Both the position numbers and the translations under genes were made by a program. The notes under the pieces are model-generated. The model was not told where the DNA came from. It saw nothing but the letters and a program-made list of their open reading frames with translations, and searched no databases. DNA of 63,311 nucleotides, the filler included, from Lenisia limosa (taxonomy: Eukaryota; Protista; Breviatea): assembly GCA_001655205.1 (NCBI GenBank). It is 10 parts of 10 records of this genome, joined end to end, with 100 filler letters (N's around TTAATTAATTAA, not from the genome) between each part and the next. Parts side by side here need not be neighbours in the genome. Positions count along the whole stretch, not along the records: positions 13,794 to 23,919 come from LPNZ01005872.1; 9 more parts are not named here. One strand, 5' to 3'. Numbering within the stretch: position 1 is the stretch's first letter; each line of letters opens with the position of its first letter. Positions 1 through 63,311 of the stretch are shown in pieces.

Positions 1-179
1 CCAACCCCATCGCAGCGCATTTCGAACACTCCGCGCAAATGGTGAGTGCATCAAGCCTAGTGTGACATGAGTCGTTTTCTCATCATATTATATGTAATAC
101 AGTATTACACATCTCAAGATGCATTATGCATACAGTAGAGTATATTATATATATTGATTACATAATGCAAAAGTATCAC

Positions 180-3100
180 CAACGTTCAGGGTTTGACCTC
201 AACGCGGTCAGGACCGGAGAGACACCCCAGTCCCAGATATGTTCCGGAAAGTCACACCACTCCTGAGGCCGAAGAGCTCCAAGAGGTCTGTTGTTTTGGC
301 CCAAGGGTTTTTCAAGCTGTACTATGTTTGAAAAGGAAGCTCAGCAATGAGCTGTTATTGTGATTTCAATACAAAGTGTAAAGGGACGGAAAACAATTGC
401 TCACATTCCCTATTTTCCGTACGGGTGTTGATTTACACTTCAGGTTCGTCCCTCCAGCTCAGACGTGTCTCATGATGATGATGTCAAAAGCCCGTGGGCT
501 TGATTTGTAGTTTACTGCCTGTGTGGGGCTTTATGGTAACGTTCTTATTTGTGTCTCAATAGTTTATTCTTTCCCGCTTGCAGTCTGTTGAGTAGTTCAT
601 GTCAATAGTCAGTTCTCTTTATCCAATTGACATTATTATTCCAGCGCAGACAGTCGAAATCTTCATCTAATTAGTTGTCAAAAGTCTTTAATAACAAAAT
701 GGAATCCTTCTAGGATTATAAGGATGAAAGGAAGTTCAGATGGAACAACGACCTCATATTCAAGGTTTAATTTCCTGCACCCAAAGTAACTCCTTATCTG
801 TTGAAATGCACACCTGAAACTATGAGTTCATCAAACCAGAAAATAATGGCAAATACATCTTTATTTTTTTATTTCTCATTGTTATTATAGTCCGAGCCTT
901 AAAAAGGACCTGAATCCAAGCCTACTTTGTCGGTTTCTGACACTTCGTTACTTGAGGACACAACTCCCATCATTTCTATTCGCGTGTTGTCTATGAGGTT
1001 TAGAAGAAAATGCCGAGTACAAAAGAGAACACAAATACCATAGTTATGAGAAACCGAAAAGAAGAAAGGGTGAAATCCTCCAACCTCCCAGGATCAATGA
1101 GGATTGAAGTCCGTAAACACATTATACGATTTCTCAGCCAAACAATATATTGAACGTGAATGCTGAAAAAAAAAGACCCCACGCACCCAAGTTCCATTGC
1201 AACCCCACGCACCCAAGTTCCATTGCAACCCTTTAGTAGTCACATTGGCAGGGCCAAACAGGGGGAAGAGTCCACATTTGGAACCTGCTGCAATGAAACT
1301 GAGACAATTGAATTAACTCCAAATGGCCCTATTGAATCTACACCCACCTTTCTCGGCAAGAATGCAGGATGGATCCCTTTTCTAAAATCAATCAATAAGT
1401 TGATAACGATAACACCAAGGCTTACAGGATGAACTACAGCCATAAGTTGGTTCTCTGTCTCGCTTAACATAATTACGGGTAAAGGAGACCTGAGGATGTG
1501 AATTTTAATGATTCAGGTGCTTCATATAACAAGTACCATATGGGGCAACTTAGATATCTCTTATAAGTGTGTAGATTCACCACGAACATTGACATAGCCC
1601 TGATGTTATTAAGTTCGTGGTCCCTCCGCGCTCCCATTCCTCCAATAACCAAAACAGGACTCACTAAACTCGTTAGAATAAAGCCTTGTAACACGATCAA
1701 GCGAACCACCCCACATTGATTAGAGCCTCTTCGGACTGTCTCAAGTTCAAGAAGAACCTTTTCAAAATCCGACTTGTCCTGGTCTGGTCTGTGTACCTGT
1801 TTGGATTACAGTCAACATAGTGCATAACCAAACGAAGCACCAAATGATACCTCCGCAAACAAAGGACAAGGTCTCATGGTGGTGTTCGAAAGAATCCCCA
1901 TCTCCTACGACCGCTATTGGCTCGATACTAAAAAATCAGGAATATCTCTCTGATAATCAGAAAAGTCACAGTGTGTAGAAATAAGAAATAAAGAAGGTGG
2001 TATCTGACTGAAACCCAACTAATACCACCTCGCACTCACTTTGCAGCCTTTGTGATGTTCCCGCCGCCATCTCCCGCAATAATATATCGTGCTGAAGGGT
2101 AAAACGAAGTGCTACTTAGAAGAATAAACATACTAACAAGAATATATATAGCAATGAGAAATACAGAATTAGGTTATATCTGGCCGAAGCCGTCCACATC
2201 ATCACACTTATAAGAGATATTGGATTATAGTATAATATTAAGTCACCCAATCATTTGCCTTACAACTCTGTGCACACGGTATACACCCCGAAAGTGCTTT
2301 AATATAGGCTGTATTGTGGCTAGAAGGCACCTTCAAGGAAAATGAAAGGGGGTTTAAGGACATATCTAGGCCACACTGACCCTATCTGAGTGTAGCAGGA
2401 AGACGCGACAACAATAGTAGCCCCTCCAAACCGAAGGGTGCCAATTGGTTCACTTCCGATAGTGAGGCTTTGGACAGGACAGCCAAGTCAAAGGGCTGCT
2501 TGACAAGCGCCCTCATAAGACCGCTTTTAGCCCACATATGCAAAACTGCCGATCCTCCTGTTAAAAAAAAGTGAAAATGAAGGGTCGTCACATGTATTTA
2601 TTACCCTATGCACATGCTTCGGTTCCCAAAAAAAGGAATTAAATTCTCGATAAATATATTGATCTATTTCTATTTCAGACCTAAAAGCAGAAACATGATA
2701 TGGGTCAGAGGAGTTTGGTTATCACAGGAATTATCTCAAATCCGCACATCAGGCCAAGTGAGTAGGCTTAAGAAGTGTAAACGAATGTTATTCCAGACCT
2801 ACACTCGAGATTCGAGGCACAGATAAAGCTAGGAGGAATATACATAATACATGTACTTTAGAATATATACTCCTCCTAGGATAAAGGTCAAATACCACCC
2901 CAACCCTCCAACCAATAGTAGTAGAGAACGTGAACGTGCAAACTGGTCCGCAGAACAGGTGTGTGTGGGGGGGGGGGGANNNNNNNNNNNNNNNNNNNNN
3001 NNNNNNNNNNNNNNNNNNNNNNCTCCAGTAATTGCTGATTGTTGTATGTGTGTGGGGGGAAGGTGTGTGACGGAGGGGTGGTGCAAGGTTAAAAAAAAGC

Positions 3101-3477
3101 TGAGTGTCAAACAAGTCAAAAAAGTGAATAAGAGATTCTGATCCTGAGATCTGTTTTTCAGTTACCCCCCTTAATACATGACGGTCAATCAGTAGTGTAG
3201 ACCAACTTTGTAATAAAATAATCAAAATTTATTACCTACCCATGCTGTCATGCTAATCATACAGAAAAAAATGAGTCCCCTCAATATTCCATTTGAAAGA
3301 TTTAATAAACACGTGAAAAACGAAAACAGAAACAGATGAACAGTCCACTCAGACGACAGAAACAATAACACCATTACCATACAACCATGCAATTAGTTAC
3401 TTATATAGGAGCAAAAGACGGAGAAGGAAGACGACAATGAAGAAGGTGACGAGGGATGGGACGAAATTGAAGAATAA
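180..3477 (+). CDS. Multi-exon hypothetical protein (3' part), acidic C-terminus
   Basis: Several AG/GT-bounded open segments; last exon EQKTEKEDDNEEGDEGWDEIEE* ends at 3477. No family recognised and the exon chain is unresolved. Confidence 0.3.
2155..2280 (+). repeat. Dispersed repeat family B (AGGTTGTATCTGGCCGAAGCCGTCCACACCATCA...GATATTGGATTATAG...TTTGCCTTACAACTCTGTGCACAC)
   Basis: Homologous copies at ~3980-4130(+), 5739-5762(+, partial), 55070-55170(+), 57935-58020(-), 58820-58900(-), 59200-59325(-), 63020-63110(-). Confidence 0.8.
2829..2879. mobile_element. Tiny inverted-repeat element (CTAGGAGGA...TCCTCCTAG) with flanking direct repeat GATAAAG
   Basis: Terminal inverted repeats and a 7-bp direct repeat on both sides (2822-2828, 2880-2886); related hairpin near 18330-18370. 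Confidence 0.45.
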
Positions 3478-3794
3478 GGTTCGGAAGGCCTTTTTACCCT
3501 GAATTACGTGAAACGCGTCTGAGTTACGTAAAAAGCAACTGAAAAAATAACACTATTCTCATCTGCACTGGTGAACAGCTTTCTGAGCAAAAGAACTGGG
3601 AAATCTCACCGGCCTGTCAACAGCCTCATCAATCATGCCTCCAAACGTGCTGATGGTACTGAACAAATCGTCAATCAGCCTAAAAGGTCAATTTTAGCAA
3701 AACTAAAACAGCTAAGTGGCAGCAGACTACGTGATCTTGATCTTGTCATATCAGTTCAATAGCTGGATCTTTATGATCCTAGGTTCAATAGACT

Positions 3795-6700
3795 TTATGC
3801 AGAAAATTCAAACCTGTTCATCAGAACCGTGAGGATCGGATGAAGAACAGAAGGGAACAGCATTCGAAAAATGAGGAAGTTATGAGCCACGCCTGCAGAG
3901 TTAGAACAAGCGCCACACAAAAACCACTGTACATATGATATATCTATACATATACTAGATTGTATAATTTGAATATAGAGATGAGAAATAAAACAAGGTT
4001 GTATCTGACCGAAGCCATCCACACCATCAAGCTTCTTAGAGATATGATAATAGAATCATACTATTTCACCCAAACATTTGCCTTACAACTCTGTGCACAC
4101 AGCTTTCTGCGTGCCTCCCCAGCATACCTACAAAGATTAGATCCATGAATAAGGACAAAAGCCCTTGCATAGTAACCCATAAGCCCTCCTAAATCCGTCT
4201 TGTGATACGGATTCAGGAGGTACCAGCTAGAATTGCAGACATCATGAATAAGATTATCGTAAAAAATAGTGATAACGTCCTCGAAGGAGGACGGATTATA
4301 AGTGGTTCAAAAGCTGAAATGAAAAGTTCGAAGCAAGGCCACAACCCACCTATTCCAACACAGGAGAAGATATTCAGCTCTACCGTTGCCCATTCCACTG
4401 ACTTCCGTTTCTTTTGTCGAATGATGCTGCACATTAAGACACAGGGCTAGCCAGAGCAAACCTTGACAAAATGGCCCCGGTGGTGTTGAAGGAGCAACTG
4501 ATCAGGAAAATCACAGGGGCTGCTACTAAGTTCAGCTCCTACGGGGTGAAGTAAGTTATTGAATTTTAAGCTAGCGTTGAGCCACCAACCAAGGAAGAGA
4601 AGGCCATCCAGTTTGGTGCAACAAATGTGACTGTGAACGAAAATAACACGAAGACGACGCAGGTTATGACCCAGTTTCGATGCCGTTTCTGCAGCGGCTT
4701 CTCTAATCGTAGATGCATCTATGGAATAAGCGAATATCTTTAGGACAGGTCACATCAAATGCCTATGCACTTTAAATAACAAAAACTGCCAAAAAAAATC
4801 AGCCTCTGTAAGCCCACCGTTGGTAGTTTGTAGTTTGGGGCAGAAGGAAGGGTGGAAGTGGAGCTCGTTTGTTTGGGCTGTTTTGAAGACTCTGAAAGAA
4901 CTTTGTCAAGGTCTGTGGAGGGAAACCATAGCACTCCTCTATCCCCATCATACATTCCATCCCCCCCCCCCCCNNNNNNNNNNNNNNNNNNNNNNNNNNN
5001 NNNNNNNNNNNNNNNNNNNNNNNNNNNNNNNNNNNNNNNNNNCTGCAATCCGGTCATAGGCCAACAAAGGAGAGAAGATTTGAGAGTAACATGGAGAAGT
5101 GACAAAAGACAAAAGCAATTCCAAAATATCATATTAAGAGAAATGTCACAAATCGTACCTGGTTGAGTCTCGCCTCCTCCTTCCTTCATTAGTTACTGGA
5201 TCCACAATGCTGGTTTCAGTCGAGATTCCTTCAGTAACTGATGTGTGTTCCGCCTAAGAGAAATGAAAACCGATAGGATGGTGCGATAGAAGGTGATTCT
5301 GTGAAAACAAGAACAGACAGGGTCCATACCACTGCAGCTCGTAAGTCGTTAACTAGGGTGTCTTCCCCAACTCTGAAGAATAAGTGAAAAGAGTGATAAG
5401 TCTCTCTACTCATAGTAACTCAATGTATGTAACGAGAAATAAGCAGTACACCTGATCCCCAAGTAATACAAAGGAAAAAACAATTATCTACACAATGATC
5501 AGACCAATGATCAGACCCCCACCCCTCACGGGTCCCTCAGAAGGAACTGTGTTTGTGAGTCGTCTGAACGTTGCGATAATGAGCCAGTGGACTCAGCCGA
5601 CTGGATGCCCGAGAAGTCCGCATCATTCTGAGCCTATTATATTAAAAAACCTCCAAATATGTGTGGTATGCTGAAAAGCCTTAGAGATCTCACAGCCCCT
5701 CGAGCGAGGATGTGCTCCAATTTTTAAGACTATGATCAGGTTGTATCTGGCGGAAGGCGTTAAACTCTAAAAACCCAGGTACCAACCAAGTCTCCGCAGT
5801 GAGCACGTGAGTAGCCATGTCGAAGCTTGTTGGCTAATTTCTCTGTGGACACCAATCCTTGGTTCTCCCACGATGCACGTAAACTGTGAAACAAGAAGTA
5901 AGTCTTTCCAATTTCGATTCATTCATCTTACTTATCCCTCCGCCATCCGGAACTGACATCTTACTTATCCCTCCCCATCCAGACCTGACATCAGCAAAGC
6001 GGCCCAAAACAGCTGCCTCCGCGACCCATGGAGAGAACCATCTCGAGTACTTCCGGCCTGGATGGATTACTTCTGCGTCTAAAAGGATGGAACACTCGGT
6101 TTTGGATGAGCACTAGATTTAAAACATCGTGTCATTTCAAAAAAAAAAATACAAGTCGTATGTCAATTACATATCGTATCTTATGATTTGAAATAATGCA
6201 TATCATATAATACATGAACATATATATTGAGAAAAATTATATTTATGATAATATGATATAAATTAGTTATATTCAGCATTTGTTACTTGATAAACCACAT
6301 CTCAGTCAAATCAAAGCAGCCTCAGAAGCTGTTCTGTTCTTGAGAGAGAGAAAAACAATCTAAAATCCCTCCTCCCCAAACCCAGAATATCAGCCACTAT
6401 TCCAGCGATAACACTTGCCAAAATCGTGGCAAAAGCTTTCCAAGGAAAGCCTGTTCCTGAAGTGTAAAAGAAGCATATATACTATAAGATAAATATTTTG
6501 AAATAAATTGGACCTTGCCCCCCAACCTAGAAATACGAGGTAATCCAGGTCCTCGACAAGATTCCCGAAGGTAGTAAAGACGCCAACAAAGCCATGACGA
6601 ATCCCATGCACCCTGTCCATTAGAAAAAGACTTTAATTTAGAGTGAGAAAGGTGCTCAGCTCTGTTGCCTACGCAAGTCGAGTGTGCGGGTGATGGAAGA

Positions 6701-7027
6701 AAGGGAAATCATGGGGCGATATGAGGCCGGCAACAAAGCATCCGAGGGCGTTCCTCAGAGTGTACGACACGTTCATTTCCCAAAGCACAATGTTGGGGAA
6801 CCAAAACGACACAGATGACGCAACAAACGCCCATAGTGTTACCCTGTGTGTTGTGAGCGACATCACCTTCACTTGCTTTTTTGACAAAAGCATAATTAAT
6901 AAAAATGGACAAAACAAAGCAAAAAATGAAATCAAATCAATGCTTATTTTCCACAAGCTCACCATGCAAAATATGATGTAGAAAAGGGGGGTGATGAAAA
7001 CACCGGGCGTTCTTCATTTTTGGCCAT
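3795..7027 (-). CDS. FEX: Fluoride exporter FEX-like (CrcB/Fluc-domain multi-pass membrane protein)
   Basis: Spliced: MAKNEERPVFSSPPFSTSYFAW|VTLWAFVASS...YTLRNALGCFVAGLI...|VHGIRHGFVGVFTTFGNLVEDLDYL (Fluc GxxGxxTTFS motif)|GTGFPWKAFATILASVIAGIVADIL; later TM exons (NWVITCVVFVLFSFTVTFV; EWATVELNIFSCVGIGG; SLFFTIILFMMSAILAG|VAHN...FSA*). Confidence 0.6.
3980..4130 (+). repeat. Dispersed repeat family B copy (in an intron of the FEX-like gene)
   Basis: Colinear similarity to 2155-2280 and 59200-59325. Confidence 0.8.
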
Positions 7028-7416
7028 GATGATATGTGCTAAGACCCTGAGAGAGAAGTAAAGCGAGGGAGGTATAAAATTTGGAAAAAAATCCAGGGAT
7101 ATGATGAATTATTAAATATAGAAGCTAGATTTAATATAAAATGCACAGAAGGTGTGAACAAAGTCCGGTGTCCACGACAAGTGGTCCAAATTGAGAGATA
7201 TATAGCAGTCATACCTGGCATTAGTCTCTAAGTCTACCTATTTCACCTATTTCACCTATTTCCCTATTTCTACTCAATTTCTATTAACCCCGTCCTGCCC
7301 ACCAATAAAAGTTCAGATCAAAAGATCACCTATTTTTTTTAGGGGGCATTTTTAGACCTTTTGACCTTTCTCTGTAGAACACACTTCACGAGACTCAATT
7401 AAAAAGAAATATTAAA

Positions 7417-9257
7417 ATGACTAAGGCAGGTTTGTTTTGAGGCTGTTGTTTAATTCATGTTCAGCCTTCAAGATTGGACTCTTCGCCGGAACTGGCCTCG
7501 ACAATCCCCATGTTATCCAGAACAGGTAAGAGAAAGCCGCCTCCGAGGTCCGTGTGACTGACCCTCTAGAGGTGAAATCAATGTTGAAACTCCCTTTGGC
7601 AAGCCTTCTTCTCCTGTTGTTACTGGCACAATTGGAGGTGTTGATGTCTGCCTCATTTTCAGGTGGGATGGAAATTTTCTTTTGGTGCTTCTAACAGACT
7701 TCCAACATTTAGGTGTTAGCATTATGTTTCTTGTATATAGGCCTCTCTGCATTATGATTTTATCCCATCAGACACGGCAAGAGCCATGAATACCAGCCTT
7801 CTCATGTCAAATACCGCGTTTGTCATGGGAAATGTGGTCTAGTTGCCTCTGATTTTTGTCGTCGCTTATGCTTTTGTGCTAATGCTGCCCTTTTTTAATT
7901 TCATAAATTTCTATTTGTCACCCCCCACCCCAGGCCAACATTCTGGCCTTCAAGCAGCTCGGATGCACACACATCGTTGCCGCCAGTGCCGTCGGTTCCC
8001 TTAAGGAGGAAATGGCACCCGGTAGGGGGGGGGGTCTTTAATTGAAGTACCCATCGTCATATTGATACATTTGTGAACTGACCACTGCAGGAGACTTCGT
8101 CTTTGTGGACCAGTTCATTGACAGAACGCACCGTCGCGATCAAACCTTCTACGACCACTCTAACGAAGAGTTCAAGGTTGGTGCTCTTATGTTACATGGT
8201 TAGCTGACATTGCCACCGCATTCTTTCCATTTGACTTTCAAGGGTGTGTGCCATATCCCAATGGGAGAGCCTTTTTGTCCTAAGGTGAGTTGATTCAGGG
8301 GAATTAGTCCATATATATGCATATGATATATTCAAAGACTGTGTCATGTTTTAGCTCCGCGAACTCCTTCAAAAAACGGCAACTGATATGGGTATCAAGT
8401 TCCACCCCAAGGGCACTGTGAGGGGTATTACTACTCGCAATATGGACCTTTGGTCGTCAACGCAATTTGTGGATTAATGTTCCAGGCTGTGACCATTGAG
8501 GGACCTCGTTTCTCATCCAAGGCCGAGAGCAACATGTTCCGTCAATGGGGCTGTGACGTTGTTGGAATGACCACTGTTCCCGAGGTGTGCCTTGATATGA
8601 TGGTAACTGCCATCTTTAATGACTGTCTTATCACTTGATACCACCAATATCCCCCCCCCCCCNNNNNNNNNNNNNNNNNNNNNNNNNNNNNNNNNNNNNN
8701 NNNNNNNNNNNNNNNNNNNNNNNNNNNNNNNNNNNNNNNNNNNNNNNNNNNNNCATCTGACCCATGTAGGTGATCCTTGCCCGTGAGGCTGGACTCTGTT
8801 ACACCACTGTCTGCATGGTGACTGATTACGACTGCTGGAAGGAAGAGGAGGTGTGTGCATGTCGTATAAAAAATACGACGACTTACGCTTTTTGCCGAAT
8901 TTCAAAATCCGTCATAAACTGATTTTCATACATATAGCTTTTCCTTTGAATTTTGTTTTTTGGACCAAAAGGCCAAAAATCAAAATTCGTAATACGGAAA
9001 ATAAAAGCCATCTCTGTTGAAGATATATGTATGGTTTGGCTTACTACTCAGGTTAATGTGCCAGCTGTGATGAAGACTATGAAGGATAACGCCATGAAGA
9101 TCCAGGTGGTCTACTTCACTCTCGCCTCATTCGATAAGCTCATCCACCTTCTCGTTTCGTACTCTCACCTTCACAGGAGCTCTTCACCGCTGTCATCCCC
9201 AAGATTGCTCACACTCAGTGCGAGTGCATGTCAGCCATCAAGCACTCTGTCATGTAA
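7417..9257 (+). CDS. MTAP: S-methyl-5'-thioadenosine phosphorylase
   Basis: Exons give [115 protein letters not shown]. Confidence 0.95.
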
Positions 9258-9380
9258 TCGCATGTAATTGTTATGGTTAATATACTGGTATTTATGAACT
9301 TTTCGGCGGAATTATTGACTTATCCGTAATAAATTGACAATAAGGAGAAATCAGAGTATATTGTACAAAAGAAAAGCAGT

Positions 9381-12300
9381 CTACTTCGAAATGGGGATCT
9401 TGATAACAACAACGGCAGGTTGAGCCTTGACATTATCCTGTCATGTCAAATAAGATTTGTGAGGCATCATATTGATACTGTATTCCCTCTCATACCCATC
9501 TTCCGAGCCGAGGCTCAGGTCCGGTAGCGGCAACCAGGGTGCTTCCGTCCTTGGAGAAGGACAACGAGTTCACAAATCCGTCCTGGGGGGTCAAGAGGTT
9601 ATCCTTTCTCTTTGAAAAAACAAAAGCCACATCCATATACCACAGGAATCTCAGCGATCTGAGTGATCTTCTTCTTGGTATGTTCGTTCTTCCAGAGCCT
9701 GATGAATCCATCGCGACTCCCACTTGCAAGCATGTCTGTAAACGGCGCCGCCGCCACACTGAATGTCAAAAAGCTGGTGCTCCCCTCCCCCCCCAGTCAC
9801 AAAAAAAGAGACATCCCCGATTAACATTTGATATACATATTACGTGTACATATCTTATATATTTCACCCTCATGTTCGATTTATGCAGAAGTTCAACTTG
9901 TAACACGATGACAAATGGTGAGGGAATGATTGCTAGGCTCACCTTGAGATCCAGTTCTCATGTCCTTCACCGTGAGCATGCTTTACCGAAGCTGCGGGTT
10001 TCTTCTTTGACNNNNNNNNNNNNNNNNNNNNNNNNNNNNNNNNNNNNNNNNNNNNNNNNNNNNNNNNNNNNNNNNNNNNNNNNNNNNNNNNNNNNNCAGA
10101 CTGTGTCGACCTGAAGAATTTCAAACAATAAAATCAGTTCATAAAAAGTAACACAATATTACTGGTAGTAACCTACACTGTGCATTGATGATCTGAAAAT
10201 CAGCTGTGTTTCTTCCTCAATCTTCCACAGGCGCGCCGTGTGGTCACTGTTTTGTTAGCCCAAGAACTGAGGTTTAAGAAATCATCGTAGGACATCCAAT
10301 ACTAAATATGACAATGCAGATACATTTAAATTTATTCAGGAAGCCCTCTGGCAAACCTCGAGACAGACACGGCTCTTTCTTTGTTCATTGCATGAACACT
10401 GTACACAGGACTCTGATGGCCAAAGAGCGTTTCAATGAATGACAGGCCGTCCCCATTCCAAACCTAAACATATTACCCATTACAGTCGCATCCACAATGA
10501 TAGTGTCATCATGAAAAAATACTAACCCATCCAACCTTAACCAAAAGATCTTCACCACATGACATAAACATCTTCGATCCTGAACGGAAGCAGATGCCCT
10601 AAAAATGTGTAAAAAAAACTATTATACCCCACAAAGGAATCTTTTAACCGAGTGCAGATTTAAAACATTCTTCTCTTTGAACCCCAATCTTACGTTAACA
10701 GCTGATTTATGGGCTCTAAGACGGGCCGCAATTTTGGTCTCACCAACGTTCCAACATCTTAAAAGATAAATGATAATGACAGGACTTGTCAAAACACCAT
10801 GTCACTTGGTGAAAATTCCAATCATTAGAACTCANNNNNNNNNNNNNNNNNNNNNNNNNNNNNNNNNNNNNNNNNNNNNNNNNNNNNNNNNNNNNNNNNN
10901 NNNNNNNNNNNNNNNNNNNNNNNNCATAAGACACTGCAAGGCAAAGGGGCTAAAGAGTCAGGGTGTTTCTTGACTTTTGAGAAGTTACGTTCCCCAGTGC
11001 TCACATGTGGCTTCACCGAGGCTTCTTCATCTATAAGAACCCTCATTTTGGTCATCGTCTCAAGGTTCCCTGGATTATAAACTTCTCTTTGATTCAAAAA
11101 GGACAAGAAGCACCGAAATTTCTCATAATAAATGATGGCCTTCCTGACAATACAATTGAACTATGCTTAACGAAAAGAGGGAGCGCGTAAGAAGGAAATC
11201 CCATTGCTCAANNNNNNNNNNNNNNNNNNNNNNNNNNNNNNNNNNNNNNNNNNNNNNNNNNNNNNNNNNNNNNNNNNNNNNNNNNNNNNNNNNNNNNNNN
11301 NNNNNNNNNNNNNNNNNNNNNNNNNNNNNNNNNNNNNNNNNNNNNNNNNNNNNAGACTGCCGTCGTTGGACACGGCGGCACATGTCACTGTTTTGTGGTG
11401 CGCTCTTCTGAGACGTTTGACTACCTCCACTCCATCGGCGTCAACCTGAAGGTCAAGGAAAGGAGAACCCTGAAAACTAATCCCTTAGTATTAGTTTGAT
11501 AGTAATTCATAGCATTATAGCGATATTCACTCTGCATGCCTCCCACCAGACAGACCAGACCCCCCCTACCTGCCGCCAATAATATTACAACATGCTAACA
11601 TGTGCTATGATATATTGGTAGTGATGAGAGAAAAATAGGCGATAATAGACCAGGATAAGCAAAGATTACTCAAATTAGTGCTGAAAATCCTTGACATACC
11701 TTTCCTGCAACGTTTCTCTGAAGAGTACCTGCTTCGAATAACTAAGAAGTCAGAACACGTGCAATATTTAGGGATTCAATGTGATTCAAATAAGACAGAA
11801 TTTCTCACTAAAATCCTGATAACTCAGACTTTAAATGCCATTTTGATAAAAAAAAGTGCCTATACATAAGGCAGTATTGATAATGAAAGGCCTATACATA
11901 GGGCAGTATTACTCGGTACCTACCGCAGCCTCATGAAGACGGTGCGAGATTGCATCATGGTCAGGGTCGCTCTCGTCCTCTTCTGACAGCGCCATCTGCT
12001 CCTCTCCGTCTGAGTCTACCTCCATTCGTCCTCCAAGCTGTTGGATCATTTCCCTGGCTGAGAGAGGTTAGTGAATTAATAAACAATCACACTAATATAG
12101 AGGCAACATAAACCTACCCATTCTTGCCCTTCTTTCATCAGCAGTTTCTTTCTCATAAATATCCTCGTTATCATTTCTGTCCTCTTCTTCCTTCTGCATT
12201 CTGACTCGTTTTTCATTGTCAAAACCGCTCAAAACATTTCCACCATCTTCTCCGTCGCTGATGATCTCATCATCGACAGTGTCCTCCTTGTTCTTTTTCT

Positions 12301-12415
12301 TAGGAGGTGCCTTAGGAGGGGCTGCCTAGGGGGGTCAAATTCGGCCTTTAGGTACTGAAAATATGATTAAACATACCTTCCTTTTCTTAACTGGTACCAA
12401 GAAGCTTCCAGCCAT
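9381..12415 (-). CDS. RRP9: U3 snoRNP WD40 protein RRP9/U3-55K
   Basis: Acidic/basic N-terminus (ETADERRARM), WD40 exons (RRAHHKTVTCAAVS), C-terminal GFVNSLSFSKDGSTLVAATGPEPRLGRW signature; interrupted by N gaps. Confidence 0.85.
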
Positions 12416-12738
12416 GGTGAAGCAGCTACAACAGCTGGTCTTACAAAATTAACACTGGATTTCGCTGACCTTAATCTTTTAATAGATATACTAGATATAT
12501 ATTTATTATTCTCTATCGGTAAAGAGGTGGTTTTCGCCTTCCCTTTGTGAACTACAATACTTTGCGTCAGCGCCATAAATGGCGTCTTTTTTGGTTTTTC
12601 TGAAAATCCTAAAATCCTCTTGCGTATGTTTGAGCGTAGTTTTGTTGATAAATCAAAAATATATAAAAATAATTTGACTTGGCCTACTGCGCCGAAATTC
12701 CCTTTAACGTGGCCCAAACACTTTTAGTCACAAGCACC

Positions 12739-13360
12739 ATGTCGCTCAATGACATGTATTCATCTGAAATGGATAACCTATTTCCCAATAAGGTCACGCA
12801 GGCAATGTTCGACTCCACTCTCGAAGTGGGGGGTCTGTTTATTTTTGTTAAATATGACATAATGGGAGATGTTTCTTTTAGGGCGAAATACACAATATGT
12901 GGAAATGAGCCTATTTTAACGGATTCCCCTTTTGATTTTTACAAATTATCATATCAAGGGGTTCGAGAGAGTAGTTGATGAGGAGACGCAGACCAACGGA
13001 GCGCCCTCGACTCTTGCTCTCTTCAACAAGGCCTGGGTTCTCATTCAGAGCAACTCCTACCATCAAGTTCAAGTGAGCTAGTTTGGCGCTGTAGTGGCAT
13101 CAGCAGGTTCACTGAAAATGCAAGAGGGTGAACTCCTTTTTATGGGCTTAACCCTGACCTCTTGGCACCATGAAACTAGATGTTTTTTTTTTAACCGTTT
13201 TGATCGCATAGCAAGGGCTGGATTACTTCTATGTCTTGGGCATTCGAGAACCACATGTTGAAGATTATCAGTTCTATCAAGCTGTTGCCCTCTACAGATT
13301 GGGCCAGCACATCAATTCAAGAGTGTTTGCAGGAATACATCTTACTGTTGATTGCAGTAG
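12739..13360 (+). CDS. FIS1: Mitochondrial fission protein Fis1-like (3' end uncertain)
   Basis: STLALFNKAWVLIQSNSYHQVQ and EDYQFYQAVALYRLGQH match the Fis1 TPR motifs (FEYAWCLVRS; DYVFYLAVGNYRL). C-terminal anchor not clearly resolved. Confidence 0.65.
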
Positions 13361-13526
13361 TAAATAACTACTATCTATGTAGACAGTGTATAGTATCACA
13401 TATCATATAGTACATGGTAGTCCCCTTTTTGTAGAAAAGTTGTACTCAATCAAGAATGTTGCAACTTTGTTCTGGTGTTAGTGTTTTAGTCAGTATTCTT
13501 TACCCACCCTCACCTCAAGCCTAAGA

Positions 13527-13675
13527 CCACACACACACACATACTATATGATATATTATATATCATATAGTAGTATAAATATACATATATCGATATACAT
13601 ATACACACACACACACATACACACACGCACACGCACGCACACATATGTACTCACATACGCACACACACACACATG
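13527..13675. repeat. (CA)n/(TA)n microsatellite-rich tract
   Basis: Runs of cacacaca and acacgcac directly visible before the contig spacer. Confidence 0.85.
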
Positions 13676-13737
13676 TGGTACTCCCTTCAGGATNNNNNNN
13701 NNNNNNNNNNNNNNNNNNNNNNNNNNNNNNNNNNNNN

Positions 13738-13749
13738 TTAATTAATTAA
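13738..13749. other. Artificial contig spacer TTAATTAATTAA within N44/N44
   Basis: Identical spacer at 23964, 36568, 38715, 46881, 53067, 54829, 59369 and 62192; stop codons in all six frames. Confidence 0.95.
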
Positions 13750-13794
13750 NNNNNNNNNNNNNNNNNNNNNNNNNNNNNNNNNNNNNNNNNNNNG

Positions 13795-15561
13795 TCTACC
13801 CAATAAACAACTTTATATCACCACGTACCGCTGCAGCATCAGGAACGCAGGTGGGTACTGCAATAATCCTCTCGAGGGTTGAAATGTGTGTTTGAAGCTG
13901 GAGCGATGTCAAAACACGGTAACAGTCCACAAATTGAGAACGAACGCAAAAGTTTCATCACCAAGTAAAGCCCCATCCCCCTCCCCGCAAGATATCGGTT
14001 ACAGTAAGGACGAGGCAAACCTCGGCTTTGAAGGAAGGCAGGAAGCTGTCAAACCATCCTCTTCGCTGGTCCCGGGGCAAGTCGCCGACAGTCTCCAGAA
14101 AGGCGGGCGCTAACGACAGCGGGGATATACACGCCTCCTACTAGGTAAACAGGCAATTCATAAGAATGTAATATTATCAAAAGAACTCTTGGAGGTGGCA
14201 AAAACTGTTGTCGAAAATAGGCCTACAGGCTCCGGTATATTTGACAGGTGAGTTGTGTCAATGACAAGGCGGGCCTGGGAGGTTAATAACCGAATACACT
14301 TGTGAGTGAAGTATAACGTGCATAGCAGGTGATATACGTCATTCTGAAAACTGACAAAAGACGCCCGCCCAGTCTCCCAAAATGAGAAAAAAAAAGAGAC
14401 ATTGCTCATTATTCTTATTTATTATTCCATATGCACCACATTCCCCCAAAGTCAGTATCACCCATTTCAAAAAAAGCCAAAAGGACGTACCCCCAGCATA
14501 CCGGTCTCTGCTGGGTGAAGTTACTCTGGTGGGTAAAGTTGGCGTGGTGGGACAAGGCTGGCATGATCTGTGTGGGAGAACCAATGGGATCGGGAGACGA
14601 GGATTCTTCGGAAATGGAGCTCTACAAACTGTTACGGTTGAAAGCTGAACCACGACTCTTCCAGGTAAAAAAAAAAGAGCAGTAGGCAATTTCGGAGTAA
14701 TAAGGTTTCCTATGGGAATGTGAGTGTACGGCCATTGCAGGTAGGTTCTCCTTTGTTCCCCTCATTCGCCACAAACGAAAGAGGTGGCGGGGTAAGGCGG
14801 GGATGGGAACTCAGCAACGCTTGGAAGAGCAAGAGGAGAAGTCATTGATCTCATTGAGGTGCTTCGTGAAATGGCAGGTCTCTCTCTCCTAGTTCGGATA
14901 AGAAACAAGAGGTGGAACCGGGTAATACACACGGAGAGGACTCAAAGAACAAAAACAGGCTTACAAGGTTGTTGAAGAGGGTGAGAGGTGCTCCTGTGTG
15001 AGTGGTTTGATACCATTAATGCTGTATTTTATGTCTGAGAGCTGTAATGAGAGGTCGTGAACCTGAGTCAATAAATAACAATTCCGATTCAAAATCGAAC
15101 AAACCAGTTGGAATAGCCTCGTATATTCCTCTGAATGGATGTGACACGCCTCAAGTTGAGCCTAAAAGGATAAAATAGAAAAGCAATTCGGAAACCAGGC
15201 GAAAATAAGGCCACCACTCACGCTTAATCTATCATATTCTGATTGCATTACATGTAGTCTACTCTCTTGCTGGGCGAGAACAACACCAGCTTCTTGTGAT
15301 TGGATATGAAGGTCTAAAAACTCCTCCTGTGCAGGTAAATATCATGTGTCTCAATAAAAAAACAGAATAAATTGAAGAATACTACCATTTAGCAGTAAAG
15401 AGAGTCAGAAAAATGAAGAACATCAAATTCCAAAAGTAAAAAGGCACATAACGTCCAATCCATTCAGTAAAATCATTGCTAACATCGTTTACTTCTCCAC
15501 AGTTCTTTTTGCGGGTAAAAGAGCACTCCTCATCGGGAGTACGACGTTTCCTTAGCGACAT
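13795..15561 (-). CDS. Multi-exon hypothetical protein (3'-truncated)
   Basis: MSLRKRRTPDEECSFTRKK...; exons EEFLDLHIQSQEAGVVLAQQESRLHVMQSEYDRLS|AQLEACHIHSEEYTRLFQL|VHDLSLQLSDIKYSING with GT-AG junctions; coiled-coil-like; family unknown. Confidence 0.45.
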
Positions 15562-15885
15562 CACGTTCAGTTATTAAAGGTCTGTGTTGACGTAACACAG
15601 AAACCCAAAGGCCTGTGGAAACGTCGGTGAAAAAGTTGAGTTTCAGTGTATATGTCAAAAAGATCCAGTGAGTCCACAAATAAAGGACAAATTTATAAAT
15701 AACAGAGTCCTAAAGTCTGAAAGAGGAGGACACAAATTCGGACATTTTTTTTTTTTCGGGAAGGGGTCGGAAGACATGGTCCGTCTCCGAGACAATAATA
15801 CAAATGTGTTTCAGGACCAAACAGAAACGACAAAGTACCCGCTTGAATCGAATATTGTATACATTTCCTAGTTATAAACAACACA

Positions 15886-18274
15886 ATGTCGGATCCTTTC
15901 AACACAGTTAAAGAGTTTGCTCAAAACTGCCCATCTAACCATTTCTAGAGAGGTATCACAGTCGCTAAGCACCACAGAAGGTATATTTAGACGTTGGAAG
16001 GAGCTCTTGGAGACAACTAATACATCAACTAGTCAAGAGTTTAACTGGACTCAAAATGAGCTGCAATCAAACCTGCAGGGAATCGTGTATGATTTAGAGG
16101 TGAGTGGTTTCTCTCCTAGTGGGGTGCTTTTGAGGTATTTTCCTTTTCCTGCTAACTTTGAAGGATCTTGATGAGACTGTCAAAATGGTTGAGGCAAGTC
16201 CTTCGCGCTTCACGGTAAGGCATTTGTGTATTTTCTCATGACTTGGTAGGTATCACAGGAGGAAATACAAAAGCGGAAGCAATTTATCAGCGAGTCGCAG
16301 CGAGTTGTCAAGGTAAATCACTCATCATTTTCCACCCTGTCACACCTTTAGAAAATCCAGGACACAATGAAAGCCCCAGAAACCACAGTATGATTGGTGG
16401 CAGACCCTAAAGAACACACATTTTGGTACACATTCCTTTTGACTGCTGTAGCAAAAAATTGATAAGGACAGCCGCGATTCTCTTTTTTCTTCAAAGGTTT
16501 GTGGCTATGTGATTGTTCCATTGCCAAATGACCAAGCCTCTATCAACGTGTCGCTTTTAATTAAGGATGGGGTTTTTTGTCTTCTATTTTCTTATCATGA
16601 TGCATACAAGCTCTCCCTGCGTCATACTCCAGGCAAATGAGACCAAACTGAACCCAAGAGACAGGCTTCAAGATGTTGCCATTGCTGACAATCAAGACTT
16701 TATCAATAACCAGGCCGAACAACAACAGGTGTGGCATTGTATTGCTGGTTTCCATTACGCATATTTCTCACCATGTTCCTTCTTTCAGCATGTTTCAGTT
16801 TAGTATTACACATTCCACATGTGATATGCAAATATATTATTCATAGTCTGTATATCAGATAATATACTAATTATTAATATGATACCATTTACAATTACGT
16901 TATATTATGGGAGTATTTTTATTATTGCCATTTTTTATACAGGCATTGAACGAGTCGGAATCAGATTGTTATTTGATAAACCTTATTTAAATAATGAAAA
17001 ACAACAATTGAAAGAGAAGCCTTCTCTGATTATAATGCATATGACGTATTCAAACATTTGTCGTACAGTACTGTGCCACTATGCGCAGCTTTCTGTGTGA
17101 CATAATTTTTCAAGTTTATTAATGGCAGCCTCTTTTTTTGATTTCAAGTCACATCACGGATTTAACACGGCCCTGACCTTGGCCTTTGGATAACTCCTTT
17201 CTATTTATTTTCTGCACGTCTTACGCTTTTGTATAAATGCAAACCTTCATTTTTGTTTTCACCTGCTCTCTCTAGATGGTGATAGAGCGCCAAGATATTG
17301 AGTTAGACGAACTTGGTCAGACTGTCGGCGTCATTGGACACATTGCAAGGGAAATTGGAACTGAACTTGACGATCAAGACAGGTTGGCTATTTGTTGGGT
17401 ATTTCATTTGTGGTTGAGAATCTTGTAGTTAAATATGATATGTTTTTTTTTTTTTTTTTTTTTNNNNNNNNNNNNNNNNNNNNNNNNNNNNNNNNNNNNN
17501 NNNNNNNNNNNNNNNNNNNNNNNNNNNNNNNNNNNNNNNNAAATGGTAACAAGTATGAGAGCTTCACTTTCGGTTCCGAAACACCTGTAAAATAACTTGT
17601 GAAGCTCTACTTATTAGTATTAGTGACTACTATTTTATCGTTGGCTAAGTGAATTGACCCTCCCAGATTGTTGGAAAATTTAGACCAAGATATGTCAAGT
17701 ACAGGAAGCAGGCTCAAACACCAGGTTTGATTTTTACCGGATAGCCCTTTTTTTTTTTTATTTCTCGATGCTAAATATACATGTACGTAATATGTATACT
17801 TATACTATATTTGTAAATGAAAGAAGACAAGTTACAGCGTGCTCTAGATTTGAGGTTATTATATTTATTACTGGTGTTGCATATTTTTTTTTGTCGCTGC
17901 CAATGTTGATTAAAGACCCTAAACTTTCTATAATTTATTAATAAAGCCAATGTTTATTAGTATCACCCTCCATCTTAGGTTTTATCAGTATCACCCCTCC
18001 ATATTTTTAAGCATTCCAACATGTATGCTTGAGCTCTGATTTAATTGNNNNNNNNNNNNNNNNNNNNNNNNNNNNNNNNNNNNNNNNNNNNNNNNNNNNN
18101 NNNNNNNNNNNNNNNNNNNNNNNNNNNNNNNNNNNNNNNNNNNNNNNNNNNNNNNNNNNNNNNNNNNNNNNNNNNNNNNNNNNTGAATCCAACAAGGACA
18201 AGATGCCAACAATGACAATCATTTTCCTAATCATTGTTCTTGCAGTTCTGGGCTACTTTATTTATCAATCTTAA
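15886..18274 (+). CDS. STX6: Syntaxin-6/Tlg1-like Qc-SNARE
   Basis: MSDPFNTVKE N-terminus, DLEDLDETVKMVEASPSRF, SNARE motif RQDIELDELGQTVGVIGHIAREIGTELDDQ, C-terminal TM MTIIFLIIVLAVLGYFIY. Confidence 0.9.
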
Positions 18275-18723
18275 TTTAAACTGGCATGGCATCCTTATAT
18301 TAGTATTACTATGTTACACAAGGCTACATAAAAGGAGGAGTGTCTAATTTCTCACTATATACTCCTCCTAGAATTATCATGGGAACATGGAGGTGCAGTG
18401 AGTGTCAATCAAATAAGGCGAGGAGGATAACAAAGTCCATCAATCATTGATGAAGAAAATTATATGGAGGCAAGGGCCACCCAGAAGTCAGATTTTAGAA
18501 TTATAAATGGAGGTATTTATTAGAGAATTAGTTATTAATTGTATGATGGACAGAGATGAGCACTGAGAAGATGCAGGCAGATGGTGACAAGAGGAAAAAG
18601 AAAAGGCATGCACTCTTAACAAAAAGGTGGAATATATGCTGACAATTCTAAAGCACTAAACATATAGCCGCAGTGAAACCGTGTATGATTCGCCAGGGGG
18701 ATTTTATCCAGAGAAAAATGAAG

Positions 18724-19771
18724 TTAGGCCATGCGTTGGACGAGCTCGTTGATGTGCTCCTCGCGGTTACCGAACTGGCCACCCTCGATGAAGTGGTTGC
18801 GCTTCTTGTCGAGTCCCTTGGTGGGGGAGTTGAGCTTGAAGGGCCAGAAGAAACGGTTAACCTAAAAAAAAGTCAAAACGAACAATAAAAGAAGCGAAAC
18901 AAACCTCACGGAAGTGGGGACCGCAAGTGAAGATCTCGTGGATGAGGTCCTCAACGCAGATGAGTCCCTGCTTGCCGAGCTCCTTCTCAACGACGAGGTT
19001 ATCGACGATGGGAACGCGCTGGTGGTTGACCTTAGCGTATCCGCGCTTGTAGACAAGAGTGCGGACAGTCTTCAGAGAGGGGTAGCCGTAAGCGATGTAG
19101 GGCTCAACAAGACGGAGCATGTTGATGGTAGCCTTGTTAAGCTTAACGAAGACAGCGTTGTTGATCTGGAAACATTAAGTCAACTCTTATAATTCTCGAA
19201 CATACTCTAGATTACGATTAACCACTAACCTGACGGAGACGGAAGAGCTGGAGGATCTTCTTGGTACGAGGGTCAACACCGTTGATACCGCGAATACGGA
19301 CAACAATGGCGACCTTAGCCTCGGGCTCGACAAAGTAGTTGCCAGCAGCACGGGCAGCACGACGGCACTGAACGAGGTTGCGGGCAGCAGTGCGGTACTC
19401 CTTGGCGTATCTTTGGGCAGACTTGAAGATAACACGGCGCTTCTCCTTCTGGACCTTCGAGGTAAGAAGAGAAGACAACTTTGAATTTTCAAAATATTGG
19501 AACAAATACAAACCTTCTTGAAGGCAGCAACGGTCTTCTTCTTGGCCTCAGTCTGAGCGGCGACGCGCTTGCGGCGCTTCAGGATGGTGGGGGGAACCTT
19601 GAAGAGTCATAAGGCGAACAAACCCCTCAAAGAGGATGAAAACAATACAGGCTCAGTCGAAAGATGGTATATGAACCCTCATAGGTTTCAGGCATAAGGA
19701 TCTAATCAAGGCCGGCAAGCATGGCACAAACAATCATTCTAACTAACCTGTGATTCGGCCTTGGGTGACAT
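18724..19771 (-). CDS. RPL7: 60S ribosomal protein L7 (uL30)
   Basis: [75 protein letters not shown]; strongly C-ending codons. Confidence 0.97.
19648..19742 (-). ncRNA. Intronic box C/D snoRNA, predicted guide for LSU rRNA Am807 (yeast numbering; snR39/snR59-like)
   Basis: In RPL7 intron 1 (19598-19747): C-like box ATGATTG, internal CTGA (D') and ATGAGG (C'), guide ACCATCTTTCG, then D box CTGA. The guide is complementary to conserved LSU CGAAAGAUGGU, and the D+5 rule lands on the second A after G805. Confidence 0.85.
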
Positions 19772-19983
19772 AATGGATAAGTGGCGAACCTAACCTGTAA
19801 AGAGGAAGTCAAAAAGAAAATTTTTGGCAAAAAAGAAATTGGATGACCTGGTTCAGTTCAGAATACGAATTTAGATATTGTTTTGAAACGGGACCTTATT
19901 TCTTAAATTTTCATCGATAAATTTATATTTAATAATTAAAGCGTTGAATACAGGATTGCAGGATAGTTCACACTTCAAAGACA

Positions 19984-22900
19984 ATGTCAGCAGAAGATCT
20001 TGCCAAAGAAGCCTTACCTGAGGTTTGTTTGTCGCAGTCTTCCTTTAACTATTATTAAGGTCAATAAAAATGACATCAATTACTCGATGACTGCCTTTTG
20101 GTATCCTCTCTTTCGTGATCATACGTACAAGACAGTCTTCGTTCCCCTTACTAACACTGAGGCTCTTTTTTTGACATCTGGAAGGTATGCTAGTGTTGAC
20201 TTCCCACTCTTCATCCTTCGTACTTCTCATTTGCTTTTAGAGTCAGAGCTCCTTGGTTGGAGGATGAGGATGACAGGTTGGTCAGGTATTAGTTGAGAAT
20301 CTATAGTAGTGTAGTGTAATAGTATTTTGATGTATTTAAATGGGGGGGGGGTGATTTCATTTGTTCGCTGTGTTTGGTCTATTTTCGAGTCAATCTCTTT
20401 CTGGTGTGATTTTCTTGAGTATTATCCAATCCCTTTATTTTGATATATAATACATAGTTTTGAACACAAAGAGGTCAATATCTTGCGTTTCACCAATCCA
20501 GTGAAGATGAGTGGTCCGAAGGTGCATTGGAATATCTGAGAAATAAGAAAACGTTGGTGGAATACGTTTTTTACTAACACCCTTGCTATTCTTAATGCAG
20601 CTATTCTTAATGCATCCAGCGAGCCTATTGAAGAGAGTGAAAGTGATGAGGAGACTGAAGTTCAGGAGCCGGAAGTAAGTTGGAATGATGAGGGTCGTCA
20701 CCTATCAATCTTGCAGCTTTGTTCCCTGCTTTTTGTGTTGTGTAGGTTGAAGATAAATTTCTGCTTCACCCCCCCCCCCCNNNNNNNNNNNNNNNNNNNN
20801 NNNNNNNNNNNNNNNNNNNNNNNNNNNNNNNNNNNNNNNNNNNNNNNGTACTGCAATGGACCGACTTGGCAACAGGGTGTTCTGCAAGCTCACGTGGTCT
20901 GCTCCATCGGTATGCTGGAGAGACATACAATGGTGTGTGTGTGGGGTTTTATGACAAATGGGATGTGATAATAATGCATTTTTGTGAACACGTTTCCGCC
21001 AAATAGCTAAGAGACAGTTTTATCATTGCTAGCCGGTATCTAGGGATCCATATTTCTTTCACTTCCAAGGATGCCTCATGGATGCTTCCTGAAAAAACTC
21101 TTTGCAGAAGCGAGCAGGTAATTTTGTGTTGATAGTTGTCTCAGCTTTTTGTGAACTTCGTTTCAATTATTTGTTTTGACTGTTCTAAGAAGAGGAAATT
21201 TGGAATGAGGGATGGCTGTTCTGGTTGGACACATATATATTACACCAAATTGTTAACCATCAAGTGAAATTTCTCAAATATTCTTATGATAATTTTAGGA
21301 AATTGTTGAAGTGCTACAATCGTCGAATTTTGTGGCCCGTGATGTTCTTCAACCGTTGGAGGGGGGGAGGTCACCTAAAGAGTGGCAGATCTCAGGAATC
21401 TGATGATTAATAAATGAACAAATGTCCTTATCACCCACAAGGTACATCTACTGTCTGGATGGTACCGAAGAGAAGGACCTCACTTCCAGCATCAAGGATA
21501 TGGGTGAGTGAATACGCCTTGCTACGCCTTTGTTCTAGAGACAACCTTGGATTCCGATATGCTCTGGTAAAGGCTTCTATTTGATAGACATCTCTGGCCT
21601 GAGCGTTGTTTTCGTTACCCCCAACCCAGGTGTATATGGCCCTGGTCCCGTCAGTATCTCATCGGCCCCCACCAACGTGCTGGCAGCTCCGAGTGAGGAC
21701 GGGCCTCGTGCCATTATCACCCTCAGGAAGTTGGCGGAATAATGGGATTAGGGCCCTTATATTACATCCCATTACAATATTGGATATTATTTATCCCATT
21801 AATCCCCCCCCCCCCCCNNNNNNNNNNNNNNNNNNNNNNNNNNNNNNNNNNNNNNNNNNNNNNNNNNNNNNNNNNNNNNNNNNNNNNNNNNNNNNNNNNN
21901 NNNNNNNNNNNNNNNNNNNNNNNNNNNNNNNNNNNNNNNNNNTTAATTGGTGAGTGGGAGGAGGGGTTCTTTCATGTAAGTAAAAGCCAAAATTTTCTAC
22001 TTTTGCTTCAGCTCTTGGACATTTTTGTTTATACTGACACCCAAAGGTGCCTGTCAGAGAGACATAGCAACATACTACCCGGATTTCGCGGAGGAATCAT
22101 ACTGTGACGAGATTCGCTCGATGATCATCGCCTTCTTCAATAGCACTATTTCAGAAGTCTATCCTGGCTCTGACTGTGGGGGGGGGGGGGNNNNNNNNNN
22201 NNNNNNNNNNNNNNNNNNNNNNNNNNNNNNNNNNNNNNNNNNNNNNNNNNNNNNNNNNNNNNNNNNNNNNNNNNNNNNNNNNNNNNNNNNNNNNNNNNNN
22301 NNNNNNNNNNNNNNNNNNNNNNNNNNNNNNNNNNNNNNNNNNNNNNNNNNNNNNNNNNNNAAATTCCAGTTAACAGCAATTGAGCTCTTTTCGCCATGTT
22401 GTTTTCACCGCTCCCTCTCCTTCAGATGTTGTGGACGTCTCTGTAGACTCCAGTAAAGACAAGGTGAAGATCCTTGACTTTGGTCCCTTTGGCGGATGCA
22501 CCGATAGTTTACTATTCGACTGGATGAGCCTCAAAAAAACGACTTCTGATAGCGAGTGGGGTGGGGTGGATGGAGTATGTGATTGGGCTTTGTTTTGTTG
22601 TTCTCAACCCTTGTGTGTTGTCAGCCAACAGATTTGATTTGGGTTTTTTTTTTTGTTTCATAAATTTTCCAATTTTACTTCCCCCCCCCCCCNNNNNNNN
22701 NNNNNNNNNNNNNNNNNNNNNNNNNNNNNNNNNNNNNNNNNNNNNNNNNNNNNNNNNNNNNNNNNNNNNNNNNNNNNNNNNNNNNNNNNNNNNNNNNNNN
22801 NNNNNCTACCCACTACTCAGGGCTGCCGTTTGATTTGAGGTGGGATTCAAATTATATGTGCCTTGAAAAATAATTATTGAGCTGTTTTTTGAGGAGAAGA

Positions 22901-23007
22901 AGACTTCCTGTGTTGATAATTATAGAGAGACCAACCCAAATACTCTTGCCGAACTTGCGAAGCATATCCAAAAGACAAAGACAACGGAAGCTCCATCTCA
23001 AGCCTAA
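19984..23007 (+). CDS. CDC123: Cell division cycle protein 123 (eIF2 assembly ATP-grasp protein)
   Basis: YSMTAFWYPLFRDHTYKTVFVPL, KDASWMLPEKTL, QRDIATYYPDF, KVKILDFGPFGGCTDSLLFDW. Confidence 0.9.
22585..22692 (+). repeat. Intronic repeat family C (GGGCTTTGTTTTGTTG..TCAACCC..GTGTTGTCAGCCAACAGA..CATAAATTTTCCAATTTTACT-polyC)
   Basis: Homologous copies at 35822-35939(-), 47112-47264(+), 56939-57010(+), 58531-58618(+). Confidence 0.8.
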
Positions 23008-23444
23008 GGGATTATGGTATCAGTTTTGAGAATTGAGGTATGGTATTTTGATGTAATTTTATGAAGGCAGAGGTTTATTTGGTTGCTCAATAGGGTGATT
23101 ATAATACTGACTCTGGAGTTTGGTGGGCTCAGTTTCTTCCGATCAAAGAGTTCCTTTTTTGGATTACGTCCCATTTCTATTACAAAAAGTATCAGGCCTC
23201 ACTGAAATGCAAAATAAATAATGGGGAAACAGGGACAGAAAACAAGCACAAAAACAGAACAAAAAGACGAATAGTACACAAAACTGAAATCAAAACTACA
23301 CAATTTCCACTGCTGCAGGGGTGTGTGAAGCCACTGTCGAACACTGAATGGTGAAACCCACCAAATGAAAGAAGGAAGGCATACAATTGAAATAAAGGAA
23401 GGCATACAGTCTCAAATATAATCAAGTTAAGCTTCACTTCAGTA

Positions 23445-23919
23445 CAGATACAAGACGCTCGAAAAACCTTTTCCATCTTTATCCTGGATCGAAGAGAAAC
23501 CCAAACCAGTGACTCCTTCTCACCTGTGGCGGGAGTTGAGATTTGAAGAAAGCTGTCCACTGCTGTTCCACACCCTCCTTTACGTCAGCCTCAAAAGCTT
23601 CACGTAGAATCNNNNNNNNNNNNNNNNNNNNNNNNNNNNNNNNNNNNNNNNNNNNNNNNNNNNNNNNNNNNNNNNNNNNNNNNNNNNNNNNNNNNNNNNN
23701 NNNNNNNNNNACGAACCGAATAATCTGAAAAAAAACAAAACACGTAAGGAAATATCTACTTGCGAAAAACGGTCACAATGTTAACAGTAACCCCCAAACC
23801 TCAGCCAATTCTTCACCCGAGTTACCCAGCTTCTTCTTCTTCCGGACCTCCTCCACCAGCGGCACAGCAATGTCGGCAACAGGCTCGGCAATACTCCCCG
23901 TCATGGGGTATGAGACGTG
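23445..23919 (-). CDS. 3' fragment of an unknown multi-exon gene
   Basis: Exons ...AVPLVEEVRKKKKLGNSGEELAE| and ILREAFEADVKEGVEQQWTAFFKSQLPPQ|DKDGKGFSSVLYLY*. Confidence 0.3.
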
Positions 23920-24019
23920 NNNNNNNNNNNNNNNNNNNNNNNNNNNNNNNNNNNNNNNNNNNNTTAATTAATTAANNNNNNNNNNNNNNNNNNNNNNNNN
24001 NNNNNNNNNNNNNNNNNNN

Positions 24020-25403
24020 AAGTGATTCGAACAAGAACAACCCCAAGCTTACTTTCACAGAAGGTGCGCCAATTATCGTGAAAACCAAATATTTTTGAGG
24101 GGTTTTGGGCATCAGACCTACTTCGGTGAAATTACTGCGAGCTAAATTTGGTAGTATTTTTTTCGCGGCTTTGGGGGGTCACCTATATATATATATATAT
24201 GTATATAGTATATGATATAATATAATATCATATATTTACAAGGAGTTGATTTAAAAGTTGGAGATTGTTGACTCCATTTCTTACCAAGTAATTTGTAACT
24301 AATATCACTGTTTAGGTTTGCTTTAGATGAAGGCCCGCCTCTTCGGATCCGGGCTACTCAAGGGCACACGATAGAGGTTTGTTCACCTAATGCCGTTTTA
24401 CAGGTATTCGATCTTCTTGTTTGTTCTTAGTGAGCATACTATTTAAACCCAACAATCCTAGTTCTGGTTTTGACTAGTTTTAAATGTTTAGTTGGAAGAT
24501 CCTGTTCTTGAAAAGCTGACATCTCCACGTCTGTAAGGGAGTTTTGTTGATTTGTTCTTTGAACATCGATACTGTGTGATTTTCAGTTTCTAATCGTGTA
24601 GCGGTTATAATGATCCATGGCACCAAGAGAGCCTCATGGGACATCATAAAAACAGACGGTGGGTGTTTCTTTTGAGATATCTGCAACTTCTAAATATATC
24701 TCATTTCCCTAACTATTAAGGATTAAGGAATATGGGACGAGTGCACATTCATGGCTTGGACTGGATACCGACAGATGAAGACATGAAAATGAGTTGGAGA
24801 GTTTGGGTCATATCATTTTATGCACCCACTATGCACCCCACATTCAATTACTAATCTTCCATCTTAGTTATGCACCCCACATTCAACAATTACTAATCTC
24901 CATCTTAGTTATGCATTTTCCGGAGAAACTCGATTCTTCCACATATGTGTTCTTCAATGATCTGATTTTTTAGAGAGAGCAAGAAGATGCCAAGTTATTA
25001 TTCATTTGGACCCAAGGAAGATGATGGAAGGTCGGTGCGACATGTGAATACTATATGCATGATGGAGCGTTGAATGTCACGTGTTAGTTTCATGTCGTTT
25101 CCTATTTGACCTGTCTGACCTCATTCAAGACGGTTTGGAGATCTTCAAAAGTACCAACAATGTGCTCCTGTGCCCTGGTTTCGATGGTCGCATTCCTCCA
25201 AAGTAGGCGGTAAATTTTGTCGTTAGTATAACATTACTTCAGACACCACTCTCTTAATGTACTTTCAACATCAATTTCACTTCTTATTTCTGCCTCATAT
25301 TTATAAGATCCTTTCAACTATTCCAGCCAGCGATCGATTTTCTCATAATCTCAGGTATTTCATCAAGGCTGTTGACACAAGAGGCAATCCACTTCCTATG
25401 TAA
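24020..25403 (+). CDS. TPT1: tRNA 2'-phosphotransferase (Tpt1/KptA), 5'-truncated
   Basis: LRIRATQGHT, MIHGTKRASWDIIKTDGLRNMGRVHIH, DGLEIFKSTNNVLLCPGFDGRIPPKYF. Confidence 0.9.
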
Positions 25404-25936
25404 TCGTATTGAAGTCAGATTGGCTAGGTTGGTGTTGGCTTCTTTATAGATTTTTTATTCTAATTTTTTGGCTTGGGCTTTATGCTTTTGTTGATTTACA
25501 AGGAAGCCTTTTCAATAAGTATTACGACTGTGGGATTCGATATCCCTCACCAATTCTATTTTTCATCATTTAGATTGATCACAATGGAGTTCGTCTGGAC
25601 ATTGTGTGACATGTACCCTGTTATTCATTTTGTTCAATTTCATAAATACGAGCATTCTGTTAACCTTGGTTCCGTCATCTGTAAAAACAGCAAATGGCTA
25701 ATATTATTTCAATGAATTGAGTCAGGGGGCTATACAATGTCCGTTCTTCGTATATAAAATTAATCATTATTGTTTGGGCTGACAGGGTTGAACAACTAGA
25801 ACAAAGCCAGGGAGAAAAATAAACTTGTTTAGAGTTATACCCCTAGAAGCAAGTGAACAATCAACCATTCCACATTATAACATAAAACCTCTCTTGGAAT
25901 TTGCCCATTTCAATTATTCAACTATTCGGTTTATTT

Positions 25937-28900
25937 TACCACAGGGTGGCCTTGTTGGAACCATCAATGTGATTTTTTGCCTTTTGTAGCAATTTTAATG
26001 TAGTTTGCTGTGAATGATGTTCTCAAATTAAATCCTGGGACCTCATTCAAGGCAATTTGGACGAAAGCTGATTGTAGTGAAAATATGTGACAACTTGCCA
26101 TAAAAGGAAATATTTTTCAAACTGAAGCCTAAAGCCCTCCCGCGGCTTGTTTTAAGGTTTTGTAATAATATAAGGAGATAGTGATGTTATTCCAGTTTTT
26201 CTAACATAGTACACACAGAGTGTTATTGTTGCAGTTTCTGTTTTTAACGCCTATTCGGACCGTCATCCAGTGGGTTTCTGACGCTGTTGACGCCTGCTCT
26301 TCTTATCTTTAGTTTCATGTATATTTACAGGGTGGAAAAGGAGATAAAGGACAGAAATCCTTTCTTTCTTTGGTTTTGTTCGGTTGGTCATATGATGTTT
26401 CTTAAATGATATGGTGTACTCTTGTAAGATAAAATATCCGATTTGTTAATGTTTGTAGTCGAAATGTGCAACGCCTACCTGCAGGAGATTGAAGCCAACG
26501 CTTCCATAATTCCTGATAACCACACATTTAGGTACCCCATACATTCCATTGATATCGTTGCACTATTGGGAAAGTTTTGCTTTCATGCTCTTTATCCATA
26601 ATAACATATGATATCAGATATCTATAATATTAACTGATTTACAGGCATATTGTATGTGTATCAATTGGACCCGAAAGTATGAAATTCATATTTCTTACGT
26701 TTTTAGGATTGCACATATCATCGCCGAAGTAAGCGGGTTGGAATATAATCATGCATCATTACTCATGATAGTGATAGCAATATTCACCAACATATCTGGA
26801 TATTCACATCCCAGCAAAACATCAACACCGGTTCAACCTTTGTGGTATGCTTGAGATTGTTTTTTGAAGAGTGTTTATTTGTAATCGCTTTCCCATTGTC
26901 AGCATTTTACCATGAAGGCCTCAATATCCAGCGCCTTGGAGACGATGGAAGAAAACAACCCCAGTGTTGTGGGATGGGATATTAATCGATGAAATACTAC
27001 AAAATTGTGTAGATGTGTATTCACCCTAGTAGCTTGTGAGTCTTGTGCCAACAATTCAAACAGAAGATCAGCTAAGATTTGTATGTGGACTACTTTTCCA
27101 ACTCACCAAATTTTGTGTCATTGCAAAATATTCTTATAATAAAGACCGTAAACATATAGTATTCGACCTCTTTTTACACTTTAGTTTCTCACACAGAATC
27201 CAAACTTCAGACTTATCATTATCCAGCCAATTACAAATATTTTACGTTTGTTTCACCTCACCAGATCATTCATTTCATGACATTTTAGTGTCACTGTCTG
27301 ATATTGCTTGTGATTTTCCTAATGTTATGTTTCTTATTGGGTAAGTTTGGTAATATACATGATATACAATTGTAAAATGTCCAGACGATATGATACTCAC
27401 CAATCATGGGTCCTTTCTTTAGTTCCAATTAGCCTGTATTTTTGAATGACCTTACAGTGCTTCGATACGCAGTAATTATCCCGTGAATGTGAAAACGTTC
27501 GCAGCCCGAGAGTAGGTTTTGAAACATACTAAGGGAAATAACACCTCATTGACTCGGAGCAGATGACTCACTTACAATTTTAGACTCACGAATCACTTTC
27601 TAAGGGGTTACGCATCTGGACTATTTACCACCAATAAACGAGTTTGTTGAACAACAGAAATGATTCTAGTCTTCTATATACTGTATCTTCGTTGAAAAAC
27701 AAACATGATTAACTTTTAATTATGATTTCAATCACTGCTGTAGATTGGCGTCGTGAGTGGTTCTATTCTAGTCAAAGATTTCAATGCCTGCATGCTTGGT
27801 ATGCTATTAGGGTAGTAAATTTTCACAAATGCTATTTAATATTAACTGGTACAGAGAAATATTTTATAAACACGAAATGAACCACCTTTTATAATAATAT
27901 CAGGTGTTCAACAGGCCTGTCCAGAATGCAAGATATTCTTAATGGACTCCGGGTACTTCAAATCACAGTACAGCTATGTAATACCGCGTCTTCTTTTTGA
28001 ACGCCACGTATGTTCAAATCATTTGAGGAACTGGATACAAGCTCTTGTTTCTTATTATTTTGCTGTTATTTATTTTCTTCAGAAAACAGATCTGATTATC
28101 AGCTTCACTGATGGCGACGGCACATGTATAGGTTTGAAATCAATCCGCTTAAATATATTGATCAAAATGCCTAAATTAACATTTTGAAAGCGAAGGGCCT
28201 CTCTTTTCAATTTTATTTGAAAAATGGTATGTATGCATTTTTTCTTACAAACTCCTTTTATGTTGATTTCCATTTTTAATGGCATTTAATCAGCAGTTTC
28301 AAATATTTCACACAAATTGTAGAAGCTTTGGCGTTAGGAATGAAATGCTCCACTTTTCTTGGTCCACATAGAGCATTGGGAGAGGATATGTTCACCTCAT
28401 TTGTAAGCTGTTTTGTATATTAATTGAGCTTAGATTTTTAATCCTCTTGGCTTTATATTCAATTCAGTTTGTTACTTTTGTAATCTAGACACAATTGGTC
28501 AGACAAAGAATGTTCACAACAACTGAACTGTTTGTTGGAAACTCAATAGCTCTTGAGGAATTCCCACTTCTTACGCCGGATCGTGTAAGCATGACCGTCG
28601 TTTTTTTGTACGTGTTGGGCAAGTCATGGTTCACACTTTGTCTCGAAGGGTCGATGACAATTTAGATAACAGACAGATACAACACTTTGCTGGACTCGGG
28701 GATGTTGAGGCCTTTCTGTTACCCTTATGTTCCTGAGGCTGCAATCGGGGAGTGTTTGAATGAACAAGAAGAAAATCAATTCTATGGAACAAAGTAAGTA
28801 TTGACTATTGACAATTCAATTATCATCTACTGCTTTCATTATCTAGTTACTTTGTTCTCCCATTTGTCAATAACGTTCCGCTCAGGATTGATCGATCCGA

Positions 28901-31900
28901 TGACTATAATAGTATGTAGGTGTCTCATAAGTATATACACTATACATACTATAGTATATATATCATATGATATTATATATTATATTCCTCTTCACATTCA
29001 TATTTTAGTTGTTGCCTTGTATCAAACAAATGATACTAAAGAAACTAAAGAAAGGTAAATTTACTAACTGACAAGATTTGCACAGATTCAACTCAGCCAA
29101 AAGTCAGCTTCTTTCAAAGAGTCTGAGTTTAATCTGAATAATCGTTTCTCTGTGCTACTCCAAACATGTGAAAAGTTCTCTCTTGATCCTGGAATAGACC
29201 TACAGTAAGTACAGGGCAAAACAAGGAATAGGGTGTGACAAATTTCTAACCATATAGAACAACACTTACGTTGCAATCAGGGGTCAACCTTTTGAAATTC
29301 AACGAAACATCAGCGTTATTCTATATCCAACCTGAAGTCCCATTTCCAGTCAGAGTAACTCTAACATTCACCGGTAATATGTAAATATTGAGAAACATGA
29401 TCCAATATATCAAATTAGATACTCTTCCTTTCAGATAATTTCAATTTCATTTACATTTCACATTTACAAGGTATCAAAGTAAATGGAAAGGGACCCTGTC
29501 AGATCGGTGCAAGGTTTTTCAATGAAAAGATCCTTTTGTCGACACTTATCAAAAATATTGTCATACCACCAGAAGAGGTTGATGATTCAGTTTGGTGGAC
29601 ATTTTAACTTAGGACTCTCAAAAATGGATCTGGTTACTTATTCTGTTTTTGATAATAAGTGCAATTCTAGGTAAGGGAAAATGACAGTCTTATTATTTAG
29701 TGCTTATTTTATCAATATATTTCCGACAAACAATACTAGCAAATAAAGCATATCAACTAGCTACAAAGGTAAGATGATATTTTACTGGGATTCAAATGTG
29801 TTTCATTAAGTGTTTGTAATGATGTATTCAGGAAGACGAGAATATTGCTCCATTTTCCACCTATCTAGAGACATCAAAGGTTGACCTTTTGGAATTAAAT
29901 TCGGTAAGCAGAACAGATATTCATAATGCCGCTTATGTAATCTCTTTCAATTTCAAATTTATTGGCAATTCTTTAACTATGCCGACTTTTTAGGACTTAA
30001 AACTGCAAAAACACGCGTCTACATCATTTAATCAGAAGGTTTATTTGAAGACGCTTTCCATCTTAAAGAGTAAGCATCACGTTAGTAACTATTTGTATGT
30101 CCACATTTACGTCCATTCTTGATTAGGCAAATATACTCACTTTGCTAATACACCAACTAGAATTGTCCCGTGACCGCATGATCTACCAACTGGACAACAG
30201 TCAACACACACGTACGGATGTTGTACATATTGACAATCAACTAGCATATTTAGTTCTACCAAAGTTGTTAACATGTTTTATAAGTCCATTTTCTGAATGA
30301 AATGAAGTATGATTAACTCAGATGAAATCCAAGAAGCTGATGTTTTCCTTGATGCGTACGTTGACACTAATATCACAAGAATTGTATGTTTGAAGACAAT
30401 CCCAAAATCTTGTAGAATTCTATCCTTTATGACCTTAGAATTTTTCCGATGAAGACAGCGAATTGCTTTGGTGGAATGTTGTTGTTCATGGTGGTGAAGT
30501 TAAATTACCATTTAAACAAATCACAATCAACCCTGAACAGTATGTAGGAATGAACAACTCTGTAGACGTACATACTGTATATATTCATACTGCGTCTCTA
30601 ACTGTTACAATCTATTTGTGTCCAACTGTCACTTTGTGGTGTTATCAACATAACCATTGCTCAAAACTAACAGGCCGCCACCAAGTCAAGCTTCTCTCAC
30701 AGATGCCGCCAAACTGTAGGTTATTTTCAAAGAGCCCGTGAGATCAAATTTATAAATTTATGAATTATCATAAGGTCCTTTCTCAATCATATTTGACTAA
30801 GCTTCACTTTTTAGGTCAGCCTATGAGATTCAAAAAGAAGTCACAAGGTGCCTTCAGCTTGATTTTGACAGCTCGTCTCTGGAAAAGCTAGATACTTGTA
30901 TGTGAATACTTGAAATAATCTCATAGTATATCATATCTATATATTAGTAGCTATATCATATATATCATACATGTATATCATATACTATTATAATATCATA
31001 ATATGGTTGTTGGTATGACTTTGCTCATTTTTAAGCGGTGCCTCTTGTGCATGTGGTTGCGTTCCATATCACAACACGCTTCCCTGAGCTCTTAAACATA
31101 CTTGACGAGTCTCGATTTATGTTTGTTTTGGAAATACTATCAATATTACATATCGATATGTATACATCACGGAATTTCGCACTTTTCAAACTCTCAATTT
31201 TTTTTGAAATGAAGACAATCCTTTTTCAACATTAGCGCTGTCATTCATCAAATAACACCCAATTTCCCCCTTACATTGTAGGACTTGGTTGTTTACTATT
31301 TGCTCTGCGTATCATGAAATTCCAAGTTTTAATATCAAGCGAGCTACTCAGGTAATCATACAGTCATGCTTTATTTGTAATAATTTTAGACATTCTCCTA
31401 TGGAGCAAATTTGCTATATCGAAGATCAAAATCATTGTAAGGGAAATCATTTCATTTGCTAACAGTGTAGTGAATTTTCTCTTTCTGAGAAATTGGCATT
31501 ATTAGTCACTTTGATAGCACTGGATGTTGGACATATAGGGTTGGTACTCTATGTTCATTTATACAAAATATAGTGTGAAAAACAACTGGTTAGAACATAT
31601 TGCCCATCCCCTGGACCTCTTATACTTCGGACAATCGGTAAGCTATTTGGCTCCATTGGAATATCGTGCAGCCCGCTTTGCTTCTTAATCTTTTCTGTCG
31701 GTTTGTCATTTGATATGTTATTTGAAAAGCTCTACTAACTGTTGCACTATTTTCTGATTATGATATTTAGGTAATGGAAATGTACTCTTGCAGCCAAGCC
31801 TTCGCCCTGATGCGTTATTCAAGCATGGACTTCCTGTCAACTGAAATTGACTTGTTTGTTACACATAAGTAATATCATTTGTAGAATGTCATTTCGTGAG

Positions 31901-32900
31901 CTTTCGGTCAAGCTGTTTCTGGCTTCTGACATGAGACGCCATTTTGAATATGCATCTCTCCTTGGCAATGCGGGTAGGTCTTACAAAAAACTTGGCTATC
32001 ACAGAATCAATACGGCGCATGAACTTGGAATTCCCTTGTAGTATTTGGCAATCCCATAATTTTCTTCAAATTTCCATCAAATTCCATGGGATTCCCATGT
32101 AAAATAGAGGAATTTCCAAGTTTTTCACAAGAAATCCAAGTCGATGACCGTAGTGATTGTGAAAGTACGTGATTGGTTTAGATATCGAGAACTCGGTTGC
32201 CAACTTGCAGCTTATCGTCAAAATGGCTGATATGAGGTTAGCTTTCGTGGTTTTGAAAATTGGGAATGTTTCTGGGGGTCACCCTTTCAGCTGTTTACTG
32301 TTACCTTTTGACATGTCACGAAGATGGTGTATTGAGATGTGCCAAAGTATTCGTGAACAGGTGGGAATATGAAAATAAGAAAATTGCCTGATATGAGATG
32401 AACAAAAAGTCCTGTTTGGAACTATTTACTATTCTTAGGACATCATTGCCGAGCATTTCAATAAGGAACATGTAAGTTCATCTCATGAATGTGGTGTTTA
32501 CCTTATAGCCCAAGAAGAATGGCAGTCAGAACTTAATCCAACGAATGCTTGAGTATGGTTCTGTTTTTTTATCACCCCTCCCTTCTGACACGATTATAGT
32601 TCTAGTTTGTTTCAAGAACATAGAACATGACCATGAACGCAAACCAATCTCATAATTTAGGTATATTTACATACCGTATGCATTGGCCATGGAAGAGAGG
32701 ATGTTTCCAAACTTGGGAGCAAAGAAGAATGGTAGGGTTAGGCATCTCTCTCAAACTGTGTATTTCATTTCATATTTTGTCATTAACTCTTTGTTGCGTT
32801 TTACCAATTGACTCAGAACAACAGTTATATTAATTACTCAGGTGAAATAAACCGCGAGCTTGTTCAAGCAATTTCTTCGTCACAATGTTGTATTGGTTAA
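25937..32900 (+). CDS. Single-pass receptor: BMP-family ligand-binding ectodomain, TM helix, degenerate class I cyclic-nucleotide phosphodiesterase domain
   Basis: In-frame exon joins: DHSFHDILVSLSDIACDFPNVMFLIG; GYASGLFTTNKR|IGVVSGSILVKDFNACML|GVQQACPECKIFLMDSG (BMP-like); TM WIWLLILFLIISAIL|VLILSIYF (29613-29768); PDE-like ICSAYHEIPSFNIKRATQ, EKLALLVTLIALDVGHIG|VKNNWL, VMEMYSCSQAFALM, LFLASDMRRH, LIVKMADM|SCLLLPFDMSRRW. 5' end unresolved. Confidence 0.8.
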
Positions 32901-33050
32901 TGGGTGTACTAGTTAGTTATTATGTTTGGCCCATCCCAAAAAAAGTGGATGGATTATAATTAGTATTATTGACTCAACACAAGTGGATTTATTGCATCGT
33001 CGCCCCCAAATGACATAATAGACCTAATGTACATTACAACCATCCACACT

Positions 33051-36523
<3,473 letters not shown>

Positions 36524-37021
36524 NNNNNNNNNNNNNNNNNNNNNNNNNNNNNNNNNNNNNNNNNNNNTTAATTAATTAANNNNNNNNNNNNNNNNNNNNN
36601 NNNNNNNNNNNNNNNNNNNNNNNAAAGGTTTTGTAAATTACCCTTTTTGTTGTTGTTTTTGAAAAAATGACTCATTGTTAGGCTCAAAATGAACTTGAAT
36701 GAAGAATTCTTCAAATTGCCAACACACGCACATATTTATTCCATTTTTTCAATCGCTTCTGACATGGGTATGGAACACACTCTCTCCATAGAAAAATCAG
36801 TCCAATATCATTTGAAGTTCACCTCCTAGTTGTCATCAAAAACCTTAGTGGCTAAATACAAGAATGGGGCAGTCCCAAAGATGAGGGAGGACAAAGGAAG
36901 CTCCACAAAGACCTTCAGACGAACCAGAGCACCTTCCCAATCCGGGTGATGCCTTCATGACCCCCGTTGAACCCCCTGCCAGATCCGCTCTCTACTCTTA
37001 AATACTCAAGAGTTAATTAAT

Positions 37022-37360
37022 ATGATTCAAGCAGCCAAGAAGGAGAATATTTCAAGTGAGAAAACTGCTGAGGCTTGGGCAGTGATTGCTGAACATCGTG
37101 ACCAAATTACCGAAAAGGAAATTAAGTTCTTTGAAGAAAATCCAGGTGTTTTACCATGGAATGACCTAAAATTTGTTGGAAAGACTCAACTTCAACCTTT
37201 TGAAGCTGGAAAGAAGAAGAGAAAGAGCATTGCTACACATTCTGCAGATCATTGGACTGAAGTATTGTTGGAAAATCGGAAGAAAGAAATGGCAAGAATC
37301 AAGAAAGCTAATGTCGAAGAAAAGAAGAGAAAACATGCAGAAGCAAGAAAAGGTTTTTAA
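37022..37360 (+). other. Intronless Lys/Glu-rich ORF, possible DNA-transposon remnant
   Basis: Uninterrupted 112-aa ORF in an intron-dense genome; upstream frames broken; KKKRKS...KKE tail reminiscent of pogo-type C-termini. No DDE motif seen. Confidence 0.3.
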
Positions 37361-38369
37361 ATATTGTGCAAAATTGGAATGACACTACGAAAAAGCCTGT
37401 GAAGGAAAATAGGAAATAGAAGTTTGTCATTTAGTTTTATGTCTTACTTTTAGAAGAAAATCTCATTCTGAGTGTCTACATTTTTCGATTGCTTTTATGA
37501 GCTTTGATGTTTGTAATATTAGAACCTTTCTGAAAAATACAGCTTGTGATGTTTTATACACTGAGAGTTACTGCTTTCCCCTTCGCAACATTTTTTATTG
37601 AATTAGTGTTTTTTTGAAGAAAATAAAAAAAAAGTGGACACGGTCATATATATACTATATGATTTAGTATATCGATATACAGTATTCGGGATAAGTATTG
37701 ACCGATTTTCCTTGGTAAATCATAGAGCAAATCGGTCAGGACTTGTCCCGGACACTGTATACATAATCAATAATCCATTCAACTACCCCCCTCCCCCAAC
37801 ATTCTTGATGTGTGGTCGCAAGAATAAATACTTTATAAGTATATTATATTGGACAATCAATAATCAATACAGCAAATCATCTTACCCCCTCACGTTCTTG
37901 ATGTGTGATTGAATGGAAGAGGTCATTGAAGGATGTCACTAAGTAGTCCACACTCATCAGCACTAAAAAATAAGAAGAGAAAAAAAAAAGGGGGGGGGGT
38001 AAATAAAAACTGGGNNNNNNNNNNNNNNNNNNNNNNNNNNNNNNNNNNNNNNNNNNNNNNCAGAGGAGTTGTTCGGGTGTTTATGTCAAGTAGTATAGCT
38101 AAAAGATATGATATATCATATATATTACTTTAAATTCATAAATTGAATTTCAGCTTTACAAAACCGAATTCGTTTCGACCCCCCACCATCAGCAGCGTGA
38201 ATTGAGTTGTGATAGGACGTGTGCTCGTTGTAAAGAGATTCAATGTCAGTGAGGAAGTTATGGAGCATCTAGAAAATTATCAAAATCCAAAAAAAAAAAG
38301 CCAAAAGCCAAAAAGACAAAAACAGTCAACTTTGTTTCCTATTTTTTTACGAAATACACAAGGGATGAA

Positions 38370-38461
38370 TAGAGCCTCACTTCGGTTCAGTGAATCTATC
38401 GATAAAACCTCGAAAGCTTTCGATATTTCACCGGTCTTTTTTTAACCGAAGTGAAGCCCTA
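38370..38461. mobile_element. hAT-type MITE family A copy
   Basis: TAGAGCCTCACTTCGG...CCGAAGTGAAGCCCTA. Confidence 0.8.
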
Positions 38462-39225
38462 GACGAAACGTATGAAGGTGACGACCTTCAAATATAATGT
38501 TGTGTGTTACAATTATCAAGAAACCGAATAAGAGGCCAATGAAATAGTTTCCAACACACCTCAGTGGGGATTTCGAACCGTTGGAGGAAATTTCGCTTCC
38601 GGAAAAGAAAATTCGCCTATATTAAAAAATAAAAAAATAATCCACTATTAACAAATAAATGTCATCTCCCNNNNNNNNNNNNNNNNNNNNNNNNNNNNNN
38701 NNNNNNNNNNNNNNTTAATTAATTAANNNNNNNNNNNNNNNNNNNNNNNNNNNNNNNNNNNNNNNNNNNNCCGCCCACCGCCCCGCTCCAGAAGAGATCA
38801 CCCTCCCTCCAATCCGTCCCCGTCCACTCCGCCGCCGCCCTCCTTTGTATCTTTTTATCTTTGTTTTACTGAATGTTTTTACGATAAATACATTTTTTGT
38901 CCTTTCAAACGCAAATTAGTCATTTTTGAATTTTGAAAGGACAAGAAATGTATTTATCGAAAAAACATTCAGAAACGAATTAGTCACCACTGTCGTCAAA
39001 TTTGTGTCCTCNNNNNNNNNNNNNNNNNNNNNNNNNNNNNNNNNNNNNNNNNNNNNNNNNNNNNNNNNNNNNNNNNNNNNNNNNNNNNNNNNNNNNNNNN
39101 NNNNNNNNNNNNNNNNNNNNNNNNNNNNNNNNNNNNNNNNNNNNNNNNNNNNNNNNNNNNNNNNNNNNNNNNNNNNNNNNNNNNNNNNNNNNNNNNNNNN
39201 NNNNNNNNNNNNNNNNNNNNNNNNN

Positions 39226-40350
39226 NGTAACAACACCGACATTAAATGGATCAAGGCCCATCAATCACATATCATATAGAAGGTCCAGAAGCCAAAGGCA
39301 ACAACATAGCAGACAAACTGGCGGAAGGAGCTTCCAAGCCGCCATCCCAGTTTCTCCATAACCTAGCCCCCATAATTGCCCCAGCACCAAATGCTACTTC
39401 ACCTGCGAAACTATTAGTGACCTCCTCTCGGCCTCCCCAAACAACAGCCCGGACACCCAAACACTCCTTGGCAATGTCCACAAAGCCCTGAGTCCCGGCT
39501 TGCGAACCTCGTGATGCGCTCTGCACTACAAATCCCCACATACGCAATCCACACTGGTACAAACGACTTTATACCAGGCTCCGGCTACAACAGTAAAAAA
39601 CTTCTTCCGTGGACTCTTGAAAAATTTAGACTCCAGGTCATCTCGGACACCCTCTCCACACGAAAATGGTTCGCAAAATTCCAGAACACCAGCCCACTAT
39701 GCCCTCTCTGCGTAGCCCAACCGGAATCGTTCCACCACCTAGCCGTAAATGCCCTCACCCAGGCCTTGTCACACTCCGAACAAAGCTTTTGTCCGATCGA
39801 AGAAGAATCTTGACAACGGAGATAGTCTGAACGAACGGCCTCCCCGGCCTCCGTTAATTGCACCCCTTTCATCTACTCAAAACTTTATGTCTATAAATCA
39901 TAACGCAATATTTACCCCCACAGTTCACCCTCTAACAATTCGTATTGTCCCTACCATCACATCCGACATCCCCAATCTGAGACCTTCCAGCGAAGCCCTA
40001 AAATTCCTACTCCAACACGCCAAGGAAATATGGACTTTCAGAACAGTCCCCATAATCACAACCCGGACCCCTTCATCCCTCCGGAGCCAGACCCCTTCTC
40101 TTCTCTTCTCTCCTTTCTTCCTCTTGCGAAATGCGACCCCGTTTCGCAGCTATATTCATGGAACCTCACCTACAACTACTACAAGGTGATGTGAACCGAA
40201 CCCTCCCATCCACACTCTCACCATTTTAGCCACCCCTTCCCCTGTAACCACAGCACTCCTTGAGCCCCATTGAGATCATTGCCTTAATGACCGGCACTTC
40301 TCGGGGCTCTAGCAGGATCCCTCCCGATCCCCTTCTATTACACGGTGAGA
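39226..40350 (+). mobile_element. 3' remnant of an RNase H-containing non-LTR retrotransposon
   Basis: IKWIKAH.. / GNNIADKLAEGA RNase H C-terminus across a frameshift, then LCPLCVAQPESFHHL zinc-finger-like motif; intronless and C-rich. Confidence 0.7.
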
Positions 40351-41051
40351 CGAANNNNNNNNNNNNNNNNNNNNNNNNNNNNNNNNNNNNNNNNNNNNNN
40401 NNNNNNNNNNNNNNNNNNNNNNNNNNNNNNNNNNNNNNNNNNNNNNNNNNNAAATTTTGTTGTACAAGTTATTTCTTCATTTTCTTTATTTTCTTGTACA
40501 GAATGTGTATTATTTGTATTGTCTCTCTCTCTCCCAAATTAACTGATACATTTACATTCTTGTTTTAAAAAAGCGAATTGGATTTCGCGAACTTTTTGCG
40601 TGTGTTTAACAAGCCTCCTGAATAAATTTCACATATTTTTTCATATGATTCTCTAGATTAAGACTCAATAAACAAGACTTCCAATTTTTATAACAAAATC
40701 ACACAGCATTGAGTGGAATTATTGGCTTAAAAGTTGCAGTTATTATTATTGTTAATAGTTGAACAAAGCCCACAAACATTAAAGTTGACAAGACTGGCGT
40801 TGTCTGGAATCTCATTAATGGTCAGGTGGAGGACAGGAGGGTTCGTGCCTGTGTGAATGAAGCCTGTCCATGTTCAAAAAGGAGCCCCATCACAGCAAGC
40901 CCTAAAATGTAGGGCTCATTGCAACTAATAATATTGGTATTAAATAATTGAATTGATATTTGTTCTGGAGAACCGAGTTTAATAAAATAATAATGGAAAA
41001 TTCTCAAATTTTCAATTATTATCAATTAATTATATTTCAATTTCCAATTAA

Positions 41052-44000
41052 TTACGCAGCATTGCCTCGAAAACAAATATTGCCACAATGGGCATTAAAA
41101 ATCCAACTATGACATTTTGACCAAGGCTCATACCTTCAACAACAACACCTTCACTCAAGCTGATGGGGAAGACCAGCTCGTTAGACTCCCGAGACACTAG
41201 AGTTGTCGTGTCAATGTATACCTCTCCGATGTCCTGTATAGTTCGTCAATTCAGGCAATGCGTGAATAGTGTGAAGTTGAAAAATTCCTTTTAATAATGA
41301 GTTATTCAACATTGGAACTACAAACACCGCCAAGCAAGTCTTTTAAAGCCTTTCACGCCATCATATGATTGAAAGATGTTGTTAGCGCCGCAGTGAGGTA
41401 TCATGTTTTTAATATAAGAGGGTTGGGGCATACATTAAGTCTCCAGCTTGCTTGGGGTAAGACATAATCATCAACATCAAAGATATTGAACCGGAGTTGA
41501 CTGGGCTTTCCAAGAGCGTAATCCAAAGAAAGGGGTGTCACAAACTTGGCATTGTTGTCGTTACTGGGTGGTAAGGATTGTTCACAGTCACTTTCGAACA
41601 AAAAAAACCCCGAATACCGCTATTTTATTAAAGGTAATTCGAATTAAAGGACAAATCATTGAAGAGGGGTGGTGGTGGTGGTGGCGGGGGGGGGGNNNNN
41701 NNNNNNNNNNNNNNNNNNNNNNNNNNNNNNNNNNNNNNNNNNNNNNNNNNNNNNNNNNNNTTTTTCAACTACACGTGCTTTTTTAAAAAAATTCTTCAAA
41801 AACCGTAACATATTAACATGCAAATATAAACATCATATTTCAAAACCTTTTCAGTGATTCAAACTGAAACTTCATGCTTCTACCCATCATTAAATACTCC
41901 GAGCAAGAATCCCGCACACATGACCAGTTCTGATTTGTAAAGCACTCGCCAATCGTCATCATCATCATCACGAAGATAGACAAGCACCAGAGGGTCACTT
42001 GCAGTCATACGGTCCATTGCAGGAATGTTTCTGGATCGTTAGAGATTGCAGCAGAATCGCATACGACAATCCTCTCGACAGCTACATATGATAGAGTTCC
42101 CTTGGGTCACAAATAAAAACAAATTTCCCGAAAATTTAATGTGAAAATAGACATCGGTTGTTTATNNNNNNNNNNNNNNNNNNNNNNNNNNNNNNNNNNN
42201 NNNNNNNNNNNNNNNNNNNNNNNNNNNNNNNNNNNNNNNNNNNNNNNNNNNNNNNNNNNNNNNNNNNNNNNNNNNNNNNNNNNNNNNNNNNNNNNNNNNN
42301 NCAAATGTGAATGGTGATGAGAAAGAAAGTGATGTCGCAAAGAGTCAGATTGGCTTCAAACCTCAGAGCAATTGAAATGGTGAGCTTATTGGTAGCCGGC
42401 TCTTCGGTCAGTCCCAGTTTTTCAATGTATCTAAAGTCACGTGATGTCACGTATAATTGTCTCAAACATCTAAATGGTATGTAACTAGGGCTTCCCTACG
42501 GTCCAAAAAGACCGTTGGGAAGCCCTATATGTAACTTATCAACAATCTCTGATTAATCCAAAAATGGAATGTAGTTGAAACCCATCATTATAAATGGAAT
42601 GTAGCTGAAACCCATCATTATAAGTATTTGTCTTTTGAGAACCTTGGGTAAAACCCATCATAATGATAAAGAACACATCACTTGAGTTTTCCAATGTGAT
42701 AGAATTGAAGAAATCCAATATTTCGGGATGGAATGCCAACAGGGAAGAAGCCTCAAGGGAATTGGTGCTCAAAATGGCCTCGGCAGCGGGTGCCTTGTTT
42801 GTTCCTCTTGCCGCCTCTAAATGCTCCATCTACGGTGGCGGAAATAAGACAAAACCAACTTCATGTTAAAGTTGAAAAATTCAAATTCGGTCCAATCAAT
42901 CGCAAGTCAGTCATATGATTATATACAAAATATTTGATATGGGTTCTCTTCCCACCCATTGGGTTCTATCATGCGACGAGAGAGATGCGAAAATAAACTG
43001 CCGGCCAGGGAGACGTAGGGAGAAGCAGCAATATCTGGGGAGTTAAAGGATAACAGAAGGGGAGGAATTGAGCTTGAGTATCGCGAAGTTCTAAAAACAT
43101 TATAAAGATAAAACGAACAAAACGATACTGTCTTGATAGCCCACCCGGGGTGGGGAGGAGGGGCAGGATCGCTGGCCACTGTGAAGTCATGAAGAAGAAT
43201 TGTGCCGAGGGGGGTATTGAGCTAAAGGTGTAAACTGAAAAAGGAAGAAAGTTATCTTATTTGCAACATACAACAGCCCCACTGATGAGGGTGATTCATG
43301 AAATGCAATTTTGCTGACAAATTAAAATAATAACAGATAGAAATGAAAGCCCTAAACTTGGTATATCAAATAACCAGCATCACTAACATTTTTCCCATTG
43401 TAGTAGGCAAGTTTGCCGTCCTGAATGACAACTAAGCGGTTCTGCCATTTGCTGCCGAACACTCCGGGGGTCTGAAAATGAGACTTGTTTGGGTTTATGG
43501 TCGAAAAAATGACACTCGTTGGGGTTTATTGCATCTCATGTCTAAGCACTACAAGTTAGAAGACAAAACAGCAAAAACAAAGAACAAACAATCAGAAAAT
43601 CATGAAGGCGCTTTTGGAATTAAAAGAAGAGCCATCCAGTACCAACCTTCATGAAAAGGTCTCCTCTGCGAGTACCCTGAAGATGTGAGAAAAAGCCACT
43701 GAAGAACTTTGAAAAAAAATAAAGAAAAAATACAAGAGATAAAATTGGAATTTTAACCACAAGAATGAAAGAAATCCTTAGGAGAGGGGTAGAAGAACAT
43801 TGGCAGTCATTTACTGCTTGAGACCATTGCAGTCATTTACTGCTTGAGATACCATTGGCAATCATTTACTGCTTGAGATACAACACAAAAGTTATGTAGG
43901 AGATGAAAGAATAAATATGTTAGGCTTGAGATGGGAAAATAAATACTGCATACCAATGATCCGAGTGTGGAGAGGACACCTTCCTCTTCTTCAGATTTCT

Positions 44001-45808
44001 CCTCAAACGTTTGCCATGACCTTCAACAGTCATGAAAACACTGGATATATTTTCCTCTCTCAGGTTTTTAACTGTATTTCTGCTACTAAAGATCAAGAGA
44101 TCTCTCACCTGATCGCTGACATCCAATTGCGGCGCTCTTGAGTGGTGTCGGTCAGGAACTTGAATACCCGGAGTGGTGTGGTCAGAGTAAAGGGAAATAG
44201 GCCGACTTGATCTGCAGTAGGGTCTGACTGAGAAGTGAAACTGTTAAGACCAGTAAACACACGAGCCGAACAAGCTCGATAGCTGAAGCTCCAGCAATGC
44301 TCACCTCATTAACTTCGAATTTACAAAGAAGCGAAACTTCATTAAGAGATTTGGAGTCCTAAACCAATAAAATAAAAAAAGCGCACGTAATCTGATATTG
44401 CCCATTAGAAAATGAAAAGGAAAAAGCAAAAGGAAATGTACGAAAGCCCAAACCAAAAAACCTTGGTTTTTGAGTAGCTGAGAGTGAAGTTCTCGAGTTC
44501 GAAGTAGCGCTCTTGGATTTTGTTTGCACACGTCCCTGATACCTGCAAGTCCAATAAGAACGTGCTTCCATGTCGTGTAGGACAATGATGCGGTGAACTA
44601 TTTCCCCCAGTTTAAAGGCCGCTAAACCAGATTCATTACGTAATCTTAACCGAGCCCGAAATCCATGAATTTTGTTCAAAAGTAGCCAAAAGCCTTACCC
44701 CAAATCCATAGAAAAATCCTTACCCTCCGAGGTTTCACTCTGGTTTAGCGGCTAACAGGAAAATATAACATTCCACCATCATAAATCAAATAAAAAACAT
44801 ATAAAAAACAATTCCCATATTCTCCACCTTCAGGAAAGTACCAGTTCTGGGGATACGCTGACGAATGGCTGCCTTGGACTTGGACTGAAAATAATATAAG
44901 TTTTATGAACATGTTAACAAAGTAAAAACCCCAGAGGCCCCGCCCACCTTAACTGCCGTAATGGCGTCGATCCACATCTGAATTTCATTGGCATTTCCGC
45001 CACTGAATGTGTACTGAAAAGTCATCATATCATATTATACCCTTGAACCCTTTCCAAGCTAAAGCATGTAATTATAAAACTTGGGTGTTTTTCTCAATAC
45101 AATATTTGGAGCGTATCACAAAAACCCTCATATTACCTTTCAGCTACATACATATTATATTTATATGCATATATAGCTATATCATATGATATGTACATAG
45201 TTCTATCCTCACGTTTTTATTCGGGCAAATGACAGAAAAGGTGGTCTCATTAATGGAAATGATGTCAAAGTCGGTGTCAAGCTGGATGAAGCCCTGTGGA
45301 CGCGTGGACTGTATTGTCAGTGTGTCTAAGTCGAAAGGCGATGTTGTCATAATGTCAACTCAGTCAAGAGGAAACCAATAAATTGTAGCACAATGAGGAT
45401 TGTTATGGGCATATAATGGGAAATTTGAAATAATTAGGGTGATATATTGTTCAGAAAAAAGAATACAAAAAAAAAATCCCCCCAACAAACCTGAGGGTTC
45501 TTCCAGTAAATCATGACCATATTACTAAACAATTAGAACACATATACTTGGTTTCATTACTCTGTATTAAAAGAAAAACTGCACGATATACACCCATAAA
45601 TAGCAACCATCTACGACATATGTATAGTTTTATAATTGAAAAAATTACGTCATCAAAATGGCGGACCAACGGGTACAATTCAAGGTTGGATGTGACAAAC
45701 TCTCACATGGGAAATCAGCTGTAACTTGATCACACCATCTCACCTCAGCTTAACAAAGCGTTTCTGCCATTTCTTGCGGCTGTTTTGCTTATTCAGAAAG
45801 CCTTCCAT
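41052..45808 (-). CDS. Protein with three PH domains and a C-terminal copine-like C2 domain
   Basis: PH1 MEGFLNKQNSRKKWQKRFVKL...NEIQMWIDAI; PH2 KIQERYFELENFTLSYSK...FTLTTPLRVFKFLTDTTQERRNWMSAI; PH3 GSKWQNRLVVIQDGKLAYY...FSLRLPGRQFIFASLSSHDRTQWV; C2 NIPAMDRMTASDPLV...NAKFVTPLSLDYALGKPSQLRFNIFDVD...DIGEVYIDT. Confidence 0.75.
42486..42527. mobile_element. Minimal 42-bp hAT MITE with perfect 8-bp TSD TATGTAAC
   Basis: tatgtaac|TAGGGCTTCCCTACGGTCCAAAAAGACCGTTGGGAAGCCCTA|tatgtaac. Confidence 0.9.
43797..43880. repeat. ~27-bp tandem repeat x3 (intronic)
   Basis: cattggcagtcatttactgcttgaga repeated three times. Confidence 0.7.
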
Positions 45809-46148
45809 TTTGGATTAAGCCGAAGACTATCCGGAAGTAGTCTTGAAAGCGAGGTCTCGAGGCAGGTTCTTTCTGTTGTACTTCTAAAAAGAGTAAAGCG
45901 GATATTAAGAGACGTAGAGAATAGAAAGAGGAGGAACTCTGTTCCAGTTGAGGATTCCCCGATTAACCCCCAACCTTTTCAAGCTTTTGTTTTCAGCAAA
46001 TCGAGTTTAGTGTATCTATTCTGTAGTGTATAGTTGTCATCAAGAGAGGAGATTTTAAGTTTTCCCCGCCCTTTTTTAAAAGATATAATCCCCCAGGATT
46101 ATATGTATATAGTTTATTTCTTGATGATTTTTTCGGTTTTTCACCATA

Positions 46149-46730
46149 ATGAAGGTGTTTTTGTTATTTGTAGCTATTTTTCAAATATTTAGCAGCGTAG
46201 TTGCCTTCGATCGTGAACTGGTGGGGTGGTCATTTCCGTCTTTTTCAGTCAAGAAACAATGTGCTTCAGTGCGATATGGTTATATTATTATAGATGTAAA
46301 GATGCATAGGTGGAGATGATAATGCTCCTGTGAGAATGATACATAGTTCGTATGAAAAGGATATGAGTTATGTCGGGTCGGCAGTTTTGGGTTGTGCGTC
46401 ACCATCTTGTGCCATGTCAACTGGTTGACCTTGTCTGTAATCCACCTTTCGCTGGCCTACGGTGTAATATATGAACGCGGGATCGCTCTATTGCATGATT
46501 ATTCAAGTATTTACATTGATAACAATGAATACTCTGGTGTAGACAGGTTCGCTTGGCGGTGCTTTTTGCCATTCTTTTTGTCATAACATCACCCGATGTA
46601 ACGTCTTACCCTTTACTCTCTCATCTCCTTAGCATATTCATGTTACCCTCACCCCCCAGATTCTTGGCGATGATGTCAGCTGGGTCGACGCTTTTGCCGA
46701 AGTAAACAAGAACCCAAATCTCAAGGTTGA
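46149..46730 (+). CDS. 5' fragment of a putative secreted protein
   Basis: MKVFLLFVAIFQIFSSVVAFDREL| looks like a signal peptide; later exon ILGDDVSWVDAFAEVNKNPNLK|; truncated by a spacer. Confidence 0.35.
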
Positions 46731-47111
46731 GGGGTGTCTGAGGGGAAATGCACTTGTTTTTATTAATCACCCGGGTGTGTATTCTTTTGTAGTTGAGGGA
46801 ATAGTCTTGGGGTAAACAAAGCTCTCTGTCCAGTATNNNNNNNNNNNNNNNNNNNNNNNNNNNNNNNNNNNNNNNNNNNNTTAATTAATTAANNNNNNNN
46901 NNNNNNNNNNNNNNNNNNNNNNNNNNNNNNNNNNNNCTTATGGATCCCACCCCCACGTTTTTGTTTTGTGTGTTGTAATCAGCCGTTTGTCTAATTTTAG
47001 CGTTGGTTGCTCGTGTTTGTTATTGCTTGTTTTTTGTTGTTTGGAGTTTCACATTATTCGGTTCCTGATTTACGCCAAAATTCTTCATCGAAATTTCCTT
47101 CGTTTTACCAG

Positions 47112-47264
47112 CGACTGACCTGGGCTTTGTTTTGTTATCAACCCTTTTGTGTTGTCAGTCAACAGAATTGATTTAGACTCTTTCTGTTTCATAAATTTTC
47201 CAATTTATATTTACGCCAATATTCTTCAATCGAAATTTCCTTCGTTTTACTCCCCCCCCCCCCC
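47112..47264 (+). repeat. Intronic repeat family C copy (kinesin intron)
   Basis: Matches 22585-22692; ends in polyC and a gap before the next exon. Confidence 0.75.
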
Positions 47265-47387
47265 NNNNNNNNNNNNNNNNNNNNNNNNNNNNNNNNNNNN
47301 NNNNNNNNNNNNNNNNNNNNNNNNNNNNNNNNNNNNNNNNNNNNNNNNNNNNNNNNNNNNNNNNNNNNNNNNNNNNNNNNNNNNNNN

Positions 47388-48802
47388 GCAAAGGGGGCCC
47401 CGGGTGTTAACTACCGTGCTCTCAGCGACCTCTTCAAAATCAGGTTTGGCGTCGAAATATGTCTCTTTTGGCCGAAATGAAGCCGTATTAAAAGCAAAAA
47501 ACACCTTTACCCTCTAGTCAAGAGAGGTCATCGGAATGGGACTACACCATCAAAGTATCTTTCCTGGAAGTCTACAACGAGACGCTTCACGATCTTCTCA
47601 ACGCGCCACCTGAGGTAAACGGCGATATAGCGATCAAATGAGCATTGTCATGCACTGTTTTCCTGTTTTTTACACAATTCAGGGTGGAGTCTGCAAAGTT
47701 GAAGTTCGCCTTGGTCCGTCGGGTGTCCATGTTCCTGGCCTNNNNNNNNNNNNNNNNNNNNNNNNNNNNNNNNNNNNNNNNNNNNNNNNNNNNNNNNNNN
47801 NNNNNNNNNNNNNNNNNNNNNNNNNGGGGGGGGGGGCACTATGTCACTTTACTTACAAAACCGCTTCAGGCTTTTCAACTCTCTTCACACCTCTTACGAC
47901 CCCTTTAGGAAGTTAGGTCAGTGGACGATGTGGTGTCCGTAATGGCTGAAGGTGACTCGCACCGCTCTGTAGCTGCTACTGCCATGAACGCACATTCCTC
48001 AAGAAGCCACTCTATCCTCTTGGTGGGTATCGCTGAGTTACTATTAAACATGTTAGCTTTTTTTGGTTTCNNNNNNNNNNNNNNNNNNNNNNNNNNNNNN
48101 NNNNNNNNNNNNNNNNNNNNNNNNNNNNNNNNNNNNNNNNNNNNNNNNNNNNNNNNNNNNNNNNNNNNNNNNNNNNNNNNNNNNNNNNNNNNNNNNNNNN
48201 NNNNNNNNNNNNNNNNNNNNNNNNNNNNNNCCACAATAGGGTTACGAACAGCCGCGTACGGTCGCGTCTGACGCTTGTGGATCTTGCCGGTTCCGAACGA
48301 GTTGGCCGATCGCAAGTCACGGGACAGCAGCTTGTCGAAGCCGGTAGGATGGCTGCTTCTTTGAGAAAAGGGCTTCCTACGGTCCAAAAAATACTGGATG
48401 ATATTGAACGAGAAGTTATCGATATCATTTTTATGGTCTTGTTGGAAGCCATCATAGTATGATACAATGAAACAGTGGGTAATACTGTTGTGTTTGTGTT
48501 GGATTTCTTTATTCTTGCCGTGCTGCTTTCACTGTTCAAGCTGCCATTAACAAGTCCCTCTCCGCTCTTGGTCAAGTCATGTCGGCCCTTCAAGCCAATA
48601 AGCCGCATGTTCCATATCGTAACTCCAAACTCACATACCTCCTCCAAGTAAGTCATCTTTTTTCATTCCTTCTCGTTTCATTGAATGACTCATGTTTCAG
48701 GACTCTTTGGGTGGCGATGGTAAGACATTGATGTTCATGAACGTTCATCCCGGTGCTACTAATGTGGAGGAAACTCTCTCGACCCTTGCATTTGGCCAAC
48801 AG
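47388..48802 (+). CDS. Kinesin-14 (C-terminal motor) fragment
   Basis: [79 protein letters not shown]|[12 protein letters not shown]. Confidence 0.9.
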
Positions 48803-49188
48803 GTTTGCTTTGCTTTGTCAAATATTGTGAGCTGCACTGTTATTGGTTGAGTTTTATNNNNNNNNNNNNNNNNNNNNNNNNNNNNNNNNNNNNNNNNNNN
48901 NNNNNNNNNNNNNNNNNNNNNNNNNNNNNNNNNNNNNNNNNNNNNNNNNNNNGCCTCCAGGGCTGCCGAAGAAATAGCGACTTTTTTGTTACCTCTTTCG
49001 ACTTATTATGTTCAGGTTCGTGTTCAAGTAGTTTGTATTGGCTTTGTGGGCCGATTATTTATTGTTAGTTTTCCTAAAAGGAGTGTTTCCAACAAACTGA
49101 TTCAGTCAGTCAGAAAATACCCCCTCGAGCTCATCAAAAACGAAACATTCTATACATCAAATCAGGACCATAGTTACCATTACCTCAA

Positions 49189-52100
49189 CTATTTTGTAGC
49201 CAGGCGTTTATGCGCCCGCTTGTTAAGAAAGAGCAGTAGGGCAATTAGACTTGAGCCAAGAACCACACATATACCTGCGTAAGTCAAGCGAAACATGTGT
49301 CGAGTGAACCACTCTGAAGTCGAAACAGAAGATAACATAGGATAGTGCGTTTGATCAATTACAGGAGCGGGAGGTGCTCCAATAACGTAGATAATAGCAG
49401 TTATAATAACAAAAGGTATTCCAAATTGTCCAACAAAAATTATGCTCACCTGCAAAAACGAACGGGTATTCAGGGTCGATCCCATAAAGGTATCTAAAAT
49501 GTGAGTCAAATAACCACTAACAGAAAGCAACCCCTGCCAACCCAAGGAAAATTGGGAGGGCTACTGCTGCTGTGGAGAAGGCCCCATAGAACTGGCCAAA
49601 CGCTTCTCCTTGATATCGAACAACTGCATACCTTCAAAAGTTAGCCGTACAAGTGTCGCCCTGCTAATAATCAAAAACACCTGCTTTTCTCGGTCAAAAA
49701 CACCTACTAGTTACTTTTTTTTCCCCTGAACCAACCTTGTAACAAGTGGGTTGGCTGCAATTTGGAATATCCCGAATCCAATTGATCCAACAAAAAGCGT
49801 TATAATCTGGAGTGGTTTAGACAACACGGACATGATGTGGTGAGTAACACTCCTCTCTGCTTTTCCCCATTGTTGATATGATCCAAAATCAAAAATTATC
49901 ATTTAAACAAGAAACTACGACATTTACCACTGCGCTTCCTCTGTTCATCCAAAAAAAAACTCACGCAATGCAACCATTACTCACCTCAATTGCCAACTCC
50001 TGAAAAAGGGGAGAAAGCACAAAGGGTGCCCAGAAGAAGAAACTCAAAACAACTAAGCAGTAATTAGGAAAAAGCTGCCGCATTCTCTTTAAGGTTTGTA
50101 TTGAGAGAAATAGAAAACAATAGAAGCGTACTGGACATGTGCTTCCCAGGCCCATTAAGAACGGGCTTCACGCAGGTTGCCTGAAATATCAAAGTCATGG
50201 GAAGGACATGTTGCGAGGTCATTAGCACCAATACTTTTTAGTAACAGTTAACCCATATCCACTAGGAGTCGAAATGATGAACGAAGATAACACGAGGCTT
50301 CATCCCGAGTGTATCAGAGTATCATTGAGACTTGTCGGTCAGTTATCATTTGAGTGGAAGTGGATATGAGGTATCATATCACTGCGTGGAAAATGATTGT
50401 TCACATGTTAAAAAATGACGTTCCAAAATTCCCATTTGTATATGGTATCAAAGCCCTTACCTGGGTGATTCCTATAACTAAGCCGACGCCTGTAATTGCG
50501 AACCCATAAACAAGAGGAGATTCATCATATTCATCTCTGAAAACGTGAAATGCCCGGACTGGAACAACACAGACTATTATTTAGAGCAATCTACCATAAT
50601 ATAGAATGGGATAGAATAGGTAATAGGTTATTGGTTGGGCTTCCCTTCGGTTTATAAAAAGACTGAGTTTCTGGATAAATACTCGAAAACTATCGATATT
50701 TTACCCGATATTTTTCGAACCGAAGTGAAGCCCTAGTTATTGGTTATCTTACTTTAGTCGCAACCCAAATATGACTTCTAAGACATTCAAAGGGGCCATC
50801 ATCTATAGAAATAACAAAGAAGGAACCTTAAATGGATTTTCATGCACTACAACACAACACGTATAGCAAACCATGAAGTGACTGACTGCCAAGAGGAAAA
50901 CGCTAATCTGTGGCATGCCGTCAATAACAATGCGCTTGCTTTGCTGAGAAGTCATTGAAAGTAATGAAATGCTCCAATCCAAAGCAACTAGCTGACTTTA
51001 TCTTCGGCTTCAGTTTCAATGTACTCATTCACAATACTCACAGCAACGTCAGATTCTGAGATGGAAGACGGGCAGATATCCTTGAAGAGTGAGCTTGAAA
51101 GATCATAAATAACTTACCAATAGTTTTGTTGGTGCTTCCTCTACGGACTCAGTGGAAACTACTGTTAAAGAACAAACAGGGGTATTCCTCAGCATCATCA
51201 ATCGTTTCGGTGTAAAGGTGAGTAGAGATGCTTTCGGGTTTGTTTCGGGGAGGTAGAGTAAGGCCAAAATAAAGATGATAGTGGCAAACACAAACGACAC
51301 TATGAAGACAGCTTGGAATGAAACAGTAGCAATTAGGGCACCTTGAGGGTGAGAAGTCAAAAAAGGGGAGACATTATGAAACAACCAGAGTGAAATTATA
51401 TATCATATTATATCATTTGTATGTTGTATGAGATGCAACCTGTACCCATTTTACGACACGTATCCATTTCAACTCATCACTTCAATTTCATGTCTCAGGG
51501 AGACTCACCTAAGGCGGCTCCGAAAACAAAGGCAATAGATTGGGACACTCCAATCCGGGCTTGGTACTTTGTGCGAAGGGGCTATTGTATTAAAAGTGCC
51601 TTAAAATTCTAAAATAGTATACAATGGAAAGCCAAATGAAGAGCGCTTCCCTTCCATTTTCTTCATGAATACAATATATTATCAGTCTTATTCACTCTTC
51701 ACATCTGGCTGTTTTGTTCTAAATCTACTAACTGGTATTCAATATAATGTTGACGTCTTCGACTGGAATACTCAAATAGTCTCTATTCCTATTATATATT
51801 ATCATTGCCATGGAAATGCCAATGATCCACCCCACTTCATCCATGACGTCAGCTACAGACGCCTGACATGCAGTGATACTCCCGGCAAAAGCTCCTCCAA
51901 GAATTCGTCCAAAGAGTAAACTCCCAAAGGACCACGCAAACGCTATGCAGTCAGTCAAAAGAGTGGAGTCTCAGCTGAGTACTATTTATCAAAACAGAGC
52001 CTATTTAGCGTACCAGTGAAGATTGCTCCGATGGCACTTCCCAAAATCATCAGCAAAACAATGGGTCGTCGCCCTTGTGTGTCCGAATACTTCCCACCTA

Positions 52101-53022
52101 TCAATGAAGATAACAATGGAACCTAATAACCTAACCATGTGGGAAAGATGATGTCTTGGCATTAGGGCTTCACGTCGGTTCGAAAAAAGACTGAATTTCT
52201 CGACAAAACCTCGAAAACTCTCGATATTTTACCGGACTTTTTTGAACCGAAGTGAAACCCTACTTGAAATTCATGCCCATCATCACCAGCAAATAAATAA
52301 TAGTCAGAAAAACGGTTGCAAACCAAGGTATATAGAGACGAGCATGGCGACTCCATAGGTTGATATCAGGATACCAAGCATGAAGGGGGAGGCACCGAAC
52401 CTGAACTCTTGAAACCTTTGAGAATTCCTTATTAAACTGCTTCGGCAAGGTGAGGTTGATACTAATCAGCCCTCCCCGCTTTCCACTTGTCATTATTTAA
52501 GATAGCATTTTTCAAGGAAGCTTTCGATGTGTGTGTAACCCTCTGAATACTTCAAAATTCATGGAAAACGACGGTTATATATTATCGTAAATAATGATAA
52601 GTGGGAGGGGGAGGGTGACTAATGATAAGTGGGAGAGGGTGACTAGTAATTCTGCTTTCATAAGCCAAAGATCACCGACAATACCTACTTTTCAGAGTAG
52701 TAGGGCAGGATAGGCATGATGATGGCGAAGCATAGCGCATCAATGAAAGTGGCAAGATAAAGGAAGATAGAAGGCGTTTGAACCTCCTGTATAGTTATAT
52801 ATTGATTTCTTCACCTCAAAAGCGTATTCATACATAAATAAGAAAGTGGCACATGCAATAATAATAACAAAGGCCAGATATATGTTTCCCAATAAATTCT
52901 ATATCTTTGGTGGTAACTAAGCAAACATCATCGGTCTGATTGGTACTTTCTATTGTCTTCGGCTCCTCATTATCAGTGACAAGGTTTCGTGCGTCGTCAT
53001 CAACAGGGGGGGAGGTGGAGGG
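49189..53022 (-). CDS. MFS transporter, TetA/DHA1-like (5'-truncated)
   Basis: YLATFIDALCFAIIMPILPYY, GGKYSDTQGRRPIVLL (motif A), LLFGRILGGAFAGSITACQASVAD (motif B), multiple TM exons. Confidence 0.8.
50635..50735. mobile_element. hAT MITE family A copy with perfect 8-bp TSD GTTATTGG
   Basis: gttattgg|TTGGGCTTCCCTTCGG...CCGAAGTGAAGCCCTA|gttattgg; intronic. Confidence 0.9.
52163..52262. mobile_element. hAT MITE family A copy
   Basis: TIRs present; degenerate TSD cttggcat/cttgaaat. Confidence 0.85.
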
Positions 53023-53199
53023 NNNNNNNNNNNNNNNNNNNNNNNNNNNNNNNNNNNNNNNNNNNNTTAATTAATTAANNNNNNNNNNNNNNNNNNNNNN
53101 NNNNNNNNNNNNNNNNNNNNNNATTCTGTCAACCCAAAATGTATAGATATGTACACACATATTGTGTATAATTTATTCTTAGAGAATTTGACACATTCC

Positions 53200-54500
53200 A
53201 CGTAACACAGTGTATCATACCCCCACTTGCCAATATCCGCATACCGCCCCCTCCCCCCTGCCCGCCCACTTGTCGGTATCAGAGCGTCTGTAGGACTTCT
53301 TATCGGAGAATTTGAGGCACTCCAAGCAGGACTTGCCCTTGTTGTCCTTGATGGAGGCGTCTGCTCCGGCCTGAGGGAGATTAATAGGAAGACAACAAAA
53401 TAGCCCAAAATCAACCGCCCCGGGGTTTGAGGTGTTTTTGTCGGCATTTTGGCCAAGATTAAGAATTCAATGGAAATATGCCACTTCAACAATTTTCTCC
53501 ACGATACTCAACAGTATTTCAACGACATCCTCAAACATTCAACAGTATTTCAACGATATCTGAGAGCTCATTGGAGAATCCGAAGCAAAAGGCGGTGTGA
53601 AGAGCGGAGTGGCCAGCACTGTTGACCATATTGATGTCAGCGCCGGCGTCAACAAGGCCGGGAATGAGACGTGCGAGTTTACCAGACTTGGGGAGTGAAA
53701 AAACAAAAAAAAACAGCTCTAAATGCAGTTGAGAACTATTTTTTTTCCATAAGAGATTAACAATATAGGTTTATAGACAATAAAAAAAAACAGTGACCGG
53801 GATTGCACTGTATAATAGCAAATCAGTCAATACTTATCCCGGTCACTGTAAAAAACAAAATTGGTCAAGACTTATCCCGGCCACAATCACATACCCTACC
53901 TTAGTATTGACGACAAGATGGATGATGGAGTTACCATCGTCATCAACAGGCTTGCTGAAGTCCACTGACGCTCCATTGAGAAGGAGACTGGGGGGGGGGG
54001 GNNNNNNNNNNNNNNNNNNNNNNNNNNNNNNNNNNNNNNNNNNNNNNNNNNNNNNNNNNNNNNNNNNNNNNNNNNNNNNNNNNNNNNNNNNNNNNNNNNN
54101 NNNNNNNNNNNNNNNNNNNNNNNNNNNNNNNNNNNNNNNNNNNNNNNNNNNNNNNNNNNNNNNNNNNNACCCTTCCAATAGACGAAATCTACTTATACAA
54201 TAGGGTACTAATATTATGCTCATTAGAGCCATAGAGTGATATTTTTTCGATAAATCCTCGATATTTCACCGTTTCTCCCCCACATAAAAGCCAAAATATT
54301 CAAAAGAGTATAATATACTATTCTAAGCTAAAATATCCAATAATTACAACATAAAGGCTAACATACTCAAAAAATGACATACACCCGTCCGATAATACAC
54401 GAAGTACCCCCCCACTCGGCAACAGTGTGATGGCCGAACGCGATGGCGCACATAATGGGCGTGGTCTGCCATTGGGACACGGCAGCGGCACTTGCTCCCT
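53200..54500 (-). CDS. Ankyrin-repeat protein (partial)
   Basis: TTPIMCAIAFGHHTVAE; LLLNGASVD..DDDGNSIIHL; LVDAGADINMVNSAGHSALHTA; AGADASIKDNKGKS. Confidence 0.8.
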
Positions 54501-54578
54501 TATCTGGGGAGGGGTAAAGGTAGAAAATTATTAGAAATAGAAAAAAAAAAAGACACACACACACACAAAATAAAAAGA

Positions 54579-54651
54579 CTGGTAAAATATCGATGTTTAT
54601 CAAGGATTTATCAAAAATTCAGTCTTTTTTTAGGACCGTAGGGAGGCCCTA
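54579..54651. mobile_element. hAT MITE family A, partial copy
   Basis: Right part ...AAATTCAGTCTTTTTTTAGGACCGTAGGGAGGCCCTA. Confidence 0.7.
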
Positions 54652-54737
54652 ATCGAAAACACAACTAACTACATACCTAGATCATGGGTCCCTCTTACCC
54701 CTCCATTCATTAAATTTCTTCGTTTCACCCCTCCTCC

Positions 54738-54739
<2 letters not shown>

Positions 54740-54784
<45 letters not shown>
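54740..54784. repeat. (GT)n microsatellite
   Basis: Pure GT run at the contig end. Confidence 0.9.
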
Positions 54785-56377
54785 NNNNNNNNNNNNNNNN
54801 NNNNNNNNNNNNNNNNNNNNNNNNNNNNTTAATTAATTAANNNNNNNNNNNNNNNNNNNNNNNNNNNNNNNNNNNNNNNNNNNNTGATATTTTAAATTGA
54901 GCGCAAAGCTCGCACTGTTATTTGTTCTGACCAAGATCACAAGATTTCGGAATATTTACCATAATTGACGAACTATAATGCGCCCCCACCCCCACCTCAT
55001 AATATTATGATCCCCTATTTTATATTTAACTGGGACAGTTTCATTTCCAATCTGAGGAAGATAGAGGAGAGAGGAGAAAACAAACAAGGTTGTATCTGGC
55101 CGAAGTCCACACCATCATACAATATAAGGATATTGGATTATAGTGTTATCTTAATTCACCTAATCACCCCCATCCATATAACCATGACTAGGAAGGCCCT
55201 CTTTCCTGATGATATGCTAAGTACGGACACCTTCCCCGCGTTCACCCCAAAAGGAGATCGACTAGTTAGCGGATAAAGAACTGTCAAGTCTAAAACAGAA
55301 GGAAAAGTAAAGATCATATCGATATACAGGTAAAAATGTTGACTTTTTTTTTTGTTTTCCTTTCCCCTGCGGTTCATCTCCTTTTTTGTTCTTCTTCCAT
55401 ATTTGTATAGCACTGTTATTTTTGCTTTCGTGTATCCTTTGTCCTTGATTCTATTGCTGTACCTAAATATCCGCACTTTCTCTGTTAAAACAGTAAGCAA
55501 CAGAAGTGATGACAAACCTGGTAGAAATGGGAGAACGGTAGTACGAGAGAGTGATGGACTACACTAAACAGCAAGCAACAGAAGTGATGTGGGATAATGA
55601 TTGAGCATCTTCAACACTGGACTCTTCTAAGTATTCGTCTTTGGAGTCGATTTTTGAACGTAAACCGGAAACTTGGATCTGGACAACTTCTTCCCATGTC
55701 ATAGCAATACTGTAGTAGGTATGGATTGCAATTGTGAAATGCCCAGCCAAAACTCTCATTTTTTGAAAGGAAGTACAAGGTAGAACGAGCAGATTAGATT
55801 TCGTGTGAATTGCGTTATCTCTTTTGAAACAATGTATCATTACATAATTCAGAAAACTTAATATACAACCAAAATTACAGATGTCGAGGGTTTTTAAGAC
55901 AATTGTTTTGGGACCGCAAGGAAGCCCCACTCAATACAAGTCCTGTTGTACTTAATAAACAGTAGCAAAATGAAAGAGAAAAGCAAACTTGGTGGAAGAA
56001 TTATCGATATCATAAAAAAAAACAATAAAAAAAAGAAAAGAAAGTAGAATAATGAGGTCACACTCCAATGTTCGTTCGATGGGACATTCAATTTTGCGGT
56101 TAGCACTCCATGCCATTGTAAAAAGGTCAGCAACTTGAGCCAAAGAGTTCAGATGACGACGTTATTGACTCAGACGACAACCCAACGAGCATTAGTTGCC
56201 CAATTCGATTGAAAAGTTTCTCTAATAATGTGATGGGCGCTGAAGATTTATTGTAGTCTGGTTTTAAAGACTACCATTCTCCACAAGCGAAAACTATCGA
56301 TGAAGAAATCTCTAATTTCAAGTTATCTTTCTCTTTTTTTTTAATGAATATGCCCTTTTTACAATACTAATAGTGTA

Positions 56378-58145
56378 GGTCTTTTGGAGTTCTGGTAGGG
56401 AAGTAGCGCACAATTCACAGAAGTTCCTTATGGCTTCTAGGTAAGCTTCACTACGGCGCATCGACTTGGAATTCTTGTGTAAAACTTCCATGCTCCGTAG
56501 TGTTATTTTTATGCTCCTGTTCCAAAAGAGGCTTATCTTTATGATCCTAGTTTCAATAGAGACTTTCCTGCAAAAAAAGCAGTATTCCTTGTAATTGAGA
56601 TTTTTTGAGAGCAAGATAATAGATTCAATCTAATCCGGGATAGAAAATAGCATGGAGTATCATCAAAAAACAATACACAATATAGTCTATGATATTGGTA
56701 CGTCACACTGCTTGTCGGACAACAATCACTCTTCTACATTAAACCTGAAAATGATACTGATCCTATTCTTATGTTACATTTCTCATATTAAAAGGTCCGG
56801 GATTAAACTATCGTACTCTGCAGAAACCCCCCCCCCCCNNNNNNNNNNNNNNNNNNNNNNNNNNNNNNNNNNNNNNNNNNNNNNNNNNNNNNNNNNNNNN
56901 NNNNNNNNNNNNNNNNNNNNNNNNNNNNNNNNNNNNNNCCCCAACAGAGTTGATTTAGGCTCTTTTTGTTTCATAAATTTCCAATCTTACCCCCGCCCCC
57001 CTTCACCAGTTGGCCCAGCGTTGGGAAGAAAATCACTATAGTAGATGAAGTTGACCGCTTTGCCAGTTTCCCAGGTTAGCTTATCCATCTTGTCGCTTTC
57101 TTTTATCTATTTTTGGGCATTTTGACTTTTTTTATTTGGGCATTTTCACTTTTTTGGGCATTTTCACTCTGATGATTTCACTCGCTTCTATCCCATGGGA
57201 TGATATACCGACAATTTAATGGTACTCTTCATCGTGTAGCATTTTGACTAGTACTTCATTTCGGCTCGAAATAAGACTAAATTTCTCAATAAATCCTCGA
57301 GATCTATCGATATTTTACAGGTCTTTTTGGAACCGAAGTGAAGCCCTAATTTTGACTCACATTTCCCATGGTTATTTTCTGACAATTTTAATACTATTTA
57401 CTGTGGCGTCTTTTTTTGAGTATCCTTTTCAGTTATGTTTTAAACATTTCCTTTTTTTTTTCAAATTCTATTTCTAAGGGTTGTTTATTGACATTTACAA
57501 ACTTTTATAACAATTTCACGGTCTTTTATATCATTCACAGGGCTCTTTTCTGACATTTCTAGGGTTGTTTTCTGACAACGATCTCACTAAGGCGTTTGTT
57601 TCTGATGACACAATCGTTGTGTCCAGTATGTGTAATATGGTAGGAGGGCTTCAATCCTATCCTGACACTCCAATCCATATTGCCCTTACTGGCTTCACTT
57701 CGGTTCGAAAAATACCAGTATAGTATCGATAGTTTTCGAGGATTTATCGAGAAATTCAGTCTTATTTCGAACCGAAGTGAAGCCTTACATACAACTATTC
57801 CCTTTGACAGGCATATATTAAAATAAAAGCATGAAGAGACTGCTACAGATTCCTTAACTATTATATAATATTCGCTTTGTTCCCCCTTATTCATTTCATA
57901 TGATTACATGTATAATTTGCAAATGATTGGGTGGATTAGTATACAATAATCCAATATCTCTTGTAAGCGTGATGGTGTGGACGGCATCGGCAAGATACAA
58001 TTTGTGTTTATTTCTCATTACTATGAATGTGCACCATTCCAATCCATATTGCCATCTTTACTTCCCTAATATATATTTCATTTCAACCCCAGGACTGCCG
58101 ATTGTATAGCATCAATGTCTATGAGGAGGAGCAGACTCCTACTGG
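56378..58145 (+). CDS. Multi-exon hypothetical protein heavily invaded by repeats
   Basis: Candidate exons VFWSSGREVAHNSQKFLMAS|CYFYAPVPKEAYLYDPSF; WPSVGKKITIVDEVDRFASFP; GLFSDNDLTKAFVSDDTIVVS; DCRLYSINVYEEEQTPT. Family unknown. Confidence 0.35.
57249..57348. mobile_element. hAT MITE family A copy with perfect 8-bp TSD ATTTTGAC
   Basis: attttgac|TAGTACTTCATTTCGG...CCGAAGTGAAGCCCTA|attttgac. Confidence 0.9.
57688..57787. mobile_element. hAT MITE family A copy
   Basis: GGCTTCACTTCGGTTCG...CGAACCGAAGTGAAGCC. Confidence 0.85.
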
Positions 58146-58164
58146 TAGGGGGGAAGGAAGGTGG

Positions 58165-58258
58165 TAGGGCTTTACTTTGGCTCGAACAAAATTTATCGAT
58201 AACACTTCAAAAATTATCGATATTTTACCGGTATTGTTCGAACTGAAGTGAAGCCTTA
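58165..58258. mobile_element. hAT MITE family A copy (TSD gaaggtgg/gaaggggg)
   Basis: TIRs and a 7/8 TSD match; another partial copy follows at 58288-58370. Confidence 0.85.
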
Positions 58259-59065
58259 GAAGGGGGTGGGAGTTTAATTGTTATTGGTAGGGCTTCACTC
58301 CGATCCAGAAAATGGCTGGATTTCTCGATAAATCATCGATATATTTCGATAGTTTACCGATTTTTTTCGTAAATAAATGAATCCCTTTAGGGGAGTGGAG
58401 GGGAGTGGGGGTATAGTTGGTGTGTGGAGTGCAAGGGATGGAATTATTATTGACAAGGGGGTGTTGGAGTGTTACATACTAATAGTATGTTTTGATATTT
58501 TGTTTGATACAATTGAAAAACTCTTACGCTGCCTGGGCTTGGTTTGTTTTGTTGTTTTCAATCCTCGTCAACAGAGTTGATTCATACATATTCTAATTTA
58601 CCTCCCCCCCCCCCCCCCNNNNNNNNNNNNNNNNNNNNNNNNNNNNNNNNNNNNNNNNNNNNNNNNNNNNNNNNNNNNNNNNNNNNNNNNNNNNNNNNNN
58701 NNNNNNNNNNNNNNNNNNNNNNNNGTTGTAGTGAGTCGAGCGACCCCGAATATTCCGCCTGTTCTTGTAGGCATTTTAAAACTCTCGTTGTTTAATAAAT
58801 CGAATTAATATTGTACTCTACAATAATCTAATATCTCTTATTATAAGCGTGATGATGTGGACGGCTTTTGTCAGATACAACCTTGTGTATTTCTCAGCGT
58901 GATAAAAAACACAATTTAGTTCATCATACAACATTATTACTAAATAATATCATACAATAGCTATATACATATGGTTGTGAAATATGACTTATGGAATTTA
59001 GGATTTCTTCCAACTCACTTCTCCCATGCCAAATTGGAGTGATATTACCGGTGGGGGGTGGGGAG

Positions 59066-59158
59066 TGGGGTTTCACTTCGATTCGAAAAACCCCGGCGAA
59101 ATATCGATAGTTTTCGAAGATTTATCAAGAAACTGTTTCGAACCGAAGTGAATTCCTA
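59066..59158. mobile_element. hAT MITE family A copy (decayed)
   Basis: GGGGTTTCACTTCG...CCGAAGTGAATTCCTA. Confidence 0.8.
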
Positions 59159-59199
59159 GTTGGATGACCACATCCAAAAGAGGAGAGAAGATGGAAGAA

Positions 59200-59325
59200 A
59201 TGTTACTATACCCAGGGTGGCGGGGAGGCACACAGAAAGCTGTATGTAGAGAGTTGTAAGGCAAATGGGGTGAATTAATAATATACTATAATCCAATATC
59301 TCTTATAAGCTTGATGGTGTGGACN
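59200..59325 (-). repeat. Dispersed repeat family B copy
   Basis: Reverse-complement match to 2180-2280 and 4020-4125. Confidence 0.8.
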
Positions 59326-59657
59326 NNNNNNNNNNNNNNNNNNNNNNNNNNNNNNNNNNNNNNNNNNNTTAATTAATTAANNNNNNNNNNNNNNNNNNNN
59401 NNNNNNNNNNNNNNNNNNNNNNNNTTTCCTTTGTTTTACCACCCCTTCTCAGTTTCCACCTAAGATACTAGTGTGGACTTTGTTTTGAATGTTTAACCAT
59501 CAGAGATTCTGGGCTTTGTAATTTTTTTCATAAATTGCCATAGAACTCTCACCTACTCCATTTTCCACTACCCTCCCCCCAGTCCCCAGGTTGCATAGTT
59601 TCTACCAATATTACCCATATTCTTCGTCAAAATGTCCTTCGTTACCAACCTCACAGG

Positions 59658-61810
59658 TTGTCTCGGTTTCCACCAAAGACACGGGAGTAGACCTCATGGC
59701 TCTTCTAATGTAGGCGCGAGGGGGATTGGGGATAAATTTTTGAATTGGGAAACCGAAAGAAACATTCGCTTCGTGATAGTGTCTTCTCTTCATATAATTT
59801 TCTTCGCTTTACCTCCCCCCAGAGATGGATCACGAGCCATAGCGGTTCTTGCCCCCGAATGCGGCCTTTGGATGCCGGCCGCTGGGTCAGAATTTGGCGG
59901 GCCAGATTCGGGAACCTGGATGGACATGGCGGCAACGCTTGGTAGTTATAAGTTGTTTGATGGTGGGATTGGGGTGCATTAATTTCCTTCGTGTTACTTT
60001 CCCCACATCCCCCGATTTAGGGATATTAGTTGCATACATAGTGTAATTTCCTTCGTGTACCCCACCACCCTATTAAATTTTCATAAACTTCTTTCGCTTT
60101 GCCCCTCTCTCCATTAAGTCATTATTTGTCTTCTAACACCCCGGCCCCAGGCTCGCGTATTGAGGTTCGTACTTTACCCGACATCCAAATGGACCCCAAA
60201 GGCACTGTCATCATCGTACAAAGCGCTAAGGTGGGGGTTATACTAANNNNNNNNNNNNNNNNNNNNNNNNNNNNNNNNNNNNNNNNNNNNNNNNNNNNNN
60301 NNNNNNNNNNNNNNNNNNNNNNNNNNNNNNNNNNNNNNNNNNNNNNNNNNNNNNNNNNNNNNNNNNNNNNNNNNNNNNNNNNNNNNNNNNNNNNNNNNNN
60401 NNNNNNNNNNNNNNNNNNNNNNNNNNNNNNNNNNNNNNNNNNNNNNNNNNNNNNNNNNNNNNNNNNNNNNNNNNNNNNNNNNNNNNNNNNNNNNNNNNNN
60501 NNNNNNNNNNNATAATAGAAAAATAATATTATCAAAAAAAACCCAGAATCAAACTCTGTTGTCTTGCATTTATATGGTGATATGGGAAGAGTGGGGGGGA
60601 GTGTGTAACAATTCAGCCCCCTCCCATATGTATGTATAACAATTCATGATCCCCACCCCCTTCAATAGTGTATAACAATCCAGCTTATGGCGAAAGTCAT
60701 TGATAAGTTCCCGGTACCCTTGGAGGAGGGTGAGCACAATGACGATTTCTGCCTCATGTTTGACAAACCGGTGGGGGGGGGGGGTTNNNNNNNNNNNNNN
60801 NNNNNNNNNNNNNNNNNNNNNNNNNNNNNNNNNNNNNNNNNNNNNNNNNNNNNNNNNNNNNNNNNNNNNNNNNNNNNNNNNNNNNNNNNNNNNNNNNNNN
60901 NNNNNNNNNNNNNNNNNNNNNNNNNNNNNNNNNNNNNNNNNNNNNNNNNNNNNNNNNNNNNNNNNNNNNNNNNNNNNNNNNNNNNNNNNNNNNNNNNNNN
61001 NNNNNNNNNNNNNNNNNNNNNNNNNNNNNNNNNNNNNNNNNNNNNNNNNNNNNNNNNNNCCCCCCTCCAGGGAGAAGGGAGCATCTCCCTGCCAGGAGAC
61101 AAAACGATCACAGATCTGCATCTTCCCGTCCACGCCTTCCTCGAACTCAGCAAATTACCGAAGGACATCCTTGAGGAGAGGGAGAGAGCTAGGCTTGCTG
61201 GTGTGTTAAGTAGCGGAGTTCTGGACCTGTTTTGGACCTTTGTGTTAGCCCATATCTCAACCGTTTTAGCTGAAGCGGACGAAGCCCTCGCAGAGATGAC
61301 TCCTGTATGCCATAGGGGGGGGGGGGNNNNNNNNNNNNNNNNNNNNNNNNNNNNNNNNNNNNNNNNNNNNNNNNNNNNNNNNNNNNNNNNNNNNAACCAG
61401 TACCCTCCAGATGGTTGATCCCAATGAGACGCCTCTGGCCCCTACTCCTGAATCCGAAATTCGCAAGGACGATACACCTGAGCAAGTCGCTGATGAGCTT
61501 CTGAATAAAATAGAGGAAAAACAGGAAGAGGTGAGAGGGTGTGAGCTTTCTGGAATTGTATTTTTTTTTTTTTGAAGATTTGCTATTGTCCTTCAAATGT
61601 TTTGATTTTTCTTCTTGCTCTCAAAGTATATAGACGCAACCCCCCAAGGAACCTGAAGCCCCACCTGCCCCCGAAGCTCTGAAACCGGAACCAGAACCGG
61701 AAGCAGAACCGGAAGCAGAACCGGAACCGGAACAAGAAGTGGAACCGGAACCGGTAGTTAAAGCTTCAGCGGACCAGGTCCAGGCGGAGCCACTGGAGCC
61801 AAAGGAGTGG
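59658..61810 (+). CDS. Protein with tandem ubiquitin-like (talin F0/F1-like) domains and a Pro/Glu repeat
   Basis: In-frame joins: VVSVSTKDTGVDLMALL|IDG...ECGLWMP...GTWMDMAATL|GSRIEVRTL...SAK|LMAKVIDKF...DDFCLMFDKP|GEGSISLPGDKTITDLHL; EPEPEAEPEAEPEPEQE repeat at ~61680-61755. Confidence 0.45.
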
Positions 61811-62295
61811 GGGGTATGGTTTCTTATCGCATTATTTTTTCTTTGATATGTGTCTATCATATATGCGGATAAAGCTGTGTACACAGAGTGATAAGGCAAA
61901 TGATTGTGATTATGGTGTGGGCTTCGGCCAAATACAAATTTTCATGGTTACTCCCCTAGTGAGGAAGAAGTCATGGTCAATGAGTCAGGCGCAAAGTACA
62001 AGACTGTACGAGGGAGAGGGTGTAGCGCAAAGTGCAAGACCTCCTACAAGACCTCCACTTCCCCTTATATATCCCTTAATACCCTTACCCCAGAACTGCC
62101 TCCCATCATTACACCCCGACCCGGGTTTTGCTTGATTTCAGAAATTGNNNNNNNNNNNNNNNNNNNNNNNNNNNNNNNNNNNNNNNNNNNNTTAATTAAT
62201 TAANNNNNNNNNNNNNNNNNNNNNNNNNNNNNNNNNNNNNNNNNNNNTATGCTCATATAGAATCAGTTCAAGAGGTTCAAGTTTTATACCATACA

Positions 62296-62396
62296 CCGGG
62301 CTTCACTTCGGTTTGATAATAGACTGAATTTCTCAATAAATCCTCGAAAACTCTCTATTTTCTCGGTTATTTATTCCGAACCGAAGTGAAGCCCTA
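62296..62396. mobile_element. hAT MITE family A copy
   Basis: GGGCTTCACTTCGG...CCGAAGTGAAGCCCTA; further partial copies at ~62805-62870, 33738-33760, 48368-48400 and 55880-55929. Confidence 0.85.
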
Positions 62397-62706
62397 CTCA
62401 TACCGAATCAGCAAGTAAAACATGTTCAATTTGTGGTGTGTATCCTTTTTTTGTTTTTCAATATACACCTCCCCCCTCCCAACTATCGTCATTCCTAATC
62501 AAAAAGCACATCCCTTCCCAATAATTGCCCGCCCCCTTGATCCTCATGGCTTCACTTATATTCAAAAACAGGAAGAAGTCTTGGCCTATTTTACTTAACC
62601 TCATACCGAATCAGCTAGTACGTCTGGTTCAAGAGGCTCAAGTTGAGGTGTGTACCCTGATCTGAAAAATCAACTGAGTTGAGGCTTTGGAAGTTTAGCC
62701 TGCTTA

Positions 62707-62776
62707 ATAAAACTTCACTTTCAGTTCCCGTTCCGGAAATCTAAGAACAGAGAACCGAAACCGGGAGTGAAGTTTT
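62707..62776. mobile_element. Related inverted-repeat element (TAAAACTTCACT...AGTGAAGTTTTA)
   Basis: 12-bp perfect TIR sharing the CTTCACT core with family A; no TSD seen. Confidence 0.5.
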
Positions 62777-63311
62777 ATTTAATAAACGGTGGTTTGGGCA
62801 TATTTAGGGATTCACTTCGGTCGGCAAAGACCGATAAAATATCAAAAAAAAATATCAATAAAATATCGATATATATGTATTTCATAATATTCGTGTTCTT
62901 GATAAACAAGGTCATAACAATGTTCAAAATCCAACCTCAAGGCGAACGCAAGGTGTGGGGCTGCCTCCAGAGCTTTCTTGGAGTATACCAGGGCTATTCC
63001 TAATAGGGTAAAAGAGAGGGACAGATAGAGGGGGGTGGGGGGGGGCACACAGAATGCTGTGTCAAAAGATTTGTAAAGCAAATAATTGGGTAAATTATTA
63101 TGATACAAGTGCTCCTACAAAGAGCTTCACTTTAGGTGCAAAACACTTGTAAACTATCACTATTCATCGGAGGATTATCGAAAGTAAAGCTATATTTCCT
63201 CCTCACCTTTCCTTAATCGGTCCGCCACCTCAGCAATCTTGTCTTTGCCAGATTTGACCATTATGAAGCCAACTTCCTGAGGGAGGGAGGGGGGGATAAA
63301 TGGAAAATTTG

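Follow-up and report, generated by a model that had tools for sequence, protein, structure and literature searches.

The first intron of the RPL7 (uL30) gene analysed here probably encodes a box C/D small nucleolar RNA (snoRNA), about 72 nt or, less likely, about 90 nt in length, which would guide methylation of the large subunit (LSU) rRNA at the adenosine equivalent to yeast A807. The gene lies in a window of 63,311 nt, the whole stretch of DNA that was analysed. The anatomy of the sequence, the non-random guide, its register relative to box D, and the host gene with its intron were all observed directly, and on sequence grounds these features make a box C/D methylation guide very probable.

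Host gene and neighboring genes

The RPL7 gene consists of five exons, with the Pfam domains Ribosomal_L30_N and Ribosomal_L30 on exons 3 and 4 and PDB uL30 chains matching exon 4 at an E value of 1e-38. Exon 1 runs from ATG to CAG. Exon 2 lacks an ATG and is preceded by an in-frame TGA at a distance of four codons, which makes exon 1 and intron 1 obligatory parts of the gene. The 150-bp first intron of the original prediction is confirmed by this gene model (19747 to 19598, GT..AG). The element reads in the sense orientation of RPL7 and occupies by far the longest intron of the gene, the other introns being 59, 64, and 43 nt long. The intron had also been described as long for this genome, which holds within RPL7 but not beyond it, since the D123 and syntaxin-6 genes need introns of a few hundred nucleotides, as judged from Pfam-positive exons more than 1 kb apart. 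The coordinates of all features are given in Table 1.

Two neighboring genes were recognized by Pfam searches with single exons. A D123/CDC123 gene (19985 to 22650, plus strand) is divergent from RPL7, the two start codons being separated by about 213 nt, and its first introns are very short (about 37 and 56 nt), with longer ones following. A syntaxin-6-like gene is located at 15878 to 17425 (plus strand). In addition, an interspersed repeat of about 95 nt was found in two copies with 89% identity, at 22589 to 22683 of the window and at 11026 to 11121 of the public contig L127 (ENA ERZ3820729 NODE_1206, 13,058 nt, from a metagenome assembly), and one of them overlaps with the 3' portion of the D123 gene region. 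The window contains runs of N at 17464 to 17540, 18048 to 18183, 20781 to 20847, 21818 to 21942, 22191 to 22360, 22693 to 22805, and 23612 to 23710. At these runs, which are 67 to 170 letters long, L127 reads 39 to 71 nt of real sequence, and every gap is flanked in L127 by a homopolymer of C, G, or T of 13 to 16 nt. Since L127 has real sequence where the window has N, this piece of the window derives from another version of that contig, with different gaps or masking.

Table 1. Features of the RPL7 gene and of its candidate intronic snoRNA, with the fungal-clade counterparts found in metagenome contigs
Feature	Position	Strand	Details
RPL7/uL30 host gene	18727..19771	-	Five-exon CDS, 243 codons, within piece 13794-23919
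RPL7 exons	19771-19748, 19597-19514, 19454-19230, 19165-18905, 18861-18727	-	Followed by TAA
RPL7 intron 1	19598..19747	-	150 nt, GT..AG, GUUAGU...AAG, phase 0, between Q8 and V9; host of the candidate snoRNA
RPL7 intron 2	19455..19513	-	59 nt, phase 0, two codons before KEKR; no snoRNA inside
Preferred snoRNA body (predicted)	19646..19717	-	72 nt; stem, C, 11-nt D' antisense, D', C', guide, D, stem
Alternative snoRNA body (original prediction)	19648..19742	-	95 nt, outer C box
Outer candidate C box AUGAUUG (original prediction)	19731..19737	-	Sequence reading
Terminal stem, 5' half, UGCCGGC	19711..19717	-	Rfam alignment; 6/7 pairs with 19652-19646
Inner candidate C box UUGAUUA	19703..19709	-	Rfam alignment to AUGAUGA consensus
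Antisense stretch upstream of D', GAUCCUUAUGC	19692..19702	-	11 nt; sequence reading
D' box CUGA (perfect)	19688..19691	-	Sequence reading
C' box AUGAGGG (degenerate)	19676..19682	-	Rfam alignment; fungal profile aligns AUGCUGU there
D guide ACCAUCUUUCG	19658..19668	-	11 nt antisense to LSU CGAAAGAUGGU; U19669 adds a G-U pair
D box CUGA (perfect)	19653..19656	-	One spacer base, A19657, after the guide
Terminal stem, 3' half, GCCUGUA	19646..19652	-	Rfam alignment
Fungal-clade RPL7-hosted snoRNAs	L005:3551-3641, L030:5932-6027, L053:2074-2169, L056:1928-2017, L046, L079, L109, L007, L003/L004		

Anatomy and size of the intronic element

Rfam scans of the whole piece and of the full contig returned no snoRNA match. 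When the 171-nt intron region was searched, the top family of 4227 was RF00134 (Z196/R39/R59), with 23.2 bits and an E value of 0.17; this score falls far short of the gathering cut-off of that family, 55 bits, and was counted against the element. The alignment to RF00134 runs end to end (model positions 1 to 84) and takes the inner UUGAUUA as the C box, and the guide and its register are identical to the RF00134 consensus. Two more members of clan CL00054 also matched and were suppressed as overlapping. As a check on the original prediction, which had proposed an snR39/snR59-like RNA, the Rfam comparison cuts both ways: the best family is Z196/R39/R59, but its cut-off of 55 bits is missed with a score of 23.

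The four boxes that had been claimed, C, D', C', and D, are all recognizable in the intron but differ in quality. Boxes D and D' are perfect, C' is degenerate, and both candidate C boxes are imperfect. Each of the two matches at five of seven positions and keeps the UGAU core, and position 6 of both is U instead of G, the expected partner of C1 in box D, which was likewise counted against the element. The spacer between D' and C' is 5 to 6 nt long, and box D lies 55 nt from the 3' splice site of intron 1. A terminal stem with six of seven possible pairs (UGCCGGC/GCCUGUA) forms with the inner C box only. Its C-G, G-C, and G-C pairs abut the boxes, with a 3-nt bulge (CUU) before GA, which is the register of a K-turn. 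Folding energies were no more favorable than those of shuffled sequence (z = -0.16 and +0.79), as is usual for C/D RNAs.

The extent of 95 nt in the original prediction (19648 to 19742) is not the preferred one, as the Rfam alignment and the stem favor an RNA of 72 nt (19717 to 19646), which is probably the correct version. The longer alternative, an RNA of about 90 to 95 nt that starts from the outer AUGAUUG (19737 to 19731), has a long 5' spacer, and uses the inner UUGAUUAG as a D'-region motif and not as a C box, is the less likely of the two. It would have a C-to-D span of 85 nt, near the 67 to 80 nt of the fungal RPL7-hosted copies, and the first position of its C box is a purine, as in the consensus; the inner GAUUAGAUCC is like the fungal GACUAGACC motif located 15 to 23 nt past the fungal C box. 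However, as read from the sequence, the flanks of the outer C box and of box D cannot pair, the 5' flank of the outer C box pairs with box D itself in the fold of the full intron, the Rfam model picks the inner C box together with the stem, and a profile of the fungal copies leaves the 5' half wholly unaligned.

In an alignment with the fungal loci (A2), UUGAUUAGAUCC of the window (19703 to 19712) was seen to resemble the conserved fungal GCGACUAGACC motif 15 to 23 nt past the C box. The fungal profile did not align this stretch, and the likeness may be due to chance or may be a remnant of shared ancestry.

Another set of C/D-like boxes (AUGAUGG ... CUGA, closed by a terminal stem of 6 bp) was noticed at 18543 to 18642 on the plus strand, antisense just 3' of RPL7. 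As a second C/D RNA it gained no support from Rfam, and it is probably a chance occurrence.

Guide, target, and predicted function

The window contains a single copy of the combined guide and D motif ACCATCTTTCGNCTGA, and among 100 shuffles that preserved the dinucleotides not one matched it with up to two mismatches, which indicates that it is not a chance match. The guide pairs with the LSU rRNA by 11 Watson-Crick pairs and one G-U pair, and the LSU sequence concerned is universal in eukaryotes. The target, GGGACCCGAAAGAUGGUGAACUA, coincides with the binding site of the "universal" 28S primer 4283R and is present in all of the printed basidiomycete LSU sequences examined. The 11-nt guide complementary to the LSU that had been predicted is therefore borne out, with ACCAUCUUUCG at 19668 to 19658 and its complement in a universal site.

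By the D+5 rule, the site is selected by U19661, opposite the second A of CGAAAG, an adenosine that we take to be yeast A807 from our own alignment of the numbering. The predicted assignment to A807 agrees with this reading, and the register is that of the U32/U51/Z196/snR39-59 clan. The equivalent adenosine is A814 in Arabidopsis (guided by U51) and A1511 in human (U32A/U51), and the yeast guides are snR39 and snR59. The site is modified in plants, animals, and fungi, and it is guided in a cryptophyte nucleomorph as well. For the D' antisense GAUCCUUAUGC, the corresponding target sequence would read GCAUAAGGAUC; a search of viral_contigs for a eukaryotic LSU sequence on which to test it gave no match.

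According to the general biology of intronic snoRNAs, the lariat would be debranched after splicing and trimmed by exonucleases to the snoRNP. The short GGC/GCC stem would bring C and D together into a K-turn, to which Snu13, Nop56/58, and fibrillarin would bind. The 11- to 12-nt element ACCAUCUUUCG upstream of box D would then pair with the conserved LSU CGAAAGAUGG(U/G), and the snoRNP would 2'-O-methylate the adenosine opposite the fifth guide base (A807 in yeast, A1511 in human, A814 in Arabidopsis). With a ribosomal protein gene as the host, the output of the guide may be coupled to ribosome synthesis. Expression, processing, methylation, and the presence of the target in the organism's own LSU rRNA are what we infer from these features.

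The degenerate C and C' boxes, the subthreshold Rfam score, and the known mobility of snoRNA genes, which leave copies behind, would also fit a decaying relic or a chance look-alike that forms no snoRNP, with any methylation guided from another locus, but this is improbable, as the guide is perfect over 11 nt, D and D' are perfect, the register is correct, chance is ruled out by the shuffles, and an intron 1 about 90 nt longer than its neighbors in an otherwise minimal-intron gene suggests selection.

Relatives of the snoRNA outside fungal RPL7

In the plant family Z196/U51 (RF00134; AtU51a/b, Am814), the guide stands in the identical register to box D (CCAUCUUUCGN-CUGA), and the predicted target does not differ either. 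The element described here also shares the compact C-D'-C'-D arrangement and the terminal stem of this family. However, the element scores only 23 bits against the cut-off of 55, where the plant-type copy in contig L119 scores 88 bits, and its D' antisense is unlike that of the plants. Moreover, plant Z196/U51 genes stand in polycistronic clusters, such as the one in L119, and not alone in an intron of RPL7. That cluster, on the minus strand of a metagenome contig (L119:321-1234), contains Z194, Z195/SNORD33, Z196, and F1/F2-snoR5a, and all four are above their Rfam cut-offs.

In animals, human SNORD32A and SNORD51 (28S Am1511) share the target site and the clan. They are intronic in translation-related host genes, as is the chicken U32/U51 orthologue in EEF1B2, but the host genes differ from RPL7. 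The host of human SNORD32A is RPL13A. In the U32/U33 family, the guide for A1511 is in the 5' half beside D', unlike in the present element. The nematode family CeN109 has the same guide. The antisense of snR39b/SNORD2 (Gm805/Gm1509) overlaps the same rRNA stretch, but with a register offset of 2 nt that places the modification on a G, and snR39b in yeast is an independent gene.

Comparison with the RPL7-hosted snoRNAs of fungi

Yeast snR39 and snR59 reside in the second intron of RPL7A/RPL7B and guide Am807, and on this point the literature agrees with the original prediction. The snoRNA was reported in 246 of 263 fungi and occupies a conserved RPL7 intron position in 201 of the 246 (about 82%), the other 45 having it outside that position. 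The pairing of RPL7 with this snoRNA across fungi is thus already known.

Metagenome contigs were scanned for ACCATCTTTCG N1-3 CTGA. At least 120 contigs matched, most of them by chance in bacterial contigs, and among the matches listed RPL7 exons were located beside the motif in at least seven. These seven, the Cunninghamella locus (L005), and the L003/L004 pair make up the ten fungal-clade loci considered here. In eight of them, the codon aligned with residue 1 of exon 3 in the gene of the window directly follows the host intron; the junction reads cag/GCC AAC AAG GAG AAG CGC in the fungi and aag/GTC CAG AAG GAG AAG CGC here. Because both introns end before the same aligned codon, the fungal host intron corresponds to intron 2 of this gene.

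The element shares several features with fungal snR39/59 (RF01197). The host gene RPL7/uL30, the strand, and intronic biogenesis are common to both, as are the 11-nt antisense ACCAUCUUUCG, the LSU helix, and the clan CL00054, and the Am807 target given in the literature is the D+5 target here. Nevertheless, the fungal host intron is in phase 0 right before the (A/V)(N/Q)KEKR codons, whereas the snoRNA here is one intron upstream. Box D is 2 nt nearer to the guide, with UCGA-CUGA in contrast to UCGG(G/A)N-CUGA in all ten of the fungal-clade copies found and in the consensus of RF01197. The window has no alignment to the GACUAG...GAUGCUGUCGC core of the fungi, and the RNA is shorter than the fungal ones if the inner C box is used. 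A profile built from eight fungal copies scored 10.6 bits against the window, covering only C'-guide-D (model positions 51 to 87) with a 2-nt deletion before D; the same profile scored 10.4 bits against plant Z196, and other unlinked A807-type snoRNAs were comparable. The yeast-like pairing of the original prediction accordingly stands for the RPL7 host, the strand, and the antisense element but not for the position, as the snoRNA is in intron 1 and the 59-nt intron at the fungal position is empty.

Two further observations were made on the fungal copies. The ten fungal-clade copies found and RF01197 read ...CCAUCUUUCGG(G/A)N-CUGA, for which the D+5 rule points to the G805 equivalent and not to A807; this conflicts with the literature, which assigns Am807 to snR39/snR59 and Gm805 to snR39b. 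In addition, a locus of the fungal RPL7 clade at L003:3866-3997, identical in L004, is devoid of the canonical host intron (...ERKKASKAKRK... is continuous) and carries the snoRNA further along, in an RPL7 intron that follows ...IRIKG. As these contigs have the snoRNA in a later intron and are without the canonical one, relocation within RPL7 does occur.

In summary of its affiliation, the element would work like snR39/59, U51, and Z196, and functionally it belongs to that clan. It falls outside on three formal counts: its score is below the Rfam cut-off, its intron is not at the fungal position, and it is not similar to the fungal family over the full length.

Phylogenetic placement of the RPL7 gene

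The RPL7 exons were concatenated only in local scripts, for the calculation of identities and for tree construction. Exon-wise protein searches revealed no close relatives, with no identity above 76% for exon 4 or above 66% for exon 3, and the identity of full-length RPL7 was at most 63 to 64% (query with a separate-row exon alignment, 8000 candidates scored, then local BLAST). As nothing exceeded 76% per exon or 64% over the full length, no orthologous intron was available for comparison.

In the maximum likelihood tree of RPL7, all of the snoRNA-bearing loci of the contigs fell into a starred clade (97) with Cunninghamella and Rhizoctonia. The gene of the window was placed outside the fungal clade, among dinoflagellate and stramenopile-like sequences, with support values of 94 and 91, which were not starred. 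An approximately unbiased (AU) test of a tree with the window and the fungi as one clade gave a P value of 0.23, and the fungal position was not rejected. In the PDB ranking, plant uL30 was marginally at the top, which is not decisive, and the ESM Atlas returned generic uL30 clusters only. The organism is likely not a fungus. The "non-fungal lineage" of the original prediction is likely at most: the tree leans that way, but the AU test leaves room for a fungal position.

Origin of the pairing between RPL7 and the snoRNA

To put the pairing in a wider context, RPL7 loci outside the fungi were inspected. The motif is absent from RPL7 of the sponge Corticium, which has introns, of the dinoflagellate Durusdinium, which has one intron of about 650 nt, of Ectocarpus (over the part of the gene covered), of the intronless Pelagomonas, and of another intronless marine contig. 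The contig of Nannochloropsis is truncated upstream. The pairing is therefore not general among eukaryotes. Hoeppner and Poole (2012) found no intronic snoRNA to be positionally conserved across supergroups and described ongoing mobility.

Two explanations of the pairing have roughly equal odds. According to the first, which has close to an even chance, a mobile A807-type snoRNA of the U51/Z196 kind independently colonized an intron of a highly expressed ribosomal protein gene, and RPL7 as the host is coincidental. This agrees with the mobility and the lack of positional conservation across supergroups reported by Hoeppner and Poole, and the register and compact layout are nearer to plant Z196/U51 than to the fungal copies, the intron is not the fungal one, and both the tree and the PDB ranking lean toward a non-fungal gene. 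However, to hit this very host among about 80 ribosomal protein genes, plus others, is a priori unlikely for a single event, an argument that is itself subject to the caveat that the finding was picked for exactly this coincidence.

According to the second, which is quite possible though short of an even chance, the pairing descends from the same ancestor as fungal RPL7-snR39/59, either because the organism belongs to an unsampled early fungal or holomycotan lineage or because the pairing is older than the fungi, and the snoRNA moved from intron 2 to intron 1 while its box D shifted by 2 nt. The host gene and the 11-nt antisense element are the same, the orthologous host intron survives as intron 2, and the AU test leaves room for a fungal position. 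Relocation within RPL7 has a precedent inside the fungal clade (L003/L004), and the snoRNA is off the conserved position in 45 of the 246 fungi. Such common descent is opposed by the lack of any sequence likeness beyond C'-guide-D, the register that differs from that of the fungal copies, the grouping of the gene with SAR-like sequences, and the absence of the motif from every RPL7 locus inspected outside the fungi (those of the sponge, the dinoflagellate, and the brown alga and the two intronless ones). The "very old or convergent" pairing of the original prediction is consistent with the shared RPL7 host, and neither origin is favored.

A stricter version of common descent combines a non-fungal organism with an RPL7 snoRNA that stems from the same ancestral RPL7 association as fungal snR39/59 and hopped to the neighboring intron, leaving the original one empty. 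This combination is rather unlikely.

Implications

At the level of annotation, the element described here adds one more probable U51/snR39-type snoRNA to those known. Intronic snoRNAs are used in the debate on how stable host gene associations are over deep time, and an equivalent guide that occupies a different intron of RPL7 in a possibly non-fungal lineage, with the "fungal" intron empty, bears on the age of the pairing. The RPL7 case also bears on whether the host gene, and not the intron, is the target of selection. Should the unlikely combination of a non-fungal organism and a shared ancestral association be true, it would represent an intronic snoRNA host gene association conserved across supergroups, which Hoeppner and Poole (2012) sought and did not find, and it would document the relocation of a snoRNA within its own host gene.

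Follow-up and report, generated by a model that had tools for sequence, protein, structure and literature searches.

A predicted single-pass protein of Lenisia limosa joining a BMP-like ectodomain to a degenerate phosphodiesterase fold

Does one eukaryotic gene encode both a bacterial-type binding module outside the cell and a phosphodiesterase (PDE) fold inside it? The question is raised by a locus within the window analysed here, a stretch of 63,311 nucleotides from Lenisia limosa (Breviatea), along which all positions are counted. The reading that we favour, with a probability of about 0.58, is a single gene on the + strand encoding a type I single-pass protein with a BMP-like ectodomain, a transmembrane (TM) helix and a dead PDE fold that would serve as a putative binding or scaffold module.

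The best gene model, a computational prediction, comprises about 40 exons, all on the + strand, with a coding sequence at 26679-32655 (950 amino acids). It reaches an intact 950-codon frame using canonical splice sites only, and its exons measure 33-143 nt, in agreement with the small exon size claimed by the first-pass annotation. The extent of 25937-32900 proposed there gives way to these narrower limits. Upstream, a spliced contig of the neighbour gene (depth ~18), found in the study's poly(A) RNA data, reaches at least 25652; on the other side, the MCM7 gene of the opposite strand has its end near 33051. The spacers to the neighbour genes are ~400-1000 nt. The proposed first coding exon (26679-26728) holds an ATG, a signal-peptide-like start (MKFIFLTFLGLHISSP) and a GTAAGC donor; we infer it from a reading by eye and from in-phase paths to downstream exons. 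The N-terminal ectodomain exons that follow (26729-27184, proposed as 26772-26844, 26918-26965 and 27033-27080) are ambiguous, with many alternative in-phase GT-AG paths of similar score. Along the model, the order is signal peptide, BMP-like ectodomain, one TM helix and a cytoplasmic domain with the PDE fold.

The presence of a PDE-like domain, as claimed earlier, is certain at the level of sequence and was confirmed well beyond chance by profile and splice-aware alignment. Using a profile built from 40 proteins, 12 of which were checked as PF00233, the spliced protein matched PDEase_I with 83 bits (E 1e-27) over profile positions 36-284, so that ~230 residues (within aa 668-899) are collinear with the fold signature of class I PDEs such as PDE3B, PDE4 and PDE8. 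Splice-aware profile-to-DNA alignment gave 70.3 bits, as opposed to 16-19 for the controls (reversed model, minus strand, ectodomain region), and its traceback recovered ten PDE exons between 30815 and 32360 (30815-30897, 31036-31120, 31282-31351, 31390-31436, 31471-31539, 31574-31637, 31771-31853, 31885-31973, 32182-32236 and 32291-32360). When 760 stop-free segments from the two strands were compared with the profile, the top three matches all fell on the + strand at 31268-31972, and seven segments were collinear with it. A PDB sequence search with two exon pieces returned matches at E~1 only, PDE3B being first for one of them (E 1.1). The three C-terminal tail exons (32439-32471, 32509-32557 and 32600-32655, with a TAA stop at 32653-32655) were spliced by hand in phase; they lie outside the profile alignment and form the least certain cytoplasmic part.

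Is this domain an enzyme? We compared the columns that are at least 90% conserved in the 40 references. In the HNxxH motif, the two His, present in 40/40 references, are replaced by Phe (aa 684, model v3) and Arg (aa 688). The first His of the HD motif is Leu, with the Asp, second His and Gly retained (LDVGHIG); the references were gathered by this motif, and its invariance among them is thus by construction. The two His after the conserved Glu have become Tyr and Ser. Of the five lost positions, four are invariant (40/40) and the fifth is His in 36/40 references. Structural positions are kept (Y, N, D, G, N, L, V, E, R, D, M, H, D, W), and the Y..N, D-x-x-H-x-G-x-x-N, L..Y, V-x-E, S/T-D-M..H, A-D and W positions of class I PDEs can be followed through the alignment. 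The alignment ends at profile position 284-290, leaving unaligned five conserved columns of the C-terminal region in which active enzymes have the invariant purine-clamping Gln/Phe. Because the HNxxH pair, the HD His and the His-His pair are all replaced, the domain is very probably inactive and unable to hydrolyse cAMP or cGMP. An enzyme still active through a non-canonical metal site, to which the retained Asp of HD, conserved Glu, Asp of T/S-D-M and late metal-binding Asp would lend themselves, is highly improbable against the replacement of five near-invariant His by F, R, L, S and Y; according to established PDE4 structural work, the lost residues include the general acid and two Zn ligands.

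For the ectodomain, the likeness to BMP/PnrA proteins (PF02608) is modest but real-looking as judged from sequence comparison. The region once placed at 27150-28790 is weakly confirmed as nine exons between 27185 and 28584, aa ~80-246 (27185-27245, 27289-27340, 27458-27511, 27584-27641, 27744-27798, 27904-27977, 28083-28131, 28323-28402 and 28489-28584): HHalign and HMMER recover it in the spliced ectodomain, whereas Pfam on single exons and profile-to-DNA alignment do not. Against PF02608, HHalign returned a probability of 37-45% for a gene model in whose construction BMP sequences played no part, and this model already gave P 2-3.5e-4; for the most parsimonious splice model the probability was 66-73%. 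Against verified PF02608 members, the spliced ectodomain reached P values of 3e-5 to 3.5e-4 with HHalign and, for one target, 9.0 bits (E 2.9e-5) with HMMER. Dropping the doubtful tiny introns led to a score of 40.2, 11 SD above shuffles, over 162 collinear columns from the hinge to the C-lobe, compared with 11-15 for the reversed-query and PDE-alignment controls. The similarity to T. pallidum PnrA and Borrelia BmpD/BmpA is weak and collinear, running from a 'P-D-x-x-F-x-I-I-D' strand to a 'T-S' helix through stretches resembling 'N-V...F..E..FL.G', 'G-x-V-G-G' and 'D-V-I-F..G..G'.

The ectodomain may instead derive from another periplasmic-binding-protein family (e.g. ANF-receptor-like) or an unrelated fold, and the resemblance would then reflect general alpha/beta periodicity together with model selection. 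We consider this somewhat unlikely given the result for the BMP-naive model and the distance of the best score from shuffles and controls, but several observations lean towards it. The HMMER score is only 9 bits, the profile-to-DNA alignment stands at null level (18.4 bits versus 16.3 +/- 2.0), and BMP was the sole binding-protein family compared. The signal is partly splice-variant-dependent, with ~20 core variants and 60 N-terminal paths tried, and the first hand splice model reached P 0.016 only. Pfam matched none of 18 stop-free pieces submitted one by one, a failure that we put down to the shortness of the exons. Nor are the diagnostic motifs preserved: the Asp of I-I-D is missing, and the C-lobe GVDxDQ and TSxxK positions, which we take to be ligand-binding in the PnrA structure, align with L-G-P-H-R-A-L-G-E-D and T-S-F-T-Q, the latter lacking the Lys. 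The N-lobe was not recovered, as 0/60 in-phase N-terminal paths extend the alignment below template column ~91; in BMP proteins, a D..(K)SFN loop of this lobe contacts the nucleoside base (PMC7093131), and this loop is likewise not recovered here. With the BMP match weak and the N-lobe and the ribose- and base-binding motifs not recovered, the nucleoside-type sensing suggested earlier is unsupported.

Between the BMP-like core and the membrane lies a membrane-proximal ectodomain of no recognised fold (aa ~267-475, 28666-29577), built from a phase-consistent GT-AG chain (28666-28793, 28847-28911, 29009-29054, 29076-29204, 29258-29373 and 29435-29577) and carrying two N-x-S/T sites. The 23-residue hydrophobic helix claimed previously was found exactly in its place, with one intron inside (aa 480-502; exons 29613-29670 and 29701-29768, within 29613-29768). 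It reads WIWLL...SAIL at 29625-29669 and, after a 30-nt GT-AG intron (GTAAGG...TTTAG), resumes with VLILSIYF from 29700. Its 19-residue Kyte-Doolittle mean of 3.15 marks it as the sole strong hydrophobic segment past the N-terminus, and acidic residues before and basic residues (R, K, K) after it follow the positive-inside rule. Hydropathy, flanking charges and the signal-peptide-like exon recognised by eye thus point to a type I single-pass topology; seven TM helices are absent, with a single window after the N-terminus exceeding a 19-residue mean of 1.6. The helix is followed by a cytoplasmic linker of ~150 residues (29832-30715), an in-phase chain of exons at 29832-29903, 29994-30080, 30127-30211, 30322-30383, 30439-30539 and 30674-30715 that leads from the helix to the start of the PDE domain. 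Neither the membrane-proximal region nor the linker, searched as separate stop-free pieces, gave a Pfam match, and an Rfam search gave no match.

The in-frame order of domains claimed in the first-pass annotation stands insofar as a phase-consistent GT-AG model carries it without a gap of intergenic size; expression, and one gene rather than two, are what we only infer. The seven RNA-supported introns of the neighbour gene have GTNNGT-type donors and lengths of 62-181 nt, two of them apparently with AAG acceptors. The splice signals of our model fit these: G stands at +5 in 32/39 predicted donors, compared with 24% of the GT dinucleotides in the region as a whole. Twelve of the predicted introns measure less than 50 nt, one of them being only 21 nt long (29055-29075) and doubtful. 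GC content is 0.39 in exons and 0.31 in introns, a difference that is partly circular and was not counted as evidence. Naive and self-trained ORF-chaining gene finders were set aside, having over-extended into neighbour genes and invented micro-exons; also dropped were the 16- and 17-nt introns of the first hand splicing, an AAG acceptor at 27604, the treatment of 27185-27340 as one exon, and an exon at 32042-32164 that falls within a MITE.

We favour a single gene because the largest non-coding gaps in the model, of 208 nt (holding the MITE) and 191 nt, stay below the spacers of ~400-1000 nt, because the splice sites along the helix-to-PDE chain are unusually strong, and because the PDE alignment runs in order across the repeat. 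Two adjacent genes, one for a BMP-like secreted or membrane-anchored protein ending soon after the helix and another for a cytosolic pseudo-PDE starting at ~29800-30800, would accord with the lack of any RNA joining the halves and with linker exons that match no domain and on which a cross-validated codon-usage test, with 231 training codons, was uninformative. In-frame chains also occur in 149/150 dinucleotide-shuffled sequences, so that ORF continuity alone proves little. The splice-site score of the linking chain, however, is 18.0, versus -5.4 +/- 7.6 in the 150 shuffles, only one of which reaches it. In the model, non-coding gaps from 29769 to 30815 measure 134 nt at most; the first PDE exon begins mid-codon, and after the helix there is one in-frame Met (exon 30127-30211) and no obvious start exon. 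The two-gene arrangement is therefore quite unlikely. About equally improbable is an unexpressed, decaying pseudogene, in which the catalytic losses would represent decay and some of the very short introns frameshifts. The sole RNA run contains nothing from 25720 to 32900 although the neighbour is expressed, many predicted introns span 21-46 nt rather than the 62-181 nt of proven ones, and a MITE sits inside the gene. Yet neither an internal stop nor a frameshift has to be assumed in the ten PDE exons that the profile supports, the short introns between them have well-formed GT..G donors as well as TAG acceptors rich in T, and the 950-codon frame is intact with canonical sites only. Moreover, substitutions cluster at the catalytic His with structural positions kept, the pattern of a pseudoenzyme and not of random decay.

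Under the preferred single-gene reading, the predicted protein can be set beside several known systems. In receptor guanylyl cyclases, an ANF-receptor ectodomain and one TM helix are followed by a kinase-homology pseudoenzyme and a cyclase. Like these and the trypanosomatid receptor-type adenylyl cyclases, the protein would combine a periplasmic-binding-protein-like ectodomain, a single helix and a cytoplasmic domain of the cyclic-nucleotide pathway, and as in receptor cyclases an enzyme fold without activity would have a regulatory role. Its output, in contrast, would be a degenerate hydrolase fold and not a synthase, the cytoplasmic part being filled by the linker and the PDE-like domain; Pfam searches of single linker pieces revealed neither a cyclase nor a kinase-like domain. 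Bacterial receptors of the LapD/FimX type carry degenerate EAL or GGDEF domains; there, a phosphodiesterase fold without catalysis has become the nucleotide-binding switch of a transmembrane protein. The likeness is a functional analogy only, the EAL fold being unrelated, the nucleotide c-di-GMP and the proteins bacterial. Class I PDEs are soluble or membrane-tethered enzymes under intracellular GAF, PAS, UCR or CaM-binding regions, whereas the domain described here would lie behind a signal peptide, an extensive ectodomain and a single membrane helix; a comparable N-terminus occurs in 0/12 metagenomic PDEs examined for it. To our knowledge, rhodopsin-PDEs are the only sensor-PDE fusions described. 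In these choanoflagellate proteins, a membrane sensor is fused directly to a class I PDE (PMC12004702), the sensor being a multi-pass rhodopsin and the PDE active, unlike the single helix and degenerate PDE of the present protein.

Compared with BMP/PnrA proteins, the Lenisia protein is eukaryotic, intron-rich and fused to a membrane helix, and stands outside any lipoprotein or ABC-operon context. The earlier description of BMP domains as prokaryotic is incomplete, given that class-C-like GPCRs with PF02608 ectodomains are known, 13 in Dictyostelium discoideum and 2 in Allomyces macrogynus (PMC3251606). The predicted protein would share with them the plan of a eukaryotic surface receptor that senses through a BMP-type Venus-flytrap module, but they are 7TM G-protein-coupled receptors, in contrast to its single helix followed by a cytoplasmic part of enzyme fold. 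Our literature search turned up no description of a class I PDE that is of receptor type or linked to a BMP domain. The claim of an uncharacterised architecture holds for the combination and not for BMP ectodomains on eukaryotic receptors; the new element is a BMP-like ectodomain joined through a single membrane helix to a pseudo-PDE.

As a working model, we think most likely a protein of receptor or adhesion type that would expose, behind its signal peptide, an ectodomain whose central ~165 residues show a Venus-flytrap pattern closest to BMP/PnrA, followed by a ~200-residue stalk, the TM helix, the ~150-residue linker and a class I PDE fold from which the general-acid His has gone, together with two out of four metal ligands and the His-His pair. 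The dead PDE would act as a binding or scaffolding module; what it binds might be a cyclic nucleotide or a partner, for instance a cyclase or a PDE that is active. Parallels would be the kinase-homology domain in receptor guanylyl cyclases or LapD with its degenerate EAL domain. Signalling could run outside-in, or inside-out as in LapD. A bolder and distinctly speculative proposal is that the protein is the founding eukaryotic 'receptor pseudo-phosphodiesterase', in which a bacterial-type flytrap sensor is coupled through one helix to a PDE fold turned into a cyclic-nucleotide- or partner-binding switch. Either the ligand would gate the recruitment of cAMP/cGMP machinery, or intracellular cyclic nucleotide would control the ectodomain from inside, as in LapD. 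If true, cyclic-nucleotide signalling would gain, with a single-pass flytrap-PDE protein, a class of receptors that mirrors the receptor cyclases. With its catalytic His selectively lost, the protein would rank as a candidate pseudoenzyme, of which few are recognised in this family, and it would widen the eukaryotic reuse of bacterial BMP-type modules past the class-C-like GPCRs of amoebae and chytrid-like fungi.

Searches for relatives were weak tests and found no orthologue. A word-indexed search with the largest exon gave no match, and phmmer of 27033-27341 against 1.84 billion proteins returned two bacterial cadherin-repeat proteins only, which we judged spurious, the matches resting on a short 'S-x-R-I/V-Q-T-S-D' stretch summed over 4-6 repeats; this query holds only ~33 coding residues of the final model and thus does not show that orthologues are absent. 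The MITE-like repeat at 31979-32132, within intron 35, has a word depth of 1375, versus ~36 elsewhere, and many copies of 90-95% identity. Its inverted arms lie at 31979-31995/32116-32132 and 32022-32036/32108-32122, and the assembly contigs of the DNA run break at this element, with the PDE alignment continuing in order across the break.

The gene under study lies in the piece of the window between 24020 and 36523, which is eukaryotic DNA with small exons, has a GC content of about 35%, lacks long ORFs and carries five N gaps beyond 33.7 kb. The whole of this piece is covered by X1, a public DNA run with a depth of about 36. X2, a poly(A) 'metatranscriptomic' run from the same study, is demonstrably a transcriptome of the same organism. 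On either side the gene is bounded by a neighbour. Upstream, on the plus strand from 24314 to at least 25652, a Tpt1/KptA-like RNA 2'-phosphotransferase gene (weak Pfam PTS_2-RNA match at 25081-25206, E 0.075) is represented by an 882-nt spliced X2 contig and is the sole locus in the piece with experimentally supported splicing. The contig defines exons 39-82 nt long, separated by seven GT-AG introns (62-181 nt) with GTNNGT-type donors (G at +5 in all seven) and, apparently in two, AAG acceptors. Antisense to this gene, a weak zf-C2HE Pfam match (24480-24686, minus strand, E 0.0037) is probably due to chance. Downstream, an MCM7 gene identified by Pfam matches converges on the gene from the end of the piece (36523) to about 33051 on the minus strand. 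It comprises an MCM P-loop exon (35075-35209, E 5.8e-15) and an MCM7 winged helix (33051-33227, E 4.5e-5), is broken by the five N gaps, and shows a raised GC content (0.42-0.48) in places.

RNA did not bear out the transcript of the BMP-sensor receptor that the first-pass annotation had placed at 25937-32900: X2 contains no contig over 25720-32900, though the upstream neighbour is present. In the X2 sample, the gene is either unexpressed or its transcript rare, and all of its exons are predicted. Phase chaining with canonical sites yielded a model of 40 exons (CDS 26679-32655, 950 aa), in which exon 1 codes for a signal-peptide-like start and exons 2-4 are ambiguous. The introns span 21-208 nt (median 72), and 32 of 39 predicted donors carry G at +5, against a background of 24% across every GT in the region. 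These sites gain independent support from the GTNNGT-type donors of the neighbour's RNA-proven introns. Twelve of the predicted introns fall below 50 nt, a length not seen among the seven proven ones; four of the twelve (31-38 nt) have good signals and are needed by the gap-free alignment to the phosphodiesterase (PDE) profile. At 29055-29075, a 21-nt candidate intron (GTAAAT...GACAAG) holds a perfect TACTAAC branch-point-like motif and is the only in-phase solution found there, but is far below the length of any proven intron. AT-rich 'TATATCATA'-type low-complexity stretches lie within introns at 28920-29000 and 30915-30990; in the DNA run, their depth is slightly raised and one contig has one-base deletions at 28964 and 28969.

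The C-terminal region was examined with references collected by a DNA pattern for 'HDVDHPGxxNxF', which gave 120 metagenomic loci and 40 long ORFs (median pairwise identity 32%; PF00233 in 12 of 12 checked, E 1e-46 to 1e-93). From these, and from the BMP set described below, HMMs and alignments were made, and a local profile-to-DNA aligner permitting GT-AG introns in all three phases was written. Among 760 stop-free segments on both strands, the top three matches to the PDE HMM were all on the plus strand (31268-31972), and seven segments between 30810 and 32234 were collinear with profile positions 67-266. Profile-to-DNA alignment scored 70.3 bits on 29700-33000 (+), against 16-19 bits for three controls (reversed model, minus strand, ectodomain region), and its traceback of ten exons (30815-32360) was nearly the same as the hand splicing. 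The spliced protein reached 81-83 bits (E ~1e-27); a PDB search with one exon piece ranked PDE3B first, at an E of only 1.1. Of 33 columns conserved in at least 90% of references, 28 were aligned and 16 retained, with losses clustering at the catalytic histidines. In place of HNxxH stands F-N-x-x-R, HD has become L-D, and the two histidines following the conserved Glu are Y and S. The Asp residues of HD and S/T-D-M are retained, as are the Glu and the late metal-binding Asp. 'Pseudo-phosphodiesterase', as the domain had been labeled, thus appears a fair description, since, by established PDE4 structures, the lost residues include the general acid and two of four zinc ligands; we infer a loss of activity.

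The 23-residue hydrophobic stretch reported at first pass was borne out; it is encoded at 29625-29669 and resumes at 29700 after a 30-nt intron (GTAAGG...TTTAG). Its 19-residue Kyte-Doolittle mean is 3.15, and no other window past the N-terminus of the final model is strongly hydrophobic; acidic residues come before it and R/K/K after. For the chain that links the helix exon with the first PDE exon, the splice sites score 18.0, compared with -5.4 ± 7.6 for 150 dinucleotide shuffles, of which one reached that score. Frame continuity alone is no evidence for a single gene, since 149 of the 150 shuffles also contain some chain. The largest non-coding gap in the model is 208 nt, with real intergenic spacers here being ~400-1000 nt. 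This gap, intron 35, holds a MITE-like high-copy repeat with inverted arms (31979-32132; word depth 1375 versus ~36 in the DNA run) of which the rest of the genome has many 90-95% copies. DNA-run assembly contigs break at the repeat, and the join across it is supported because the PDE alignment runs on in order past the break.

For the ectodomain, references of the bacterial BMP/PnrA-type substrate-binding family (PF02608) were obtained with a degenerate DNA pattern for the 'DKSFNQxxWEG' motif, giving 120 bacterial loci and 95 full ORFs (PF02608 in 4 of 4 checked, E 1e-46 to 1e-84). The first tests gave negative or marginal results: stop-free segments and crude gene models carried no BMP signal; profile-to-DNA alignment gave 18.4 bits versus 16.3 ± 2.0 for a permuted-column null; and the first hand model scored -0.5 bits in HMMER and P 0.016 in HHalign, equalled by one of 120 shuffles. 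A BMP-agnostic splice/codon DP gene model raised the HHalign probability to 37-45% (P 2-3.5e-4), the chief gain being due to the canonical acceptor TTTTAG at 27583, which yields '...E-L-T-N-H-F-L-R-G-Y-A-S-G...' facing the family 'E-x-x-G-F-L-A-G'. The most parsimonious core (exons 27185-28584), with doubtful 17- and 21-nt introns dropped, aligned across 162 collinear columns, from the strand 'P-D-x-x-F-I-I-D' through the 'T-S' helix, with a score of 40.2 (probability 73%, P 3e-5); HMMER gave it 9 bits (E ~3e-5, one target). Controls scored 11.3 (reversed query), 14.5 (PDE alignment) and 13.9 ± 2.3 (100 shuffles, maximum 21.1). Since the search ran through about 20 variants of the core and 60 N-terminal paths, the effective significance is nearer 1e-3. 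The N-lobe was not recovered in any of the 60 paths, and the Asp of I-I-D, GVDxDQ and the Lys of TSxxK, presumably ligand-binding positions of the family, are unconserved. For these reasons, the ligand-binding region proposed at first pass may be called BMP-like with moderate confidence, but its N-lobe and ligand-binding residues are unmatched, and nucleoside binding finds no support in the predicted protein. Within 27185-27340, two overlapping frames each give BMP-like 'strand-loop-helix' patterns, a warning against eye-reading domains in short exons; the phmmer matches of frame 2 with bacterial cadherin repeats (six repeats summed, E 5e-9) were spurious.

As a prediction, the arrangement is moderately well supported computationally. 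No orthologue was found, both searches being weak tests under the final model, and the flytrap, single-helix and PDE architecture occurred in none of 12 metagenomic PDEs checked. The novelty suggested at first pass appears to hold for the architecture as a whole, since no description of a flytrap, single-helix and class I PDE protein, or of a receptor-type PDE, was found in the literature, but not for its ectodomain: BMP ectodomains are already known on eukaryotic class-C-like GPCRs, 13 in Dictyostelium and two in Allomyces (PMC3251606). The arrangement varies on these BMP-ectodomain receptors, on sensor-PDE fusions, known as rhodopsin-PDEs (PMC12004702), and on receptor guanylyl cyclases, which likewise combine a flytrap ectodomain with one helix and a pseudoenzyme.

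Follow-up and report, generated by a model that had tools for sequence, protein, structure and literature searches.

A candidate pseudo-phosphodiesterase gene of the PDE2 type in Lenisia limosa

The DNA analysed here is a 63,311-nucleotide stretch of L. limosa, filler included (the window). Its positions 30815 to 32360 encode a class I phosphodiesterase (PDE) catalytic domain on the + strand, in GT..AG exons, once these are spliced. Sequence alignments show that the N-terminal two-thirds of the predicted catalytic fold is still encoded. They also show that it lacks the general-acid His and, among the four Zn ligands, both the second His of HNxxH and the His of HD. The loss of these residues makes cAMP or cGMP hydrolysis by the predicted product very unlikely, and the alignments support the loss of catalysis well. 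We suggest that the locus is a highly derived PDE2-type gene, single-copy and protein-coding, and that it encodes a pseudoenzyme; we give this reading a probability of roughly 0.55.

The gene is multi-exon and of eukaryotic type. The model has 23 exons and 22 introns, all 22 of them GT..AG, and runs through 609 codons with no stop; the other two frames hold 27 and 51 stops. Because splice sites were picked for frame continuity, the argument from missing stops is to some extent circular for exons other than the homologous ones. The homologous exons themselves have no in-frame stops and a GT..AG at every border. Ciliate-style recoding was rejected, because the 609-codon model contains no in-frame TAA, TAG or TGA. 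The GC content is 39.6% in exons versus 33.0% in introns, and 46/34/39% at the three codon positions. Read depth in run X1 is uniform across the gene, at 36.6, which indicates that the PDE-like locus is single copy. An exact-sequence look-up found the same contig in ENA assembly ERZ3820729, its sole match, with an identical gene region.

The domain is detectable only after splicing, as single-exon searches against Pfam and PDB gave no PDE match. The sole match of a single-exon search in a library of 1.84 billion representatives, P0001, was rejected because it pairs with translated intron and not with the gene. The spliced protein, searched against PF00233-annotated proteins, scored 34 bits in phmmer (conditional E 2.5e-12, to P0098), and a profile of 20 PF00233 fragments matched it with 25.7 bits (E 3e-10). 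Smith-Waterman alignment to a PF00233 protein gave a z of 12.5, and none of 500 shuffles scored as high. Similarity to the class I PDE catalytic domain PF00233 is thus significant, over the N-terminal two-thirds only. A profile of 34 named PDE2 proteins matched the catalytic part alone (E 1.4e-08), and the catalytic core scored 34.5 bits with PDE2-type fragments versus 21.3 bits with PDE5/6/11-type fragments. The top-scoring relatives are named by their sources cGMP-dependent 3',5'-cyclic phosphodiesterase. The comparison proteins had been fetched with a 79-residue bait modelled on a vertebrate PDE2A-type core, and then with real matches and a JGI contig.

The recognisable domain begins upstream of 31282, at about 30815 to 30852. 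Its first exon (30815 to 30897; ..LQLDFDSSSLEKLDT), placed by GT..AG borders and frame continuity, aligns with the family profile at its N-terminal helices, and the significant phmmer and HMM alignments start in the following exon (31036 to 31120; SVPLVHVVAFHITTRFPELLNILDESRFM). An earlier sequence-only reading had counted about 10 introns in region 31282 to 32360; we find 8 exons and 7 introns. The exon at 31282 to 31351 carries PSFNIKRA (31322 to 31345), the equivalent of PYHNxxHA. In alignments to PF00233 proteins the family ppYHNWmHa pairs with IPSFNIKRA, which places Phe at the general-acid His and Arg at the Zn-ligand His. The next exon (31390 to 31436; TFSYGANLLYRRSKS) has introns of 38 and 34 nt on either side and is collinear with the family, and no other frame or borders connect both adjacent exons stop-free. 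The xHDxxHxG equivalent, ALDVGHIG, starts at 31517 in the exon at 31471 to 31539, and its codons span 31517 to 31574, interrupted by an intron. The same alignments pair the family ClCHDlDHRGtnNsf with LIALDVGHIGVKNNW. Compared with CHDLDHRG, the first His has become Leu, and the Asp and second His are kept. The interrupting intron, of 34 nt, has a weak donor (GTTGGT), and the exon behind it (31574 to 31637; VKNNWLEHIAHPLDLLYFGQS) aligns as the equivalent of GTNNSFQ..LAxLYSSEGS.

The exon at 31771 to 31868 aligns through VMEMYS to the family VMERHH, with the SVMEMYS codons spanning 31635 to 31788 across an intron. In GSVMErHH versus QSVMEMYS the Glu is kept, and the two His of ExHH, which in active PDEs order the water shell of the second metal, are replaced by Tyr and Ser. 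FLASDM (31916 to 31933; exon 31885 to 31973) aligns to ILATDL, so that LASD stands for LATD with its Asp kept. KMADM(S), the presumed xCDLS equivalent, lies in the exon at 32182 to 32236 (KMADMS codons span 32220 to 32291). Here MAD would keep the Asp Zn ligand of xCD; this equivalence falls inside significant alignments, but local support is weak. Both the Asp and the Trp behind it fall in invariant columns of the family. The last homologous exon (32291 to 32360; CLLLPFDMSRRWCIEMCQSIREQ) was placed by alignment to protein P0151. The catalytic and metal residues, whose roles are as stated in PMC12839185 and PMC7720076, are substituted in every alignment made. The sequence-only reading had reported PSFNIKRA, ALDVGHIG, EMYS, LASD and MAD at these motifs. 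All five are in the sequence, and the alignments support their homologous positions. Its claim that the catalytic and metal-binding His were lost holds for those of YHN, HNxxH, HD and ExHH, but the second His of HDxxH is kept, as is visible in the ALDVGHIG string of that reading itself. Splicing that might restore HN..H or HD motifs was looked for: the six frames of the piece contain no exon that could supply HN..H, HD..H or E.HH instead.

Beyond the core, homology fades. The segment from MAD to the C terminus has no significant similarity on its own, and the C-terminal ~97 residues have no significant PDE similarity (Smith-Waterman z ≤1), nor did a better frame turn up. The register of the Gln/Phe clamp is uncertain because the C-terminal region lacks significant similarity: in the MAFFT alignment the purine-binding Gln column is Ile and the clamp Phe column is Met, with a Gln one position to either side. 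The EFFxQGD motif and ~16 residues beyond it are missing from the alignment. With the clamp out of register and the C-terminal pocket helices unrecognisable, cNMP binding in the old active site is probably absent. The earlier suggestion of an allosteric cNMP binder found no support, given the Ile at the purine-binding Gln column and no GAF domain detected upstream. PDE2 enzymes carry GAF-A and GAF-B in tandem, N-terminal to the catalytic domain. For a GAF domain, the upstream exons gave no Pfam match per exon, a Smith-Waterman z of 0.5 against GAF-B-bearing PDE2 and no match to the PDE2 profile. Neither tblastn nor profile searches by segment turned up GAF or C-terminal exons above noise. The lineage as a whole is not hyper-divergent, since exons of the neighbouring MCM gene, ~40 residues each, score 40 to 67 bits in Pfam.

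Outside 30815 to 32360 the exons are tentative. Nine of them lie upstream on the + strand (28489 to 28584, 28666 to 28793, 29076 to 29204, 29258 to 29373, 29435 to 29559, 29591 to 29670, 30308 to 30383, 30439 to 30539 and 30674 to 30715), joined by an open frame and GT..AG borders. They occupy the place of the GAF-B domain and linker of PDE2. Four more lie downstream on the same strand (32439 to 32471, 32509 to 32552, 32661 to 32731 and 32842 to 32900), placed by frame continuity and GT..AG only, and end the protein at ..SSSQCCIG with a TAA stop. By eye, YIYIPYA and EINRELV stand at the family's HIVIPVY and NREHW places.

The outer model may be wrong. The true product could be shorter or differently spliced, for example ending at ..SIREQVGI (32372) or starting near 30800, which would place the dead core in an architecture other than a GAF-PDE. 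Homology backs 30815 to 32360 alone, the outer exons are drawn from open frames and GT..AG borders, and reading through the donor at 32361 meets a stop after four codons (ORF 32169 to 32372). However, a continuous 23-exon frame whose stop lies 120 nt short of the neighbouring gene's 3' end is unlikely by chance, and the by-eye placements of YIYIPYA and EINRELV also speak for the longer model. We consider this alternative improbable. That the product has stayed active, as a phosphodiesterase or another hydrolase with migrated or non-canonical catalytic residues, is less probable still. In favour of this, three acidic metal-site residues remain (the Asp of HD, LASD and MAD), as does the second His of HDxxH, and catalytic residues can migrate, according to passages of the pseudoenzyme literature (PMC10211241). 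However, Phe, Arg and Leu have taken the places of the general acid and two of the four Zn ligands, the ExHH motif and the substrate-clamp Gln and Phe are lost, and the aligned region shows no compensating His-rich motif.

The intact frame claimed by the sequence-only reading was borne out in that no stop crosses the homologous exons, but it depends on the removal of 16 nt at 31869 to 31884 (gtaatatcatttgtag; + strand). Keeping this segment brings a stop at residue 471. We compared three splice variants at the 31869 site, of 16, 49 and 55 nt. All preserve the frame, and the 16-nt variant has the highest family-profile score (24.8 bits, versus 23.3 and 22.4 for the alternatives). The segment is either a real ultra-short intron, an alternatively spliced site (49 or 55 nt) or a disabling lesion. 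No disabling lesion is forced in the model, and its best-aligned form requires the 16-nt intron. Introns under 40 nt make up 6 of the 22 modelled, several of them 31 to 38 nt, whereas ten introns of the neighbouring Tpt1 and MCM genes measure 58 to 293 nt (by-eye estimates). Given those neighbours, a myxozoan- or dicyemid-like ultra-short-intron genome is a poor fit.

These features bear on a pseudogene, the strongest alternative, in which a once-functional and possibly already non-catalytic PDE2-type gene lost expression or correct splicing and is decaying. Run X2, the only RNA library, gave zero cover over 27200 to 33021, and cover of the convergent MCM gene begins at 33022; X2 is small, so the absent cover is weak evidence. 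Decay would also fit the stops that the 16-nt segment brings unless spliced out, the cluster of 31- to 38-nt "introns" beside longer neighbouring ones, and the domain's C-terminal third and expected GAF region, unrecognisable in any frame. Moreover, a MITE-like, palindromic, high-copy, mobile-element-like repeat sits at 31979 to 32132 within a 208-nt intron. Its word depth in run X1 is 1377 versus ~36, and it has many loose ends, an opposite-strand joint and nested inverted repeats.

However, the protein agrees with the family majority residue at just 23% of positions and retains 18 of the 46 invariant columns; neutral drift to that point should have yielded many stops or frameshifts, and none is forced in ~243 homologous codons. 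By our own estimate, at ~7% stops per random codon for the local composition, the chance of such a stop-free run is ~2e-8. The hydrophobic pattern is also strongly retained: residues are still hydrophobic in 77% of family-hydrophobic columns, versus 24% for polar ones (p < 2e-4 by permutation). The short introns have good donors (GTAAGT, GTAAGG, GTAATC) and AG acceptors exactly where family collinearity demands them, the 49- and 55-nt alternatives at the 16-nt site also hold the frame, and ultra-short introns are known in some animals (PMC13644364). The kept hydrophobic pattern, together with stop-free exons and GT..AG borders, argues that the sequence has long been evolving as a protein that is translated and folds. 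Selection rather than decay, as the sequence-only reading had proposed, is plausible from the sequence: the kept hydrophobic core, the absence of stops, the canonical splice sites and the single copy favour it, and the 16-nt intron, the several introns of 31 to 38 nt, the missing X2 cover, the unrecognisable C-terminal third and presumed GAF region, and the failure to find an orthologue count against it. We regard the pseudogene as possible but unlikely. As for relatives, neither an orthologue nor the protein itself was found in the library of 1.84 billion representatives or in metagenome contigs, exact 8-mer peptide patterns revealed no orthologue in metagenome contigs, and a DNA search with a degenerate ALDVGHIG pattern produced 120 matches, all by chance and unrelated.

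For a PDE2-type pseudoenzyme, we suggest the following scenario. Lacking the binuclear metal centre, the protein would have no bridging hydroxide to attack the cyclic phosphate, and thus would not hydrolyse cAMP or cGMP. Its most likely mode of action would be non-catalytic and surface-mediated: it could dimerise with or regulate an active GAF-PDE paralogue, or serve as a scaffold, and its CaaX-like CCIG end may anchor it at a membrane. Taken as a whole, a natural, selectively maintained PDE2-derived pseudo-phosphodiesterase that has abandoned metal binding and cNMP hydrolysis and now has a regulatory or dimer-partner role in cyclic-nucleotide signalling, tethered to a membrane by its CaaX-like end, is a tentative picture, to which we give slightly less than even odds. 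PDE catalytic histidines are regarded as invariant. Within the reach of our literature searches, which turned up no naturally inactive class I PDE, this would be the first such member described. If the gene has been retained without these His, PDEs would join the enzyme families that have spawned regulatory pseudoenzymes, and the protein would offer a natural "metal-free" PDE scaffold, useful for studies of dimer-based or scaffold functions. If it is a pseudogene, it would record ordinary gene loss in a compact genome.

The closest known system is the PDE2 type (cGMP-stimulated, GAF-containing; PF00233), with which the L. limosa protein is collinear over ~200 residues and has in common the strings LLY, G.NN, LxxLY, SVME, LA(S/T)D and xxD..(S)...W. 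Unlike PDE2-type proteins, it has other residues in place of the general-acid histidine, two Zn-ligand histidines and those of ExHH, holds the invariant Gln and Phe clamp out of register, and lacks EFFxQGD with ~16 residues, and no GAF domain was detected upstream. Among PDE2-like database proteins, all 86 whose sequences cover the motifs have them. The protein also differs in its CaaX-like CCIG end; we know of no CaaX-like end in PDE2. 

The predicted protein, with its fold kept and catalytic residues lost, resembles signalling pseudoenzymes such as pseudokinases, pseudophosphatases, iRhom pseudoproteases and degenerate bacterial EAL/HD-GYP proteins. It also shares with them the proposed role of a regulator, scaffold or partner of active paralogues (PMC5106787, PMC10211241, PMC3149277 and 10.1101/2021.11.05.467447). 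Cyclic-nucleotide PDEs go unmentioned in two reviews of pseudoenzymes. For the known signalling pseudoenzymes, expression, conservation and function have been demonstrated, whereas the PDE2-like protein is known from sequence alone. A third comparison is with the catalytic subunits of PDE6, which are prenylated GAF-PDEs. The L. limosa core is nearer to PDE2-type than to PDE5/6/11-type fragments (34.5 versus 21.3 bits). The likeness would lie in the C-terminal Cys-Cys-Ile-X box, where rod PDE6 alpha and beta carry CCIQ and CCIL for prenylation. In the L. limosa protein X is Gly, an unusual CaaX end, and prenylation is putative.

The piece at 24020 to 36523 is AT-rich eukaryotic DNA (GC 32 to 48%) with three genes. 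A Tpt1/KptA-like gene (RNA 2'-phosphotransferase type) lies on the + strand at about 24300 to 25210 and gives three collinear weak matches to PF01885. Its introns are an estimated 112, 58, 62, and 293 nt long, and the last one holds a tandem duplication of a unit of about 45 nt (24830 to 24920). The PDE-like gene, also on the + strand, runs from 28489, at least, to 32900 in our exon model. Convergent to it is an MCM gene on the - strand, from 33022 onward (33022 to 36523; 9000 to 14400 of the ENA metagenome-assembly contig L124), whose exons score 40 to 67 bits against PF00493 and whose motifs look like those of MCM7. The MCM introns measure about 86 to 257 nt by eye, and only about 120 nt separate the 3' end of the gene from the stop codon of the PDE-like gene. 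Over the PDE-like gene L124 shows no differences, and across 9.7 kb the sole one is a poly-C run at 33308 (11 versus 12 C). The N runs at 33774 to 36009 differ in length from the sequence they replace (e.g., 195 N versus 80 bases in L124), and therefore coordinates past 33774 are shifted relative to the real contig.

A low-complexity tract of the TATATCATAT type recurs at 24185 to 24240, 28925 to 29000, and 30920 to 31000, always in non-coding DNA. One contig of run X1 links 30991 to 27354 via four extra letters. A 208-nt intron of the PDE-like gene contains a palindrome about 155 nt long (31979 to 32132) that looks like a MITE. Its word depth of 1377, against about 36, points to a very high copy number in this genome, and it has an opposite-strand joint and many loose ends.

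Single exons of the PDE-like gene had no match in Pfam or PDB searches, because they are too short and too divergent. The comparison used a spliced model, with GT..AG introns and each border set by frame continuity and collinearity with PDEs. The comparison set was PF00233-bearing database proteins, gathered by a short PDE2A-like bait and then by real matches. The spliced protein matched one of them, P0098, at 34 bits (E 2.5e-12), a 20-sequence profile at 25.7 bits (E 3e-10), and a profile of 34 PDE2 proteins at E 1.4e-08; its Smith-Waterman z against PF00233-bearing proteins was 12.5. The top matches are PDE2-type ("cGMP-dependent 3',5'-cyclic phosphodiesterase" in the source), and PDE5/11-like fragments score lower. 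Translating the 54-nt intron 32237 to 32290 in frame (..VLKIGNVSGGHPFS..) produced a spurious match (E 1.9e-08) to the repetitive 1033-residue protein P0001, a caution for exon-plus-intron queries.

The sequence-only reading held that the PDE domain at 31282 to 32360 had lost its catalytic and metal-binding histidines. Its motif strings and coordinates are right when checked against the DNA, and the observation is confirmed. In every alignment PYHNWxH reads PSFNIKR, CHDLDHRG reads ALDVGHIG, SVMERHH reads SVMEMYS, and ILATDL pairs with FLASDM; KMADMS sits at the family's xCDLS place. The general acid of class I PDEs is the His of YHN, and the metal holders are the second His of HNxxH, the His and Asp of HD, and the Asp of xxD (PMC12839185; PMC7720076). 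At these five positions the protein has Phe, Arg, Leu, Asp, and Asp. Tyr and Ser replace the ExHH histidines, Ile stands in the alignment column of the invariant purine-binding Gln, and Met in that of the clamp Phe; only 18 of 46 invariant family columns are kept. Because of these changes, catalysis is very unlikely to remain, its predicted loss being well supported, and it is doubtful that the old pocket binds nucleotide. A search of all frames of the piece found no exon with HN..H, HD..H, or E.HH, and therefore alternative splicing within the locus cannot restore the site.

That the gene is a selected pseudoenzyme, and not a decayed copy, is plausible (probability about 0.55). The model has 609 codons free of stops versus 27 and 51 stops in the other two frames, and all 22 introns are GT..AG. 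For the 243 homologous codons alone, random sequence of like composition would lack a stop with an estimated chance of about 2e-8. The protein agrees with the majority residue of the family at only 23% of positions, yet 77% of family-hydrophobic columns stay hydrophobic versus 24% of polar columns (p < 2e-4), in a comparison whose alignment procedure favors such matches. This is the pattern that a fold kept during sequence drift would leave. GC content differs between exons and introns and has a coding-like profile across codon positions, the depth is even at the single-copy level, and neighboring conserved genes are not hyper-divergent. All of this speaks for a maintained protein; a pseudogene is the serious rival, which we consider less likely.

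Several observations favor the pseudogene. In X2, the sole RNA library (small, polyA), no contig falls on the gene, although the library covers the MCM neighbor up to 33022, the only RNA-covered part of the stretch compared with that run. No orthologue or self-protein was found in a 1.84-billion representative library or in metagenome contigs. The intact frame of the best-aligned form also needs the 16-nt segment 31869 to 31884 removed; its retention gives a stop at residue 471, and 49- or 55-nt alternatives there keep the frame but delete 11 to 13 residues. Moreover, 6 of the 22 modeled introns are only 16 to 38 nt, versus 58 to 293 nt (by-eye estimates) for ten introns of the two neighboring genes. 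Ultra-short introns are genuine in some animals (PMC13644364), and the short introns here begin with good donors at just the places that collinearity requires. For these reasons we take the 34- to 38-nt introns as genuine and the 16-nt segment as a candidate intron only.

The case for a selected pseudoenzyme comes from one locus. Literature searches turned up no class I PDE that is catalytically dead in nature, two pseudoenzyme reviews make no mention of PDEs, and a Toxoplasma study raises the inactivity of some of its PDEs only as speculation. None of the 86 retrieved PDE2-like proteins spanning the motifs lacks them.

PDE2 proteins carry GAF-A and GAF-B upstream of the catalytic domain. Upstream of the PDE-like core are open-frame exons with GT..AG borders, in which Pfam, Smith-Waterman (z 0.5), and profile searches found no GAF similarity. 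The last 97 residues have no recognizable similarity (z ≤1), and other frames do no better. The modeled C terminus reads ..SSSQCCIG and then stop, with Cys-Cys-Ile-Gly and the stop at 32886 to 32900. As a sequence it resembles a CaaX prenylation box, with an unusual Gly as X, and it is reminiscent of the CCIQ and CCIL ends of prenylated PDE6.
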